A DNA stretch of 64,000 nt from Picochlorum sp. SENEW3. Taxonomy: Eukaryota. The stretch is taken from contig CP120458.1 in assembly GCA_034226945.1 (NCBI GenBank), forward strand, positions 124,001-188,000. Reading direction: 5' to 3'. The notes under the pieces are model-generated. The model saw nothing but the letters and a program-made list of their open reading frames with translations. It did not search any database and was not told where the DNA came from. Positions within the stretch are counted from its first letter, which is position 1, and every line of letters starts with the position of its first letter. Shown here in pieces: positions 1 to 64,000 of this stretch. The position numbers and the translations under genes were made by a program.

Positions 1-704
1 AAAGTGATACAAGGCCTGTAGACACTGATATACAGCATCAAGAGACCCAGTCTGGTGAGGAAGAGGTCTCGCTTGAGAAGCAAGGCAAGAGGCTGGCCCT
101 CCTGAAGGCACAAAAATCTTGTTCTGTTGCAATCGAGGAGCTTGATAAGCCAATTGGTATGTCGTTTTACATGATGGGATATCGGTAGTATATTCAGTAT
201 GTATATTTCATCTGGCAATGCAATGCAGGCACCTACATGACACTTCCTGCCAGTCAATACAGTGTCCTAGATGCAAGGAAAATTGAGAGAATAGATGAGG
301 ATACATTCAGGTGCTATGTTGGGGGCTTTAAATTCATGAGTTTCATTGTAGAGCCCGTGCTGACGCTCTCTGTGGTGGTGGGAGATCGAGGGCCAACAGT
401 CAGGCTGCTTGAGACAGAGCTGCAGGGATCCAAGGCAGCCCTGGAAGCAAATAAAAAGTTTACAGCCACCATGCAAAATATAGTTCAATGGCAAGAAGAT
501 GAAGAGGGCTCAAAATGTATCAGTAGTGACACAGCTTTAGAGGTCACCCTAGAGGTCCCTGGCTGGTTTGTGTTTCCAGTGTCAGTTGTGGAACAGTCTG
601 GCAGTGCTGTGATGCGTAAAGTCCTCGAAACCGCCGTTCCCAGGTTTTTGAAGCAACTAGAGTCCGACTATGCTCTGTGGTCACAGGGAGAGGAGCGATT
701 ATAA
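1..704 (+). CDS. DUF1997 / SRPBCC-like family protein (5' end outside window, intron ~157-228)
   Basis: ORF 237-704 reads YMTLPASQYSVLD..KIERIDEDTFRCYV...FL.QL..DY..W, typical of the plant/algal DUF1997 family. An upstream open exon ends at a GTATGT donor. Confidence 0.7.
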
Positions 705-846
705 TTCTGTTCTATGCTTGTAATCATCTGAAGAATTCTTTCGAAAGAAATCTGTTCATTTTTTGAATCGCGAATTCCCAAAACCCAAGGCATTGTACTA
801 TGCGCTTTGTATTTCAAATACTACTACATTCAATAATAGTGGATTA

Positions 847-1691
847 ATGAGAGACGAGAGAATGAACGAGGACGCCATTCGCTGCATAGGACGAACGGCA
901 CGTGGACCAGTCTCGGCGGACGCCACGCAGTTGGAGTCTGGAACTCCCTTGGAAAATCCTGCTGATGGATGCCGGGTGTGTCGAATCTGTTGGGTTTCTC
1001 TGGAAAAAGATGATCCAGATGTGGTGAGCCCTTGTCGATGCAAAGGAAGCATGGTGCGCACTGTTGTTTCAAGAGCCCAGACTTCTACTGTCTGGATGTC
1101 TCATGCTATTGCCATTCACATTTGGATTGCGTGATGGTGCAGGAGTATATTCATATAGACTGTTTGAAAGCATGGCAAGATCAACTGTGTCGTATGAAGG
1201 GGAAGAATCCCTTGTACTGTGATGTATGCCACCAAGCATACACTGTGAATGCAAGGCTACTGCACCATCGTGTTCGCCGGATAGTCATGTCGATGACGCA
1301 CAGCCGAATTGCGCCGCTTATAGCAATCATATTTCGAGCAGCACAGCATTATGTTGTCTCCCTCTCATTGATGAACGGGCTGGAGACTGCTCTGACGAGC
1401 ATGGCATCCAGTGCATCCTCTTGGAGGAGGGGTATCTCTGGGGAACACGGCACAAACGTGCTCAAGGCCATTACTGGTATATCTGTGATCAATATAGTCG
1501 TGTCAAGGACACTGAATGGGGTATTGGATCTCGTCTGTGCTCCATTCAAGGCTATTAAACGGTTCTATGAGGGATTTGTGGCCTCCTGGCCAAGGAGGCT
1601 TGTGATCGTCGGGGTGGGGCGGGAGATCTCGTCGTCCAGATCTCATCGGATCGCAGGTCAATCGAATTCGCCATCTTCAATTGAAAACTGA
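847..1691 (+). CDS. RING-CH (RINGv/MARCH-type) zinc-finger protein, 2 exons (intron ~1054-1143)
   Basis: CRICW...VSPCRCKGSM in ORF 763-1134 splices to YIHIDCLKAWQ...CDVC in ORF 1032-1691, completing a C4HC3 RING-CH. Confidence 0.8.
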
Positions 1692-1806
1692 CGCATTATT
1701 GGATATACTATTTCAAAATTGTTCTCTTGAAGGATATCGTATCCCTTGGATACGCGCAAGCTGCCTGGAATAGACCTGTGCTACAAAGTCTTGAATCATT
1801 TTTTGA

Positions 1807-2268
1807 ATGGTCTTTGAGCAGGCAAGAACGACACAGGGCCAGCGTCGCATGGCCCTGCCTATTCATAGTGCTACTAGATATGCCAGAAGAACATTCTTGG
1901 TGTCTGGGAGATTTGGTCGGTGTGTGCAGGCTGGCTCTGAGCAGAAGAGAAATCTCCCAGTCAGTGGCGAGCAGATGTCAGGAATGTCACGTGTCTGTAA
2001 ACGATGCAAGCAGAGATATATACCAGATGAGAATAGTCCAAATGCATGTTCTTACCATCCTTTGAATTGGTCTGGGGGAGAAAAGGCAAAGGCGGTAGGA
2101 TTCCTCAGGAAAAGCAGTGCGCCAGAGGACAGTTTGAGCCAGACACTAGGGACAGGCATGCTGTCCTTTTGGGATTGCTGTGGTGCAGATGACTACAATG
2201 CCCCGGGGTGCACTCGTGGATACCATATTCCATTTGGTGAAGAAACAAGCGATGATCTATACCATTGA
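1807..2268 (+). CDS. Small Cys/His zinc-binding protein (CxxC..C.YHP..WDCC..PGC..H), probable organellar transit peptide
   Basis: CKRCKQRY..NACSYHP..FWDCCG..PGCTRGYH metal-binding pattern and an R/S/A-rich N-terminus. Confidence 0.55.
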   Translation: MVFEQARTTQGQRRMALPIHSATRYARRTFLVSGRFGRCVQAGSEQKRNLPVSGEQMSGMSRVCKRCKQRYIPDENSPNACSYHPLNWSGGEKAKAVGFLRKSSAPEDSLSQTLGTGMLSFWDCCGADDYNAPGCTRGYHIPFGEETSDDLYH

Positions 2269-2591
2269 TCGAGAAGACAGGCCCATGTCTTGCACTGTGG
2301 GAGCAGCATCCTTCACTATCAACGGCCCTGGGCGATGGGAATCAACGGGCGAGCATCCATCGGTCCCATGCTCCCAATCATTCCTAACGGTCGACGGTAT
2401 GACGCAGCCACCCTGGTGGGTATACCCATCATCACCAGGCAGTCCGATCGAGAGATGCGGCAGACCGTTAGAAAAAGAGCAAATGCTGAGTCGACCCCAA
2501 TCTGAAGATAAGGCGTCCAGAACCTCCTGGCCACGCACTCTTAATATCCCAATTTTGACCAATCGAATACGTACATTTTCATTAAATCACA

Positions 2592-3306
<715 letters not shown>

Positions 3307-3476
3307 GCAGCTGAGGCTTTGGTGACAAGAATCTTTCACATGTGTGCAGTTGTAATTGTTGGGCAGATCATCTCACATTGCTGTGCATTTGATAATATCC
3401 ATCTTTCATTACAATTGTAAACATATCATAGTCCATTTTATATTCTCTTCTCCGTTTCTTTTTTCAGAAATAGCTT

Positions 3477-4124
3477 TCAATCATCAAGCTCATCATCAAT
3501 GACAACATCCTCCCCATCCTCAATATCCTCTGCTCCCATACTAGATTCCCGGATCTGTTGCTCGACGTTATAGACTACATCTAGTATACTTTTGAATTGC
3601 GCCTTGCGCTGCTCATTTGCAGACGACAGGTGAGCCTGCTGTTGGAGCAACTCTTCTATTTCACTCTTGACAGCATCAATCTCCTTCAAAGTCACAGAGC
3701 ATGCCGGCAGCGTAACAATCTGCTCTTTTATCCTCTCACAATCCTGAGCCTGTGCCATCTCCAGGCGAGCCTGCTCAAGTTCAGACTTACATGCACGGAT
3801 GTCCTCCACAGCCTTGTGTATAGAGCCCAACAAATCTTTGTGTGTCTCCTGATACACAGTCTGTTCCCTCAAATATGCACCCATCATCGCTTCTAACTTG
3901 TGTATATATGCCTGTATGCTATATATATCCGCCAGAACAGCATCAGCCATGCTCTCGGCGTCATCCTGCGAGTCCAACACCGAATTGCAAAATGCCTGGT
4001 ATGACAAGACAAGCTTTCGAAAAGGAGGCCCACCCCCGCTCGACGTCGCTACTGCTGTCTGTGTCAAAAATCGTTTTCTAATGATATTCTCCTCTTCTAG
4101 CAACGCTTCAGACTTTCCCATTGT
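3477..4124 (-). CDS. THOC7: THO complex subunit 7-like coiled-coil protein
   Basis: N-terminal EEENIIRKRFLT..GGPPFRKL followed by a long coiled coil, matching the THOC7/Mft1 architecture. Confidence 0.7.
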   Translation of the reverse strand, partial: TMGKSEALLEEENIIRKRFLTQTAVATSSGGGPPFRKLVLSYQAFCNSVLDSQDDAESMADAVLADIYSIQAYIHKLEAMMGAYLREQTVYQETHKDLLGSIHKAVEDIRACKSELEQARLEMAQAQDCERIKEQIVTLPACSVTLKEIDAVKSEIEELLQQQAHLSSANEQRKAQFKSILDVVYNVEQQIRESSMGAEDIEDGEDVVIDDELDD

Positions 4125-4234
4125 GTGTGTGTGCAATTAGCCTTTGTTCTCAATTGGTTCTCGCTTTCTTTCCTGTTTCGCGGCAGATTTTCATCAAATG
4201 AGGCATTAAATAAATAATATATGTCGCAGTTTTG

Positions 4235-4700
4235 CTATTGGATACAACAGGGTGGATCTTCTTCACCTGCATACGGCCGTATGCTCCGCGGAGCAGACAG
4301 CATGGCATCAATTTCTCTCTCTGCAAGGAAAACAGGACCTAGGTCCACTTGATTGATCGGGACAGAGCACGCGGGCATGGCTGCATATATATAGCAACGG
4401 AGCTTCGTGTTTACCATCATCATCGTGAAAGCTGGGAGAGCGTGCACATATCAAGATGCCGATTGGAGTTACACAAGGGAGTCCCTTGTGTAACTTCAAC
4501 TTGAAGGGACTGATGATGCTTCCCATCAAGCAGTCTGCACTGATGCATTGATCATTGCAATCATGTGGTCAGATTGAAAGAGGCATCCCACTGATCACAT
4601 AGTTAAATACGTAGCAAAAGTATCCATGAGCATGACATTGCAATGCATCGATCACCGTCTGCTGTTCCTCAAGGCTCTTGTGCTCTTGACATGGCATGTG
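4235..4700 (-). CDS. Possible small multi-exon gene ending in a CaaX box (CCIQ*)
   Basis: Last exon ends PPCCIQ-stop, and GT..CAG intron-like segments occur at ~4381-4447 and ~4536-4610. I could not resolve a consistent full reading frame. Confidence 0.25.
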
Positions 4701-4779
4701 AAACAGAGTTCTTGTCAGCAAGACTCTGTTACTCCAATCGTGCCCAATGTCCCTTTACAAAATGAATTTTTGATCATTA

Positions 4780-5611
4780 ATGGGCAGAGTAAGCGGTGCG
4801 TATGTGCCCTTTTGGTGGCGGTGATGTATTCGAGTGTACAGGCCAACGACAGGAGACTCCTGTTCCTTGCACCTGCAGGTATTTACCCCGCAATCTAGAC
4901 GCATTGTCCTCCTATGAACTCAGGGTATCCTACTCATCTACTGTATGTTCTGTGTTACGTGACTGATGAAAGCATGATATGAGCACATTCATCCTGTCAA
5001 TTATATATAATATTGTTGTTGCAGAGCTCTGTGGTGATGCATTTTGGGTTTTCTTGCTCGAAATCGGTCGATGTGGCTCAACAACGTCGTAGAAGCAACA
5101 TCATAAGAAAGATGCTGAATGCAGAAAAGGTCATGTTCAGGACGGATGCAACTGGTCGAGTGATGATGCCAGAGCAGAGACATGACAACGAGGAAACGTG
5201 TGACCAAGTTGTCGTGACATTGAGCGCGACTCCTTGGGGACATTTCGCGAGCAATCATCCACGAGATAGATTCTACTATGACATAGGTATGTCTCATGCA
5301 TATCTGTATGCAGGATATCCATGGGTTTGGGAACCTTTTTGTTGGAGCATCCCAGCCTGACATGTCAACATCTGTCTGCAGTTCTAGAGAAGAATTATGT
5401 CGGTATACCAGAGTCCGGAGGCTCTATAGTCCTGATGACACTCTTCTTGTTGGTTGCAGTGCGTTGGTATTCTGCACCCTAAATTACTCTTGCCTGCCTT
5501 GTTGTTTGAAATCCATCCCTGTGTCATGTGCAGGTCGTAGGTGTCATTGTCCCCAAATGGATCACATATATGGACATTTCAGCACTTAAAAATGATAAAA
5601 GTTATAAATAA
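4780..5611 (+). CDS. Uncharacterised multi-exon membrane protein (signal peptide-like start, C-terminal TM)
   Basis: Exons give RKMLNAEKVMF...FYYDI|VLEKNYVGIP..hydrophobic TM..KSYK*, joined by GT-AG introns. The start is uncertain. Confidence 0.5.
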
Positions 5612-5645
5612 GGTCGATTTAAGAAGCATTGGTTGATTGTGATGG

Positions 5646-7427
5646 ATGAGTAGTTTTGAAAACCGGAAGAATCTCCCGCCTGAAGCCAGTTTGCAGACGG
5701 ATAAAGTATTTCTACACGTGGATGCTGACTGTTTTTATGCTCAGGTTGAAGAACTTCGGAATAAAGACCTAAAACATGTGCCTCTCGGTGTAACGCAAAA
5801 GTACCTTGTCGTGACCTGCAATTACCTTGCTAGGGAAAGGGGTGTTAGAAAACTCATGGGCATTGCTGACGCCAAGAGGATATGTCCTGAGATACGATTG
5901 GTCAATGGAGAGGACTTGAATCCGTACAGAGAGTATTCTGATGCGGTTGCTGAGGTGCTACAGACATATGGACCGATCAAAAAGTTGGGGTGTGATGAAA
6001 TGTTTGTGGATGTGACGGATGAAGCAAAGAAAAGGCTTGCTGCGATGCCTGCTGCTGGGACGTCATGGAAAGGACATGTTTTCATTCCCTCTCGTGGAGC
6101 TGTGGTTGAATCCGAGTCGTCTCTACGAATTATGGATTTGAGAGCCAAGCATGTTCCTGAGGGGCATGCACATGTGAGCACTGTAGCAGACATGGAAGCG
6201 CCATCGGCTCTCCTGCTGAAAGTAGGAAGTGAGATTGCGTGGGAAGCGCGGCGGGCGATTAAGATTGCTGTCGGGGTGAGAACTAGTGCGGGCATTGCTC
6301 ATTCGATGTTGGTTGCAAAGCTCATCAGTGGCCTCCACAAACCAGATGACCAGACCATTTTGCTTGCTGAGCATGCAAGGGAATTCGTCGGCCCTTTGCC
6401 GGTGAGAGCACTGGTAAATGTTGGGTCTGTACTACAGAAAAAGCTCAAGGAGTATGGGATAGTGTACGTGTCAGATTTGTGGGATCCTCAGTGGACAAGG
6501 CAGAAGTTGATCGATACGTTTGGTGAAAGACAAGGCAATCATTTGTATTTTGCCTCTCACGGTCAGGATCATGTCCAAAAGATTGAAACTCAACTGTCTC
6601 CCAAGAGTATATCCGTCGAAGATTCTTTCAAAGAGTGTCGTGGGTTTCGTGATGCAACAAGGGTGGTTGAAAGGTTGTGCCCTGACCTGATGTTGCGACT
6701 CAAGGTACACTTCCAAAAGCATGGCCAAGCCCCCAAAACATTGACAGTTACCTGGAGGCGTAAGGAATCCGGCTTACTATCGAGAACCAGTGCATCAACC
6801 GCGTTTCCCAGGTCCGGTATGAGTAACAGGGGAGTTTTGTTACAATCCTGCATGCATGTCCTACAACAGAACCTCAAGGAACCATTCCACCTCAGCCTGA
6901 TCAGTCTAACAGCGAAACGGTTTCATCAGGAAGATTCTTGCGGCAAGTCAATTGCTTCATACTTTGAAGCGAAGCCAGCGAAGGATGTTGGCACACTAGC
7001 AAGTAAACATAGCATGAGGAGAGCAAGGGAAAGATGTTCCAAGCAGAATTGTGGAACAATGGAGCCTGATAGAATAGACGGCGAATCTGAAGGCAATCAA
7101 GATGATAGATTTTGGGGAGATTTGAAGGCTTGTGATGTATACGCAGAAGGAAATTCCTCGTCAATCAGTAAGAGGCCTATGCCAGTCTCATACAGGAGTG
7201 AAGATGCTGCTGCAATTGTGAAAGCTTTTCAAACGGATGGCGGCATTGTATTGCATTCAACCGAAGGGGATCCCGAGTCTATAGAACTGGCCATGAAGTT
7301 GCAAAGAGAAGAGTACGAAATGAGCACACGCAATGAAGCCCCACAGAAATGCCAGAGACGAGGTGGCAGAAAGTCAGCATCAAAAAGCAAGCACCGTCAA
7401 AAGTCTATACTGGAGTTTTCCCATTAA
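5646..7427 (+). CDS. POLI: Y-family translesion DNA polymerase, iota-like
   Basis: HVDADCFYAQVEE, QKYLVVTCNYLAR, VNGEDL.PYR, LGCDEMFVD and AKLISGLHKPDDQT motifs are iota-type. Confidence 0.8.
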   Translation: MSSFENRKNLPPEASLQTDKVFLHVDADCFYAQVEELRNKDLKHVPLGVTQKYLVVTCNYLARERGVRKLMGIADAKRICPEIRLVNGEDLNPYREYSDAVAEVLQTYGPIKKLGCDEMFVDVTDEAKKRLAAMPAAGTSWKGHVFIPSRGAVVESESSLRIMDLRAKHVPEGHAHVSTVADMEAPSALLLKVGSEIAWEARRAIKIAVGVRTSAGIAHSMLVAKLISGLHKPDDQTILLAEHAREFVGPLPVRALVNVGSVLQKKLKEYGIVYVSDLWDPQWTRQKLIDTFGERQGNHLYFASHGQDHVQKIETQLSPKSISVEDSFKECRGFRDATRVVERLCPDLMLRLKVHFQKHGQAPKTLTVTWRRKESGLLSRTSASTAFPRSGMSNRGVLLQSCMHVLQQNLKEPFHLSLISLTAKRFHQEDSCGKSIASYFEAKPAKDVGTLASKHSMRRARERCSKQNCGTMEPDRIDGESEGNQDDRFWGDLKACDVYAEGNSSSISKRPMPVSYRSEDAAAIVKAFQTDGGIVLHSTEGDPESIELAMKLQREEYEMSTRNEAPQKCQRRGGRKSASKSKHRQKSILEFSH

Positions 7428-7573
7428 TTATTTAATTTCCCATGTATTATATGAGAATAATTACCTGATTCATCGAAGAGAGCTGTATCGGTGGGACAGT
7501 ATCCGATTGAAACCAATTGCAATTTGGGTTTGTGCCTGCACTGGGGCAGGCGTGAAGGCCGGTTTTAAATCAA

Positions 7574-10144
7574 ATGAATGAATCCACTGCTTCCAAATAC
7601 CAATTTGATGCGTTTCCATATGAGCCTTACGACATCCAGGTCGGGTTTATGCGGAAATTGTATGATACAGTCGACAGTGGTGGCATTGGCCTATTTGAAA
7701 GTCCCACAGGTGGGTTGATTAGCATCAAACTTGGACAGATGAATTTCTCTACTGCTATATTTAATATATATGTGTCTTATTCAGGGACGGGGAAAACCAT
7801 GAGTCTAATTTGTGGGAGCCTTCACTGGTTGGAGGACCACAGGAAGAAAAAGAATCAGGAGGCTGCAATCACTCAAGAGAGCGATGATGAACCTGAATGG
7901 ATGAAGGATTTCGCCAAGAATCTGGATAATGAAAAGAAGAAGCTAAAGGAGAAAGCTCGCCGCGAGCGGCTGGACAGGGGAAGGGAAACGCTGATGGCTC
8001 TCAAGAGAAATATGTCTCAACAGAATCATGACGGGAACAATGACGTCAACTTGGAGAGCGACGACGAGTTCTTGATCGGAAACAAGGAAAATAATAATGA
8101 GGATACAAATTTTGGCAGCAAGAGGCTGCGAAAGTATATTGATGGGCATAGTTCAACTGATGAGGAGACTGAGAATGATTTGCTTGGCATGGAAAGTGAG
8201 GAAGAGGTTGTGAAGAGGACCCAAATTATATTTGTTAGTCGGACACATTCACAGTTGGTGCAGTTTGTTGGGGAATTGAAGAAGACTCGATTTTATCCCG
8301 ATATTTCAGTTGTTTCTCTGGGGTCTAGGAAGCAGCTGTGCATAAATCCTGATGTCAAGAAATTTGCCTCTCCTGCCATCATTAATGAGAGGTGTATGGA
8401 TCTGCAGAATTCAAGCGTACGAGTAGAGAAAGACAATGGGAAATCGGCGAAAAAAAAGACATGCAAGTGTGCGTACTTGAAAAGAGGTTCACAGGCAGAT
8501 GACACCATGAAGGATATGATCTTGTCAGAACCAATGGACATTGAAGATCTAGCTGATTTGGGGCAAAAGCGACTCATTTGCCCCTACTATGCTTCTAGGG
8601 ACGCAGCAGCAGAGGCTGATATCATACTGGCTCCTTATTCGTCCCTATTGGTGGCAGAGACACGGGAGGCACTGGGATTGAACATTCGGGACAATGTCAT
8701 CATTGTTGATGAAGCTCACAACCTGGTAGATGCCATTAACAACAGCCACTCCACTAGTTTGACTAGAGAGGACTTGGAGGTTGCTATTTGCCAAATAGAA
8801 TTCTATTTCAACAGGTTCAAGACGAGACTAGCATCTCGCAATGCTAAGACTGTCCAAATTCTTTTGCTTGCAGCACAAGCAATTCTCCAGTGGTTGAATG
8901 CAGTTAAGGGAAACGGCACTAGCCAGGCAGAGGCCTCGGGCAAAAGTGCCATGGATGTCAACAAATTTCTTCTCAATGTCGACCTAGACAATATAAATAT
9001 GTTTCAGCTGAGGAGGGATATACAAGAGAACAACCTGCTCTTCAAAATGGGTGGCTACTGGAAAAGTACTCATGCATCAGCAGAAGGGCATCATGGAACA
9101 GGCAGTCTACAAGCTCTAGTCGAGTTCTTGAAGAAGCTCACATACAATAATGATGATGGAAGGATCATACTTGATACAAATTTATCGGAAATCAAGTACG
9201 TGATGCTAAATGCGTCAACGAGTTTTAGATCAATAGTGGGCGATGCTCGATCAGTAATCCTAGCATCTGGAACATTGTCCCCTGTAGAGACAGTTCTGCC
9301 CTTATTTCCTGGAAACGCCGAGAAACGAATACAACAATTTAAATGCGGCCACGTCGTGGATGCCAAGCGGCTCCTGGCGTTGGCCATACCTTCTGGTCCA
9401 GGTGGTATCACATTTGATTTCCGACATTCCACAAGAAGCCATCCTGGATTGATTGCTGATTTAGGAAGAACTGTCATAAACATCAGCAACGTGACACCAG
9501 GTGGTCTGGTGGTGTTTTTTCCTTCGTTTGCATACTGCGACCAGGTTGTTCAATCTTGGTCCCTGACAGGCATCCTGGACCAAATGAAACGGCAAAAGGA
9601 TGTTTACATTGAGCCAAGGTCAACCACTGATGTTGATTCAGTTCTGTCGCAGTACGCAGAGAGCATTAAAAATGCTACAAAAAAGCACGGGGGAGCAATT
9701 ATTTTAGCAGTGGTCGGAGCCAAGCTTGCCGAAGGGATAAATTTTGGAGATGATCTGGGGCGATGCGTGATGATGGTGGGCTTGCCATACCCAAACCCAT
9801 CCGATCCGGAGCTCATGGAAAGAATGGAGTTCATGGATAGGCAGGCTAGTAATCAAGGATCTAGAGAATCCAAACCGAGCAAAGAATATTATACCAATCT
9901 CTGTATGAAGGCGGTGAATCAATGCATCGGGAGAGTTATCAGGCACATTGACGACTACGCATGTATTCTTCTCCTGGACCAACGCTACTCAGGTATGAGT
10001 AGTCAAGGGACAAACATTGTCACAAAGCTGCCTGGATGGATGATCAAGTCACTAGATTTAAGTCCTACTAGATTCGGTGAAGCTATGAGGAAAGTTGCTC
10101 AATTTTTCAAGTCAATGCAGGAGGGAGAAACCATGCATGTCTAG
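7574..10144 (+). CDS. DDX11: Fe-S DEAH DNA helicase DDX11/ChlR1 (in-frame intron ~7710-7784)
   Basis: FPYEPYDIQ, FESPTG|TGKT split by an intron, SRTHSQL, CPYYASR, DEAHN, SGTLSP, EGINFGDDLGR and NQCIGRVIRH. Confidence 0.92.
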   Translation: MNESTASKYQFDAFPYEPYDIQVGFMRKLYDTVDSGGIGLFESPTGGLISIKLGQMNFSTAIFNIYVSYSGTGKTMSLICGSLHWLEDHRKKKNQEAAITQESDDEPEWMKDFAKNLDNEKKKLKEKARRERLDRGRETLMALKRNMSQQNHDGNNDVNLESDDEFLIGNKENNNEDTNFGSKRLRKYIDGHSSTDEETENDLLGMESEEEVVKRTQIIFVSRTHSQLVQFVGELKKTRFYPDISVVSLGSRKQLCINPDVKKFASPAIINERCMDLQNSSVRVEKDNGKSAKKKTCKCAYLKRGSQADDTMKDMILSEPMDIEDLADLGQKRLICPYYASRDAAAEADIILAPYSSLLVAETREALGLNIRDNVIIVDEAHNLVDAINNSHSTSLTREDLEVAICQIEFYFNRFKTRLASRNAKTVQILLLAAQAILQWLNAVKGNGTSQAEASGKSAMDVNKFLLNVDLDNINMFQLRRDIQENNLLFKMGGYWKSTHASAEGHHGTGSLQALVEFLKKLTYNNDDGRIILDTNLSEIKYVMLNASTSFRSIVGDARSVILASGTLSPVETVLPLFPGNAEKRIQQFKCGHVVDAKRLLALAIPSGPGGITFDFRHSTRSHPGLIADLGRTVINISNVTPGGLVVFFPSFAYCDQVVQSWSLTGILDQMKRQKDVYIEPRSTTDVDSVLSQYAESIKNATKKHGGAIILAVVGAKLAEGINFGDDLGRCVMMVGLPYPNPSDPELMERMEFMDRQASNQGSRESKPSKEYYTNLCMKAVNQCIGRVIRHIDDYACILLLDQRYSGMSSQGTNIVTKLPGWMIKSLDLSPTRFGEAMRKVAQFFKSMQEGETMHV

Positions 10145-10289
10145 GATTCTCCAATGGCCACATGATTGCCATTCATGAGATTCATCCGCACATGCCCTCA
10201 AAAGCATCTTGAACACAATTTCATTCACATACTTTAATCACATAATTCATTGCAACAAAGATTGAGCACTTGCTTCGTGCTATCACTGC

Positions 10290-10770
10290 ATGTCCATGAA
10301 GGTTCTCGCCTGTGTCCTTGGCTTGTGCCTTCTCCTGTTCCACGAGCAAGGCCTTGTTGCTTCCGCCGAGGACGTTCAGAGCACCAAGTCAGATTTATGC
10401 GACGCTGATACAGGGGATTGGGATCCATACGATATCAATTGCGACTTTGATTGCAATGGAACAGGGTGGGAGGTGCGAAGCATGTTGCACACGTTCTCTG
10501 TTCTGTACCAGTAGTGACTGTGTGAATCATGTGCTGTAGCTTGACTGTGAATGTGACGATAAGAGTGATGCATGTACCGATATTGAATGCAAAATAGACA
10601 GGGATGGTGCTCCAGACGATGAAGATATCTATCTCTCCTGCAGTGCAAACCTCGGTGAGGCTCCCCAATGTGATTTTGCCCCACTTGACCAGGCTGAATC
10701 TTCGATCGACGCTTGCGTCATCGATACCGTCAAAACTGTTTTGAGCGAGTGGTTTATCGGCTTCGAGTAA
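10290..10770 (+). CDS. Small secreted Cys/Asp-rich protein, 2 exons (intron ~10473-10539)
   Basis: Signal peptide MKVLACVLGLCLLLF. Splicing GTGCG..TAG gives ...DCNGTGWE|LDCECDDKSDACTDIECK...EWFIGFE*. Confidence 0.6.
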
Positions 10771-10959
10771 GCACCTGTCATTGATGCTCTCACATGGTGA
10801 TTGCCGTGGTCGAGCGAAACCATGCCAGATCACTCTGGCACTGGAGTGTTCCAAAAGATCTAGATCTTCACAGATCTCCATAGACGCAATGTCCCGACCG
10901 CCCATGTCCTAAGCCTGCCCCTTCAGTGGTCGATCAGTTTTATCATTTCTCCATAAACG

Positions 10960-12021
10960 ATGGCTGTAACAAAAGTTTCAATCTTTTGCATGCTCTTGGG
11001 GTTTGTCCGAGCTCAAACCCTTGATCCATTCACATCTATCGAAGTTTGCTCAGCTGGAGCTATCGGAGTTCAGCCATCTTCGGATGGAACCTACTCTTAT
11101 GAGTTGCAAGGAAATTCAGATCTTTTTGATTCATATCAAGCAGGTACGCTTCATTTTTCGCACCGGTAGCTTTGGGTTTTCATGGCTGCTGGAGCCTCAC
11201 AAATTAAAGGGGTCACTATCATGGCACAGTGACGAGCATCGTTGTATTCGTTGAACATATTGAATTGCGCAGTTGTGTCTGATGGAACTTTATATATCTC
11301 CAACCCGAAGAGTGGGAGTGGAACAGGTGTAGTCGTCGTGTTGGTAAGCGCACCTTCCGATGCTATCGATAAAATCACCTTGGAAGGCCAAGGACAGTTC
11401 AGCATGGTTGAGGGATTCACTGCAGACACGTTTGATATCGAATTCAGTGAACAAGGGGCCGCAGATATCTCTATTGATATTGATGGCGCACTGACTATCA
11501 ACCAAGGGGGACAAGGAAAGTTGGCAGTCGTAGGGAAGTCTGGTTCCCTCTCTCTGAATGTCACTGGCCAAGGCGAGACAGCTGTTTTCGGGGTGCAGGG
11601 TGATGCAGAGGTGAATTTAAATGGTCAGGGCGATGCCTTTGTCGGTGGATCTGCTTCCTCAACTATCACAGGAGAAACATCCATGTTTAGTCCCGTGGGG
11701 TACACTGGAGCATCATGTGAGGTCAAGTCAACAAATGCATTTTCTGGTCCAGCTTGCAGGGAAGAAAACAGAAGGCCAGAAACAGTGTTCCTTCCCGAGC
11801 CATCAGATGGCGAGGTGCGCTTCTCAGCATCCACTTGTGGTCCAACCGTGACTCCTCAGTCTTCCCCAGAGCCAACACCATCACCAGAGCCAACACCATC
11901 GCCAGAGCCAACACCATCGCCAGAGCCAACACCATCACCAGAGCCAACACCATCTCCCTCATCTCATGGCAAAATGATGAAGTCCATCGTGGTCTTCTGT
12001 CTTGTTTGCATGCTCCTTTGA
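10960..12021 (+). CDS. Secreted/cell-surface protein with GIN (DUF2807-like) beta-helix repeats, Pro-rich stalk and C-terminal hydrophobic tail; 2 exons
   Basis: Signal peptide exon 10960-11143, repeated [LI]x[LI]xGQGx motifs, PEPTPS repeats, and a terminal SIVVFCLVCMLL resembling a GPI signal. Confidence 0.65.
11866..11957 (+). repeat. 18-bp tandem repeat CCAGAGCCAACACCATCN, ~5 copies, encoding PEPTPS
   Basis: Directly visible tandem units inside the coding region. Confidence 0.95.
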
Positions 12022-12307
12022 CCGGGGCAACTCTTCCCAATAACTTTCTGATGGTTTCTGGTATCCCTAAAGATATCATGTGTCATACTTGATTGACATA
12101 TCGACCATGAAATAAACGATTAAGCTTTCATGTAAGCTCGATGTTGCTGTTTGTGACAATGGAACATATTGGCAATTAATTGGCTTGCAAGCCTGAATGC
12201 TGGTCTGGTCTTGTTCAAAGAGCCAGTGCAGTGTGCCTCATTAAATATCATATTCTTTACCTTGAAATCAATTATTTGTGGACAATAGTCACTCAACGAT
12301 CGGAATC

Positions 12308-14321
12308 ATGTCCAATGAAGACAGTGCCGCCAGCAATTTCGTGCTCCCAGAGAAGTGGAGCGACGACATTGTCGACGAAAATGGCAACAAAATGAGCAAG
12401 AGGTACGTGATACAGATCAAAATGGGTAATGAAGACAATCAGGCTAATTATGATGCATATTATGGCCCTGTTGTGTTGAGAAGAGTATCTCACGTTGACT
12501 TGCATCCCTCTATTGCAGCGAGTTCAAAAAGCGTCACAAGATGCTTCTGAAGCAGAAAGAGCAAGCTGAGAAAAAGGTATGTTAAAACAGATTATATCAC
12601 TCGGATGGGGTATCGAGTGTATTATCTTATGAGTATGTTTCTGTTGACCTATTTTGCAGGCAAGGCAAGCTGCAGAAGCTGCTGCACGAGCTGCTGAGAA
12701 AGCTGCTAAAGGAGACGATGTCAAGCTGGAGGACGACGCTTCAGAAGAGACAGATCCGACCAAGTATTACGAAAACAGAGTCAAGACTGTTCTGGCAGCA
12801 AAAGAGAAGGGGGAGAATCCATATCCGCACAAGTTTCATGCCTCAATGCAGTTGCCAGCTTTTGTGGAAAAGTACAGCGATCTCGATGCAGGATCCAAAG
12901 CGCAAGATGCCAAAGTTTCGATTGCAGGGCGTATTATGAGAAAGGCAGCATCGGGTGCAAAGCTGATCTTCTTTGACCTGAGATCAGAAGGGGCAAAGGT
13001 GCAGATGATTTGTGATGCAAGGAGTTTTGAAGAGTCTGGCCTGGATGTGAAGGGCTTCCAATTACTAATGAATTCTGTAAAGCGAGGAGATATTGTTGGG
13101 GTAGAAGGATATCCAGGGAAATCAAAGAGAGGAGAACTGTCTGTGTTTCCAACATCACTGCAGGTGTTGGCCCCTTGTCTACACATGGCTCCGGGTGCAC
13201 ATTTCGGGCTCAAAGACCAAGAGACACGGTATAGACAAAGGTATCTGGATTTAATTATGAATCCAAGAGTGGCTGATGTGTTTCGTGTTCGTTCAAGAGT
13301 GATTGAAGGGGTCAGGTCATTCTTGAATGAGCGAGGCTTCCTCGAAGTTGAGACACCCATGATGAACATGATTCCAGGAGGTGCCACTGCCAAGCCGTTC
13401 ATCACATACCATAATGACTTGGATATGCAATTGTATATGCGAGTCGCTCCTGAATTGTATTTGAAAATGCTGGTTGTGGGTGGGATGGACAGAGTGTATG
13501 AGATTGGCAAGCAATTCAGAAATGAGGGCATTGATATGACACACAATCCAGAGTTCACTACATGCGAATTCTATCAGGCATATGCAGACTATAATGACTT
13601 GATGAAGATGACGGAGGAAATGATCTCTGGGATGGTCAAGAAGATCACAGGAGGTTACAAAGTCGTGTATCACCCAGAAGGACCAGATGGACCTGTGAAT
13701 GAGGTGGATTTCACTCCACCGTTTAGGAGAATTTCCATGTGCTCAGGACTTGAAGAAGCGCTTAACGTTACGCTTCCTAAAGACTTGGACTCTGAAGAAG
13801 CAAGAGAGTTCCTGATTGAACTCTGCGAAAAACACGAGATTGACTGTCCTTCTCCCAAGACAACTGCCAGACTCTTGGATAAATTGGTGGGGGAATACCT
13901 CGAATCCCAGTGCGTAAATCCAACCTTCATTTGCGACCACCCACAAATTATGTCACCTTTGGCGAAATGGCATCGCGATCTCCCAGGAATGACCGAGAGA
14001 TTCGAGTTGTTTGTCAACACGAAAGAGGTTGCCAATGCATACACAGAGTTGAATGACCCCATCCGGCAGCGAGAACTATTCTCCCAACAGGCCGCTGCGA
14101 AAGCGGAGGGCGACGATGAGGCCATGTTTATTGATGAAAACTTTTGCACAGCGTTGGAGTATGGGCTTCCACCAACAGGAGGATGGGGATTCGGTATTGA
14201 CAGATTTACAATGTTCCTCACTGACAATAATAACATCAAGGAAGTGTTGTTATTCCCAGCAATGAAGCCTGAAGTCTCGCACGTCCCAAACTCCTCGGAT
14301 GTCGTCTCAATGGTACGATAG
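12308..14321 (+). CDS. KARS: Cytosolic class II lysyl-tRNA synthetase, 3 exons
   Basis: OB fold (AGRIM..KLIFFDL), [33 protein letters not shown] and [15 protein letters not shown]. Two short 5' exons are joined by GT-AG introns. Confidence 0.97.
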
Positions 14322-14436
14322 TCTAGTCTACAATTTGTTCATGACCATGTTGACCTCACTCGTGTTTTATGCTTGCAGTCCACTCAATAAAATATTTTAT
14401 TCAGCATATGTCAAGAACATGTTTCATTATTTTTGA

Positions 14437-15465
14437 CTAATTCTTGACATCAACGAGTTCAACCTCAAAGACGAGAGTGCTATTGGCAGGTATTGGACCC
14501 ACTTTGCTGCCCCCATATCCCATTTGCGGCGGTACCACCAACTTTCTCTTATCACCCACTCGCATTCCCTCCACGCCTCTATCCCATCCCTTGATAACCT
14601 CCCCAACACCAAGTCTAAACTGAAATGTCTTCTTCCCCTTGGTTTGATCAAATATTTTCCCGTTCAAAAGTTTACCTATATAGCGAACAGACACACGTTT
14701 ACCAGGCTTGGCAAGCTTGCCAGAACCACCTCCCTGATGAAGTTCGTGTATCTCAAATCCGTTGGGATACTTTTTCGACTTTGTCTTAGCAACAGGCTCC
14801 TCTTGTTTTGGCTTTTTCTGCGCCTCGCGCGTATCCTCCTTTGCCTTTCTCTTTGCCTTCTTGTCCTCAGCTGTTGCCTTTTCTTTCCTTGCCTTTTCTG
14901 CTGGCTTCTCATCAACATCATCATGATCCGTCACATCCTCAATAATCACCTTTTTGTTCTTCTTCTCTGGTACAATATCATCGTCTTCTTCTTCTTCTTC
15001 TTCTTCCTCGTCGCTATCAATCTCATCAGAATCATCAGAACCATCATCCATGTAAATTGGAAGACCTTCGGCATCATAGCCTAACAATGCTGGATTCATC
15101 GTCGCTTCTTCGAAAGCATCATCGAATTCATCGTCGTCGTCTTCATCAGAGAATCCTTCGACCCCGTTATCGTCTCTCGGCATGAGATATCCCGTCAAAT
15201 GAATGCTTGCCGAACCCACCACTGAGAACTCAGAGTAGTCCTCCAGAAGAAGATCCAGAGACACACTCTCTGTCCCTCCTTCCCGGAGTGAACAGACTGC
15301 ATATGGCCCCTCATCGCTTGATTTCAACAGCAACACAGCTTTTGCTCCCTTCTTCGCCTCGGGATCCAAACAAGCCTGAGAGACATGCAACAAAATGTCG
15401 CCGTCTGCAGGAGGAACATAGGCAGATTCTTTCGATTTGGTCACTTTACAACCCCAAAATGTCAT
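14437..15465 (-). CDS. Nucleoplasmin-like FKBP peptidyl-prolyl isomerase (FKBP53/Fpr3-4 type)
   Basis: N-terminal FWG..LHVSQACL NPL domain, acidic and basic linkers, and a C-terminal FKBP domain (VRYIGKL.NGKIFD..VIKGWD.GV.GM.VG.KRKL.VPP.MGYG). Confidence 0.9.
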   Translation of the reverse strand: MTFWGCKVTKSKESAYVPPADGDILLHVSQACLDPEAKKGAKAVLLLKSSDEGPYAVCSLREGGTESVSLDLLLEDYSEFSVVGSASIHLTGYLMPRDDNGVEGFSDEDDDDEFDDAFEEATMNPALLGYDAEGLPIYMDDGSDDSDEIDSDEEEEEEEEDDDIVPEKKNKKVIIEDVTDHDDVDEKPAEKARKEKATAEDKKAKRKAKEDTREAQKKPKQEEPVAKTKSKKYPNGFEIHELHQGGGSGKLAKPGKRVSVRYIGKLLNGKIFDQTKGKKTFQFRLGVGEVIKGWDRGVEGMRVGDKRKLVVPPQMGYGGSKVGPIPANSTLVFEVELVDVKN

Positions 15466-15676
15466 GATCACAACTGCATACATATTTAATGAGCATTATT
15501 TTTTGGCATGGCATAAATATGGTATTTGGTCCGTCACATGGACATGCATGTGCAAACTTGTTCCAACTCTATTCTCGCAACGTACCCGTCAGGAGCGAAT
15601 CTGTCTATTCCTTTTTAAATTTTAAATATATATTACTACAGATTCCTCAATCACAGCGGGGAGAGAGAGATGCCAA

Positions 15677-16852
15677 TCACAGCTGCTCAAGCAACTTTTG
15701 TCCCATCTCTTTGCATCCAACCTGCTTGCACCCGTCCTGCATGATATCTCCAGTGCGATATCCAAGATCAAGGACTCCAGTCACTGCTGCCTCGAGATGG
15801 TCTGCAACCTTTGGAAGATCAAGGCCATATCGGCACATCATTGCAGCTGAGAGGACCATGGCCAGAGGATTTGCCAAATCCTGTCCAGCAATGTCAGGAG
15901 CTGATCCATGCACTGGCTCAAAGATACCTGGACCATCATCAGAAATGGATGCCGATGGAAGCATTCCCAAGGACCCAGTGAGCATGGATGCCTCATCAGA
16001 CAGAATATCTCCAAAAATATTTCCAGTGACAATGGTGTCAAACGACTTGGGATTACGGATGAGCTGCATAGCAGCATTATCAATGTACATGTGAGACAGG
16101 TCAACGTCTGGATACTCCTTCTCTCCAAGGGCAGTCACACTCTCTCTCCACAATCTGGACACCTCCAGAACATTGCTCTTATCCACCGAACACAATCTAC
16201 TGTTTCTTTTTCTCGCAGCTTCGAAGGCTACTCGGGCAATCCTTTGGACTTCAGACTCGCTATATACATCTGTATTGTACCCTATCCTCTCCCCATTCCT
16301 CTCTTCAATACCTCGTGGCTCTCCAAAGTAGATTCCTCCAACCAATTCCCTCACAATGAGAATATCCACCCCCTCCACCACTTCTCTCTTCAACGTAGAT
16401 GCATCAGCAAGCTGAGGAAGCACAATAGCAGGGCGCAGGTTGGCGAATGCATTCAAAGACGCACGCAGCCTCAGCAAGCCCTTCTCTGGCTTCATATCAT
16501 ATGGAAGATCGTCCCACTTGTATCCACCGATCGCCGCCAACAACACCGCATCACTCGCCTTGCAAAGATCCTCAGTTTCCTTTGGGTATGGATTATTGGC
16601 AGCATCAACCGCCGCACCCCCAATCAAAGCTTCAGTACACTCGAATGTCTCCCCTTCCTTCTTTCCAGCCTCTCTGAGAACCTCAAGGGCAACAGACATG
16701 ATTTCAGGCCCGATTCCATCCCCAGGAAGAACAGTAATGTTATGAGTAGCATGCATCGGGGCCACAATCACTCGCCTCTGTGCATTCCAATGCCGCCGAG
16801 ACATGGCCTGACCAATGCCGACATGGCTCTTCGCTGTTGATTTCATCATCAT
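15677..16852 (-). CDS. leuB: 3-isopropylmalate dehydrogenase, plastid-targeted
   Basis: [46 protein letters not shown] and [13 protein letters not shown] motifs, plus a transit peptide. Confidence 0.97.
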
Positions 16853-16884
16853 GGAAAATTACATTAATTGCTTATTATTATGTG

Positions 16885-17066
16885 ATGCAGCCACATGGTG
16901 CATGAGATCAGCCATCCCTCGCATCGGAACATGGTACTCCAGTCCAGTGTCCTGTGATATTCGACCACCCTGGAAGGACATGGGCTTGTTCAGGCAGAAT
17001 GCCACCAAATCCCATGGCACTTTATCAGTCATTGTTGATGCAATCTACAGCATCCATTTGGGAGCT
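16885..17066 (-). pseudogene. Orphan 182-bp copy of the 3' end of the NAD-dependent reductase gene (left direct repeat of the McrBC island)
   Basis: Aligns ungapped to 21171-21352 with 9 mismatches by my count (~95% identity). Confidence 0.95.
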
Positions 17067-17372
17067 ACATGATCTTACTATTTTAATTTAATGTATCGAT
17101 GTGGAGTTTTTCTGATCCAGGAAATGCAGGAAGGAAAAAGATGGAAATGCATGCATCACAGGAAAGTAGCCAAGAAAAACTGCATACTGTGAATCCTCTT
17201 TCAGTATTCTATGACTTGAGGTTTGCATGATATCATTGATTAGAAGGAAAAAGGGAAACACAATCATTTAGAGTCAAATTTATTCCACAAAAGCATAGAT
17301 GTTCTCCTGTATGATGGCCATGCATTTGGTGTGCTATTCCTTCCTGGAGATGTGTCAGATACTGAACAACAT

Positions 17373-19187
17373 CTACAGACGAGCAGCAGCGCTTGAAATT
17401 TGATCGTAAAAGTGCCTTATGATTTTGTTGAGTTTTACTTTGCCTTCGTCGTTTGACACATCATCAAATGTTATAATTGGTTGAGTGCCTGATCCTTTGA
17501 TGAATTTCGACACACCCCCTGATGACGAGGCTAGATTCCTCGTCCGATCATCATCGATTTGACTGATATTGTTTACTACTGGTATCACAGGATATATGGC
17601 TCTTCTAGTGTTGAAACTAGGATTGCTATATACATTGACTGGGCCATTCTCTGGCTGTCCTGCAACCAAGTAGATTGTTCGCAGTGTTGTGCTGTTTGGA
17701 CTCTTAAAATAGTCAAAAATGAGGTCTTTTCCTCTTTTTAGTGTTCCGTCTCGCTCTGGATCCACATAACTATTTCGGGCCACGAACCGGTCTTGCTGTC
17801 TCAAGGCCTCCCATTCTTTATCAGTGTGCTCATCATGCACTGACAATAGTACCCTGTAATCAGAAACAAGAGAAAATAAAGCATTTTCGGAATCTGTTAT
17901 CGGAACCAATTCTCTATTTCGCCGCTTCACTTCTGATACCAGTTTTCCAGGCATGATTCTGATTGGTCTGCGACGCTCTGTCTGTCTTGGTAAATCATTG
18001 TCATACCACTGTATTCTCCACCTCCTCATGATATCCCAGATCAGCTCATCAATGCTTGCCCCTGTATACCTCAAGGATAGACTACTCCTCAAGTTAGGCT
18101 CAATGTAATCATATGGATATCTATTCGGCAGCTCCAGAGAGAATATACTCTCGTCCAGGACAACTCTGGCTCCCACAAGTCTGTTTCCCCTCAATGCTGG
18201 ATCAACCATGAAGTCTGCAGTCTCACCCATAAAGTCGTCCCTGCATGGGTTGCCCGTCAAGATGATTCGAAAATTAGATGGAATGAAGTATAGATCATCA
18301 GGTGTAGTCGCCTGCCCCACATTGCCTTGCAAGATGTGAGGTCCCCAGTCATCCCTGTTATCCTCCATTTCCTGCCAGCTGTCTGGTCCATACGCCCTGA
18401 GCTCCTCCTCAAAGAAGTTTCCCAGCAGAGACATGAAATCACTCACTCTATTCCATTCATGTAGAATAAACACGTATCGAGAGTCGGGATGCGCACGGGC
18501 GTCGCGGATTATCGTAGACACAGGCCCCAAGTACTCCTGGCCATTGTGCATGTATCTGAACAGACGTTGCTCTGTCAAGGTGTTGCATCCATTGGTCACG
18601 ATCAGGTACCCACTATTGCTGTTGTTGGCTTCGGATATGTACATCATTGCTATTTGCTCCACCAGGGTCGTCTTACCGCTCCCTGCTCTTCCCTCAACGA
18701 GCATGATGCGATTATTCACCAGGTGATCAAAGTATGCTTTCAGGAAGGTTCTGCACCTGAGCTTTTGCTCATCCAAGTCATCCTCTCTCAAATAAAAGAG
18801 TTTTTCTCCGATGAAATCGAATTTATCGTCTTCGTGAGCAAGGTCAAGCAAGGTTTGACATGGTCGGCCCACTCTGCAAAAGGAGTGAATATCTAGAAGG
18901 AAAGTTCTTGCATTCTGGTCACCATGTGGTGCATGCGCATGTCCCTGTTGATGATGGGGCAAGCCCTCAATTTGGTCAGGCGTCACCACATTCGGCGGGT
19001 ATCTCCCCCCTCTTGGAGGACCTTCATCAGTTCTTGGCCTTACGTTGCGGCGAGGAGGAGGATCCGCTGCACCATGATGACGGTCATCATTCGCCTCTGC
19101 AGAGGCCCCAGCTGGGGCAACCCTCGCAGGTCGCCTCTGCCCAGAAACACCTTGAGAAGTGCCTGCACGCTCTCCGTCGCTCATCAT
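17373..19187 (-). CDS. McrB-like AAA+ GTPase (604 aa, intronless)
   Basis: Walker A IMLVEGRAGSGKT, McrB-type Walker B region YVFILHEWNR (canonical hhhhDEINR), IPSNFRIILTGNPCRDD (cf. lPeNl.iigTmNxxD) and DPALRGNRL (cf. D.AlrRRF). Confidence 0.75.
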   Translation of the reverse strand: MMSDGERAGTSQGVSGQRRPARVAPAGASAEANDDRHHGAADPPPRRNVRPRTDEGPPRGGRYPPNVVTPDQIEGLPHHQQGHAHAPHGDQNARTFLLDIHSFCRVGRPCQTLLDLAHEDDKFDFIGEKLFYLREDDLDEQKLRCRTFLKAYFDHLVNNRIMLVEGRAGSGKTTLVEQIAMMYISEANNSNSGYLIVTNGCNTLTEQRLFRYMHNGQEYLGPVSTIIRDARAHPDSRYVFILHEWNRVSDFMSLLGNFFEEELRAYGPDSWQEMEDNRDDWGPHILQGNVGQATTPDDLYFIPSNFRIILTGNPCRDDFMGETADFMVDPALRGNRLVGARVVLDESIFSLELPNRYPYDYIEPNLRSSLSLRYTGASIDELIWDIMRRWRIQWYDNDLPRQTERRRPIRIMPGKLVSEVKRRNRELVPITDSENALFSLVSDYRVLLSVHDEHTDKEWEALRQQDRFVARNSYVDPERDGTLKRGKDLIFDYFKSPNSTTLRTIYLVAGQPENGPVNVYSNPSFNTRRAIYPVIPVVNNISQIDDDRTRNLASSSGGVSKFIKGSGTQPIITFDDVSNDEGKVKLNKIIRHFYDQISSAAARL

Positions 19188-19675
19188 TACTTTTCCTCAA
19201 ATATCTCTTTCAAACTAGGATGTCTCGAAATATTTCTAGAATCGGTCCTCTCGAGACAGAGAAGAGGCCTTATTGTGGACCCCAGAAAATCACGACTGTA
19301 TTCTCTCCGGGATCGTTGCTTTCCCTTCTTCAATGTAACCACCAAGTGGTCCTTGCAAGGAAAGGAAAAAAAAAAGCAAGATACTTGCGATGCTGCTTTG
19401 AAGGGTGACGGAATACAGTGGTATACCAAAATTTTATTTGATTCCGTTGCTGTGGGGTGCCTGATTTAAAGCCGCTCTTGCCCCTACGCCTTTCTGAATG
19501 TCCCATCAAACCTGGATTCAGTGGGTGGTTGAGACTCGGTTTAGTCCCCCCCGGTACCGGGTCTAATCCAGTGTGGCGTGTGGTCTTCTATAGAATGTAA
19601 ATATGAGAAAGCCCGCATCAACAATTCCCAAAAACGAAATTCCTGATTTCTCGCCACATCTGGCTATACTTCGTA

Positions 19676-21010
19676 ATGGTCATCGTAAATTTTGAGGAGA
19701 GATTGAATAGACTATATTGGGCATACTCAAGCAGGTATGCTGCAGACGAGGAGAGTCTGGAGATGGATGATATGGAAAGGGATCTCGATATTGCAAGCAG
19801 AAATGATCCAAGGACAAATCCAAATAATCCACCAAGAACCAGATGGTGCGGAGCGGTTTTTGAACCAACCTCCTTCACATACATAAGCATCTTAGGAAAC
19901 GCATATAATGGGTACATTCAGCAAGAAGTCATCAACAGCTGGGTGAGGCATTCTGATATTACCCTGGATATACAAGAGCTTGGAGTTGCTTCGTACAAGG
20001 ATACTATAGAGTCAATATGCACAAATATCACAAACTCTGGGCCGCTTCCACGCTCAAGGCCTGAATATGTCCTTGGGGCTGCCAGGTATCCCCTCGGTGC
20101 CATCATCCACGGTCAAACTCTACCAACCGGTGAAAACGTGCAGCTGATACCTTCGATCAGAAGAAACACAAAAGTATGGATGTGTGTTCGCGCGTGTCTA
20201 CGATTGCTATGGAGAAGGCTATGTGAGGAACACGCTGCCTGCCAGCTAATACATGGTGGTCGATTGGAAGGGGATGTAGAAGCCGCTTGGCAAACCCTTC
20301 GAGATTTGGTTGCATCAACTGAGTATGGTTTACGATTGCGGGGTGTTACCAAAACGATAGGAGAAGAGAATGCTACCGAACTGTTGAGTCAAATATTGCA
20401 GAGATGGCAGGGTGCTCATGCACACAGGAGCATTTTGGAGGACTTGAAAATGGTCTTGTCCGGGGAACATGCATCTAATAGAATGTTAGATGTTGAATCC
20501 ATTCCACCTCGTATCAATCCAGAGTACCTCGTATGGGGTCCTCATCTCTTTGAGAAAGCACTCAAAAGAGAAATCTCTGACCAGCTAGCTACAAACAATA
20601 ATGAATTCAGGGTGCGTGGTAGCCCTGTAAACTTTGACTGCGTGCATGACAGTACCATTCGTCTTCGACCAGATATTGTGATAGAGTCAAGCGAGACACA
20701 GGGAAGAATCTTAGGGTGCATCGATGCCAAATTGTACAGAGAGATAGACAGGTCAGACACCTTTGCATTTGGGTTGAAAATGGATGTGTACCTCTCGTCG
20801 TGTGAGCGAATTAATCGAAGCGAACGAAAGCTTAAAGGCGTGACATTTGTGGGCCTGTATGGAGAATCTGACCAAACAGATAATCACGCATGGGAAAGAG
20901 GACATCATATGATTTGTTGCCTTCACTTGTATGATAAAAACTTACGAGAAGTTCAGGAAGACTTTGTTGATACGGTTAGAAATGCATTGCGATTTTTACA
21001 AGTATTATAG
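19676..21010 (+). CDS. McrC-like PD-(D/E)xK nuclease (444 aa, intronless)
   Basis: C-terminal LFEKAL ... IRLRPDIVIE ... CIDAKLY ... D...KMDVY matches the McrC pattern lFE..v / lrPDiv / iiDaKYk / D.yQm.aY in order and spacing. Confidence 0.72.
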   Translation: MVIVNFEERLNRLYWAYSSRYAADEESLEMDDMERDLDIASRNDPRTNPNNPPRTRWCGAVFEPTSFTYISILGNAYNGYIQQEVINSWVRHSDITLDIQELGVASYKDTIESICTNITNSGPLPRSRPEYVLGAARYPLGAIIHGQTLPTGENVQLIPSIRRNTKVWMCVRACLRLLWRRLCEEHAACQLIHGGRLEGDVEAAWQTLRDLVASTEYGLRLRGVTKTIGEENATELLSQILQRWQGAHAHRSILEDLKMVLSGEHASNRMLDVESIPPRINPEYLVWGPHLFEKALKREISDQLATNNNEFRVRGSPVNFDCVHDSTIRLRPDIVIESSETQGRILGCIDAKLYREIDRSDTFAFGLKMDVYLSSCERINRSERKLKGVTFVGLYGESDQTDNHAWERGHHMICCLHLYDKNLREVQEDFVDTVRNALRFLQVL

Positions 21011-21168
21011 CAATGATCGCATTACAACTTTGACCAAAAAATGATGTTTTGTCAACCAATAGAAGAAGAAAAACATTGCACTCTGTAGAGTCTCTATGAA
21101 GACTGACAGATGGATATCTAGAGCATAAACCTTCAATTGAAAACACAGAAGTACTACTACTGTAGTAT

Positions 21169-22251
21169 CTATGCACCCACATGGTGCATGAGATCAGCCA
21201 TCCCTCGCATCGGATCATGGTACTCCAGTCCAGTATCCTGTGATATTCGACCACCCTGGAAGGACATGGGCTTGTTCAGGCAGGATGCCACCAAATCCCA
21301 CGGCACTTTATCAGTCATCTTTGATGCAATCCACAACATCCATTTGGGAGCTCCTAGTCTAGGGAGTCGATGCTTTGGAAATTCCTGTCGAAGAGATTGG
21401 ATCACATCCCTCATCCCCAAGCTATGCTGTCCATGGGCCAGAATGTAACGACCATGACAGTTGCTATTCATAGCAACCAAGATGTGCGCCGACGCTACGT
21501 CATCCAAATCCACATATGGAAAGTGATAGTTGGGTATACATGGCCACAGCTTCCCTTTCATCAACAGCGTCGCAAACTCGACCAACTCGCTCTTCACCTG
21601 CGTGACTGGTGGCCCCACAACAAACCCTGGAAGAAGGACCACCAACCTCCATGGTTTTCTACTGCCACCATCCTTCTGACTCTCATTATATAAATCCCAC
21701 GCCCTCTTTTCCGCCAAGACTTTGCTATACGCATACGGAAACTTGGACAGAGATGCCACCTCATCCCAATCTTCCTCTGTATACACATGATCAGCCCCCC
21801 GCTCCCAATTATCCCCATGCACCGCCGACAACGACCCCGTATACACCAATGTATCCACTGTCCCTGATCTCTCTATAGCTCCAACCACATGCTCCACCCC
21901 CTCCACAGCAGGGCGAATCATCTCCTCCTCCACCTGCCCCCGAGCAACCCTCACCGTCACCGGAGAGGCCACATGGATGACCACATCACACCCACGCACA
22001 GCCTCATCAAACGACCCCTGCTCTCTTAAATCTGCTTGAAATAGTTGTAATCGATCCTTGGCTCCATCCATCGCCCTCATGGTATCGTATCGAGTGTCTT
22101 TTGGATTGCTTCGAACGGTTCCATGAACCTTATGCCCAGCACGCAGTAATCTCTCAACAATAGCCCCACCGATATACCCACTGGCACCAGTCACACAGAA
22201 TAATCTTTTATGTGTGGCATTGGATTCATCTGGATAGAGTGGAAGTCTCAT
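21169..22251 (-). CDS. NAD-dependent epimerase/dehydratase, dihydroflavonol-4-reductase / cinnamoyl-CoA reductase-like
   Basis: CVTGASGYIG Rossmann motif, HVASPV, YAYSKVLAEK (YxxxK) and VDLDDVASAH. Confidence 0.9.
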   Translation of the reverse strand: MRLPLYPDESNATHKRLFCVTGASGYIGGAIVERLLRAGHKVHGTVRSNPKDTRYDTMRAMDGAKDRLQLFQADLREQGSFDEAVRGCDVVIHVASPVTVRVARGQVEEEMIRPAVEGVEHVVGAIERSGTVDTLVYTGSLSAVHGDNWERGADHVYTEEDWDEVASLSKFPYAYSKVLAEKRAWDLYNESQKDGGSRKPWRLVVLLPGFVVGPPVTQVKSELVEFATLLMKGKLWPCIPNYHFPYVDLDDVASAHILVAMNSNCHGRYILAHGQHSLGMRDVIQSLRQEFPKHRLPRLGAPKWMLWIASKMTDKVPWDLVASCLNKPMSFQGGRISQDTGLEYHDPMRGMADLMHHVGA

Positions 22252-22942
22252 TCAGGATTTGAGGAAATCTGGTTGTTGGAACTGAATTGCGACACGCACA
22301 GTGTGGTATATTGGTCACAACTATTAATGGTATTCAAAAATACGAATAGTGCACTATTGTGATTGCGTAGGTATATCTGTCACAAGGAATGTACAGGTGA
22401 AGATTTGACCAGACACAGGGACTGGCAGGGTGTGAGATCTAGCAAAGCTGTTGCAACCATGGCTTGAACCCTGGAATTCTATTCGAAGGTATCAAATCTA
22501 GAAGAACTATATACCGGTATAGGGCTCTGGCCAGAGTGCTCCATGGAGCACCAGATATCCTGATCTACGTAACTAAGTAGAGCCTCAAAGCAGCCTTGCT
22601 GTCTCAGGGTCTCCAATTCTTTATGCTTACTTATCATTTCACAGTGAAATATTCAAACTGCAGTCTGACAATCCTGTCTAATTCTGATTTGTGATTTGAA
22701 TATTTACACCTGTCAAACAGTTTCAAATGTATGCTTATATCTACATGAAAAGCCAAGCATTGTGGCCCAAGATCACAGAGGAGGAGTTGACTCACATCAC
22801 TATGACTATGCCCTTACTACGACATGGAGCTGCTAATCAAGTGATACATGTGACTGCCAATCCATAGTAACTTAGCTCCTCCCTAACTGAAAAATTATTC
22901 ACGTTTCTTGAACTCTTCAGATTATCAGAAACACAATTCAAC

Positions 22943-23827
22943 CTAGGTCCTTAATGCATCAAACTCGTAGTCCTCAATTGCTGAATCAATCCACTTTCTC
23001 CATCTCCTGATCTCTGTGTACGCACTGACTGAGTTTCTATCCCCGCACTTGAAATCTCCAGGGCCATAGCTGACCACGCCAACGATAATATCCTCGGATG
23101 CTTTGGTACCTTCAGCCTTCCATCCCCTTCCAGGAATGATGATTGGTCCTCCAGAGTCGCCTTGGCAGTCAAGCTGGTCGTCTTCATCCAGTCCGGCTCC
23201 AAAGTGATCCTTTTCTAGATAATCGTCAAACTCATTCTCGGTCTCATAGTCTGACAGATGTGGCAGAGTGGCATACAGCAAGTCCTCTGAGTAATCATCT
23301 GATTCTGTCTCCCCATAACCTGCAACGATGAGATCCCCCTTGACTTTAGTTCTGCTGCTCGCTATTCGAGCTGGTTTGGTCTCCGCCAATTCTGTGAGGA
23401 AGAGGAGGGCAATGTCACCATACATGCTTCCCCCCTTTTTATTTGGATTGTATGCAGACGGTGCAATGACACCTTCAGCGATGAATGGGTCCACTTCTTC
23501 ATCTTCTGAATAGTCTCTGAGGTATACTTTGACTCTTCGTGCAGTCAGCTTTCCATTGTCTCCATAGAAGCAATGAGCAGCACTGAGAACCACATCATCT
23601 CGAATGAGGCTACCACCACAAAGAAAGGACTCTCCCTTCTTGTCCGTAATATCAAGTCGAGCAACATAGCGCATCAAATTTATAGGTACTACATCGCCAT
23701 ATTGCACGCGGGAATTGGTCACAGCCTTTGGAAATGACTGATTGCTTTCGAAATCACTGTTTGGTGAAGCATGTACATGTACATACAATACCATGCCAAG
23801 CAGTATCAGGACTGCAAGGGAAGTCAT
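22943..23827 (-). CDS. Secreted trypsin-like (S1) serine protease
   Basis: Signal peptide, CGGSLI, LSAAHC (His), DIALL (Asp) and DCQGDSGGP (Ser). Confidence 0.92.
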   Translation of the reverse strand: MTSLAVLILLGMVLYVHVHASPNSDFESNQSFPKAVTNSRVQYGDVVPINLMRYVARLDITDKKGESFLCGGSLIRDDVVLSAAHCFYGDNGKLTARRVKVYLRDYSEDEEVDPFIAEGVIAPSAYNPNKKGGSMYGDIALLFLTELAETKPARIASSRTKVKGDLIVAGYGETESDDYSEDLLYATLPHLSDYETENEFDDYLEKDHFGAGLDEDDQLDCQGDSGGPIIIPGRGWKAEGTKASEDIIVGVVSYGPGDFKCGDRNSVSAYTEIRRWRKWIDSAIEDYEFDALRT

Positions 23828-24182
23828 CCTATACGATTACAGAATTACTAGTTTTTTCACTGCAAGTATTACATTTTATTTTTATGTTCCAGTCGTACAT
23901 GCCCGCGGGTAGATGTTACAAGGCCTAGGCCCTAGGGCCGGTGGTGATGCCAAGAAGTGGGTTCACTTTTCTCGAGATCTCTATATACTATATATGATAT
24001 AGAGATATCTCTATCTAGAGATCTAGATCTGGAATGATCATGTCTAAAAAAAATGAGGACATTCATCTTTTGGGGCTCGATTCCCTTGAAAGAGCCTTTA
24101 CTCATCCCCTCTACTCGAGTAATATATCGGATAATAAATACTGCATGCAGTGAAACGAACAGTCGTGACAAAAACCAAGGAC

Positions 24183-24893
24183 ATGAATGCCTTGTGGATT
24201 GGCTGCATTACAGTGTCATTAAGTGCCGTCGCTGCTGCTTCTCCGATCAAGGTGATACAGGGTTACCCAAGAATTATTGATGGAGATTCATTAGAGATCA
24301 ATAAGACGAGCATTCGGTTGGAGGCCATTGATGCTCCGGAAATGAGACAGACATGTTACAAACGGTCAGGGACTCCATACGCCTGTGGGGTGGAATCAAG
24401 GACCCAATTAGTGAATAAGATTGATACTAGCAGCGTTAGATGTAGTATAAACAGAAAGGATAGGTATGGGAGGTCTCTGGGATACTGTTGGTTGGGTCGA
24501 CAGGGACAGGATCCTGCTGATTCTTTAAATTCTTTAAATGCTTGGATGGTCCGGTCGGGTCATGCCCTGGCGTATCGTCGATTCAGCACTGTGTTTGTGC
24601 CTCAGGAAGAGTATGCGAGGATTAAACAAGTAGGTATCTGGTCTGGGGAATTTCTAGAGCCATGGGTGTGGAGGCAGAGGTATGGAAGGGGTGGCAATGG
24701 ACAGAGCTCTGGTAGCAGCAATGAGCCAGGCTGCGATATCAAGGGGAATATCTCGTCGAATGGAGAGAAGATATATCATCTTCCTGGTGGTCGATATTAT
24801 GATCAAGTGAAGATTACGGAATCAAAGGGAGAGAGGTGGTTTTGCTCTGAAGAAGATGCTGTTTCTCTAGGGTGGAGAGCTTCGCGAGAGTAG
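24183..24893 (+). CDS. Thermonuclease (SNase-like) with C-terminal C.IKGNIS..GEKIYH domain, bacterial type; signal peptide
   Basis: IIDGDSL, IRLEAIDAPEMRQTC, DRYGRSLG.C, MVRSGHALAY and GIWSG, followed by CDIKGNISSNGEKIYHLPG..YY....GERWFCSE..A...GWR. Single exon. Confidence 0.88.
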   Translation: MNALWIGCITVSLSAVAAASPIKVIQGYPRIIDGDSLEINKTSIRLEAIDAPEMRQTCYKRSGTPYACGVESRTQLVNKIDTSSVRCSINRKDRYGRSLGYCWLGRQGQDPADSLNSLNAWMVRSGHALAYRRFSTVFVPQEEYARIKQVGIWSGEFLEPWVWRQRYGRGGNGQSSGSSNEPGCDIKGNISSNGEKIYHLPGGRYYDQVKITESKGERWFCSEEDAVSLGWRASRE

Positions 24894-24986
24894 ATATGTC
24901 TTGTTTTCTTCTTCTCGAATCGCTTGATCGGATCCAGAATGATGCGTTACTAGTATATATAAATTGTTACTCTATCAAGAATCATT

Positions 24987-25520
24987 TCAACTGCGCTTGA
25001 TACGTACGAGATCTAGCAAACACGCTGCCATATCCACACAGACCTCTGCCACAAACACAACCAGGTAGATGGCAGCACATGCATGGGACACCATGCTGGC
25101 GACGGACACCCTACCAGTCTTCACATGATGATGATTATTGACTGGAGATTCTCCTCCTTCTTCATCATCACCCGAGACAGTACTGCTAGCATCCATCCGA
25201 TATACGACATGTCCTGACAAGGATGGTAGTACCTTGCCGTACCCAGGGGAAGAAGAATCTTCCTCGGCTCTGGAAGTGGATTCTCTGTCTCTCGATGAAA
25301 ATATCGAAGAACGCATCGCATGCTGCTCTGGAGTATCCACCGTATAGACCCTCCTCATCCTCACCCCACTCGTTCTTCCTCCTCCATCATCATCATAATG
25401 AGGTCTCGAAGAAGAAGACCCATCCCCAGTGTTGCTGCTAAACCACTTCTCCTCCAATAATTCAAGCACTCGCCCTGCTTGTTGGTCCCCTTGATGTTCC
25501 CTTGATGGAAAATCCATCAT
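24987..25520 (-). CDS. Hypothetical Ser/Asp-rich protein with C-terminal hydrophobic segment
   Basis: 177-aa ATG-initiated ORF filling an intergenic gap; no recognisable motif. Confidence 0.5.
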   Translation of the reverse strand: MMDFPSREHQGDQQAGRVLELLEEKWFSSNTGDGSSSSRPHYDDDGGGRTSGVRMRRVYTVDTPEQHAMRSSIFSSRDRESTSRAEEDSSSPGYGKVLPSLSGHVVYRMDASSTVSGDDEEGGESPVNNHHHVKTGRVSVASMVSHACAAIYLVVFVAEVCVDMAACLLDLVRIKRS

Positions 25521-25945
25521 ATTGCTATCATATATACAACGAACCCAATATCACTGCCTTGTCACTGAGTGATACCTAGAAAAGTCAATGGTGCAATCTA
25601 CTAATAAGACCTACACCCTGCACATATTATTGCTGTATTGGATACAACTACTATTAGATATGCTACTATATACATATATTGCCTATATAAGGAACATATA
25701 TGACAGTGACTTGCCATATGACAGAGAGAGAGAGAGAGGTTTATTGTCTGGATTCGTTGACCACATTTGTTGGTTTCTTAATGTTTTTTGTATGGAATCC
25801 ACTTTGGACCATTTGGACCAATTCACCCATCAAAGCAAGTATTCGACCGAAGATGGCATTCAAATACAAAGTGTTGGCGTCATCAGGCATCATTGACGCT
25901 CTTCCTTCACCCATGCCATTCTGAATTGATTTCATTGGTATCAAC

Positions 25946-27236
25946 ATGGGAGTACTGCGGAGTTGGGTGTGCATTCTCTTGATAGCGTTGATTGGGACTG
26001 CGACGCTGATTCGAGGGTACGATCTGATTGCCTTGGTTGTCTTTAGATCCACCATTCTGATCATGGATGGATATCAGATTTTATGAAAAATACAGTATAC
26101 GCATGATTGGACTAGAAGAATGCCACTGTCAGGCGTGGTATTGTATGAACTTGTCACAAGAACACACACAACTCATCTCATCTCTCTCCTTTATATATAT
26201 GTCATAACGCAGGAGCAAGGACTATTACGATGTGTTACATGTTCACCGATCGGCGGATGAGGCGACCATTAAGAGGGCGTATAGAAAGTTGGCATTGAAG
26301 ATGCATCCTGACAAGGTGCAGGGGAGTGAGGAGGAGAAGAAGAAGGCTGCTGAGAAGTTTGCAGAGGTGGGGCATGCGTATGAAGTGTTGATGGATCCGA
26401 AGAAGAGGGAGATATATGACAGGTATGGGGAGGAGGGGCTGAAGAGTATGGGGGATCAAGGCGGAGGTGGAGGTATGGATCCGAATGATATCTTTTCTCA
26501 GTTCTTTGGCGGTGCATTCAACTTTGGATTTGGAGGTGGCCCTCAAGAAGAAGAGGAAGTGAAAGGAGAAACGGTGCATGTGGGGTTGGAAGTGACACTG
26601 GAGGAGCTGTATACTGGCAAGGAGTTCAAGGTGACGAGGGACAAGCATGTGCTCAAGCCTGCTCCAGGGAAGAGGGACTGTAATTGCAAGCAAAAGCTGG
26701 TGACAAAGTCTATCGGCCCAGGAATGTTCCAGCAGTTTACAAAAACAGAGTGCGAAAAGTGCGATAATGTCAAATTTGTGAGGGAGGCTGATGATTTGAC
26801 AGTGACGCTGGAGCCAGGCATGGTGGATGGGCAGGAAATAGTCTTCTTTGAAGAAGGAGAGCCGATTATTGATGGTGAACCAGGTGATTTAATATTTGTG
26901 GTTCAGACAAGGCCTCATGGTCTATTTGCAAGGAAGAATAAGATTGATTTGCATATGAATCTAGTGATTAGTCTCTTGGAGGCATTGGTTGGGTTTGAGA
27001 AAAAGATTACGCATCTGGATGGCCACAGCGTCACCATTGCATCAAAGGGTGTGGTGAGCCCCGGGGATGTCTTGACTTTAAAGAACGAAGGCATGCCCGT
27101 CTATGATAGTCCTGATAGGCGAGGGTCGCTGTATGTCAAGATTACAGTCTCCTTCCCCAAGACTGTCAGTGATGCGGACAAGGCAGCATTGAACAAGCTG
27201 TTTGGCTCAGCAGCATGGATGCACGATGAGCTGTGA
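25946..27236 (+). CDS. ER-luminal DnaJ co-chaperone (ERdj3/DNAJB11-like), 2 exons
   Basis: Signal-peptide exon [17 protein letters not shown].. spliced to SKDYYDVL. J domain with HPDK, a G/F region, DnaJ C domain and terminal HDEL. Confidence 0.9.
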
Positions 27237-27272
27237 AACTAATTTATATCATTATTTATACATAATAATATG

Positions 27273-27917
27273 TTACAGAATGTCTGGTATGAGGAATCCT
27301 GTGATGGTGTGGAATACCGTGGGACAGCCCTGATTCAAGTCTGCCATATCAATCGTGGCATTGTTGTTGTTGCCAGATGAGAGCACAACCATCTCTTTAT
27401 CATCGGAGCCGATGCGTATGCATTGCCCCTGTGCCATAGTTTCATAGCACGACCCAATCTGCATATCCCCCACAGCCATGCTGTAGTATGGAATCACATG
27501 GTGCCTCACAAGAGCATGCAGTGTATCAAAGTCCTTGAACACACGTGTCTCTACGTCCTCCGGCATGGCCATGCTCTGTATCGTATCCACAATCGCCTTG
27601 TTCGTAGGAATGAATACAGTCGCTCGCAATCGCACAGACCCATAGACAGAGTCCATCCCAGTCTCGTGAATAGCATTCTTGAAGATACTGTACTCATCAT
27701 TCCCAGAGATCATGGACAGTGCTGAATTGCATTCAGATGGTATCATGGGAGCCACCCGAGGTCTCATATCATCATCTTCTTCTTCTTCCCCACCATGAAC
27801 AAATTCCGAATTCTGAATCACCATCAAGGCCACGACGACGACGAAGAAGAGTATCCTTCTACTCCTCCATCTCTCAGAAGAGACAAAAAAGAAGAGGGTC
27901 TGTAATAGTAGTCTCAT
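27273..27917 (-). CDS. Fasciclin (FAS1) domain protein
   Basis: ATVFIPTNKAI (H1), LVRHHVIP and VFHTITGFLIP (H2), with an N-terminal hydrophobic segment. Confidence 0.8.
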   Translation of the reverse strand: MRLLLQTLFFFVSSERWRSRRILFFVVVVALMVIQNSEFVHGGEEEEDDDMRPRVAPMIPSECNSALSMISGNDEYSIFKNAIHETGMDSVYGSVRLRATVFIPTNKAIVDTIQSMAMPEDVETRVFKDFDTLHALVRHHVIPYYSMAVGDMQIGSCYETMAQGQCIRIGSDDKEMVVLSSGNNNNATIDMADLNQGCPTVFHTITGFLIPDIL

Positions 27918-28132
27918 TCGTCATTCAATGCTCCTCCATTCTTATTGTGACCAATAATAATCCAAATTACTATATGTATTAATTGTAATAATTATAAAAT
28001 GTATATAGAGAGTTGGAAAGAAATGAAGCAGGGGTTTCGGTTCTGAGAACAAAACAAAAATAGGAGAGAGAGAGAGAGTTCGACAGTCCCAGAGAGATCT
28101 CTGATCGTGACTTAGGTGGCTGCAGCATCAGG

Positions 28133-29708
28133 ATGGAGTCGTCCAAGTGGACATCTCGATCTGCACCAGTGTTACCATGGATGAAGAAGCCAATTGCAGT
28201 CGAGGAACATGCATTGCATCCTGTCTCAGGCATGCGTGGCCTGGACGATAGAATTAGAGGCTTTCTATGCGACAGGATGAATATTAATGATCTATTCTCA
28301 ATACAGATGGCTGTATGGGAGTTGATGTGCGGTGGAGAGTCGAGGCTACATGATGTATGCTTCTCTGCACCAACTGGGAGTGGGAAGACGTTGGCCTATG
28401 CACTGCCGATTGTGAATGCCTTGGCGGTTGCGCCCGGTGCTCTCAGGAGTTCATGCTTTGGGATACAGTGCTTGATTGTGGTTCCGACAAGGGGTCTTGC
28501 GACGCAAGTGTATTCCGTGTTGCATCCTCTGGCACGTGCTGTTGGGCTGGCAACTCTTGGTGTATGTGGCTCCATGACTGTGGCCGAGGAGGCGTCCTTG
28601 CTTGCTGAAAGGAGGCATGATATATGCATTTTTACGCCTGGAAGGTTGGTCTCTCATCTGGAGTCGACGGTAGGGTTCTCAGAGAGTTTGAAAAGGAATG
28701 TGTCCTTTTTGGTGATTGATGAAGCTGATCGATTGCTGCGGCAGCGGTACAATGATTGGTTGCCAAAGGTATTAGATTGCATAGATGGAGGATCATTGGT
28801 CAAATATGTGGTGAGTGCAACGTTGACGAGGGATCCTACCAAGCTTGATGTGTTGAGGCTTGTGGCACCGCGATGTGTCACACATGTTCAAGGTACTAGA
28901 GTAATAATAATGATCATTTTGTTTTCATCTGCTTTCTTTCTCATTTTTTCTGACCCGTAATCTCTTTCTAAATTCATTTATATCCTTGTGTTGTGCAGAG
29001 GAATTCAAGTACAAGCTGCCGTCAACATTGGAAGAATCCAAAGTTGTGGTGGCAGAACAGGACAAGGCAGCTGCCCTGTGTACCTTGCTGGCAAGCAATG
29101 GGCTGGGTCAGGACACCAAGAAATGTATCGTATTTGTGTCTTCGGTGGATGCGACATCAACTCTGGCAATGCTGCTGATGGAGATTGAGAAAGAACATTC
29201 GGTGATGGGCAATGTTGTGGAATATAGTGCTGCATCTTTGTCAAGAGACAGGCGCAAGGCTTCGGAATCTTTCAAGAATGGAGCATCCAGAATATTGGTG
29301 TGCTCGGATGCCATGACTCGAGGCATGGATATTGATGGCATCGATACAGTTATAAACTATGATGCCCCTGTGTATGCCAAGACATATGTTCACAGGGCTG
29401 GGAGAACAGCGAGGGCTGGTAGGAGTGGCAAGGTGATCACACTGCTGAAGAGAGAGGAGGTGAGACATTTTAAAGACATGTTGCGGAAAGCAGATAATAA
29501 TTATGTGAAAGATGCGAAAATAGATTCAGAATTCTTTGTGCACAAGGCACGTGCATGGGTGACGGATGCTCTCGACAGAATGCGTGCCATTGGAGATAGT
29601 CCAACAGGTCAACATGATGATGCTGTAGATATATCTCAGACTGCTGAGACAAAGAAGAGAAAACGAACCATGATGCGAGCTGTTGCATTTCCAGAACTAT
29701 CATTGTAA
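28133..29708 (+). CDS. DEAD-box RNA helicase DDX51/Dbp6-like, 2 exons (intron ~28893-28999)
   Basis: SAPTGSGKT, VPTRGLA, TPGRL, DEADRLL, SATLT, RGMD and YVHRAGRTARAGRSG. Confidence 0.9.
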
Positions 29709-29743
29709 GATTATTGAATACCTGTATCATCATCATGTTCCAT

Positions 29744-31651
29744 TTATCTACCTTGTTGTTTTGTCAGGATTTTTCGAATACGTGGGTCCATGGGATCCGC
29801 GCCTCCTGGGGGCGATGTGGAGACTCCCCAACGAGGTCCAGGCGGAATCTTATGCCCAGACCCGCTCTGAGCGCTCCACTCGCCGTGACGATGAGCACCC
29901 AGGAATTTGGTGGGGTCTAGTTCGCCCCCTCGCCGTGTGTCGGCCACATTACTCAAGCGCTCTCTGGCATAGTCAGAGTTATCTTTTATGCTGGCACCCT
30001 GATCTTCTAATAAACCACCATTCACTCGTCTAGTGGGCTTTTTGGATCGGCCATCTATTGATTTCTGGAATGCAATCTGACCTTGCTGAACTGCTTTGCA
30101 TTCTGCTTCCAACAATGCCAAAAGTTTTTGTGTCGTCTCAGAGAAGCAATCCTCATTTTCAGATAGGTTACGGTCATCATCTACCAGTATATTTTCCAAA
30201 TGCATCTCAAGCATCGCTAATGCCCGTGCAGGGTCTTCCTCTGATGCAACACGTGTTGGGGAGGTGCTCTCTGACACTGTCTTGCCTTCGTGGTCGTGTG
30301 TTCCTTCCTCATGCTGTAACAAGAGAGAGTCTAATCTATTCTGAAGCATGACATCTTCTGTCATGGGCAAATCTTCCATCTCGTCTCTCAACTCTTCAAA
30401 GTATTCATGTAGCATGGCTTCATCACAAGAAGGCCGTCGCTGAGGATCAAATTCCAAGAGCCGGGTAAGCAGGTGAATGGCCACCTCCCCAGCGGCTTTG
30501 AATTTCCTTTGAAGCTTTGGGGCTTTGCCTGGAAGCTTTGCCAAATAGTTTCGCCATGCTTCCATTTCAACCACATCAACATCACGCCATGCGGGAGTCC
30601 CTATAACATCAAAGAGCGCTTCAAGCTCACGACGCGTCGTCGCGCACTCGGGCCTCCCATATGTCTCACCAGAATTGGGAGTCTTGGGCATTTCTTTCAG
30701 TGCAAACATGGGAGCCACTTGCAGATGGGGCGTTGTTGCAGACCCCACATATGCCACTCGTGACAGCATTTCTCCAAAGATGCACCCCAAACCCCACATG
30801 TCAATAGCGTCAGTGTACCCCCCTCGTGAGATGACTACTTCCGGGGCTCTATAACACGGGGTCGCCACAACCCTGGTCAACGGCGCCTTGAACCCAGACC
30901 CATCAGCACTGGGCTCCATGACTAAATCCCCAACGTCGCTGTCCATTGCCATGCTCTTTGTCGACGAAATTGGGTGCAGAAATTGAGCAGATTCATTCAT
31001 ATTGCTATCACTCCGTTTGACACCTCCCTGCTCACTCCCGCTAAAATGACTCCGTGCACTCCCAAAGTCCCCCAACTTTACGACCCTCTGCCCTCCCTGC
31101 CACACCACAAACACATTCTGGCTCTTCACATCCCGATGCCACACTCGCAACGAATGCAGATATTTCAATCCTTCCAATAACTGCCACAAGATGGCAGTCA
31201 CCTCGTCCCCTGTCAGCTGACCTTTCATGTGGTACAAATCTCCTCCGTCAGCAAACTCTGTGGCAATGTACAAATCAACAGAGCAATACACCAGATTGCC
31301 TCCCACCAAGCGGCACTCCCCCGTCGAAGAAGGCTGAAGGAACACATCCTTCAGTTGAATAACGTTCGGGTGATTAATCCTCCTCAGGATGGCAATCTCC
31401 CTCAACACCCTCTTTGTCTGCTCATGGCTATTCAACACATTCCCAATCCTTTTCAGCGCCACCAAACCCCCGTCGACTCTACTCTTGGCCAAGCACACGC
31501 ACGAGTATGACCCATACCCCAACACACGAATCAGCTCGTACCCAGACCCGACCTTCCACTCCATGCTTCCAATACTTTGCATTGTCGAACCAGGCTCTGG
31601 GTCAACAAAGTACAACCCCTCCTCATACGGACTCTTTCGTATGCTACTCAT
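29744..31651 (-). CDS. Atypical MAP-kinase-like Ser/Thr kinase
   Basis: GYGSYS, VALKRI, KRVLREIAILR, HRDVK, DFG and YRAPE motifs; long activation-loop insert and no TxY. Confidence 0.85.
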   Translation of the reverse strand: MSSIRKSPYEEGLYFVDPEPGSTMQSIGSMEWKVGSGYELIRVLGYGSYSCVCLAKSRVDGGLVALKRIGNVLNSHEQTKRVLREIAILRRINHPNVIQLKDVFLQPSSTGECRLVGGNLVYCSVDLYIATEFADGGDLYHMKGQLTGDEVTAILWQLLEGLKYLHSLRVWHRDVKSQNVFVVWQGGQRVVKLGDFGSARSHFSGSEQGGVKRSDSNMNESAQFLHPISSTKSMAMDSDVGDLVMEPSADGSGFKAPLTRVVATPCYRAPEVVISRGGYTDAIDMWGLGCIFGEMLSRVAYVGSATTPHLQVAPMFALKEMPKTPNSGETYGRPECATTRRELEALFDVIGTPAWRDVDVVEMEAWRNYLAKLPGKAPKLQRKFKAAGEVAIHLLTRLLEFDPQRRPSCDEAMLHEYFEELRDEMEDLPMTEDVMLQNRLDSLLLQHEEGTHDHEGKTVSESTSPTRVASEEDPARALAMLEMHLENILVDDDRNLSENEDCFSETTQKLLALLEAECKAVQQGQIAFQKSIDGRSKKPTRRVNGGLLEDQGASIKDNSDYARERLSNVADTRRGGELDPTKFLGAHRHGEWSAQSGSGHKIPPGPRWGVSTSPPGGADPMDPRIRKILTKQQGR

Positions 31652-32033
31652 GTTCCCACTAACAGACTATGCATACCACTGCGTCCCGTTTCAGAGAATT
31701 CAATCACGTTTCTTGTCGTGTTCCGCAACGGTATTTCAATTCAACAACCCAAAGACTGGTGGGCATTGTTTAGCATTCAGTGCTGTCACTCGGGTCTCTA
31801 TAGTATTTTTGAAACAAAGTATACCATTCTCGGAAGGGGTTATTGCCCAACAAATCCTTCAAGGCACATCTGAGTTGAACTCGGAATTGGACACTCTCTG
31901 AAAAGAATACTCTTCCCATCAAAATATTCCTTGATGGTTTAGGACAGAAGTTGGGGGATAATGTCAGAGTCAGTCTACTACCATCTGCTTCAGAAAGCAG
32001 CGTCTTCATACTTGAATGCGTTGAATCCTTTAT

Positions 32034-33647
32034 ATGAGGATTATGGGCAATTCAGAGGGTGTTCTACAAGCAGAAGGGCGTACTACGACCCGTGCTGGGC
32101 ACACTGGTAACGCCGAGACGGAGGAACGCTGCCCTAGTATCAGTTCAGACGATGAATCAGGCCAAGATGAGTTGATAGAGAATGAAAATCATACAGTTGG
32201 TATAGAGAGTGAGAGAGTGGCGTCGTTGCCTGTGCGTGGGTTGGAAAAGCCTGCAGTTGGTTCGGGGTCTTTTGAGTTGGGACAAGAGTTGGCAGGTATA
32301 TCGTTGTTTTCTTCTTCTCCTTGTACATCGATAGGAAAGGATGGCGAGTTGACCGGGCAGGACAAGGCACGTGTTGGGGAGAGGGCCAAGCCACCGCCAT
32401 CGTATGTGTGTCCTATTGGTATGGATCTCATGGTGGATCCAGTGATTTTGGCGACGGGTCACACGTATGATCGATCGAGTATTGAGCGTTGGATTGATCA
32501 AGGGAATAAGACATGTCCGGTGACTGGGATGAAGCTGAGACATACGGAAATGACGCCAAACTTTGCTCTGCGGAGTGCAATTCATGAGTGGGCTGCAGAG
32601 CATGGTGTGCCATTACCTACAGAGGTGAAAACAAAAGCGCAGAGCAGTAAAGTTATTGCGGCGCATCGTGATTCAGAAGATGGAGGGGAGGATGAGGGTA
32701 CTGTGATGAGTGGGCATGATGAGATTGTGTGGGCATTGGAGAAGAAGGGGAATTCACTGGTGACCGCATCTGCGGATTCCACGGTTCGAATATGGGATAT
32801 TTCTTCGAAGCGATGTACTCATGTATTGGAAGATCACAGGAGACCTGTTCTGTCCTTGGCGTCGACGGATGACTATATATTCAGTGGATCATATGATTAC
32901 ACAGTGAGGGTGTGGGATTGGGCCACACAGAGACGGGTTGCGACGTTGAGGGGGCATACAGACGCTGTCAGGGCCCTGGTTGTAGTTGGATCTCGGTCTC
33001 AATATGTATGCAGTGGATCGTATGATGGTACTCTGAGACTGTGGTCGATTGGGACATGGGAATGTGCCAAAGTGCTCAAAGGACACTCTGGCCCTGTCAG
33101 AGTCCTGGCGACATGTGGAGACAAGATATTCAGTGGATCGTACGATGGAACTGTCCGTGTGTGGGATAGTAGGACCCTGACATGCCTTGCTGTCTTGAAG
33201 GGCCACACATCGGCAGTGCGAGCACTCACATCGGTGGGAAGTTTGGTGTGCAGTGGATCGGATGATGCCACAGTTCGAGTTTGGGATGCCAACTCTTTGA
33301 CATGTATAGGAGTTCTCAAGGGGCATGAAGACAATGTTAGAGTGTTGAGCGCAACGGAAGACTTCATTTGCAGTGGTTCTTGGGATAAAACCGTCAGAGT
33401 GTGGTCCATCCCCAGTTTGCAGTGTGTTGCTGTGTTGCAAGGCCACACTGAAGCCGTCTTGGCATTGACGGCTGAGAAGGACTTTGTTGTTTCGGGATCA
33501 TATGATGGTACATTGAGGGTTTGGGACTCAGAAACATGGAGATGTACGCGATGCTTTGACAAGCACGAGGATGCAGTTCGGGTACTGGCATCAGCTGGTA
33601 CCCGCATTTTCAGTGGATCCTATGATGGGGGAGTTGGAATTCTATGA
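32034..33647 (+). CDS. U-box E3 ligase with WD40 repeats
   Basis: PPSYVCPIGMDLMVDPVILATGHTYDRSSIERW..TCPVT U-box followed by about 8 GH..SGSYD.TVRVWD repeats. Confidence 0.92.
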   Translation: MRIMGNSEGVLQAEGRTTTRAGHTGNAETEERCPSISSDDESGQDELIENENHTVGIESERVASLPVRGLEKPAVGSGSFELGQELAGISLFSSSPCTSIGKDGELTGQDKARVGERAKPPPSYVCPIGMDLMVDPVILATGHTYDRSSIERWIDQGNKTCPVTGMKLRHTEMTPNFALRSAIHEWAAEHGVPLPTEVKTKAQSSKVIAAHRDSEDGGEDEGTVMSGHDEIVWALEKKGNSLVTASADSTVRIWDISSKRCTHVLEDHRRPVLSLASTDDYIFSGSYDYTVRVWDWATQRRVATLRGHTDAVRALVVVGSRSQYVCSGSYDGTLRLWSIGTWECAKVLKGHSGPVRVLATCGDKIFSGSYDGTVRVWDSRTLTCLAVLKGHTSAVRALTSVGSLVCSGSDDATVRVWDANSLTCIGVLKGHEDNVRVLSATEDFICSGSWDKTVRVWSIPSLQCVAVLQGHTEAVLALTAEKDFVVSGSYDGTLRVWDSETWRCTRCFDKHEDAVRVLASAGTRIFSGSYDGGVGIL

Positions 33648-33853
33648 TATTGTGATTTATTTGTGTAAACTATTACTGTGATGATGATATCGGAGAAACG
33701 ATAGCAAGAGCTGCTACAATTGCACTCGTTGAGCAGCATTGGCCTTTGAGAACTCACAAGTATCAGGGTTGCTACCAACCAAGGGACGCCATGGTCTATG
33801 TAACCCATTAAGTAAAGAAAACGAATGATATATGGTACATACTGACAAGCTCG

Positions 33854-36044
33854 ATGGAGAAACAAATGTCGTGGGCACACGTTGCTGCAAAGAATAGTCA
33901 AAAGCCTCAAGAGCAGGAGAAGCCAGAGGCGAGCACTGGGAACGAATGGGTTGACGTCAACACCAGTGGTAGATTCCAAGGGAGGATTGATATACAGGGA
34001 GACAAGAGACAGCGGCAAATGGCCCTGCTAGAACAAGCTTTGAAAAGTCCTCAGGATGCTGTCTCAGGTATGCCTTGTGTAAGCAACCCACATGTAGGTT
34101 GCATTTGGCTGAATGGCTTGTTCCATTTACATTGAGCCATTCGTAAGATGGAAGCCATGAAATTTATTCGTATGTCTCATTATGAAATGTGTGTATACAG
34201 GTGCTCGGTGGTGTTTAGGGTGTGGGAAAAGGTACAATGATGTGTTTACATTGGCTCAACATATCAAGGATAAGCACGGGGGCATCAATTCCAGTGATAA
34301 ATCTAGTGATACTGGGCAACGTGGTCAGGATGTTATGTCAGATTACATGTTTCCCCATTTGGGTGCTTTGCAGGCCTCATCATCACCTCCTCATGGTAGG
34401 AGTTCTGCTGTTGACAAGAGAAATGGTGCTAGTAGTTCCAGAGATGTGCCTGCAAAGGTCCATGAAGCACGCAGCACCGTACAGAGAGGTAAAAGACGAG
34501 AGAAAAAGATGACGACGTTGAAAAAAGCTTACCTGAAGCAGAAAGCTGCAAGGATGACACATGTTTGGACGGAAATCATTCAGTTGTTGACTGAGAAGAT
34601 TGCTCACGTGGAGGAGTTGAATGAAGCACTCGAGAAGCAGATAGAGATGTTTGAAGAAACGAAATGCAACACAGAGCCTATGTGGAGAGAACTTCAGACT
34701 TTGAAGGAGAGCCAGGTGATATTGTCGGATCAATTGAAACAGTTGCTCACCATGAAGGCATTGTGCCAGGAAAAGCTGAAACTTGTCGAGATATCTCTGA
34801 AAAGAAAGATGCACCGCGCAAGTAAAACGATTCGAAAAGAAGACGTTATACAGGACGGGTCACAGGATGAAGTTATTGATCTACTTGTAAGTGATATGAC
34901 AGACGCCTTGAGTTCTCAGCCACCACAAGCATTGAGTGATGATGGTGATGAGGTACAAACACGCGAATGGCAGGATAGCGTCTCTGGTGTAGAATCCTCA
35001 CTTTGCCTTGATGATATGAGCGAGAGTTCATCATCCAGTGATGAAAGCTTTGACTTGCAATGGGGCGATACATTGTACAGTTGGGCACAAAATATGGGGC
35101 ATGGCCAGTTGAGAGGTGTATCCCAGACGCGACACACAACTTCTGTGGAATCGTTTCCAGTAGTTCTAACGCATGCTGGAAGCCCTAAGCGTGGAATAGT
35201 AGGAAAAACGGGCGACGTCAATCCAGCAGTCACCAAGTCTGTCAGGGTCATCTCCACAAGGTTTACAACATCATCTGCCTCGAATGAGCAAGACAAGTCA
35301 GTCTATTCGGGTGCATTGAATGCACACTCCACGGATGAAATGAAATTTCCCATTGTTCAGCACGGTTCTACTGCAGTAGCTGACCGCTCTTCTCAACTTA
35401 GCAAAGGCACACATCCAGAGATAGATGGATGCAATGAAGCCATGCCTGGGTTACAAACATGGCTGGAACATATAGAGTCTTCAAGCCACAGGAAAAACTT
35501 GGAGAAGGAGACAATGAAAGATATGATATTCGATACTGGTGAGATCCCTTTGTCGAAGGAGGGGAACCTCTCTGTTCAGCCCAAGCGGTACACGGGGAAT
35601 CAGGCTGATGTAGAGTCATATGTTGATCAACTGATCACCGATGAGGGGAATCAAAAGGTCTCAGCACTGTTACAGAAATTGATAGCGTGGCAGGAGAGAA
35701 CTAGACAAATGGATCCCGTGAATGCGAAGAAGAAGAGGAGATATGTCTGTGGTATGCGAGAAGCCTCAAAAGCAGTTAAACTTGGCAAGGCTCTTGCAGT
35801 GATTGTGGCGCCAAACATCCAGCCCTTGCCATTGAACGGCGGATATGCTTATCCAATCAGTGCATTATTAGAAGAGTGCAGAGAAAAGAAGGTGGATATC
35901 ATTTTTGCATTGAGCAGAAGAAAGATGGGTAAACTTCTAGGTCAGAGGAAGAATGCAAGTTTGTTTGCCTTGCTCAATGTCAGCGGAGCTGAGAATGACT
36001 TGAAACTGCTGCAGACTATGGCAAAAGACTTGAAAGTTACATGA
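33854..36044 (+). CDS. SBP2: SECIS-binding protein 2-like (L7Ae domain), 2 exons (intron ~34068-34200)
   Basis: LLQKLIAWQERTRQMDPVNAKKKRRYVCGMRE..K..LGK..VIVAPN..IFALSRRKMGK matches the SBP2 RNA-binding domain. Confidence 0.8.
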
Positions 36045-36111
36045 ATTGATGTAAAGATCTATGAACAGTGTTTTTAAGAGTATGTATTACGATAAAATTT
36101 CTGGGTTAGTG

Positions 36112-38200
36112 TCACTTTGCTGCGGCATCTGAGCCAGCAATGTAGCCCCAGAGGCTTGTCTTTGGCTTTCCATTCATCTCCTCTCGTTCGCGATACCGTT
36201 GTAGCTCGCTTTCCAATTCCTTGACCTTGGCGGCTTCTTTCTTGAGCTCAGCAATTTCCACCTGTAAATGCATGTTCTTCTGTTCCTCTTCTGAAAGCGC
36301 TTCTCTGGCAGCTGCTGCCAACTTCTCTGCTTTCTGAACGGCTTCGTTCGCACTTTCCAATTGTTTGCGCATGATAGATACCTCCAGTGAGTTTGCTTCT
36401 TTTCGAGCAGCGGCCTCGCGCTTTGAAGCCTCCGCCTCCTCCAATGGCTCGCTGTCTTTGCTTGCTAATGATTTGGAGCTTTCTCTGTTCCCACCTTCCT
36501 CCAAGCCTTTCTTGCCAATGTCCTGCAAAGACTCCAGGACATAATTTTCAGGTCTATACACGTGGACTGCGTTGTGATATTTTCCATTGTATCCTCCAAA
36601 TGATATCAGGCACCCAGCCATGGGAACACAGAGCAGGCTGAGACCTTCAGATGCAATGGCAGCCTCTGCTGGGGTGTTGCCCACCAGTACCCATTCGAGA
36701 GGACTGCTTCCAAAATTCTTCAAATCTAACGCATACATATCCGCACATCCTTTTGTGTTATTGCCTCCACCTATCATGTACATGACAGACCCCAGCAATG
36801 CCGAGGCATGTCCGGCTCTCACAGGGGGAACAGGCCCAGTCATTTCTGGCCAAATCCAGGACATGGTCTGCGTGTCAAGCACAACAAGATCGTTATAGCA
36901 ATTCGCTATACTTCCACCTCCAAATATTACCACGTAACGGTCCTGGTACGTTACTGCAGAATGAGATGACCTCGCTACCGGAGCCTGACCTGCAACATCT
37001 GGTTTTGACCATGTCATGGATTCCAAGTCAAGTACCCAGAGTTCATCCAACGGGCTTCTGTTGGGCGTCTCACCTCCAAATATGTACACCTTCGACCCGA
37101 TGAGGCTCCCGCTATGCCCCCCTCTCTGCAAAGGACCAGAAGAAAGGCCATCCTCCGCTGCAGTTTCAACCAAGGACCACTCCTTTGAAACAGCGCCAAA
37201 AGAGTACACGTTCATCAGAGAGAATTCTTTGACTTTTCCTTTCGTGCGTTCCAAACGCTCGTGACCCCCAATCAGCAGGACGTCCCCACTGTAAGGAACC
37301 GCAACATGTCCAGCACTCGCAGGAAAGGCGGTTCTCTCACCCTCTTCAGCATTCTGCTTTCCTGAGATTCGTGACCAACACAAACTCTCCAAATCAAAGC
37401 ACCACATATCCGACAGATATCTTCCCGCATAATTCCCTCCCATCAAAAACAAAAGATTCCCCACCAGAGCTGCAGAGTGCTCATACCGAGGCGCTGGCCT
37501 GCGTGTCTCATCAATATACGGAGACACCCATGACCCTTCCACCAGAACTTCTGCCACAGACCTTCGCTTTACAACAGATTCAGAACCAGACGTATCCTTA
37601 CGGAGACCCTCCTGTTCCTCCTCCTGCTTCCCATCCGACATATCTGCAGACTTGAAAATCTCTTCCTCCATCAACTCTGGACTCCACCACTCAGACACCT
37701 CTTCCTCCAATGTCCTCACAAATAGCCTCATAGCCTCCATCTTGGACATCTCCCCCAATTGTTTCCATGATTGCCACTTGGCATTGTTCACCACATTCCA
37801 TCCCCAAGGTTTGGGTTCGTTGCAAGGCCCCTGCAATCACCACCACTCAATCACACCCATGTACAATTGATCTGATGAATAAGAAATGTACTAATCGTAC
37901 CACAAGAGACTGCTTCTCCAGCGCATACAAGAGTAATTTGCTCTCTTCATGTAACCCTGCACAAGATCACCCACGCACCTCACATATCAGCGTCAGAGAC
38001 CATTTGATATGCACAAATACAAGTGTATGGAATGTATTGAAACGCACCATGGGTGCCTTTTTGCACAAATGCTCGAGCAGCATGGAATCGCTCTGGATAC
38101 GACAAAGGGCACGTCGAAGACATTCTCTGCACCTATTCTTTTTCTTCTTCTTGTTTAGATCAATAATAATTGAACCAGATTCTGATGCTATCGACTCCAC
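36112..38200 (-). CDS. Acyl-CoA-binding domain + Kelch repeat + coiled-coil protein (ACBP4/5-like), multi-exon, start uncertain
   Basis: LLLYAL..Q..|GPCNEPKPWGW..AKWQSWKQLGEMSKMEAMRLFV ACB domain, Kelch GG repeats, and C-terminal LWGYIAG. Confidence 0.85.
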
Positions 38201-38496
38201 CCAAAGGAGACAGTCTCGGTTTGCTGCGACGAACTCAGATCAGAATAAATCTCTTGGCAGAGATACGCAGATGCCGATTCGATCGATACACAAACATATG
38301 ACTATTACAAAACAAGTCAGAAAATGAATGGCAGTGCGTCCGATGGGGAACAAGGTTTATTCATGGAACTCATTCATTGTACACATTCTGGTTCCACATT
38401 GGACTTTCCATTGTGGAACTACTAGTACGGTATACCATATATATATATATGACTCCTCATATGATATGAAGGACCCATGCATGGGAGAATGCTCCA

Positions 38497-39642
38497 TCAT
38501 GATGTATCCAAATTCATCTCTTCTACCCTATTGCGTGCACTTTCCTCCATCAGGACCTGGTCTGTAATGCTATCACAGACTCTGTCAACTGTGTCAGAGG
38601 AGGATAGAGGGGGAGCTGCAGTCCCTCGAGTTCTGGCTTGCTGCAGTATGTTTTCAATGGATTGCACGTCAATGGGGCACATGCTTTCCGTCATCTTCTT
38701 CTCAATATCCTGAGCAGAGCATGGCCAGGGGCTCGAGTTGAGCCATGGATGACTGAACATGTGCTCTACATCAATTCTGTCCGAAGGATTCAACACAAAG
38801 ATTCTTCGCAGCAGATCTTTTAATGGATCTGAAATATTTTTAGGGATTTGATAATCCATCTTTGCTATCCTAGAAATCACTAATGGCACGCTGTTGTATG
38901 CGACTGGGCCATCCCCAGGCTTTTCAAAGGGAAACTTGCCAGTCACCATTTTGTACAAGCACACTCCCATTTCCCAAACATCAACGGTGTTGCCAAACTT
39001 GGATTTATCTTCCCCAGATAAGAGCTCTGGGGGCATGTATGGTAGGGATTTGAATGCCTCTCTTGGATCCGAATTGATTTGATCATGGCTGCTGTACATG
39101 AAATCCTGAAGCACAATCCCGCCAGTCTGGTCGTCGAATATAATATTATTGATCTTGATATCTCTATTCGTATACCCGCTATCATGCAAAAACTTGGTCG
39201 CCAGGAGCAATTGCTGAACAATGTTCCTGGCAACATCCTCAGACACAGGCCCTTCTGTATCAATCCTCTTCTCCAGGCTGCATCCAGGGACATACTTCAT
39301 CACAATGGCCAGATACCCGGGGGTCAGGAAGACTTCTTTGAGTTCAGCAATGTATGGATGTCCATAGCACATGAAATGTGCCAACAGCTCTCGTGCAACC
39401 ATATCACTCACGCCCCTTTCCACCAACTTGATCACCACCTCTTCTTTCGTCCGAGTATGTATCGCAAAGTACGTTCTCACAACCATACTCTTCGATTCAT
39501 CCTTGATCGGGTGATATGGTGTACACCCCAAGAATGGACAGTCTTCGAAAACTGACAAGAGTTGTGACGTCGAGAGGTTCGCATGGTCGTGAAATTTGGA
39601 TACACGCCTCTCCATGCTTAAGAAACTATGAAATGAATACAA
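38497..39642 (-). CDS. Divergent SNF1/SnRK-like kinase, possible pseudokinase
   Basis: VVIKLVERG, HPYIAELKEVFLTPGYLAIVMKY and DVW..GV.LY.MVTGKFPF; catalytic motifs are altered (NRDIK, DFM, PPE). Confidence 0.75.
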   Translation of the reverse strand: MYSFHSFLSMERRVSKFHDHANLSTSQLLSVFEDCPFLGCTPYHPIKDESKSMVVRTYFAIHTRTKEEVVIKLVERGVSDMVARELLAHFMCYGHPYIAELKEVFLTPGYLAIVMKYVPGCSLEKRIDTEGPVSEDVARNIVQQLLLATKFLHDSGYTNRDIKINNIIFDDQTGGIVLQDFMYSSHDQINSDPREAFKSLPYMPPELLSGEDKSKFGNTVDVWEMGVCLYKMVTGKFPFEKPGDGPVAYNSVPLVISRIAKMDYQIPKNISDPLKDLLRRIFVLNPSDRIDVEHMFSHPWLNSSPWPCSAQDIEKKMTESMCPIDVQSIENILQQARTRGTAAPPLSSSDTVDRVCDSITDQVLMEESARNRVEEMNLDTS

Positions 39643-39898
39643 ATACGCCTGTAGCTCGGCGTCTGTGTAAAGACAAGGGTTCTTCAGTGGGATGACTGAC
39701 AGGCAGTGGCAGTAGTTTTACGACCGCGTATACCAACGCATACTCAATATGAATCAATTTTTAACATATAATAATATCAATGTAATGCCAACAACACACT
39801 GTGCTCTATGTTGGAGTAGTCTCTCTCTACAATGCGAAGCAAGCAATCGATCTGGTCAAACCAGATCTGGTATCAAAATCTGTTTGTTTCATTTACAC

Positions 39899-40786
39899 CT
39901 ATTCATCAATATCAACATGTGACAGAGTCCACATGCCCTCTTTGGTATTCCTCTTTCTCTTCTTCTTTCCATCATTCTCCACCTCGGATGATCCGCACGT
40001 TTGGGCAAGCCATTCATCAATGGCCACATTGCTGAGGCGATCTGCCTCCTTGTTGAATTCGCGGAGTACATGCTCTGCCTCAAAGCTCTCAAATGACTGA
40101 ATCAACGCCATGGCCTTCTCATGATACTTTTTCAAAATGTCATTCTTGACGGCCCATTTCCCCAGTACCTGATGGATTACAAGTTTTGAATCACCCCTCA
40201 CTTTGACTTTCTTGAATCCCATGCCTTTCATGGCATGCAATCCAGCCACCAATCCGGCATATTCTGCCTGATTGTTTGTATTTTCATCTCCTATATATCC
40301 GGTCAACTCTTTTACTACATTTCCTGTGTCGTCATCGTAGATGACAGCTCCAAATCCTGATGGTCCAGGATTTCTTCTGGAGGCACCATCAAACTCTAGC
40401 CTCCCTGTCGAGGATACGGACACCGCTGATTCCACCCTATCCAGATGTTTGACCTGATTGCTATCCATACCATGCTCTTTGAGGAACGTCTGGGCCTCGT
40501 CCTTGCCCGCAAATCCCTTGTACAGGTTGTCAGAGTACCCTTTGACTTGCTGTTCGCAAGACTCCCATGTACCGTACAATCCAGGATGCCTACCCCTCAC
40601 AACAGCATAATATTTCCTTTTCTGACTCGACATGATGATGGTACGAGGCGATAGAGTGCCGTGTGCACAGGGGGATTTTGTTCGTCTAGGAATGCTATTC
40701 AGTTTCCCCCACCACTGCAGGGGGCGAGGGTTCAATAAAGTTAGTATATTACCGCTACATGAAAATTTATGTATCAACGCAACCAT
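39899..40786 (-). CDS. Ribonuclease H1 with N-terminal hybrid-binding (viroplasmin-like) domain
   Basis: KYYAVVRGRHPGLY.TW..C..QVKGY..YKGF followed by FDGASRRNPG, TNNQAEY, GDSKLV and NKEADRLSN. Confidence 0.92.
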   Translation of the reverse strand: MVALIHKFSCSGNILTLLNPRPLQWWGKLNSIPRRTKSPCAHGTLSPRTIIMSSQKRKYYAVVRGRHPGLYGTWESCEQQVKGYSDNLYKGFAGKDEAQTFLKEHGMDSNQVKHLDRVESAVSVSSTGRLEFDGASRRNPGPSGFGAVIYDDDTGNVVKELTGYIGDENTNNQAEYAGLVAGLHAMKGMGFKKVKVRGDSKLVIHQVLGKWAVKNDILKKYHEKAMALIQSFESFEAEHVLREFNKEADRLSNVAIDEWLAQTCGSSEVENDGKKKRKRNTKEGMWTLSHVDIDE

Positions 40787-43104
40787 GATTGTACAGTATT
40801 AAAAAGTCAAGGTGGTGATGTCAAACTGCTGACACAAGAACGTCAGCATACATCCCATCTGTACCTCTATACTGTCATGGCCCGCTTTCAACTGATACTA
40901 GTATCAACGAAAAATAATTGGGGGTCACGAACTGCCCGCGAAGAGCTATGAATATCAATGCATTTAGCCAATACGCCTGGTCACGTATCTATGAACATGT
41001 ATGCCCATCGACTTCAAACTTTAATGGGAGGAGTAGCCAAGGTCGGCTAGTCCAAGAGTTGCCCTTCTGAACATTATTTTATGGGAGCCCACAACAAAAA
41101 ACCAGCCCTAACGAAATACACCCACGGGAGGCTCCACGGGTGGTGAGGTCACGATAGCCTGCTCACAGGGCCCATATAAAAGACAAATCCACGCAATATT
41201 CCATATATTCTGCATCAACGGGGTTGATGCAGACGATGCTCAATTAATTAAGGGGAACGTTCCTCTCAATCAATTGTCCGAACGCCACGATACCTCCACT
41301 GCAATCTATGGTATATTCCGTGATAAAAAAACACGACGAAGAATGCTACGCGCTACTAGTAATATAGAGAAGAATAAAAAAGCTTGCTTTAAGATATCTC
41401 GAGTATCCAATCGAACGGGGAAGGAGGATATCATGCTCTATTGAGAGAGTATGTCGATGATCTCCTGAAGAGCCTCTTCGTTGAGGAAGGAGAAGTTGTG
41501 TTCTCTCCTCATCCTGCACATATAGGATGCGGATCATTAACCGCAACATTATATTAACCTGCCATCAAAATCAAGTCGAATAGTTGGGTGAGGAAGGAGT
41601 GCTTGTACCCTACCTTGTGCTCCAGTCCACCAAAAAGGTGAATGCCTCGATTATTATAGCATCAGTTTCCTCATCTGGGGCATTGTCAATGGAATTGGAC
41701 AACCTCCTGAAGAATTCGGGCAAAGTAATGGACCTCTGGCCAGGCTCCGTTCCTTGAGCGCCTGCAAAAGTGCAAAAACAGCTGTTGAGTGCATATTGCT
41801 CACACGTGTCGTATTCAAATGCCCTAGACTGGTGAGATATGGGTCCCTGACATGTGATATGCGTCTGTACAGTATTAATATGGCATCATACCTGTCCCGT
41901 TGCCAAATATCTCCTCGAGTGAAGTTCCAAGATAGCCATATGGAAGCTCGTTGTCCACAAAAGCCGAGATTGGTCCTCCCTGCAGTTGTATGGCACCATA
42001 GGCGTCAGCACAGGTCCCTTTCGAGTTCCGAGATGCTGGGAAATGCATGATGATGGCTAGAAAGCGGTATTCAGCCCGTATATGATACAGTCTGATACGG
42101 CGTTACTGGAATATGTACGTCCTCGATCCCACACAACCCCTGATAGAAGTACAACAAGACCCCCCGACCCAACGCCGCAACCTGACGTCAACGCACCTGT
42201 GGCTGTGTGACCTCTTGCTGCACTTCCTCCTCATCAATATCGCTTCCATACACTCCTGTTTGAATAGATGCGTCCACGGATAGCGATGCATCCGACAAGA
42301 TTTCCGAGAGGATGCCGTCATTGGCGTCACCATTGGCCGTCACGGGAATAGGGATCCTGATAGGGGGAGCATAGGAAAGAATGGAAATGGCTCTTTTCGC
42401 TCTTAAAAATGCACTCAATCTCTCCTCTGGAGTCACGTGCCTCAGTCCATTCCGAAACTGGGGCATGATTGATCGGTCCCGGTTGTACTCGTTCTTCGCA
42501 AGCGCAGTATTCTTGAGATCTCAAGCTTCAAATACGTAGATAGATATATGTACCCTACGATGTACTAGTTAATAGATCAAATTATAGATTATGTGCACCT
42601 AGTTCTAATAGTAGGGTAATATGCAGACAGCGCATCCCGGCTCCGTACTACTAGAGATTCGCTCTCTGGTGATCCTGTCGCTGGCCAGGGTCGATCGTGG
42701 ATCTACATCGACGCCGTCATGCCTGGCATTGGGCATGGGAGGGCATCTGTTCCGAGAGACGTGCGCCTATACACACCGCAGATTGCCCTCATGAGGGAGA
42801 GCTTGATCAAGCAGAGGGGGGCATATTGCCCCCATCCCGCGATTGCATTCACCGAAGATGATGAAACAACTATTGGCATTCGTCATTCTAGTGTCTTTCA
42901 TACCATGTGTTGTGCCATAATCAATCACAAACGTATGCCATACCAGTATGTGGTATCAGGTTGGGGCAATAGGGCGTACATATGCGGTAGATTCGCACAT
43001 CAGCTGTGTTGTTTGTTCGGGATCAGTTTTGGGGTTGCATAGGTGCTAGAGGCCATCACAAATCCATCATTACAGTACTATATGATATCACAGAGTATAT
43101 GTGA

Positions 43105-43929
43105 ATGTATGCAATGGGCGTGAAGCTGCCTGGCTACTGTCAGAGGCGGGCCAAGGCCTTGGTCCCTCTTCCTGTGGATTGGAGTGTTGCAGGCGTCTTG
43201 CATTTTGTGGGATGTACTATGAACATGAAGCTGTTCGGTAAGAAGAAAGGAATGCGAGCCACGAGTGGAGCGTTGTGTATTCGCTCTAGGAGAGTACTGG
43301 CACTTGAGGATGGGGTGGACCAGAAAGTTAGTCCGTCTTTTGAGCAGGCGTATTTCCAGGGATTATCCATTCCATTCCGGGTCATGTCGAGGGCGTCAGG
43401 GCTGCTAGCTGCGGTATTTGGAAAGCGAGACAAGGATGATGGAGGATATCATGTGAGATTGATGGCTGCACTGCAGTCGAGGGCATTTACTGAAAAGAAT
43501 GATTTTGTCATGTTTGTGACATGGGTGAGGCAACGGGAGTCTGAAGAGGCTATAGCAGGAATTGTCACCCTATCAAAGGGGTTGAGTGCTTCTGGAGCGA
43601 GTGGATACGAGAGCGAGACATTTGCTGGTCCACACGTCTACTCTATATGCAACATGGCTGTGCGGGAGGACCTTAGAAGGCAGGGTATTGCTCGGACATT
43701 GTTATCGGAAGTAGAACGGTATGTCAGGAGTCTCATGCACGAGAATGAAAATGCTGTCTTGGTTCTGTCTGTAGAAAAGTATAGTGTGGAGGCCCGCCAC
43801 TTGTACACAGTGTGTGGATATTCTGTAGACGATGCATGGGAAGATCCCCGGTGGTTGGATTCCATCGATCGAGGCAGAGTCGACGTTCCCAGAAGGATAC
43901 TCATGTATAAAAGCATTAGAAATCAATAA
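43105..43929 (+). CDS. GNAT-family acetyltransferase
   Basis: ICNMAVREDLRRQGIA (motif A), and VEKYSVEARHLY..CGY. Confidence 0.82.
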   Translation: MYAMGVKLPGYCQRRAKALVPLPVDWSVAGVLHFVGCTMNMKLFGKKKGMRATSGALCIRSRRVLALEDGVDQKVSPSFEQAYFQGLSIPFRVMSRASGLLAAVFGKRDKDDGGYHVRLMAALQSRAFTEKNDFVMFVTWVRQRESEEAIAGIVTLSKGLSASGASGYESETFAGPHVYSICNMAVREDLRRQGIARTLLSEVERYVRSLMHENENAVLVLSVEKYSVEARHLYTVCGYSVDDAWEDPRWLDSIDRGRVDVPRRILMYKSIRNQ

Positions 43930-43955
43930 ATATATTTATGTATGTTTGTACAGCA

Positions 43956-44843
43956 TCAGTTTTTCAACGGTGCAAGGCCCAAACTTGCACGAAGTGCGTT
44001 TGTTTCCTCCACTGACATGGATGCTTCGGTGCCGCTGCGCGCCCCAGCATCAGCTCTATGATCACCATATACTTCTCCTTCTTCTTTTGCATCATCTCGA
44101 TACGAGCTTCGATCCCTTTTTCTCGTGGAAGGAGTGTCTCTGCTACTACCATTCTTGTTGCTCTGCAATCTCCATTTCTCCCTCTTCCGTTTCGATTCCG
44201 AAAATTCGTACATAATCAACCCCGAATCTGCTAGCCTTTCTCTCGCTTCTTTCTTAAATATCTCAATCTTGGCGTCGAATTCATCCTGCATCTGAGACAC
44301 CCTCGGCCCAGCAAGCTGCCCTGTAGTTTCCAGCACCCCTCTTTCCTGCAGTCGGGGCAGGGCAATGTTGAATAAATAATCTCGCGTCAGCATCTGATCA
44401 ATTATATCATCTATAAACGTCAACTCAAAAGATCCATCGGGCTTTCTCAATCGTATCCTGCGGTAATCGTTCAACAGAGGTTCCAAGTACTGATATACCT
44501 CTTGGGACCTTCCCACAAGTCTCATGTAGAAAGCACCCAGTACCCGAAGGTACTTGAACTCATCATTACGGATGTATTCTAACACTATATCCTTATCTGG
44601 CTGTATCTGTAACAGTTTGAGGACCAGACAGATGAATTCTGTAGGCTTTTGAGGCTCACCAAACATGCCTCCAATAAATCGCAGTTCAACGGCTTTGTCT
44701 ACCAAATCTTCTGCTGAAAGTCCGAAACAATACTGTTTCCAGTATAATGAATCGTATATTTTCTGTCTCATGATGTATTCTATGAGATTTTGAGGATTGG
44801 TTCCGTGAACGGATGTTGCAAACTTGTCTGTTGAATTCGCCAT
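43956..44843 (-). CDS. PRP38: Pre-mRNA splicing factor PRP38A
   Basis: MANSTD..SVHGTNPQNLIEYIMRQKIYDSLYWK..CFGL, FKYLRVLGAFYMRL, LEPLLNDYRRIR, and a C-terminal SVEETNALRASLGLAPLK. Confidence 0.95.
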   Translation of the reverse strand: MANSTDKFATSVHGTNPQNLIEYIMRQKIYDSLYWKQYCFGLSAEDLVDKAVELRFIGGMFGEPQKPTEFICLVLKLLQIQPDKDIVLEYIRNDEFKYLRVLGAFYMRLVGRSQEVYQYLEPLLNDYRRIRLRKPDGSFELTFIDDIIDQMLTRDYLFNIALPRLQERGVLETTGQLAGPRVSQMQDEFDAKIEIFKKEARERLADSGLIMYEFSESKRKREKWRLQSNKNGSSRDTPSTRKRDRSSYRDDAKEEGEVYGDHRADAGARSGTEASMSVEETNALRASLGLAPLKN

Positions 44844-44887
44844 TGTATGTAACAATTTACTCTATGCCTATTTGAAAACAAATTATA

Positions 44888-46603
44888 TTATTCAATTGGG
44901 TCGTCGTCTTCAGGTATTGATATTTTGGAAACGTGCTGCAGGGGCGTGGCCATTTGGGTCAGATGGCTGTCCTGTTGCTGCTGGATGGGAGCATCATGGT
45001 TGATATGAACAGACACAGATCCCTGCCAATACCTTTCCCATTGTTCCGGCTGCTGATACGTCTCAATAGATTTTCTATGCGCAATGACCCTTATGTTTGG
45101 CAGCATTTCTGAGGCCATGGCTTGATGGTTGGTCAGGTCCATGGACCCTCCCCAAAGGACTCTGTTGATGGAACAAGCTCGTTTCAATCTGTCCAAGTTT
45201 CTGCGCCTTGATGATTCTACCTTGAAACATGCGGGTGCTTTCAAAGGCTTCCAGGATCTAGGGGCGGGATGAGAGTTCCAGAAGCAAATGCCGCGTGATG
45301 AAACCATGGATGCCATGAGATCAGAGAGGCCTCTGGAACCATCAGGATCATCCTCCACCCCATAGTATGGCGTACTGTCTCTTCGATGTGCTAGAATATC
45401 AGCTTCACATAGTTGATTAAGACATTGTGATGCATCCTCGATATGGGCATCGTCAATGAACGCGAGGATATTTTCATGTAGGAAGGCAGTGACGGATGGT
45501 CCAGATAGGCCTGATGCATGGACTGTGTCCTCTGGGTCAAAACCGTCCATACGGGGTCGCTTCATCCATTCTTCTAGATACGATGGCTGATTTTCAGCGA
45601 TATCGTCGTTCGACTCGCATCTCTTATTGTACAAAAGCTTTCCTAGTCCGTGGAAAATGCTAAGAGATGAATCTCTCAGCATGTGGGATAAGAGCTCATG
45701 CATAGTCCCTTGTTCGTCTGGCGCGTTCTGTTTAGCTCTTCTTCTTCGCTTCTTCGCTCCTACGTTCTCATGCACACCGGACATCATCATCTTGCCTGCG
45801 CAGGCAAATTGCAAGCTCAGAATAGCACTGCTCAAATCACCCTGTGACTGCTCTGCAATTGTTTGTAATTCTGACTTTGTGATCCTGCCCTGGACGCCTT
45901 CATTTTCAGCGATAATACCCAACTGTTTCACAATAGTTGTCTTGGGTATTGCGTTAAGCGAGATTTTTGTGGGGCTGAACCTTTCCAAAGAAGACAACAA
46001 CGCCAAGGGTACTGATGCAGTTTCCCACCCATCCCTAGCAACTGAACTCTGCTGTTCGGTATCCCTTGATGAAGCTTCCGTCACCACTACAATCACTTTT
46101 GGAGCTCTTGCAAGAAGATTCATTGTCGCTTCGATCATTCTTCTCATTTGATCAGATCCAACAACAGTTGGAACATCATCCAACAGAATGAGGTGCTGTC
46201 TCCCTTTCCCGTGTGTTCCTAATACTGGCATCCATGCTTTTGCACAGAATGATTCATATGCGTCTAGTTTTGATTCATACCAATGTTCTGCTTGATTCTG
46301 TGTGTGAGACGCTCGGACACACTCGGCCCATGGCATTTGTACTTTGGAGACATACTCAATTGCCTCCCACCCATTTTCTGCAGTGAGAGCCTTGACCATG
46401 GCAGACTTGCCGCACCCTGCCGGCCCTGACAAAATACACAATTTGTCTGCACGAGTATTCAGCCAGCACATAAGTTCTTCCACCTTATTCCTCCTCACAG
46501 CCAAATCATGCCTACTCTGTGGGGCGTATTTGTCTGTCCACAGCCTCAGGTCCTGGTCTGCAGCCATGGCACTGCGAATAGATGCGGCGTATCTCTTGGA
46601 CAT
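44888..46603 (-). CDS. RAD17: Checkpoint clamp loader RAD17
   Basis: LWTDKYAP..DLAV..KV, LSGPAGCGKS, GDLSSAI.SLQF and RDSSLSIFHGLGKLLYNKR. Confidence 0.9.
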   Translation of the reverse strand: MSKRYAASIRSAMAADQDLRLWTDKYAPQSRHDLAVRRNKVEELMCWLNTRADKLCILSGPAGCGKSAMVKALTAENGWEAIEYVSKVQMPWAECVRASHTQNQAEHWYESKLDAYESFCAKAWMPVLGTHGKGRQHLILLDDVPTVVGSDQMRRMIEATMNLLARAPKVIVVVTEASSRDTEQQSSVARDGWETASVPLALLSSLERFSPTKISLNAIPKTTIVKQLGIIAENEGVQGRITKSELQTIAEQSQGDLSSAILSLQFACAGKMMMSGVHENVGAKKRRRRAKQNAPDEQGTMHELLSHMLRDSSLSIFHGLGKLLYNKRCESNDDIAENQPSYLEEWMKRPRMDGFDPEDTVHASGLSGPSVTAFLHENILAFIDDAHIEDASQCLNQLCEADILAHRRDSTPYYGVEDDPDGSRGLSDLMASMVSSRGICFWNSHPAPRSWKPLKAPACFKVESSRRRNLDRLKRACSINRVLWGGSMDLTNHQAMASEMLPNIRVIAHRKSIETYQQPEQWERYWQGSVSVHINHDAPIQQQQDSHLTQMATPLQHVSKISIPEDDDPIE

Positions 46604-46671
46604 TCTACTTCTCTATAGTTGCTTTCGTCTCTGTATTATCTGGTTGGTCTAGCAGTCTACTGGCTTCACTG

Positions 46672-47120
46672 CTAGTCTTGAGAATGTGGCAAATGGAATA
46701 CTCGCTTCAACGCCTGGGCTACACTGCGCGCAGGTCTCTTCTGCGGAACACTGACACTCTCCCGCAGAACACCCTGGTTGTACACTAAAAACATGGGAAT
46801 CACACACACATCTTGAGGCAAAACTTCCGCATCGTCCACAGATTCAACATCGATCGAATAAAAGCCTATTCCATCACTCCTGTATTCCTCAGGAAACCCT
46901 TCGACTTTCGGCTCTACTTGCTTGCACCTGAAACAGCTGCCACCGAAAACATACATCGTGTTAGCAATATACATGACATAACAGTCACACTGAGATAGAA
47001 GGCCTACCTTTTGCCCGTGCAGAAACAAACCACTCGTTCCTGCCGCTCAACTGCTTCAAGCAACTGTGTCGCCTGCTTCAGAGGCGTCCAGGTTCTTCTT
47101 TCGTTATTCCCAATGGTATC
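46672..47120 (-). CDS. Thioredoxin-like protein, 2 exons (intron ~46939-47007), start not resolved
   Basis: Spliced VVCFCTGKS-CFRC-KQVEP (CxxC), FYSIDVE and VIPMFLVYNQG fit the thioredoxin fold. Confidence 0.6.
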
Positions 47121-47369
47121 CAGCTTTTTTATACACAATGTTGAAATATGGAATGATGTTCAAAGGCGAATCAGCGGGCAGATTGTCCGTCTGGCCAAAG
47201 TTTTAAATCTCCCAATTTTGAGCTTTGAATTCATATTTCGAAATAAAGGCGCCTGCATGCTCCATTTGTCCGCGTTTGTCTTGGAAAGAGTCAGTCTAGT
47301 ATCCACGAGAAAAATTAATGGCAACCGGAACCCCAAGGATCATTATATCGAGTCTTCGACAGTGAAAAG

Positions 47370-48083
47370 ATGAGTAGAAGAGGAGAGAAGAACTCGTCGT
47401 CGTCTTCCTCTCCTTCTTCTTCAAATATGGTATTATTCAAAGCAGAGAATGCCAAACTATACGCTATTCCACCTCGGGAGAATGTGAGGGGCTATGTCTC
47501 AGGCAATTGGAAACTGGATGACTGCATCTTCACAGGCTTGCTTCGAATAACAGAAGACCCTCTTCCTGAATCAGAAGGGGGTGGATATCAGGCAAGTATC
47601 CGGCTGGAAGATGTAGATGATGCAGGAAGTATCATCCTTTTTGCGCTATGTCCAGTGCCATATGGAGCAAGGCAGGCAGCCGTGGAGCCTGCTTGTGATT
47701 CCTCGAGAAATTTCGTGTTACGGATTGAAGACACAGAGTCAAAAAAGCATGCATTTGTAGGGCTTTCCTTTGATGATAGAAGTACTGCCTTTGACTTTAA
47801 TTTGTGCCTGACAGAACAGCAGAAATCAGAAGAACGGCGACGTTTGGCGGCCATATCAAGGAAGGAGTTACCGTCAACATCTGCCACAGCAGGGAAGGAT
47901 TTGTCCCTTAAACAGGGCGAGACTATCAAACTTGCGCTAAAAAAGCCGACCATCTCTAGCACATCAATGTCTTCTTCGAAGATGAACCCCGTATCACTTG
48001 ATCGTGGGCCCCAGTCTCGTCCAGTGGAGGAGAAGAGCAATGTGGTTGTTGCATCAGATGCATCTCAATGGCAAAAATTCTAA
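47370..48083 (+). CDS. NECAP / adaptin-ear-binding coat-associated protein
   Basis: LYAIPPR..GY...W, LFALCPV, VEPACDSSRNFVLRIED, AFVGLSFDDRSTAFDFN, DLSLKQGETIK and a terminal WxxF. Confidence 0.9.
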   Translation: MSRRGEKNSSSSSSPSSSNMVLFKAENAKLYAIPPRENVRGYVSGNWKLDDCIFTGLLRITEDPLPESEGGGYQASIRLEDVDDAGSIILFALCPVPYGARQAAVEPACDSSRNFVLRIEDTESKKHAFVGLSFDDRSTAFDFNLCLTEQQKSEERRRLAAISRKELPSTSATAGKDLSLKQGETIKLALKKPTISSTSMSSSKMNPVSLDRGPQSRPVEEKSNVVVASDASQWQKF

Positions 48084-48107
48084 CTTGATTGATTACAGTG
48101 TTGTATA

Positions 48108-49888
48108 TTAAGCATAGTCGTTTGGAACAATGATATCATCAATCTTCAGAATCATTTTGCAAACTTGTGTTGCAAGGAACATTTGCTGTCTCTTGCCAAT
48201 CAATGTTTCAAAAACATTCTGCTCCCTCATGTCATTTGTCCCTGCATCGACACAATCAATTCCCAAATACGGATTATTCTCGGCCAACTGCCTCGCTTTC
48301 ACCTCTGTAACACTATCAATCGGAGCTAAACCTGAATTCTCTGCCAGTGATAATGGAATAATATCCAGTGCATCTGCAAATGCTCTCATGCCATACTGCT
48401 CCACCCCAGCAACAGTGTCGGCCACAGCTTGTATAGCCAGAGAGCATGCCATCTCCGCAGCACCACCACCATACACCACATGATTATCGCGAACCAAGTT
48501 CCTTGAAACACATAATGCATCATGCAAAGAACGTTTTGTCTCTTCCACCACCATTTTATTACCTCCACGCACAAATATGGTGACTGCATTGGTGTTTGGG
48601 CATCCCTCAATCACCAACTGCTTATCATGCGTTGTTCCAAAACCCACTTCTCTTACCACTTTGGCAAATCCAAGCTTATCAACACTCAGCTCTTCAAACC
48701 TAGGCACAATCCTTGCTCCAGTTGCCAGAGCAAGCAGTTCTATTTCAACACCTCCGACCCAGCGAACAGCTGGCAAATTATGATGCATCAGCAAATGATT
48801 CGCTTCATCATCGAATCCCCATTGACATATAATCAAATCCGCTCCAGAATCTTTGCATTTCTGGACCATATCTCTGAAATATTGCTGCTCCTGCTCCCGA
48901 AGTGCCTCAAACTTCTCCACACTATCAATATCAATCTTGTGCTTGATCTTTGGCTTTGGAGGCTCAAACGGACACGTCAATATTGCAATCTTCACGTCCG
49001 TTAAAACCTTTGGCATCTGAGGGTGACTAAACTCCTTATCCAGCAGGATACCCTGCACAAGCGAGGAGTCCTCCAGCCTGCCACCAGATTTCCCCTCCAA
49101 CTTTATCAAATCCAAATTCACATCCTTCCTCTCAATATCAGCCACATCCAACACTGCATCCACACACATCTCTGCAAGACGCCTCTTACAACGCCCCACA
49201 ATCTTCGAAGACAGTGTCGTCATGCAGGTCTTCACCAAAGGCTCTGGTCTATCAGCTGTGAAATCAAACTCGGCACCAATCTCGTCCAGCTTGTCAATAG
49301 CCACTTTGCACGCCATCTCATACCCCTCTGCAATCCTCAAAGGATGAAGACCCTGATCCAGCAACCCCTCCGCATGTTCCAACAGGCTGCTGGCAAGAAC
49401 CACCACACCCGTAGTCCCATCCCCAATCTCCTGATCCTGAGACTTACTCAACTCCACCAACAACTTACCAATCTGATTCTCCACCTCCATCTGATCCAAA
49501 ATAGTTGCACCATCATTCGTAATAACCACGTCCCCATCCGAACTCTGCAACATTTTATCCATGCCCTTTGGACCCAAGGACGTCCTCAACACCCGAGACA
49601 CCGCCTTTGCAGCCTGAATATTCTGCTTCACCGCATCGATTCCCTTGACCCTTGACTTTTTCTCTTGCTCCTGGACAGATATGAATCAATGAATGAGAAT
49701 GAAGAATGAAAAACTGATTCAAGAAGTCAACATGAGCCATTCAACTAGTGTTCTTCTTATGTCACCCTTCCGTGCTCAAATCCCTTGGCTATCATGAATA
49801 ATAAGACATATATGTTTGATTGAAATATATGACAACGTACCCTGAGAATGATAAAGGGCCGCCCATACTCATCAAAGGCTAGAGACAT
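48108..49888 (-). CDS. CCT5: T-complex protein 1 subunit epsilon, 2 exons
   Basis: Exon 1 [16 protein letters not shown], then [29 protein letters not shown] and [13 protein letters not shown]. Confidence 0.97.
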
Positions 49889-50062
49889 GATCACCGATGT
49901 TCACGAGTATAACTACCTCTGTTGCATATATTTGTGTATTATGATTAATTTTACATATATTAATTAAGTACACTGGCAGGGATGCCTGTAGCATGAATAG
50001 TCTCAGGAACACATGGGATGTGATTCAAGCCAGCATGGATGCCTCTCTCTCTCTGGCTCTGG

Positions 50063-50177
50063 GGTGATAGCAGACCCATCCGAGGCATCATCCTCTCGTA
50101 CCACAACCTTTTGTCCTGTATGCATCCACGATGCATAATACTTTGATGCACATGGCTCAAAACCACGAGAGGCGAGC
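50063..50177 (-). pseudogene. Orphan 115-bp fragment of the biotin-protein ligase gene
   Basis: Ungapped match to 57110-57224 with 8 mismatches by my count; translates LASRGFEP...YYASWMHTGQKVVVREDDASDGS. Confidence 0.92.
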
Positions 50178-50436
50178 TTTTGGAAACCCAACATAGGAGA
50201 GCAGTGTGTATTTGAAATGAAATTTGGTCACATGCAAGAATATTGTAAATGTAAAATTATACATACCGGTACAAGAATAGATGTTGTGTACAGTTCTCAG
50301 TATAGAGATCAAATCACCGATTCATAATACACCCGTCGCTGTCATGTATGGACAAGAAAACGATATCAGCCAGAAGTAGTGGACTCAATTTTAGTGGAGG
50401 TCAAATTCAGACATTTTCTCCATGCAATGCCTCCGT

Positions 50437-51456
50437 TTAGCCTACATGGCGATGCTTACCATCATAGACAAATGAACGAGCTCTGAGAACAAATGAGCTC
50501 CACACCCGACTTTTTCTGAACCATTGAATATGCCTCAAGTATGCTGCCATGAGAGTGACAGGGATAACAATCTTGATTGTTATGGCTGCTATATTCTGTC
50601 CTTCCTGAATAGAGTACTCCATTCCCCTGACGCCAGACAAGATATCATCTTCGTCAACTATATCGAAAATATTGGGATCGTATTCAATTCCATCCTCGGC
50701 AAAATTTAAGCAGCGCTCCACTTGTGCTTCAGTCCACGAAGGAAAAGCATTGCACCTCTGCTTTAACTCTGGAATGATTTTTTTTTCTAAAAGACCTTGC
50801 AGATCATTCTGTTCTTCCTTTTGTTTCCTTTCTTCTTCTTCTTTTTGTTTCCTTTCTTCTTCCTCCTTTTGTTTCCTTTCTTCTTCTTCCTTTTGTTTCC
50901 TTTCTTCTTCTTCTTTTTGTTTCCTTTCTTCTTCCTCCTTTTGTTTCCTTTCTTCTTCTTCTTTTTGTTTCCTTTCTTCTTCTTCTTTTTGTTTCCTTTC
51001 TTCTTCTTCCTTTTGTTTCCTTTCTTCTTCTTCCTTTTGTTTCCTTTCTTCTTCTTCTTTTTGTTTCCTTTCTTCTTCTTCCTTTTGTTTCCTTTCTTCT
51101 TCTTCTTTTTGTTTCCTTTCTTCTTCTTCCTTTTGTTTCCTTTCTTCTTTTTCTTCCTCTTTTTCTCGACTGCCTCTCTCTTGAGGATCCTGCTGCATCT
51201 CTGGGACCTTTTGTTTGACGTTCTGCAAGAGCCGAGTACTCGCACTAGTGCGGGTTCTTTGCTTGATAGCAGCGTTCAGCTTCTCCTGCTCGATATCAAT
51301 CAATTTGACCTCGGTCACCGCTTGATGCAGTAAATTTTTTGATTTTGTTTTATGGGTAGAATCAATTGTTTGCCTTGCTGCCCAATTATCGATTCCACCC
51401 ACGGGTATAAAAGACGTCCAGGGGAAGCAAGCTAGTAAACATAGCATTCGTATCAT
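50437..51456 (-). CDS. Hypothetical membrane protein with charged (KQKEEEER)n repeat
   Basis: 339-aa intronless ORF with an N-terminal hydrophobic segment, a charged repeat and a C-terminal TM (IAAITIKIVIPVTLMAAYL). Confidence 0.6.
   Translation of the reverse strand: MIRMLCLLACFPWTSFIPVGGIDNWAARQTIDSTHKTKSKNLLHQAVTEVKLIDIEQEKLNAAIKQRTRTSASTRLLQNVKQKVPEMQQDPQERGSREKEEEKEERKQKEEEERKQKEEEERKQKEEEERKQKEEEERKQKEEEERKQKEEEERKQKEEEERKQKEEEERKQKEEEERKQKEEEERKQKEEEERKQKEEEERKQKEEEERKQKEEQNDLQGLLEKKIIPELKQRCNAFPSWTEAQVERCLNFAEDGIEYDPNIFDIVDEDDILSGVRGMEYSIQEGQNIAAITIKIVIPVTLMAAYLRHIQWFRKSRVWSSFVLRARSFVYDGKHRHVG
50812..51147 (-). repeat. 24-bp tandem repeat, ~14 copies, encoding EEEERKQK
   Basis: Directly visible (TTCTTCTTCYTTTTGTTTCCTTTC)n on the + strand. 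Confidence 0.95.
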
Positions 51457-51851
51457 TCTGGCCAGAGCTCCGAATCTATCTAGTCTACTTCACTAATAAT
51501 GATTCAACAAAAGTTGAAATACAGAGGAAGATGGGGATCAGAACAAAATTTTTGTGGCCATTCCTCCGCTTGCTGCAAGAAGGCACAAAAACGGTGAACT
51601 TGTGTTGTACGCTATGTTTAGGCTTCCTTCTGCAAAGATAGAATGTTTTCGATCAAATTTAAATCTATATATGTTTGTCATGTGCATGATCCGTATCCGC
51701 GACGTATGGGGAGAAATTTCACAAGGAAATCAGTCGCACTTTATGAAGATGACAATGATGTGCCTCTCGCCGGCGCCGGCCGCGGCCGGGGTCACACGCG
51801 CGTGTGTCATATGGTGCATACGCATACCACTGGCCACTAAGGGTATACCCT

Positions 51852-52124
51852 AGTAGCCGAGGCGCTCTGTGGAAAACGTAGACTGTGGCATGTAAGGAGT
51901 GAGTTTTTAGTGGGTGCAACCCCCACATCACCTGAGCCCACAGGCCGGCACCTGGGCATGCTTGGCCTCATGCACACGTGGTAGACTCCATCCGGTCAAG
52001 GTTCTCTTGATTCGGGAGCCCTGCTGGGAGGACCACCTGCATTTGAGACAGCAGGCCAACTCCGTGTCAGTAGTATTTTTGCACACCTTTGTATGCTTAC
52101 AGAACCAAAAAAAAAAAAAAGGAA
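51852..52124 (+). mobile_element. Retroposed insert (SINE or 5'-truncated non-LTR element) with poly(A) tail and 13-bp target-site duplication
   Basis: AAGGGTATACCCT occurs at 51839-51851 and 52125-52137, and an A14 tract at 52107-52120 lies just before the second copy. Confidence 0.7.
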
Positions 52125-52736
52125 AAGGGTATACCCTTACCCAAGTATGCATGTATTACATGATTTTATATCAAAGCTCCCTGACCAGGTTGCCTCTAGA
52201 TATCACTCAGCAACGAAGCAGTGATATTGGGAGCAAACTTGACAGTACCATGGATTTAAATCCAAATTTGCCATGGAGACATCAAGAGGACCACAGGGAG
52301 AGCCAGTGCTTGAATTATTATTCCAGGTGTCATTTGCCTGCAACGCTGCTGAGCAATCATTGGCCAAGTGTTGAGGCCGTGTGTAAATTTTTTTTGAAAA
52401 GCAATCCCTCCCATCTTTCTTCTGTAATAACACAAAACTGGAGCTAAACATGATCGATCTCTTCCAATAATAAAGAGAGTATGCTGGATGCTCGTGTTGC
52501 CCTGAATTGGAATGAGTTATCAGTGGAGATAACTGACAGACGAAAATATGATAATATAGGGCGAAACTTGAAGAAGTGTCTATCTGTGAGCTATCAAGAA
52601 GCATGTGTGGCCTGTTCCTCGATATCATGAGCTGGTGGAGAACACATTGGATTTCAATGCTGTAGACAATCTTATACAAATGACAGCCAGGGATCTTGCG
52701 AGATCGCCATGATGGATTTATTTCAAAAATTGGTAA

Positions 52737-53522
52737 GGGCGGATCAAGTCGATTGTGGGTTTTCTATTAGCCCCGCCCATAGGATTTTCTAAGAATTGGA
52801 CCTGATTTTGTAAAGTGATAATTTGAGCCAAATCCACCCTAAATGGGCTTTGAACAACCCTTGCGGTGCATTTAAGCATCCTACACGCCGACAAATGTCA
52901 TTAGGTACCCGGGGAAAGCCTCAATAATGATAAAATACGGCAGAGCCTGGATCTGCATCTCAGCTTCAGATCTGTCACAGAGACAACCTGAAGTGGGTCG
53001 ATTTCCAAGGACATTCCGAGCATAAAACATATTTGATACTTTTTGTAGATATTGAGTTAACAAATTGGGTTTGGGGCGAAGGAAACAGCTGAAATCACAT
53101 TGAATGCGAAGGGGCATGGTCAAAAGGAGTTTGAATTTTGCACTGTGTCGACATCTCTCTCGTATCTGGCGTGAAATCGAATGCCAAATGCAGATTCTGT
53201 ATATCTTGGTGTATCATGAGAGTATTTGGGGATGATGAACCTCTGAAAATTCCCAAGGGCTGTGGGGCACAAGGCTCGTACAGAGGACATGCTATGGACA
53301 GTGATCCAGGCAAGATTCCTCCACACAGGATCAGCCAAGCGACCATGTTTATTATGTTTGTGCACTAGGATATGCATACGCATTGATTCAGAGGTTTTAA
53401 GAGGCGATTGGATGCCAGCTTGGCACCTTTATCAAATTATCAATTATTAAAAGACGCCCCGCTCCCCCATAGGATTTTTTTGAAGTCACTAATAGAAAAC
53501 CCACAATCGAGTTGATCCGCCC
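52737..53522. mobile_element. PIF/Harbinger-type non-autonomous DNA transposon (MITE), 786 bp
   Basis: 34-bp TIRs GGGCGGATCAA[G/C]TCGATTGTGGGTTTTCTATTAG at 52737-52770 and 53489-53522 (1 mismatch), flanked on both sides by TAA. Confidence 0.85.
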
Positions 53523-54345
53523 TAAAAAAGATCATGCACCCGAGCCATAAAACAATTCGTCAATGACTTACTGTAACAGGAACTAGAAACATAGGAGGTG
53601 AAGCAGAATTGTTGCAGTTTATCTGGAACATATGTTCACCTCCTATGCATACTGTGATCCTGAACAATTGTCGGTACCACAATTACTCTAGAAAATTAAG
53701 AATGTTTCATTTATGTTGGTAGAGCAGTAAATCCATACGTGCCAGCAAAGAGCCCTTGCCCTGGTTTGCAAATGAAACCACAGCATGGCATGCCAACAGC
53801 ATGAGTTTGAATTCAAGGCCTTCGAATTCGAAGGCCTCGTCGGAAGATTTCTGTTGGAATCAAGTCCCCCTGGGGAATCCTAGAAGGATTGCATTTGATC
53901 CACTATCAATTTTTACTCGTCAAATGCACCCTCAAATCTCAAGCAAGTGATTTCACGTCATGACGTAAATATACGTCAACGCCCTGCATGCCCTATTTGC
54001 AGACCTGCACATTTAGAGTCTAGACAACCCCGATCGGGGATAGCCTCCGTACGGTGATCTCGCGATATCGCGATCGCTAAATTTTCAGTTGCCCTAGATG
54101 TCTCTTGTCGTAAAACTCTACATTCAGGTATAATGGACAATTATTGTTGGAAAGTTATTACTTTTTCCGTTGTCTCGAAGAGATATTCGACGACATCATA
54201 TATTTAGTCGCGGCATATTGCACCGCAGTATATACTGCTAGCAGAAACTCAACAGGCGAGGTCGCCGGCGCTTTTATAAGACTAATTAGGTGTTCATCCG
54301 CAAATTCTATATACTAGTATTGGTTCATAGTGGAATCGGTATTGG

Positions 54346-55989
54346 ATGGAGGATTCCAGCGAACGGGGAACAAGGAAGGAGTACGAGGGGACGAACTCTC
54401 ATTATTATGATCATTATCATTACGGCCGTAATGCCCGCGGGCAAAACTACCATACAGTGCCCGGAATGGCTAGCATGCAGCACGGAGCAACCGTGTACGC
54501 TGATGCCGGTCCTTATCAAATATATCCATATATGTATTATGTAAATTGTGTACCATACCCACCATGGTACGCATCAGAGTATCAGGGGTCGCTGCAGGAA
54601 GATCACAATGCCAGTCATACACCCAGTGCTATTGCCATTGGTGGTAATCAAGAGAAGGGTAAACGATCTTCAAAGCGTCGACCAATGAGGTCTTCAAAAG
54701 CTATTATTGGCGCTCCGAATCTCTTGAGAAGTGAGAAGTCAGCTATTTCATCGATTATTGGCCTCTCTATTCCAGATAAAGAGTTTCAAATGCGTGAGCA
54801 GGAATTTCAGATGCCTCTGCATGAGTCACTATCTATGGAGGCGGCCCATTATAAATTTATTTCTTTGGAAATATATAAGAAGGGCAGTGAAGATATCAGT
54901 AGTGTGGCGTTGAATGGCGATGTTAGAAAGTTGGACCGTGATGTGGTGCGACGACTGGCATTTCACCAGGAAGGGTCCAAGGCACTGCAGAGAATGATCC
55001 TATCGCATGTCAAGGTACATGAACTATCAGAAATATGTCGATCATCTCAAGGGACGGAACCTACACCACCAAGAGATGAATCACAGCAGTTTATTAATCA
55101 GATGTATGATGCCCTATCCAAAGATATTGTGAACTTATGCCTGGACATGTACGGCAATTATACAGTGCAGTGTTTGCTGATGCATGCATCTCCTACTGTT
55201 GTAGCAAGCCTAGGAGACATGATAGTGACACACGTTGTGCCACTCTCTTTGAACTTTTATGGTTGCAGAGTGGTCCAGTGTGCCATGGAACATCTGCCCA
55301 TGGAGTATAGATCTAAAATGTGTGACGCCTTAGAACCACTTGCATTACACTGCCTTCAAAGTCAGAATGCCAATCATGTGATTGATGGTCTTCTGACGTT
55401 ACCTTGGAGAGACAGACCAGCTCATGCAGTGCAAATACATGCGTCCATATGTCGCCATGCCCCTCTCTTGGCGACGCATAAGTACGGAGTAACCGTATTA
55501 GACACTGCATTGGAGTCTGATATTGCTAAGAATGTATCGAAAGAAGCCACCCAGCGTCTCCTTCAGATATTGGGTGACCTAATCTATGACGAGTTTGGGA
55601 ATTATCTGATCCAGAATTTGATACAATCGAATCTATACGGGACCCGTCGTGCTGTACATGAATTTCTGTTGCATTGTCCTCTGTTGACACTGTCCTGCGA
55701 TAAATTCGGCTCAAATGTCTTTGAAACTTCTCTTTCGAACAGTACACAAAAACAGATTGATGCAGTAATCACCACATTCCTTCAGCAATGTCAGGCTGCA
55801 GGGCAGATCGATGAGGTAGTAGCCAATGTATCTATCGATAGATATGGAAACTATATCGTTCAGAAGATGCTGGCGATGTCATCATTTAGACTTCGTCAGT
55901 TATTGTTCAGCCACCTGGCACCACATAGCGCCATGCTTATAGAGAGCAAGCATGGCAGGCACACTGCCAAACAACTCCTCGGAATATGA
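54346..55989 (+). CDS. Pumilio/PUF RNA-binding protein
   Basis: Repeats HQEGSKALQ, DMYGNYTVQ, NFYGCRVVQ, SQNANHVI, HKYGVTVL, DEFGNYLIQ, DKFGSNVFE and DRYGNYIVQKML. Confidence 0.92.
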   Translation: MEDSSERGTRKEYEGTNSHYYDHYHYGRNARGQNYHTVPGMASMQHGATVYADAGPYQIYPYMYYVNCVPYPPWYASEYQGSLQEDHNASHTPSAIAIGGNQEKGKRSSKRRPMRSSKAIIGAPNLLRSEKSAISSIIGLSIPDKEFQMREQEFQMPLHESLSMEAAHYKFISLEIYKKGSEDISSVALNGDVRKLDRDVVRRLAFHQEGSKALQRMILSHVKVHELSEICRSSQGTEPTPPRDESQQFINQMYDALSKDIVNLCLDMYGNYTVQCLLMHASPTVVASLGDMIVTHVVPLSLNFYGCRVVQCAMEHLPMEYRSKMCDALEPLALHCLQSQNANHVIDGLLTLPWRDRPAHAVQIHASICRHAPLLATHKYGVTVLDTALESDIAKNVSKEATQRLLQILGDLIYDEFGNYLIQNLIQSNLYGTRRAVHEFLLHCPLLTLSCDKFGSNVFETSLSNSTQKQIDAVITTFLQQCQAAGQIDEVVANVSIDRYGNYIVQKMLAMSSFRLRQLLFSHLAPHSAMLIESKHGRHTAKQLLGI

Positions 55990-56977
55990 TAAACCGCGCT
56001 GTTGATGACGCGTGATTTTTGTATTCATACTGGTTCCTTGTATTTGTGTCGTTTTCTTTAAAATCACATTCCTCGTATATAGCCAATATATTACATTAAT
56101 AATGCACTAGTTTGTACTGCCAACAAACTCTCCAGGAAGGGCATCATGACAAGAAGTCATAGATCTCAACGATAGTACCAGTCCTATAATATCAGGAGAG
56201 AAGGAGGAGATATGGCGCAATGTATGACTTCGACCGTCGAACACCTACCAGAAGTCTGCAATGTTTGAATTTCTATTAGAGTAAACATTGCAGATAACTA
56301 TCCGAGAATGCCACGCCTTACAATCACATTAATTGACAATGAATAACAAATCAATACTGATCCACTATGTCCTCTTCTTTTTCCATGAGCTTACTTGCTA
56401 ACCTCACAACTCAACATGAGAAGAGTTCACTTTCCCAAGCATACTGCCACTCCCAGCATCAATCAAACGAATCCCTATTTCGTGCATTCGGAATTCTTTG
56501 TTGGAAAAAGAAAACTTGGTTCTGAATATATTGAGTGAAAGGCTTGCTCTGTCCTGTTGAAACTCGAGCTCTTACATGCATAACTACTCCTGAGTAGTCT
56601 GGATCCAGACATGTCTTGTCTAGATAGACTTTAGCTACTTGATTCCTGTTACCTGGTAATATTTCGTGGGGATACCTATCATTATGTGCACATCAAGCCT
56701 ACTATTGACATCTGCTGAAAATACAGTTGATCTAGAAATCAGATCTGTCAGTTCTGAAGAGATTGGAGCACAGATAACGAATAACAACGCAGAAACCAAT
56801 CTCAGAACTCATCAAGGCTACGACAACAACCACATGTGGTACTTTCTATTAATGCTCATTCTGGAAGGGATATATAACCCAGTTCACCATCTAGATCTCG
56901 TGGATCCCGAAGCAAGTATGCATGCCGCATGTCTGAAGGCAATGGTCATCCTCCAAAATACATGGATTCACATTCCA

Positions 56978-58207
56978 CTATAGGGTAGGAACTTTTCTTT
57001 TGATCAAGCCATTGAGAAAGTCAAAACTGTTTCCATCTGGATGAAGTTCGCATGCCTGCCCTGCATCATCCACACCCAGCAAATGCCCCTGGTCTGTCAG
57101 ACCCACAATGGTGACAACAGACCCATCCGAGGCATCATCCTCTCGTACCACAACCTTTTGTCCGGTATGCATCCACGATGCATAATACTCTGATCTAAAT
57201 GGTTCAAAACCACGAGAGGCGAGCCCATCCAGCATGCCCTCCAGGGCATTTGATATGCCAGCCACAATCTCCTCTCTGGTAAAGGCAATGCCACCATGAT
57301 CATGATGCTCTCCTGCGATGCAATCTCGCAGCATGGCATTCAGGCATGTTGTGGGCTCTTCATTACTCACATTAATGCCAATCCCAACAGTCATGAAAAA
57401 GGCATTATCTCTGTATGACGAATGGCACAGAACACCACCAATCTTCAATTTTGACTGACCATCATAAATGTCATTCGGCCACTTGATTCGCACATCCATT
57501 GATTGCGCAGCCCCGTGTCCCTGTAACTTATCCCTACCAAGCCTCGTCACAGTCTGCACGACCGCAAGTGACACCAGATACTGCACAAAAGGCAATGTCA
57601 CACCCTCCCCACCATACCGTATGCTCATGGAACACATGAGACACCCCTCTGGAGACGCCCATGTATTACCCCCTCGCCCCTTTCCCCCCGTCTGCCTATC
57701 AGACACAAACAGTGTCCCGTGAGGCACCTTCCCTGCCCTCTGCTGCAACGATGCCTGCGTCGACAACGTATCAGAGGCAGTCACCAACACCCGACCCAAC
57801 CCAGCCTGTCGAGTCTTGAGCAATGAAAAATACGACGCATGGTCAAAAGACGATACTGATGACAATACTGTCCTCGCATCATATATCCCACAAACTCGCC
57901 CCATGGCATCCTCAGATACATCCCCCCCACCTCCAAGGCACTCTCCCATCAACCCTCGAACATCCTCCTCCCCAGCAAATACCATGCACCCACCCTCCTC
58001 CATGTTGGCCTGTGCTACCACTCTGTTTCCTCTCCTACTCCTACTCCTACTCCTTCTTATTATTGTTATCGTAGAATGATACAAAGAAGAAGAAGAAGAA
58101 GAAGAAAAAGAAGGCAGAGATGACCTCTTCAGGTTCACTAGAGTATCCAACAATCTAGAATGACCTCGTAGGAAATACCGAACAGGGACCAAGCTCTGTG
58201 CCTTCAT
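56978..58207 (-). CDS. Biotin--protein ligase (holocarboxylase synthetase)
   Basis: QTGGKGRGGNTWASPEGCLM, IKWPNDIY, KIGGVLC, VGIGINV and ELHPDGNSFD. Confidence 0.95.
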   Translation of the reverse strand: MKAQSLVPVRYFLRGHSRLLDTLVNLKRSSLPSFSSSSSSSLYHSTITIIRRSRSRSRRGNRVVAQANMEEGGCMVFAGEEDVRGLMGECLGGGGDVSEDAMGRVCGIYDARTVLSSVSSFDHASYFSLLKTRQAGLGRVLVTASDTLSTQASLQQRAGKVPHGTLFVSDRQTGGKGRGGNTWASPEGCLMCSMSIRYGGEGVTLPFVQYLVSLAVVQTVTRLGRDKLQGHGAAQSMDVRIKWPNDIYDGQSKLKIGGVLCHSSYRDNAFFMTVGIGINVSNEEPTTCLNAMLRDCIAGEHHDHGGIAFTREEIVAGISNALEGMLDGLASRGFEPFRSEYYASWMHTGQKVVVREDDASDGSVVTIVGLTDQGHLLGVDDAGQACELHPDGNSFDFLNGLIKRKVPTL

Positions 58208-58533
58208 TCCATGTCATGTTTCACATCTATACACCTTCTTCTTGTTGCTGTTGCTCTTCGCCAACGAGGATAGACACCATGCTGTTTGAATTGAATGCAT
58301 ATTTCTATTAGATAATATAAATACTTGTTGCTCCTCAGAGAGCAATATATTGCTACTACCATGCTACGGCCATGCCATGGAATTAAAAAATGCTCATTTA
58401 CGGAACTTTCCTTTCTCTGGGATGACTAGTACAACAATACCATCCACACCAATATCAACTAGAGTATTCCATGTACATTTTTTAATAAATCGAGACAAGA
58501 GCAATAGTACTAGAACATCTGCCAGCAGCAACC

Positions 58534-58914
58534 ATGAGTGCCGCATGGAAGAGCGCTCTGTCCAAAAATCTCCAAGAACTACGATTACTTGTCTCTACAA
58601 CATCCCCAGGCAGCAAGGGACTTAGAGAATTCGTAGAAAATTCATATATAGAGTTAAAGAAATCAAACCCACTCTTTCCCATCCTGGTGAGAGAGAAGAC
58701 TGAGGTAGATGCCACTGTCATTGCCAGATATGGTACGAGTATCTTTTTTAATTCTTTCTAAAGTAAGATGGTGTTATTCTGATGGCTATCTGATATTCAT
58801 ATAGAGTATGGGGTTGAACAGGCAGTGCGTGTAGAAGGTATGGATCAAGGTCAGGTGGCCAAGGCTGTGCAATTGTTGGTGGAGCAAGGGCAGCAAGAGT
58901 CTTCTTCTTCTTAG
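58534..58914 (+). CDS. NDUFA2: NADH:ubiquinone oxidoreductase B8 subunit, 2 exons
   Basis: LQELR..SPGSKGLREFV..Y.ELKK.NP.FPILVRE..ARY|EYGVE, with a GT-AG intron at ~58732-58804. Confidence 0.88.
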
Positions 58915-59170
58915 AGTATTATTATTCCTGTTCCAGAGCCTTGTATCATGACCATGGTGATGATGATGATGAATGTATAGAATGTAATAGCACTAGTAAT
59001 ATAGTAGTAGTAGTAGTTGAACACGCATCAAGAAGAAGAAGACTCTTCATTATCATGAAGAAGAAGACTCAGCCTGCAAGTATTAGAGCAGAGGTACTCG
59101 TATGCTGCAATACTGCAATTAGTACTGTTCTTAATAGTAATACCTATAGATAGCTATAATAATAATAATA

Positions 59171-62100
59171 ATGAGTCAAGAACAGCAGCATGATAGGGCG
59201 GTAGAAGAGGCTCGGGGATTGCCGTTGGCAGAACGAATCAGACATTCGAACTGGAAGGTTCGGACAGAAGCCTTTGAATATGTGACAGAGGAATGTAATT
59301 CTCTTCATGGTGTGGAATTTGATGGTGATGGTGGGAAGGAGAGGGCTCGGCAGGGGATGCTGTCGATTGGAATGTTGTTGGCCAAGGCGGTTGGGGATCC
59401 GAATGCGAATGCGATAGATAAAGCTCTGGATGCGCTGGGTTCGTATTTAGATAATGTAGTTGTTGATGTGTCAGAGGCTGTGGGGGTGGCTGGAGAGGCA
59501 TGCAAGGTTATGGCGGTGTCGTGTTTGAAGGCACGGGCTGGGACGGTGGGGAGGGCCAAGGAGGTGTACATGAAGTGTATCGAGTGGGAGCAAGGGGAGC
59601 GGGTGGTGGAGGCTTTGGTGGAGAAGGGGATGGAGAGTAAGGTTCCGAAGGCTGTTGTGGCGGCGTTGGATGTGCTGCTGGAGGCGGTTGGGTCGTTTGA
59701 AATGAGGAGCAAGGGGGGGTCGAGTGAGAGGGCGTTGGATCCACGGCCGATTATGCAGGCGTTGCCAAAGGTGTTTACGCATTCGAATGCGGCGGTTCGA
59801 GGCAAGGTGAAGGATATTGTGGTGGAGATGGGTGTGCATCTTGGGGTTGGGGTTGTGCAAGGGACGCTGATTGATGCCTTGCCTGATGTTATGAAGAAAG
59901 AGGTGGTGGAGAGCCTTTCTTCTGCGTCGAAGGAGAGGCGGTTTGAGAAGCGGTATTTGAGGCGGGAGCAGGTGCGCGAGGAGGAGGAGGATGTGGAGAT
60001 GATGGATGTAGAAGAGGAGGAACAAGAAGCAGCAGCGTGTGTGGAGCCAGGCATGGAGGATGCGTTCGAGTATGCGACGCCGGTGGATATTCTACCAGTG
60101 CTACAGAAGACGAGTTTGACTGTGGGGGATGATACGTTCATGTTTTGGGATTGTTTCGAGAGCAAGAAATGGAATGTTCGAAAGGCTGCTGTGGAAAAGA
60201 TCAAGGATGTTGCATCGGTGCCTCGATTGGCTCTGGGGGACTATTCTGGAATTGTCCGAGAGTTGAAGAAGATATTGTCGAAAGATGCGAATATACACTG
60301 TGCTGCTGGAGCGGCCTCTGCGGCAGAGAATATGGCAAAGGGGCTTCGAGGGGACTTTTATCAGTATGCAAAGCAATTGTGCTCTGCCATCATGTTTCGA
60401 TTCAAAGAGAAGAATCCTGTGATGAGCCAGGCTGCAGATTCATCTTTACAGGCATTTGGAACGTATTGCTATTCATTGAAAGATATTTCGGATGATATTG
60501 TGAGCTCCTTGGGTCAAAAGAATCCGAAAGTCAAGTATGATACATTGCGATACCTGGAATATATGGTGTCTCTGGCAGACAAGGTGGCTGTATCACAGTG
60601 CAAAGACGCTCTTGCTGCGGCAGTCAAGCTTGCTCCGGATGCGGATGTGAAGATTCGCGAGCAGTCTCAGACCGTGATTGTTGCATATGCACAGAAACTT
60701 GGTGGCTTTGGGGCGATAAAGTCGTATCTGAATGGATTGGATTCCAGCAGGAAGGATCTGATTGAAAAGGCAGTGTTGGAAGCAAGAAATTCAAATGCGT
60801 CTACAAAGGAGACAAAGGCGCCAGTCGCAAAGGCGAGGAGACGCGATGTGCAAAAGGAAAATGATAGTTCTGCTAGAATACAGGCTGCTTCACACAAGCA
60901 GCCAAAGCAGAAGAAACAGCCTGAGAGCAAGCGTATTGAGCAGAAGAAAGCAACATCTGTGCCTGAAACAAAGCAGCATGGTGCCAAGGCTGTAGAGAAT
61001 CCAATGTCATCAGAACGCGCCGAGGAGTTTCTGATGCAGACTGTGGGGGCTGAAGTATTAGAAGATTTACAATCTCCATCATGGCAAGCACGGCTCGAGG
61101 GTATGAATACAGTGTTGGACAGATCCAGTGAAATATTTGCAGGTCAGGATGGCAATCTGATCTTAGCCTTGACCAAGGTACCTGGGTGGGGTGATAAAAA
61201 TTTCCAGGTGTTGAACAAATTGTTTGAAGTATGTACCAAGGCAGCTGAAGAATCTGGAGATTTTGGACCGGCTCAGGCATGCTGTGTTGTTGAAGGAGCT
61301 GTGGAAAAGATTCACGAACTGAAGCATAGAGCCCAGGCAAGCAATGCTCTGACGGCCACGTGTGAGCGTGTTGGCCCACAGTATGTCGTATCCCTTGTTC
61401 ATCAGAAGGCGGCATGGCATAAGAATCCAAAGGTACTCTCTGAATCTCTGTCTTGGATGGCCAATACAATTGATCAATTTGGCTACAAGGAAATCGACAA
61501 TCAAGGCAGCGTGTTGGCATGGATGAGGGATGACCTTGGTTCTGCCAATGCACCTGTGAGATCGCAGGCCATTGCACTTTTGGGAGTCTGTCATTCTCAA
61601 GTCGGCTCAGGGCCATTCCAAGGATTGCTTGAATCATTGAAACCAGCCCTGGTAACATCTATCCAGGAGATGTTTGCAAAGAAACCGGTGGATACCACAT
61701 ATGAACCCACCAAGAGGAAGAGAGAAGGGTCGACAATTGTTGACAACAATGTCTCATCGCCTCTGGAGAGTGACGAACTTTTGGAGCACGATCCAGTTTT
61801 AATTCAGGAAGAAGTTGAAGATGTAGTAGAAAGAGTAGATGTTGCGCATCAGTTGAATGATTCTCTGATTGCCCAGCTCTCCAGCACAAACTGGAAGGAA
61901 CGAAATGCAGCGGTAGGTTCTGTGGAAGACATTCTGACATCTGCAAAGCATATTACTCCAAATCTTTCCTCAGAGTTTTTGGTTGCGCTCAAAGGACGTT
62001 TTGGAGACGCCAACAGAAATTTGGCTGCGAAGTCCCTCCATGTCACCAGTCAGTTGGCTGCAGCAGTTGGCTCCCCCTTTGACAAGCTGGCGCATGCCAT

Positions 62101-64000
62101 TGTTCTCGATCCTGCTATTGCAAATCTAGCAGATACGAAGAAGCAAGTCCGTGACGCTGTGGTAACTTTGCTAGACTCTTGGGGTAAGACATGCCCGCGT
62201 GAAAGGTTATACCCAGCATTATTAGCAGCTGTTTCAAATCCAAAAGGCCACTCAGACGGAAAAGTGGCAGCATTGAAGTGGATGTTGGACAACTTCCAGT
62301 CGAATAGCTCAAAATGTAGAGAAATATCGGCAAAAGCAGCTTCCTTTGCGTCAAAGGATAAAGTCGCTGCTGTCCGGGAAGTTGGTGGAGAATTGGGCAG
62401 GCTTGCATCTGGTGCCCCAACAAGTACTCCAGCAAAGCCTGCACTGTCGCAGAAGCCAAGAATTCCAGTTACCGCTACACCAAAGCGGTCGAATACGACT
62501 CTAGAGGCCAAGTCGGAGAAGGTGAGGGGAATTGCATCTAGAAACTCTGCAAAGAAAGTAGCTCCAAGAATGGCTGATGCTGAAGATGATGTTGATGATC
62601 CTCTTCTTAGGATGGGGCACGGTAAAGGTGCAAGATTGAGGCAATTCAGACCAAAGCCAGGAGATTTTTTGCCTCCTACACTTCAAGAACGCAAGCAATT
62701 AGAGGAAAGCATGCTCCCAGTGGTGTGTCCATCTCTTCACAAGCAAATGTTTAGTTCAGATTTCCAGGATCATGTTTTGGCTGCCGAGGCGTTGCTGAAT
62801 GCCACCCCAACCCTCATGTCTGAGATATCAACATCGTTGGATTTCATATTCAGATGGCTTGTGATTGTTTTGTGTGATTCAAATACCCGTTCAACGGTCA
62901 AATCGCTTGAACTGATCAAGGCAATTCTGGAAACTCTAGAAGATGATGGGTACAGGCTGAGTGATATGGAGGCCCATCTTCTGCTCCCAGGAGTTATTGA
63001 GAAGAGTGGTCAAAATCAGGACTACCTCAGGACATCTTACAGGAACGTCATCGTTCAAACATCGTCGGTGTATAATCCAGCGAAAGTAGTCGATTATATT
63101 GTCCAGGGGCTGAACTCAAAGAATTCTAGATCAAAGACTGAATGCTGCAAGGCACTCTGTGAAATTGTAGAGCGCCATGGTGGCAAGTGTATAGTGACAG
63201 CTAAACAGAGCCCAGTTCTGAGCCTTTCTGAGGTATGTTGGACATTCGTATGTTTTACCCACTTTTTTCGTCGCTAACATCATTGTGTTGCCTGTTTCAG
63301 TTTGCAATGGAGAGGGATGCAGCTTTGAGATTGTCTGCCATGAAAGCTTTGGAAGCAATACAAGACGCTCTTGGTAACGATACGTTTTTGACTCTGCTCA
63401 GTAAATGCGAGGAAAAGAACATGGACGTCATTCAAAGCAAGCTGGCCAGAAAAGATGTCCAGGACGAGGCACCAATGCCAGTAGAGACAATCACTCCTGA
63501 AGCATCTAAATATCTAGAGCAAGCAAATAAGACACAGTATAGCGCCCCAAAAGCCTATAATGCAATGGAAATTTCATATAGAGATGCATACACGCCACAT
63601 TCGCTGGGTCTGACTCCTGAAACTGAGACGCATGATGTTGATTATTCAGGCCATGCCCAAGCAGCTATGACTCCTGTCCCTGCAGATCCAATGCCGGGAG
63701 TCGATAGTGGTAATATTGAGACGCCAGTTCCACAAGACTTGAAGCTGACACCGGGTTTGCACGAGGTCGACCAGAGTTCCCCAAGTGTATCATCATATGA
63801 TGATGACGAAGTAGAAAACAGGCTGGAACAGTGCATAGAATCCATGTATTCAACGGATTTGTCTATTGCTGTCGAAGCAACAAAGCAGATTTGCGCTGAT
63901 ATCATGATGATATCATCACAGGATACTCGCGCTCCCTCGAAAAGAATTCTAGCAGTACTCTCAAGTTCTGCAGATCGCTTCTTCTTGGCTATTTGTGCTC
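59171..64000 (+). CDS. MOR1: XMAP215/MOR1 TOG-domain microtubule polymerase (3' end outside window; intron ~63233-63300)
   Basis: Successive TOG domains with NWKVR, KKWNVRK, SWQARLEG and NWKER signatures. Confidence 0.92.

Follow-up and report, generated by a model that had tools for sequence, protein, structure and literature searches.

EcoKMcrBC of E. coli K-12 is encoded by two genes, one for McrB, an AAA+ GTPase, and one for McrC, a PD-DxK nuclease whose N-terminal half contacts the McrB ring; it is represented by structures 6ut6 and 6hz4. Other AAA_5 proteins, such as the dynein AAA modules, MoxR/RavA, and CbbQ/NorQ, have the fold common to this AAA+ subclass, and we know of none in these families that is paired with a PD-DxK nuclease. 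In addition, LlaJI/LlaI-type systems are described as McrBC homologues, and those of the LlaI type as having three genes and site-specific recognition, in a recent report (10.64898/2026.08.31.748284). An Nx(xx)D signature has been defined for McrB-like GTPases, of which NxxxD is a rare insertion variant (Bell et al. 2024, PMC11090510). The gene pair presented here resembles EcoKMcrBC in that one gene encodes an AAA+ NTPase and the other a nuclease, but differs in its host, which is a eukaryote.

A divergent gene pair in a Picochlorum chromosome

The pair lies in the chromosome of Picochlorum sp. SENEW3, in a window of 64,000 nucleotides that was analysed as a whole, and consists in the ORF listing of two uninterrupted, adjoining frames arranged head-to-head (Table 1). 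The initial annotation had reported two intact neighbouring ORFs and quoted a set of motifs in them, which was confirmed, with every motif located at the residues given in Table 1. From its geometry, the spacer between the two start codons is presumably a shared bidirectional promoter; the algal genes are divergent, whereas those of EcoKMcrBC form an operon.

Table 1. Features of the gene pair and its surroundings. Positions are those of the window.
Feature	Position	Strand	Residues	Remarks
Left direct-repeat copy, 182 nt	16885-17066	.		95% identity to 21171-21352
ORF1, predicted McrB-like AAA+ NTPase	17373-19187	-	604 aa	ORF listing
ORF1 N-terminus, disordered, Pro/Gly/Arg/Ala-rich			1-~98	AF2 pLDDT <50 at 1-98
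ORF1 AAA+ core plus lid			~110-429	VIA-align model range 110-429
Walker A GRAGSGKT	18669-18692	-	166-173	Opposite GPPGVGKT of E. coli McrB
Walker B-like FILHEWNR, His replacing canonical Asp	18447-18470	-	240-247	Opposite FIIDEINR of E. coli McrB
Quoted ORF1 motif IPSNFRIILTGNPCRD			302-317	Located in ORF1 translation
Sensor-1/signature region TGNPCRDD	18234-18257	-	311-318	N313 opposite Asn of McrB NTAD (hhalign)
DPALRGNR	18180-18203	-	329-336	Opposite VDYALRR-R of E. coli McrB in a low-confidence extended alignment only (hhalign, mact 0.05), without posterior support in that stretch
ORF1 variable C-terminal extension, ~170 aa			~430-604	AF2 pLDDT <50 at 430-580
Spacer between divergent start codons	19188-19675	.		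488 nt; geometry
ORF2, predicted McrC-type PD-DxK nuclease domain at C-terminus	19676-21010	+	444 aa	ORF listing
ORF2 N-terminal domain, family-specific			1-~285	Without detectable McrC similarity
ORF2 C-terminal domain, predicted McrC-type PD-DxK nuclease			~287-441	hhalign against McrC profile
ORF2 predicted nuclease core: helix LFEKAL, strands LRPDIVIE and CIDAKLY	20546-20737	+	291-296 (E293), 330-337 (D333), 348-354 (D350, K352)	Opposite RLYEKF/TDI/IIDAKYY of the E. coli-type McrC consensus
Reductase CDS	21169-22251	-		NAD-dependent epimerase-like (Pfam)
Right direct-repeat copy, functional 3' end of reductase CDS	21171-21352	.		Homology starts at stop codon

The eukaryotic setting claimed earlier also holds: 16 of the 18 long ORFs scanned in the window match Pfam families that are typical of eukaryotic nuclear genomes or at least compatible with them, and the families present include nucleoplasmin-FKBP, CCT/TCP-1, U-box plus WD40 (Prp19-like), Rad17, XMAP215 TOG, Pumilio, and protein kinases. 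The database proteins closest to the pair come from Picochlorum sp. BPE23, where a contig of 2,287,937 nt carries them, and are labelled "hypothetical protein". The five genes nearest (FKBP, leuB, ORF1, ORF2, and the reductase) are each one long ORF, and ORFs with non-ATG or mid-domain starts suggest introns elsewhere in the window. The composition of the pair is native-like, with GC, GC3, and codon-usage likelihood of both ORFs within the range of 18 neighbouring genes. The same neighbours recur in a contig from another organism's run, which joins the end of ORF2 to the 3' end of the reductase gene.

A 182-nt direct repeat brackets the pair at a spacing of 4286 nt, and its left copy repeats, in decayed form, the final ~61 codons of the reductase gene, with an in-frame stop (W to stop) and several replacements. 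ORF1-like relics are found at 22562-22624 (78% to 17759-17821, E 7.6e-8) and, on the opposite strand, at 52546-52659 (70.6% to 17996-18114, E 2e-8), together with a weak HMM match to ORF1 at 52454-52627 (E 0.13). There is no second full copy of the pair in the window.

Similarity of the two proteins to McrB and McrC

Profile comparison and structure modelling both indicate that ORF1 is specifically McrB-like. In hhalign, the ORF1 family profile (10 sequences) matches E. coli McrB with 95.4% probability (P 1.9e-8) over 140 columns, which pair the two proteins through Walker A, the intervening insert, Walker B, and sensor-1, whereas for the nine further E. coli K-12 proteins that match AAA_5 best, the probability is at most 43.6%, over 53 columns. 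Among these ten AAA+ controls, McrB stands out by at least 4 orders of magnitude in P; the loci that we take from their coordinates to be YehL and RavA score 29.4% and 0.7%. McrB chains are also the best structural counterparts: those of 6ut6 and 6hz4 account for five of the ten best Foldseek matches of the ORF1 AF2 model (best E 1.1e-6), whose mean pLDDT is 47.5 and ~75 in the core, and VIA-align gives a Z of 13.4 for 6ut6_A (rmsd 4.9, 218 aligned) and of 12.8 for 6hz4_A. Dynein AAA modules come close behind (Z up to 11.2, Foldseek E ~4e-6). In the ESM Atlas, the feature clusters for ORF1 are annotated AAA_5, and nine of the ten structural matches listed carry PF28529 McrB_lid. The AAA_5 score of ORF1 is 13.9 bits, short of the cut-off of 22, and its best matches in curated libraries are to STAND/NACHT models and cover the P-loop alone.

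Within the ORF1 family alignment (n=10), F240, I241, L242, H243, E244, N246, and R247 are invariant, as are N313, D329, A331, L332, N335, and R336. Walker B reads HE in ORF1 as opposed to DE in McrB, and as this His stands in place of Asp in all 10 family members, the chemistry of the NTPase could be altered or even gone. The signature likewise has the form NxxxD, as opposed to NxxD in McrB, with an Asp at +4 from the sensor-1 Asn in eight of the ten family members. This is a likeness to the NxxxD branch of McrB-like proteins, which is prokaryotic and methyltransferase-associated (PMC11090510), whereas no methyltransferase gene adjoins the algal pair in the ORF listing and Pfam scan of the window. 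Compared with McrB, ORF1 is also without an N-terminal 5mC reader of the DUF3578/ADAM type and has a disordered basic N-terminus and the variable C-terminal extension instead; no known DNA-reader or modified-base reader domain was found in the pair.

The C-terminal domain of ORF2 is likewise McrC-like, pairing with the McrC nuclease domain with the predicted catalytic E/D/D-x-K retained. The whole ORF2 family (17 sequences) matches an McrC alignment (34 sequences) with 89.2% probability (P 2.2e-6, 144 columns), and the C-terminal halves alone with 95.7% (P 9.4e-9, 138 columns), against P values of 0.28 and 0.11 in crossed controls of the halves (all hhalign). The N-terminal ~285 aa differ from McrC in that similarity to the E. 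coli-type N-terminal domain was undetected by hhalign (P 0.11). As a single sequence, ORF2 prefers McrC (P 6.7e-4) to Mrr (0.29) and HsdR (0.54). ORF2 itself has no match in Pfam, NCBIfam, or PADLOC, and three of its 17 relatives match PF10117 below cut-off (E 2.6e-4, 3e-4, and 1.9e-3), at profile positions ~212-311 of 318. In the family alignment (n=17), P332 and D333 hardly vary, and the rows that extend over D350 and K352 retain both; the AF2 model, of low confidence (mean pLDDT 34.9), has a helix at 287-305 and strands at 330-338 and 345-353. Among the 30 nearest ESM Atlas matches of ORF2, 20 are LlaJI restriction endonuclease clusters (score 0.96, 201 of 256 features shared) and seven are McrBC clusters, a result that is a lead and comes without alignment or E-value. 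No match to PF09563 (RE_LlaJI) was found in the pair or its relatives by hmmscan at E up to 1, and the three-gene organisation given for LlaI-type systems is not seen at the algal locus.

The homology proposed in the initial annotation, an McrB-like AAA+ protein with an McrC-like nuclease, is thus borne out by the two profile matches and by the structural ranking. It had named best matches to MoxR, midasin, or dynein and the lack of a PD-(D/E)xK fold as the opposing outcome; McrB ranked above dynein, and ORF2 matched the McrC nuclease domain. Its wording that the motif sets define McrB and McrC was too strong: profile-profile homology stands, but no curated model reaches its cut-off, Walker B carries His for Asp, and ORF2 shows no detectable counterpart of the N-terminal domain of McrC. 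The horizontal acquisition that it put forward is conjectural, as are a defence or toxin function and modification dependence.

A small family and its divergence

The family is tiny, with 18 matches among 1.84 billion representatives, and searches that included these representatives, IMG/VR, and 50,697 phage records yielded neither a donor nor any close relative in prokaryotes or viruses. In Picochlorum BPE23, the two genes also adjoin (M9434_002745 and M9434_002744, on one 2.29-Mb contig). More distant relatives, ~51% identical, are probably linked as well, as judged from equal contig sizes: the reported Logan contigs measure 3665 nt for both P0003 and P0013 and 5726 nt for both P0004 and P0015. 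At ~50% identity, full-length open frames and catalytic residues are kept.

Closer relatives diverge unevenly. ORF1 is 98.3% identical to P0001, and P0002 differs from it at 0-7 positions per 40 residues in the core but at 21-30 per 40-residue block (26-39 compared) in the C-terminal part. ORF2 relatives within Picochlorum show 77-90% mutual identity, and P0010 and P0011, both from BPE23, 82.2%. At the sequence level, the polymorphism of ORF2 and the divergent C-terminal part of P0002 have the flavour of conflict genes. Among the 40 of 418 strain differences listed, 21 fall inside the ORFs, 12 of them synonymous (ORF1 5/10, ORF2 7/11). As the sole hint of transcription, one 167-nt contig in an oligo-dT metatranscriptome matches 18956-19122 with 1 mismatch at a depth of 2.4, and may be DNA carry-over.

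Possible roles of the pair

The locus combines homology in both catalytic domains with conserved catalytic residues, linkage at several loci, and a native eukaryotic context. On balance, we lean towards the reading that the pair is a eukaryote-resident, highly diverged derivative of an McrBC-type restriction module, most likely serving to defend the nucleus against foreign DNA or to survey it for such DNA.

One may argue that a selfish or mobile island carries the pair, or that the pair is itself such an island, i.e. an addiction-type or homing-type nuclease module that serves itself and not host defence. The direct repeat around the pair, the short ORF1-like relics elsewhere in the window, the small and patchy family, and the deep divergence between ORF2 alleles recorded under a single strain name all fit this, but we consider it unlikely: no transposase, integrase, or terminal inverted repeats are seen in the island, the repeat is a target-derived gene fragment rather than an element-derived one and could be break-repair filler DNA, and the single full copy in the window, the native composition, and the recurrence of the same neighbours in another organism's run also speak against it. 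Slightly more doubtful is co-option into some process of the nucleus itself, such as repair, recombination, chromatin/methylation surveillance, or programmed DNA cleavage. Native codon usage and the divergent-promoter layout suggest long residence, the Walker B His could mean altered, regulatory use of NTP, and one report records co-option of an McrB-family protein in bacteria, S. aureus PcdA (PMC10602043). However, the family is missing from nearly all other sampled eukaryotes, unlike a core process, the catalytic residues of the nuclease are kept, and the unusually high polymorphism of ORF2 from strain to strain suits a conflict gene better than a housekeeping one.

Capture from an algal large DNA virus, virophage, or phage-like element, with a possible use in superinfection exclusion, seems less probable again. 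The best ESM Atlas feature clusters are virus-dominated (the top-ranked one for ORF2 is 95% viruses, and six of the ten listed for ORF1 are mostly viral AAA_5 clusters), and two distant relatives have fusions of kinds that are common among proteins of protists and giant viruses, P0015 with an OTU protease and P0022 with DUF285 repeats. Nevertheless, tailed phages make up most of the viral taxa in these Atlas clusters, and by the tool's own caveat such taxa are no proof of transfer; moreover, two IMG/VR pattern scans gave 26 and 32 pattern matches with 0 confirmed, tblastn against the phage records found no match, and the BFVD fold matches are generic AAA+ proteins. Finally, the likeness to McrBC might be superficial, with ORF1 another AAA_5/STAND-type NTPase, ORF2 an unrelated PD-(D/E)xK protein, and their adjacency due to chance. 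The sparse curated-library matches, the nearness of dynein to McrB, and the ORF2 N-terminus unlike McrC point in this direction; these observations, together with the Walker B His, the missing modified-base reader domain, and the weak structure models, also count against the reading that we favour. Superficial likeness is nonetheless very improbable, given how far McrB stands out among the AAA+ controls, the preference for McrC over Mrr and HsdR, a McrC profile match that spans the whole nuclease domain, and the fact that ORF1 and ORF2 independently indicate the same two-gene system and are linked at several loci.

If the pair is indeed a diverged McrBC-type defence module, then by analogy ORF1, as an McrB-clade AAA+ NTPase, would form a ring and hydrolyse NTP, and ORF2 would dock on this ring, yielding a complex that cuts DNA through its PD-DxK domain in an NTP-driven manner. 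Both genes would be transcribed from the common divergent promoter and not as an operon. The proteins would localise to the nucleus and act there in defence, on foreign DNA such as that of giant viruses of algae, which is methylated in many cases; genome methylation and DNA methyltransferases that are strain-specific are described for these viruses (PMC13196603). The choice of target may lie in the fast-diverging, lineage-specific parts, namely the C-terminal extension of ORF1, the N-terminal domain of ORF2, or both. Hence, a bacterial-style DNA-cutting defence machine may operate in a eukaryotic nucleus.

The gene pair and its chromosomal setting

The McrB-like protein (ORF1) and the McrC-like nuclease protein (ORF2) are encoded head-to-head in two uninterrupted frames, with 488 nt separating their start codons. 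The initial annotation had described the pair as an apparently complete McrBC-like GTPase and nuclease module and proposed that it was acquired horizontally, and every motif quoted there in its support was found at its place in ORF1 or ORF2. Its placement of the pair in a eukaryotic chromosome is likewise borne out, as 16 of the 18 long ORFs scanned match Pfam families, among them nucleoplasmin-FKBP, CCT/TCP-1, U-box+WD40, Rad17, XMAP215-TOG, Pumilio and protein kinases. The base composition, GC3 and codon-usage likelihood of both ORFs lie within the range of 18 neighbouring genes, and none of these measures marks the island as foreign. The divergent order would fit a eukaryotic bidirectional promoter. 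The polyadenylation signal TGTAA is absent downstream of ORF1 and ORF2, an observation that is uninformative since 9 of the 18 neighbouring genes lack it too. Elsewhere in the window, a 339-aa ORF (50437-51456, minus strand) holds a long near-perfect tandem array of the peptide EEEERKQK, which is a low-complexity repeat on both strands.

Coordinates of the gene pair, the flanking repeat and the putative ORF1 relics
Feature	Position	Strand	Size	Description
ORF1	17373-19187	-	604 aa	Uninterrupted frame, from the ORF listing
ORF2	19676-21010	+	444 aa	Uninterrupted frame, from the ORF listing
Direct repeat (left and right copy)	16885-17066 and 21171-21352		182 nt	95% identical, 4286 nt apart; brackets the gene pair
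Putative ORF1 relic	22562-22624		63 nt	Between the reductase gene and a trypsin-like protease gene; 78% to 17759-17821, blastn E 7.6e-8
Putative ORF1 relic	52454-52700	opposite	~120-190 nt	~70-75% to 17960-18150, blastn E 2e-8

The right copy of the direct repeat is the last 61 codons of an intact reductase gene (NAD-dependent epimerase-like), with homology running from its stop codon, and the left copy lies 33 nt upstream of the start codon of leuB on the other flank. The left copy carries an in-frame stop (W to stop) and several replacements, and is thus a decaying duplicate, that is, a pseudogene fragment. In translation, the 63-nt segment beyond the reductase gene shares 13 of 22 residues with ORF1 aa 457-478 and appears to be left over from another ORF1-like copy. 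The second, more distant segment, whose resemblance to ORF1 DNA centres on 52546-52659, falls in a stretch of ~2.9 kb (51456-54346) without long ORFs, is matched weakly by the ORF1-family HMM (E 0.13), and may be a decayed second ORF1 copy. An insertion that duplicated its target, a larger duplication of which remains survive, or break repair with templated filler could each have left the repeat and the relics. As an account of the two relics, the simple tandem duplication of a unit made up of reductase, ORF1 and ORF2 was rejected, because the spacings (4286 vs 4803 nt) and the gene lengths do not fit it unless extra deletions are assumed.

Contigs from two sequencing runs, the gut-metagenome run X5 and the run X7 of another organism, cover 30 of 30 bins of the locus (16500-21700); runs X15 and X20 leave 10 and 25 of the 30 bins uncovered, which is no evidence of absence. 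A 1244-nt contig of X5 and a 1238-nt contig of X7 reach from within the left copy of the repeat into ORF1, and a 538-nt contig of X7 joins the end of ORF2 to the 3' end of the reductase gene, with 65 replaced letters between. None of the 30 pieces listed (207 more exist) bridges leuB and the left repeat, and no empty-site contig, with a skip of 4286 nt, is among those listed, contigs being unable to show absence. A joint from 16860 to 20889 (skipping 4028), present in a single contig of X5 and a single contig of X7, has a side of 24 letters only and was discarded as a short chance or repeat match. The RNA-labelled runs cover small shares only. The oligo-dT metatranscriptome X20 contributes a single contig of 167 nt within ORF1 (one mismatch, depth 2.4), which is at most a hint of ORF1 transcription.

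Homology to McrB and McrC

In Pfam, ORF1 has sub-threshold P-loop matches only: nSTAND and NACHT appear at E ~1e-4 and AAA_5 (PF07728) at 13.9 bits (E 0.055), below its cut-off of 22, and eight of ten ORF1 relatives match AAA_5 at E <=1 (best E 0.022). NCBIfam and PADLOC, like Pfam, do not name ORF1, and scanning the ten ORF1 relatives does not change this. On their own, these curated libraries would have spoken for a STAND-like protein rather than for the McrBC assignment of the initial annotation. In hhalign, the ten-sequence ORF1 profile aligns with E. coli McrB over 140 columns at 95.4% probability (P 1.9e-8). The alignment starts at the helix before Walker A and covers GRAGSGKT/GPPGVGKT, the segment preceding Walker B that is typical of McrB, FILHEWNR/FIIDEINR and the insert that follows, as far as IPSNFRIILTGNP/VPENVYIIGLMNT. 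As an AAA+ control, the ten E. coli K-12 loci that match AAA_5 best, McrB among them, were compared in the same way, and McrB alone stands out, the best of the nine others reaching 43.6% over 53 columns. Two of these loci, which we take from their coordinates to be YehL and RavA, give probabilities of 29.4% and 0.7%.

GRAGSGKT (aa 166-173) of ORF1 has the P-loop pattern GxxGxGK[ST] and is aligned to GPPGVGKT of E. coli McrB. In Walker B (hhhhDE), FILHE of ORF1 stands opposite FIIDE of McrB and keeps its Glu, whereas His replaces Asp in all ten relatives, so that DE of McrB is HE throughout the ORF1 family. At sensor-1, the invariant N313 is aligned to the Asn of NTAD in E. coli McrB, and the Asp is found at +4 in 8 of 10 rows, the exceptions being the relatives P0006 (Asn) and P0008 (Gly). 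According to a census of McrBC systems, Nx(xx)D is the McrB signature motif and the NxxxD form is rare (PMC11090510). ORF1 carries this signature only as the rare NxxxD variant, in contrast to NTAD of E. coli McrB.

The AF2 model of ORF1 has a mean pLDDT of 47.5 overall and ~75 in the core. In Foldseek, McrB chains of 6ut6 and 6hz4 take five of the top ten places (best E 1.1e-6), and VIA-align gives Z 13.4 for 6ut6_A (218 aligned, rmsd 4.9, chain 165-419, core and lid) and Z 12.8 for 6hz4_A, with dynein AAA modules as the runner-up family (Z <=11.2). The AAA+ core and lid of ORF1 are therefore predicted to have an McrB-like fold, with a modest margin over dynein. ESM Atlas leads point in this direction too: the feature search gives AAA_5 for ORF1, and nine of the ten structural rows listed are McrB clusters that carry McrB_lid (TM ~0.4). 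A PDB sequence search with the ORF1 profile returns only P-loop matches and, along the Walker B stretch, McrB at E 0.035-0.12, and a viral fold search (BFVD) returns generic AAA+ proteins only. Unlike bacterial McrB, ORF1 has no recognisable N-terminal reader domain: no modified-base reader or DNA-binding domain appears in Pfam at E <=1, where the 25 listed of 26 matching families are all of P-loop NTPase or helicase type. Residues 1-98 are rich in Pro, Gly, Arg and Ala and predicted to be disordered, and ~170 residues after the lid are without an assignable domain.

For ORF2, Pfam (including PF10117 at E <=1), NCBIfam and PADLOC give no match, and HMMER with its close-family profile finds only 18 proteins among 1.84 billion representatives. 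The 17-member family alignment shows three conserved elements: a helix with LFE at its end, a PD strand and a strand with (I/V)DAK(L/V)(Y/K). PF10117 (McrBC) is matched by three of the 17 relatives at 17.6-20.5 bits, under the cut-off of 23.9, at profile positions ~212-311 of 318. An McrC profile was built from 34 sequences picked among 120 listed E. coli McrC relatives and spread over 29-99% identity. Against it, the whole ORF2 family profile scores 89.2% (P 2.2e-6, 144 columns) in hhalign and the C-terminal halves alone 95.7% (P 9.4e-9, 138 columns), and crossed comparisons of N- and C-terminal halves, made as controls, give P 0.28 and 0.11. With single sequences against the ORF2 family, McrC reaches P 6.7e-4, and the PD-(D/E)xK proteins Mrr and HsdR reach 0.29 and 0.54. 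In the alignment, E293, D333, D350 and K352 of ORF2 sit on the McrC columns of a conserved E, D244, D257 and K259; D244, D257 and K259 are the catalytic set of E. coli McrC, in whose alignment D244 and K259 are invariant and D257 nearly so. On the ORF2 side, D333, D350 and K352 are kept in every covering row of the family alignment. The ESM Atlas feature hits agree: 20 of the 30 are clusters of LlaJI restriction endonucleases and 7 of 30 are McrBC clusters.

The docking half of McrC is unrecognisable in ORF2. Its N-terminal 285 residues show no similarity (P 0.11) when set against the N-terminal half of McrC of the E. coli type, the single McrC branch used as reference, and contain strongly conserved, family-specific blocks (LPRS.P.Y..AAR.PLGA..HG..LPTGE.LQL). 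The AF2 model of ORF2, from a 6-sequence alignment, has a mean pLDDT of 34.9 and is too poor for fold comparison. PDB sequence searches with ORF2-family profiles yield no matches with one alignment (A3) and nothing relevant with another (A4); in the latter, a putative hydrolase (E 0.0084, helical middle part) was regarded as a chance match and a designed coiled-coil peptide (E 7.3) as not relevant. A complex prediction for ORF1 residues 100-440 with ORF2, run without family alignments (score 0.00, mark 0.34), has no bearing either way.

The homology claimed in the initial annotation is well supported by profile comparison, which singles out McrB (95.4%) and McrC (95.7%, C-terminal halves), and both ORF1 and ORF2 very probably descend from an McrBC-type module. 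By analogy, ORF1 would form a ring NTPase that activates ORF2 as a docked PD-DxK nuclease on DNA. The His-Glu Walker B and a docking domain that escapes recognition weaken this analogy.

Relatives, linkage and divergence

As in McrBC, the NTPase and nuclease genes are linked, being adjacent in the window and in Picochlorum sp. BPE23; however, bacterial McrBC is a co-directional operon and the algal genes are divergent. The closest database proteins are hypothetical proteins of BPE23: P0001 shares 98% (98.3%) identity with ORF1, and BLASTP gives 86% identity to ORF2 for both P0010 and P0011 (~88% over aligned columns); P0001 and P0010 have consecutive locus tags on a 2.29-Mb contig. P0012, a partial gene model from another Picochlorum genome, is 90% identical to ORF2. 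Judging by identical contig size and source, the relatives P0003 and P0013 (3665 nt), and likewise P0004 and P0015 (5726 nt), are probably also paired, and P0003 and P0013 are each ~51% identical to their window counterparts. That frames stay open and catalytic residues persist at ~50% identity points to long-term constraint. Two distant ORF2 relatives have additional domains, an N-terminal OTU cysteine-protease domain in P0015 (E 2.5e-5) and C-terminal DUF285 repeats in P0022 (E 2.7e-34), indicating that the nuclease module is fused to varied accessory domains in other organisms.

Within Picochlorum, ORF2 proteins share only 77-90% mutual identity, with 82.2% between the two BPE23 entries. 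The ORF1 relative P0002 differs from ORF1 at 0-7 positions per 40 residues in the AAA+ core and is mostly different after residue ~340. Of 418 strain differences, 40 were listed; the two ORFs account for 21 of the 40, of which 12 are synonymous, in a small and incomplete sample. Two records of X7 (27 and 28) are diverged versions of one ORF2 stretch (19936-20333) and show 40 and 22 differences, respectively, over 386 nt. Loose ends at 18191 in X7 and X15 belong to an ORF1 version that diverges sharply in DNA downstream of residue ~332, and its first loose letters still encode NRLVGARV. The diverged ORF2 versions (X7) and the ORF1 loose ends (X7, X15) suggest deep allelic lineages at this locus, and the fast-diverging, lineage-specific parts of ORF1 and ORF2 are candidates for target recognition.

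Origin and possible role in the alga

A horizontal origin of the pair, as proposed initially, is plausible. No donor was found, and nothing close to the pair turned up in 1.84 billion representatives or in prokaryotic, viral and metagenome scans. In particular, no relative was confirmed in IMG/VR (two scans), JGI metagenome contigs (two scans) or GTDB genome contigs by near-exact peptide patterns, which do not prove absence, and tblastn of phage records confirmed no relative of the pair. A study of horizontal gene transfer in Picochlorum lists 26 bacterial candidates (PMC6141220), and the word 'endonuclease' is absent from its main text, although its supplements could list such genes.

A defence role is suggested by the known biology of the family, the polymorphism pattern and the report that algal giant viruses methylate their DNA (PMC13196603). 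A fuller scenario, which we put forward tentatively and consider rather unlikely as a whole, is that Picochlorum and a few unsampled relatives carry a nuclear, eukaryote-adapted, McrBC-derived and NTP-driven restriction nuclease, in which the recognition parts, namely ORF2 and the C-terminal extension of ORF1, are maintained as deeply diverged alleles through an arms race with methylated giant-virus or other foreign DNA. If this scenario is true, bacterial-type restriction would act as innate immunity in a eukaryote, with His-Glu as a new Walker B chemistry and a new domain that docks nuclease to motor. Restriction systems are seen as weapons of prokaryotes (and viruses). The McrBC census is described as covering prokaryotes (PMC11090510), and no linked McrB-McrC pair in a eukaryotic nuclear genome was found described in the literature, where the supplements of two sources (PMC11090510, PMC6141220) could list some.

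Mechanistically, the His-Glu Walker B and the docking domain, which cannot be recognised, are of interest for AAA+ nucleases, and the pair, whose function is putative, would interest those who work on the prokaryotic roots of eukaryotic immunity. If active, it may account for barriers to transforming this industrially used alga with methylated plasmid DNA, and would offer a tractable alga in which restriction of viral DNA according to its modification status can be tested in eukaryotes. An active pair would also be a new class among the bacterial immune modules that eukaryotes reuse.
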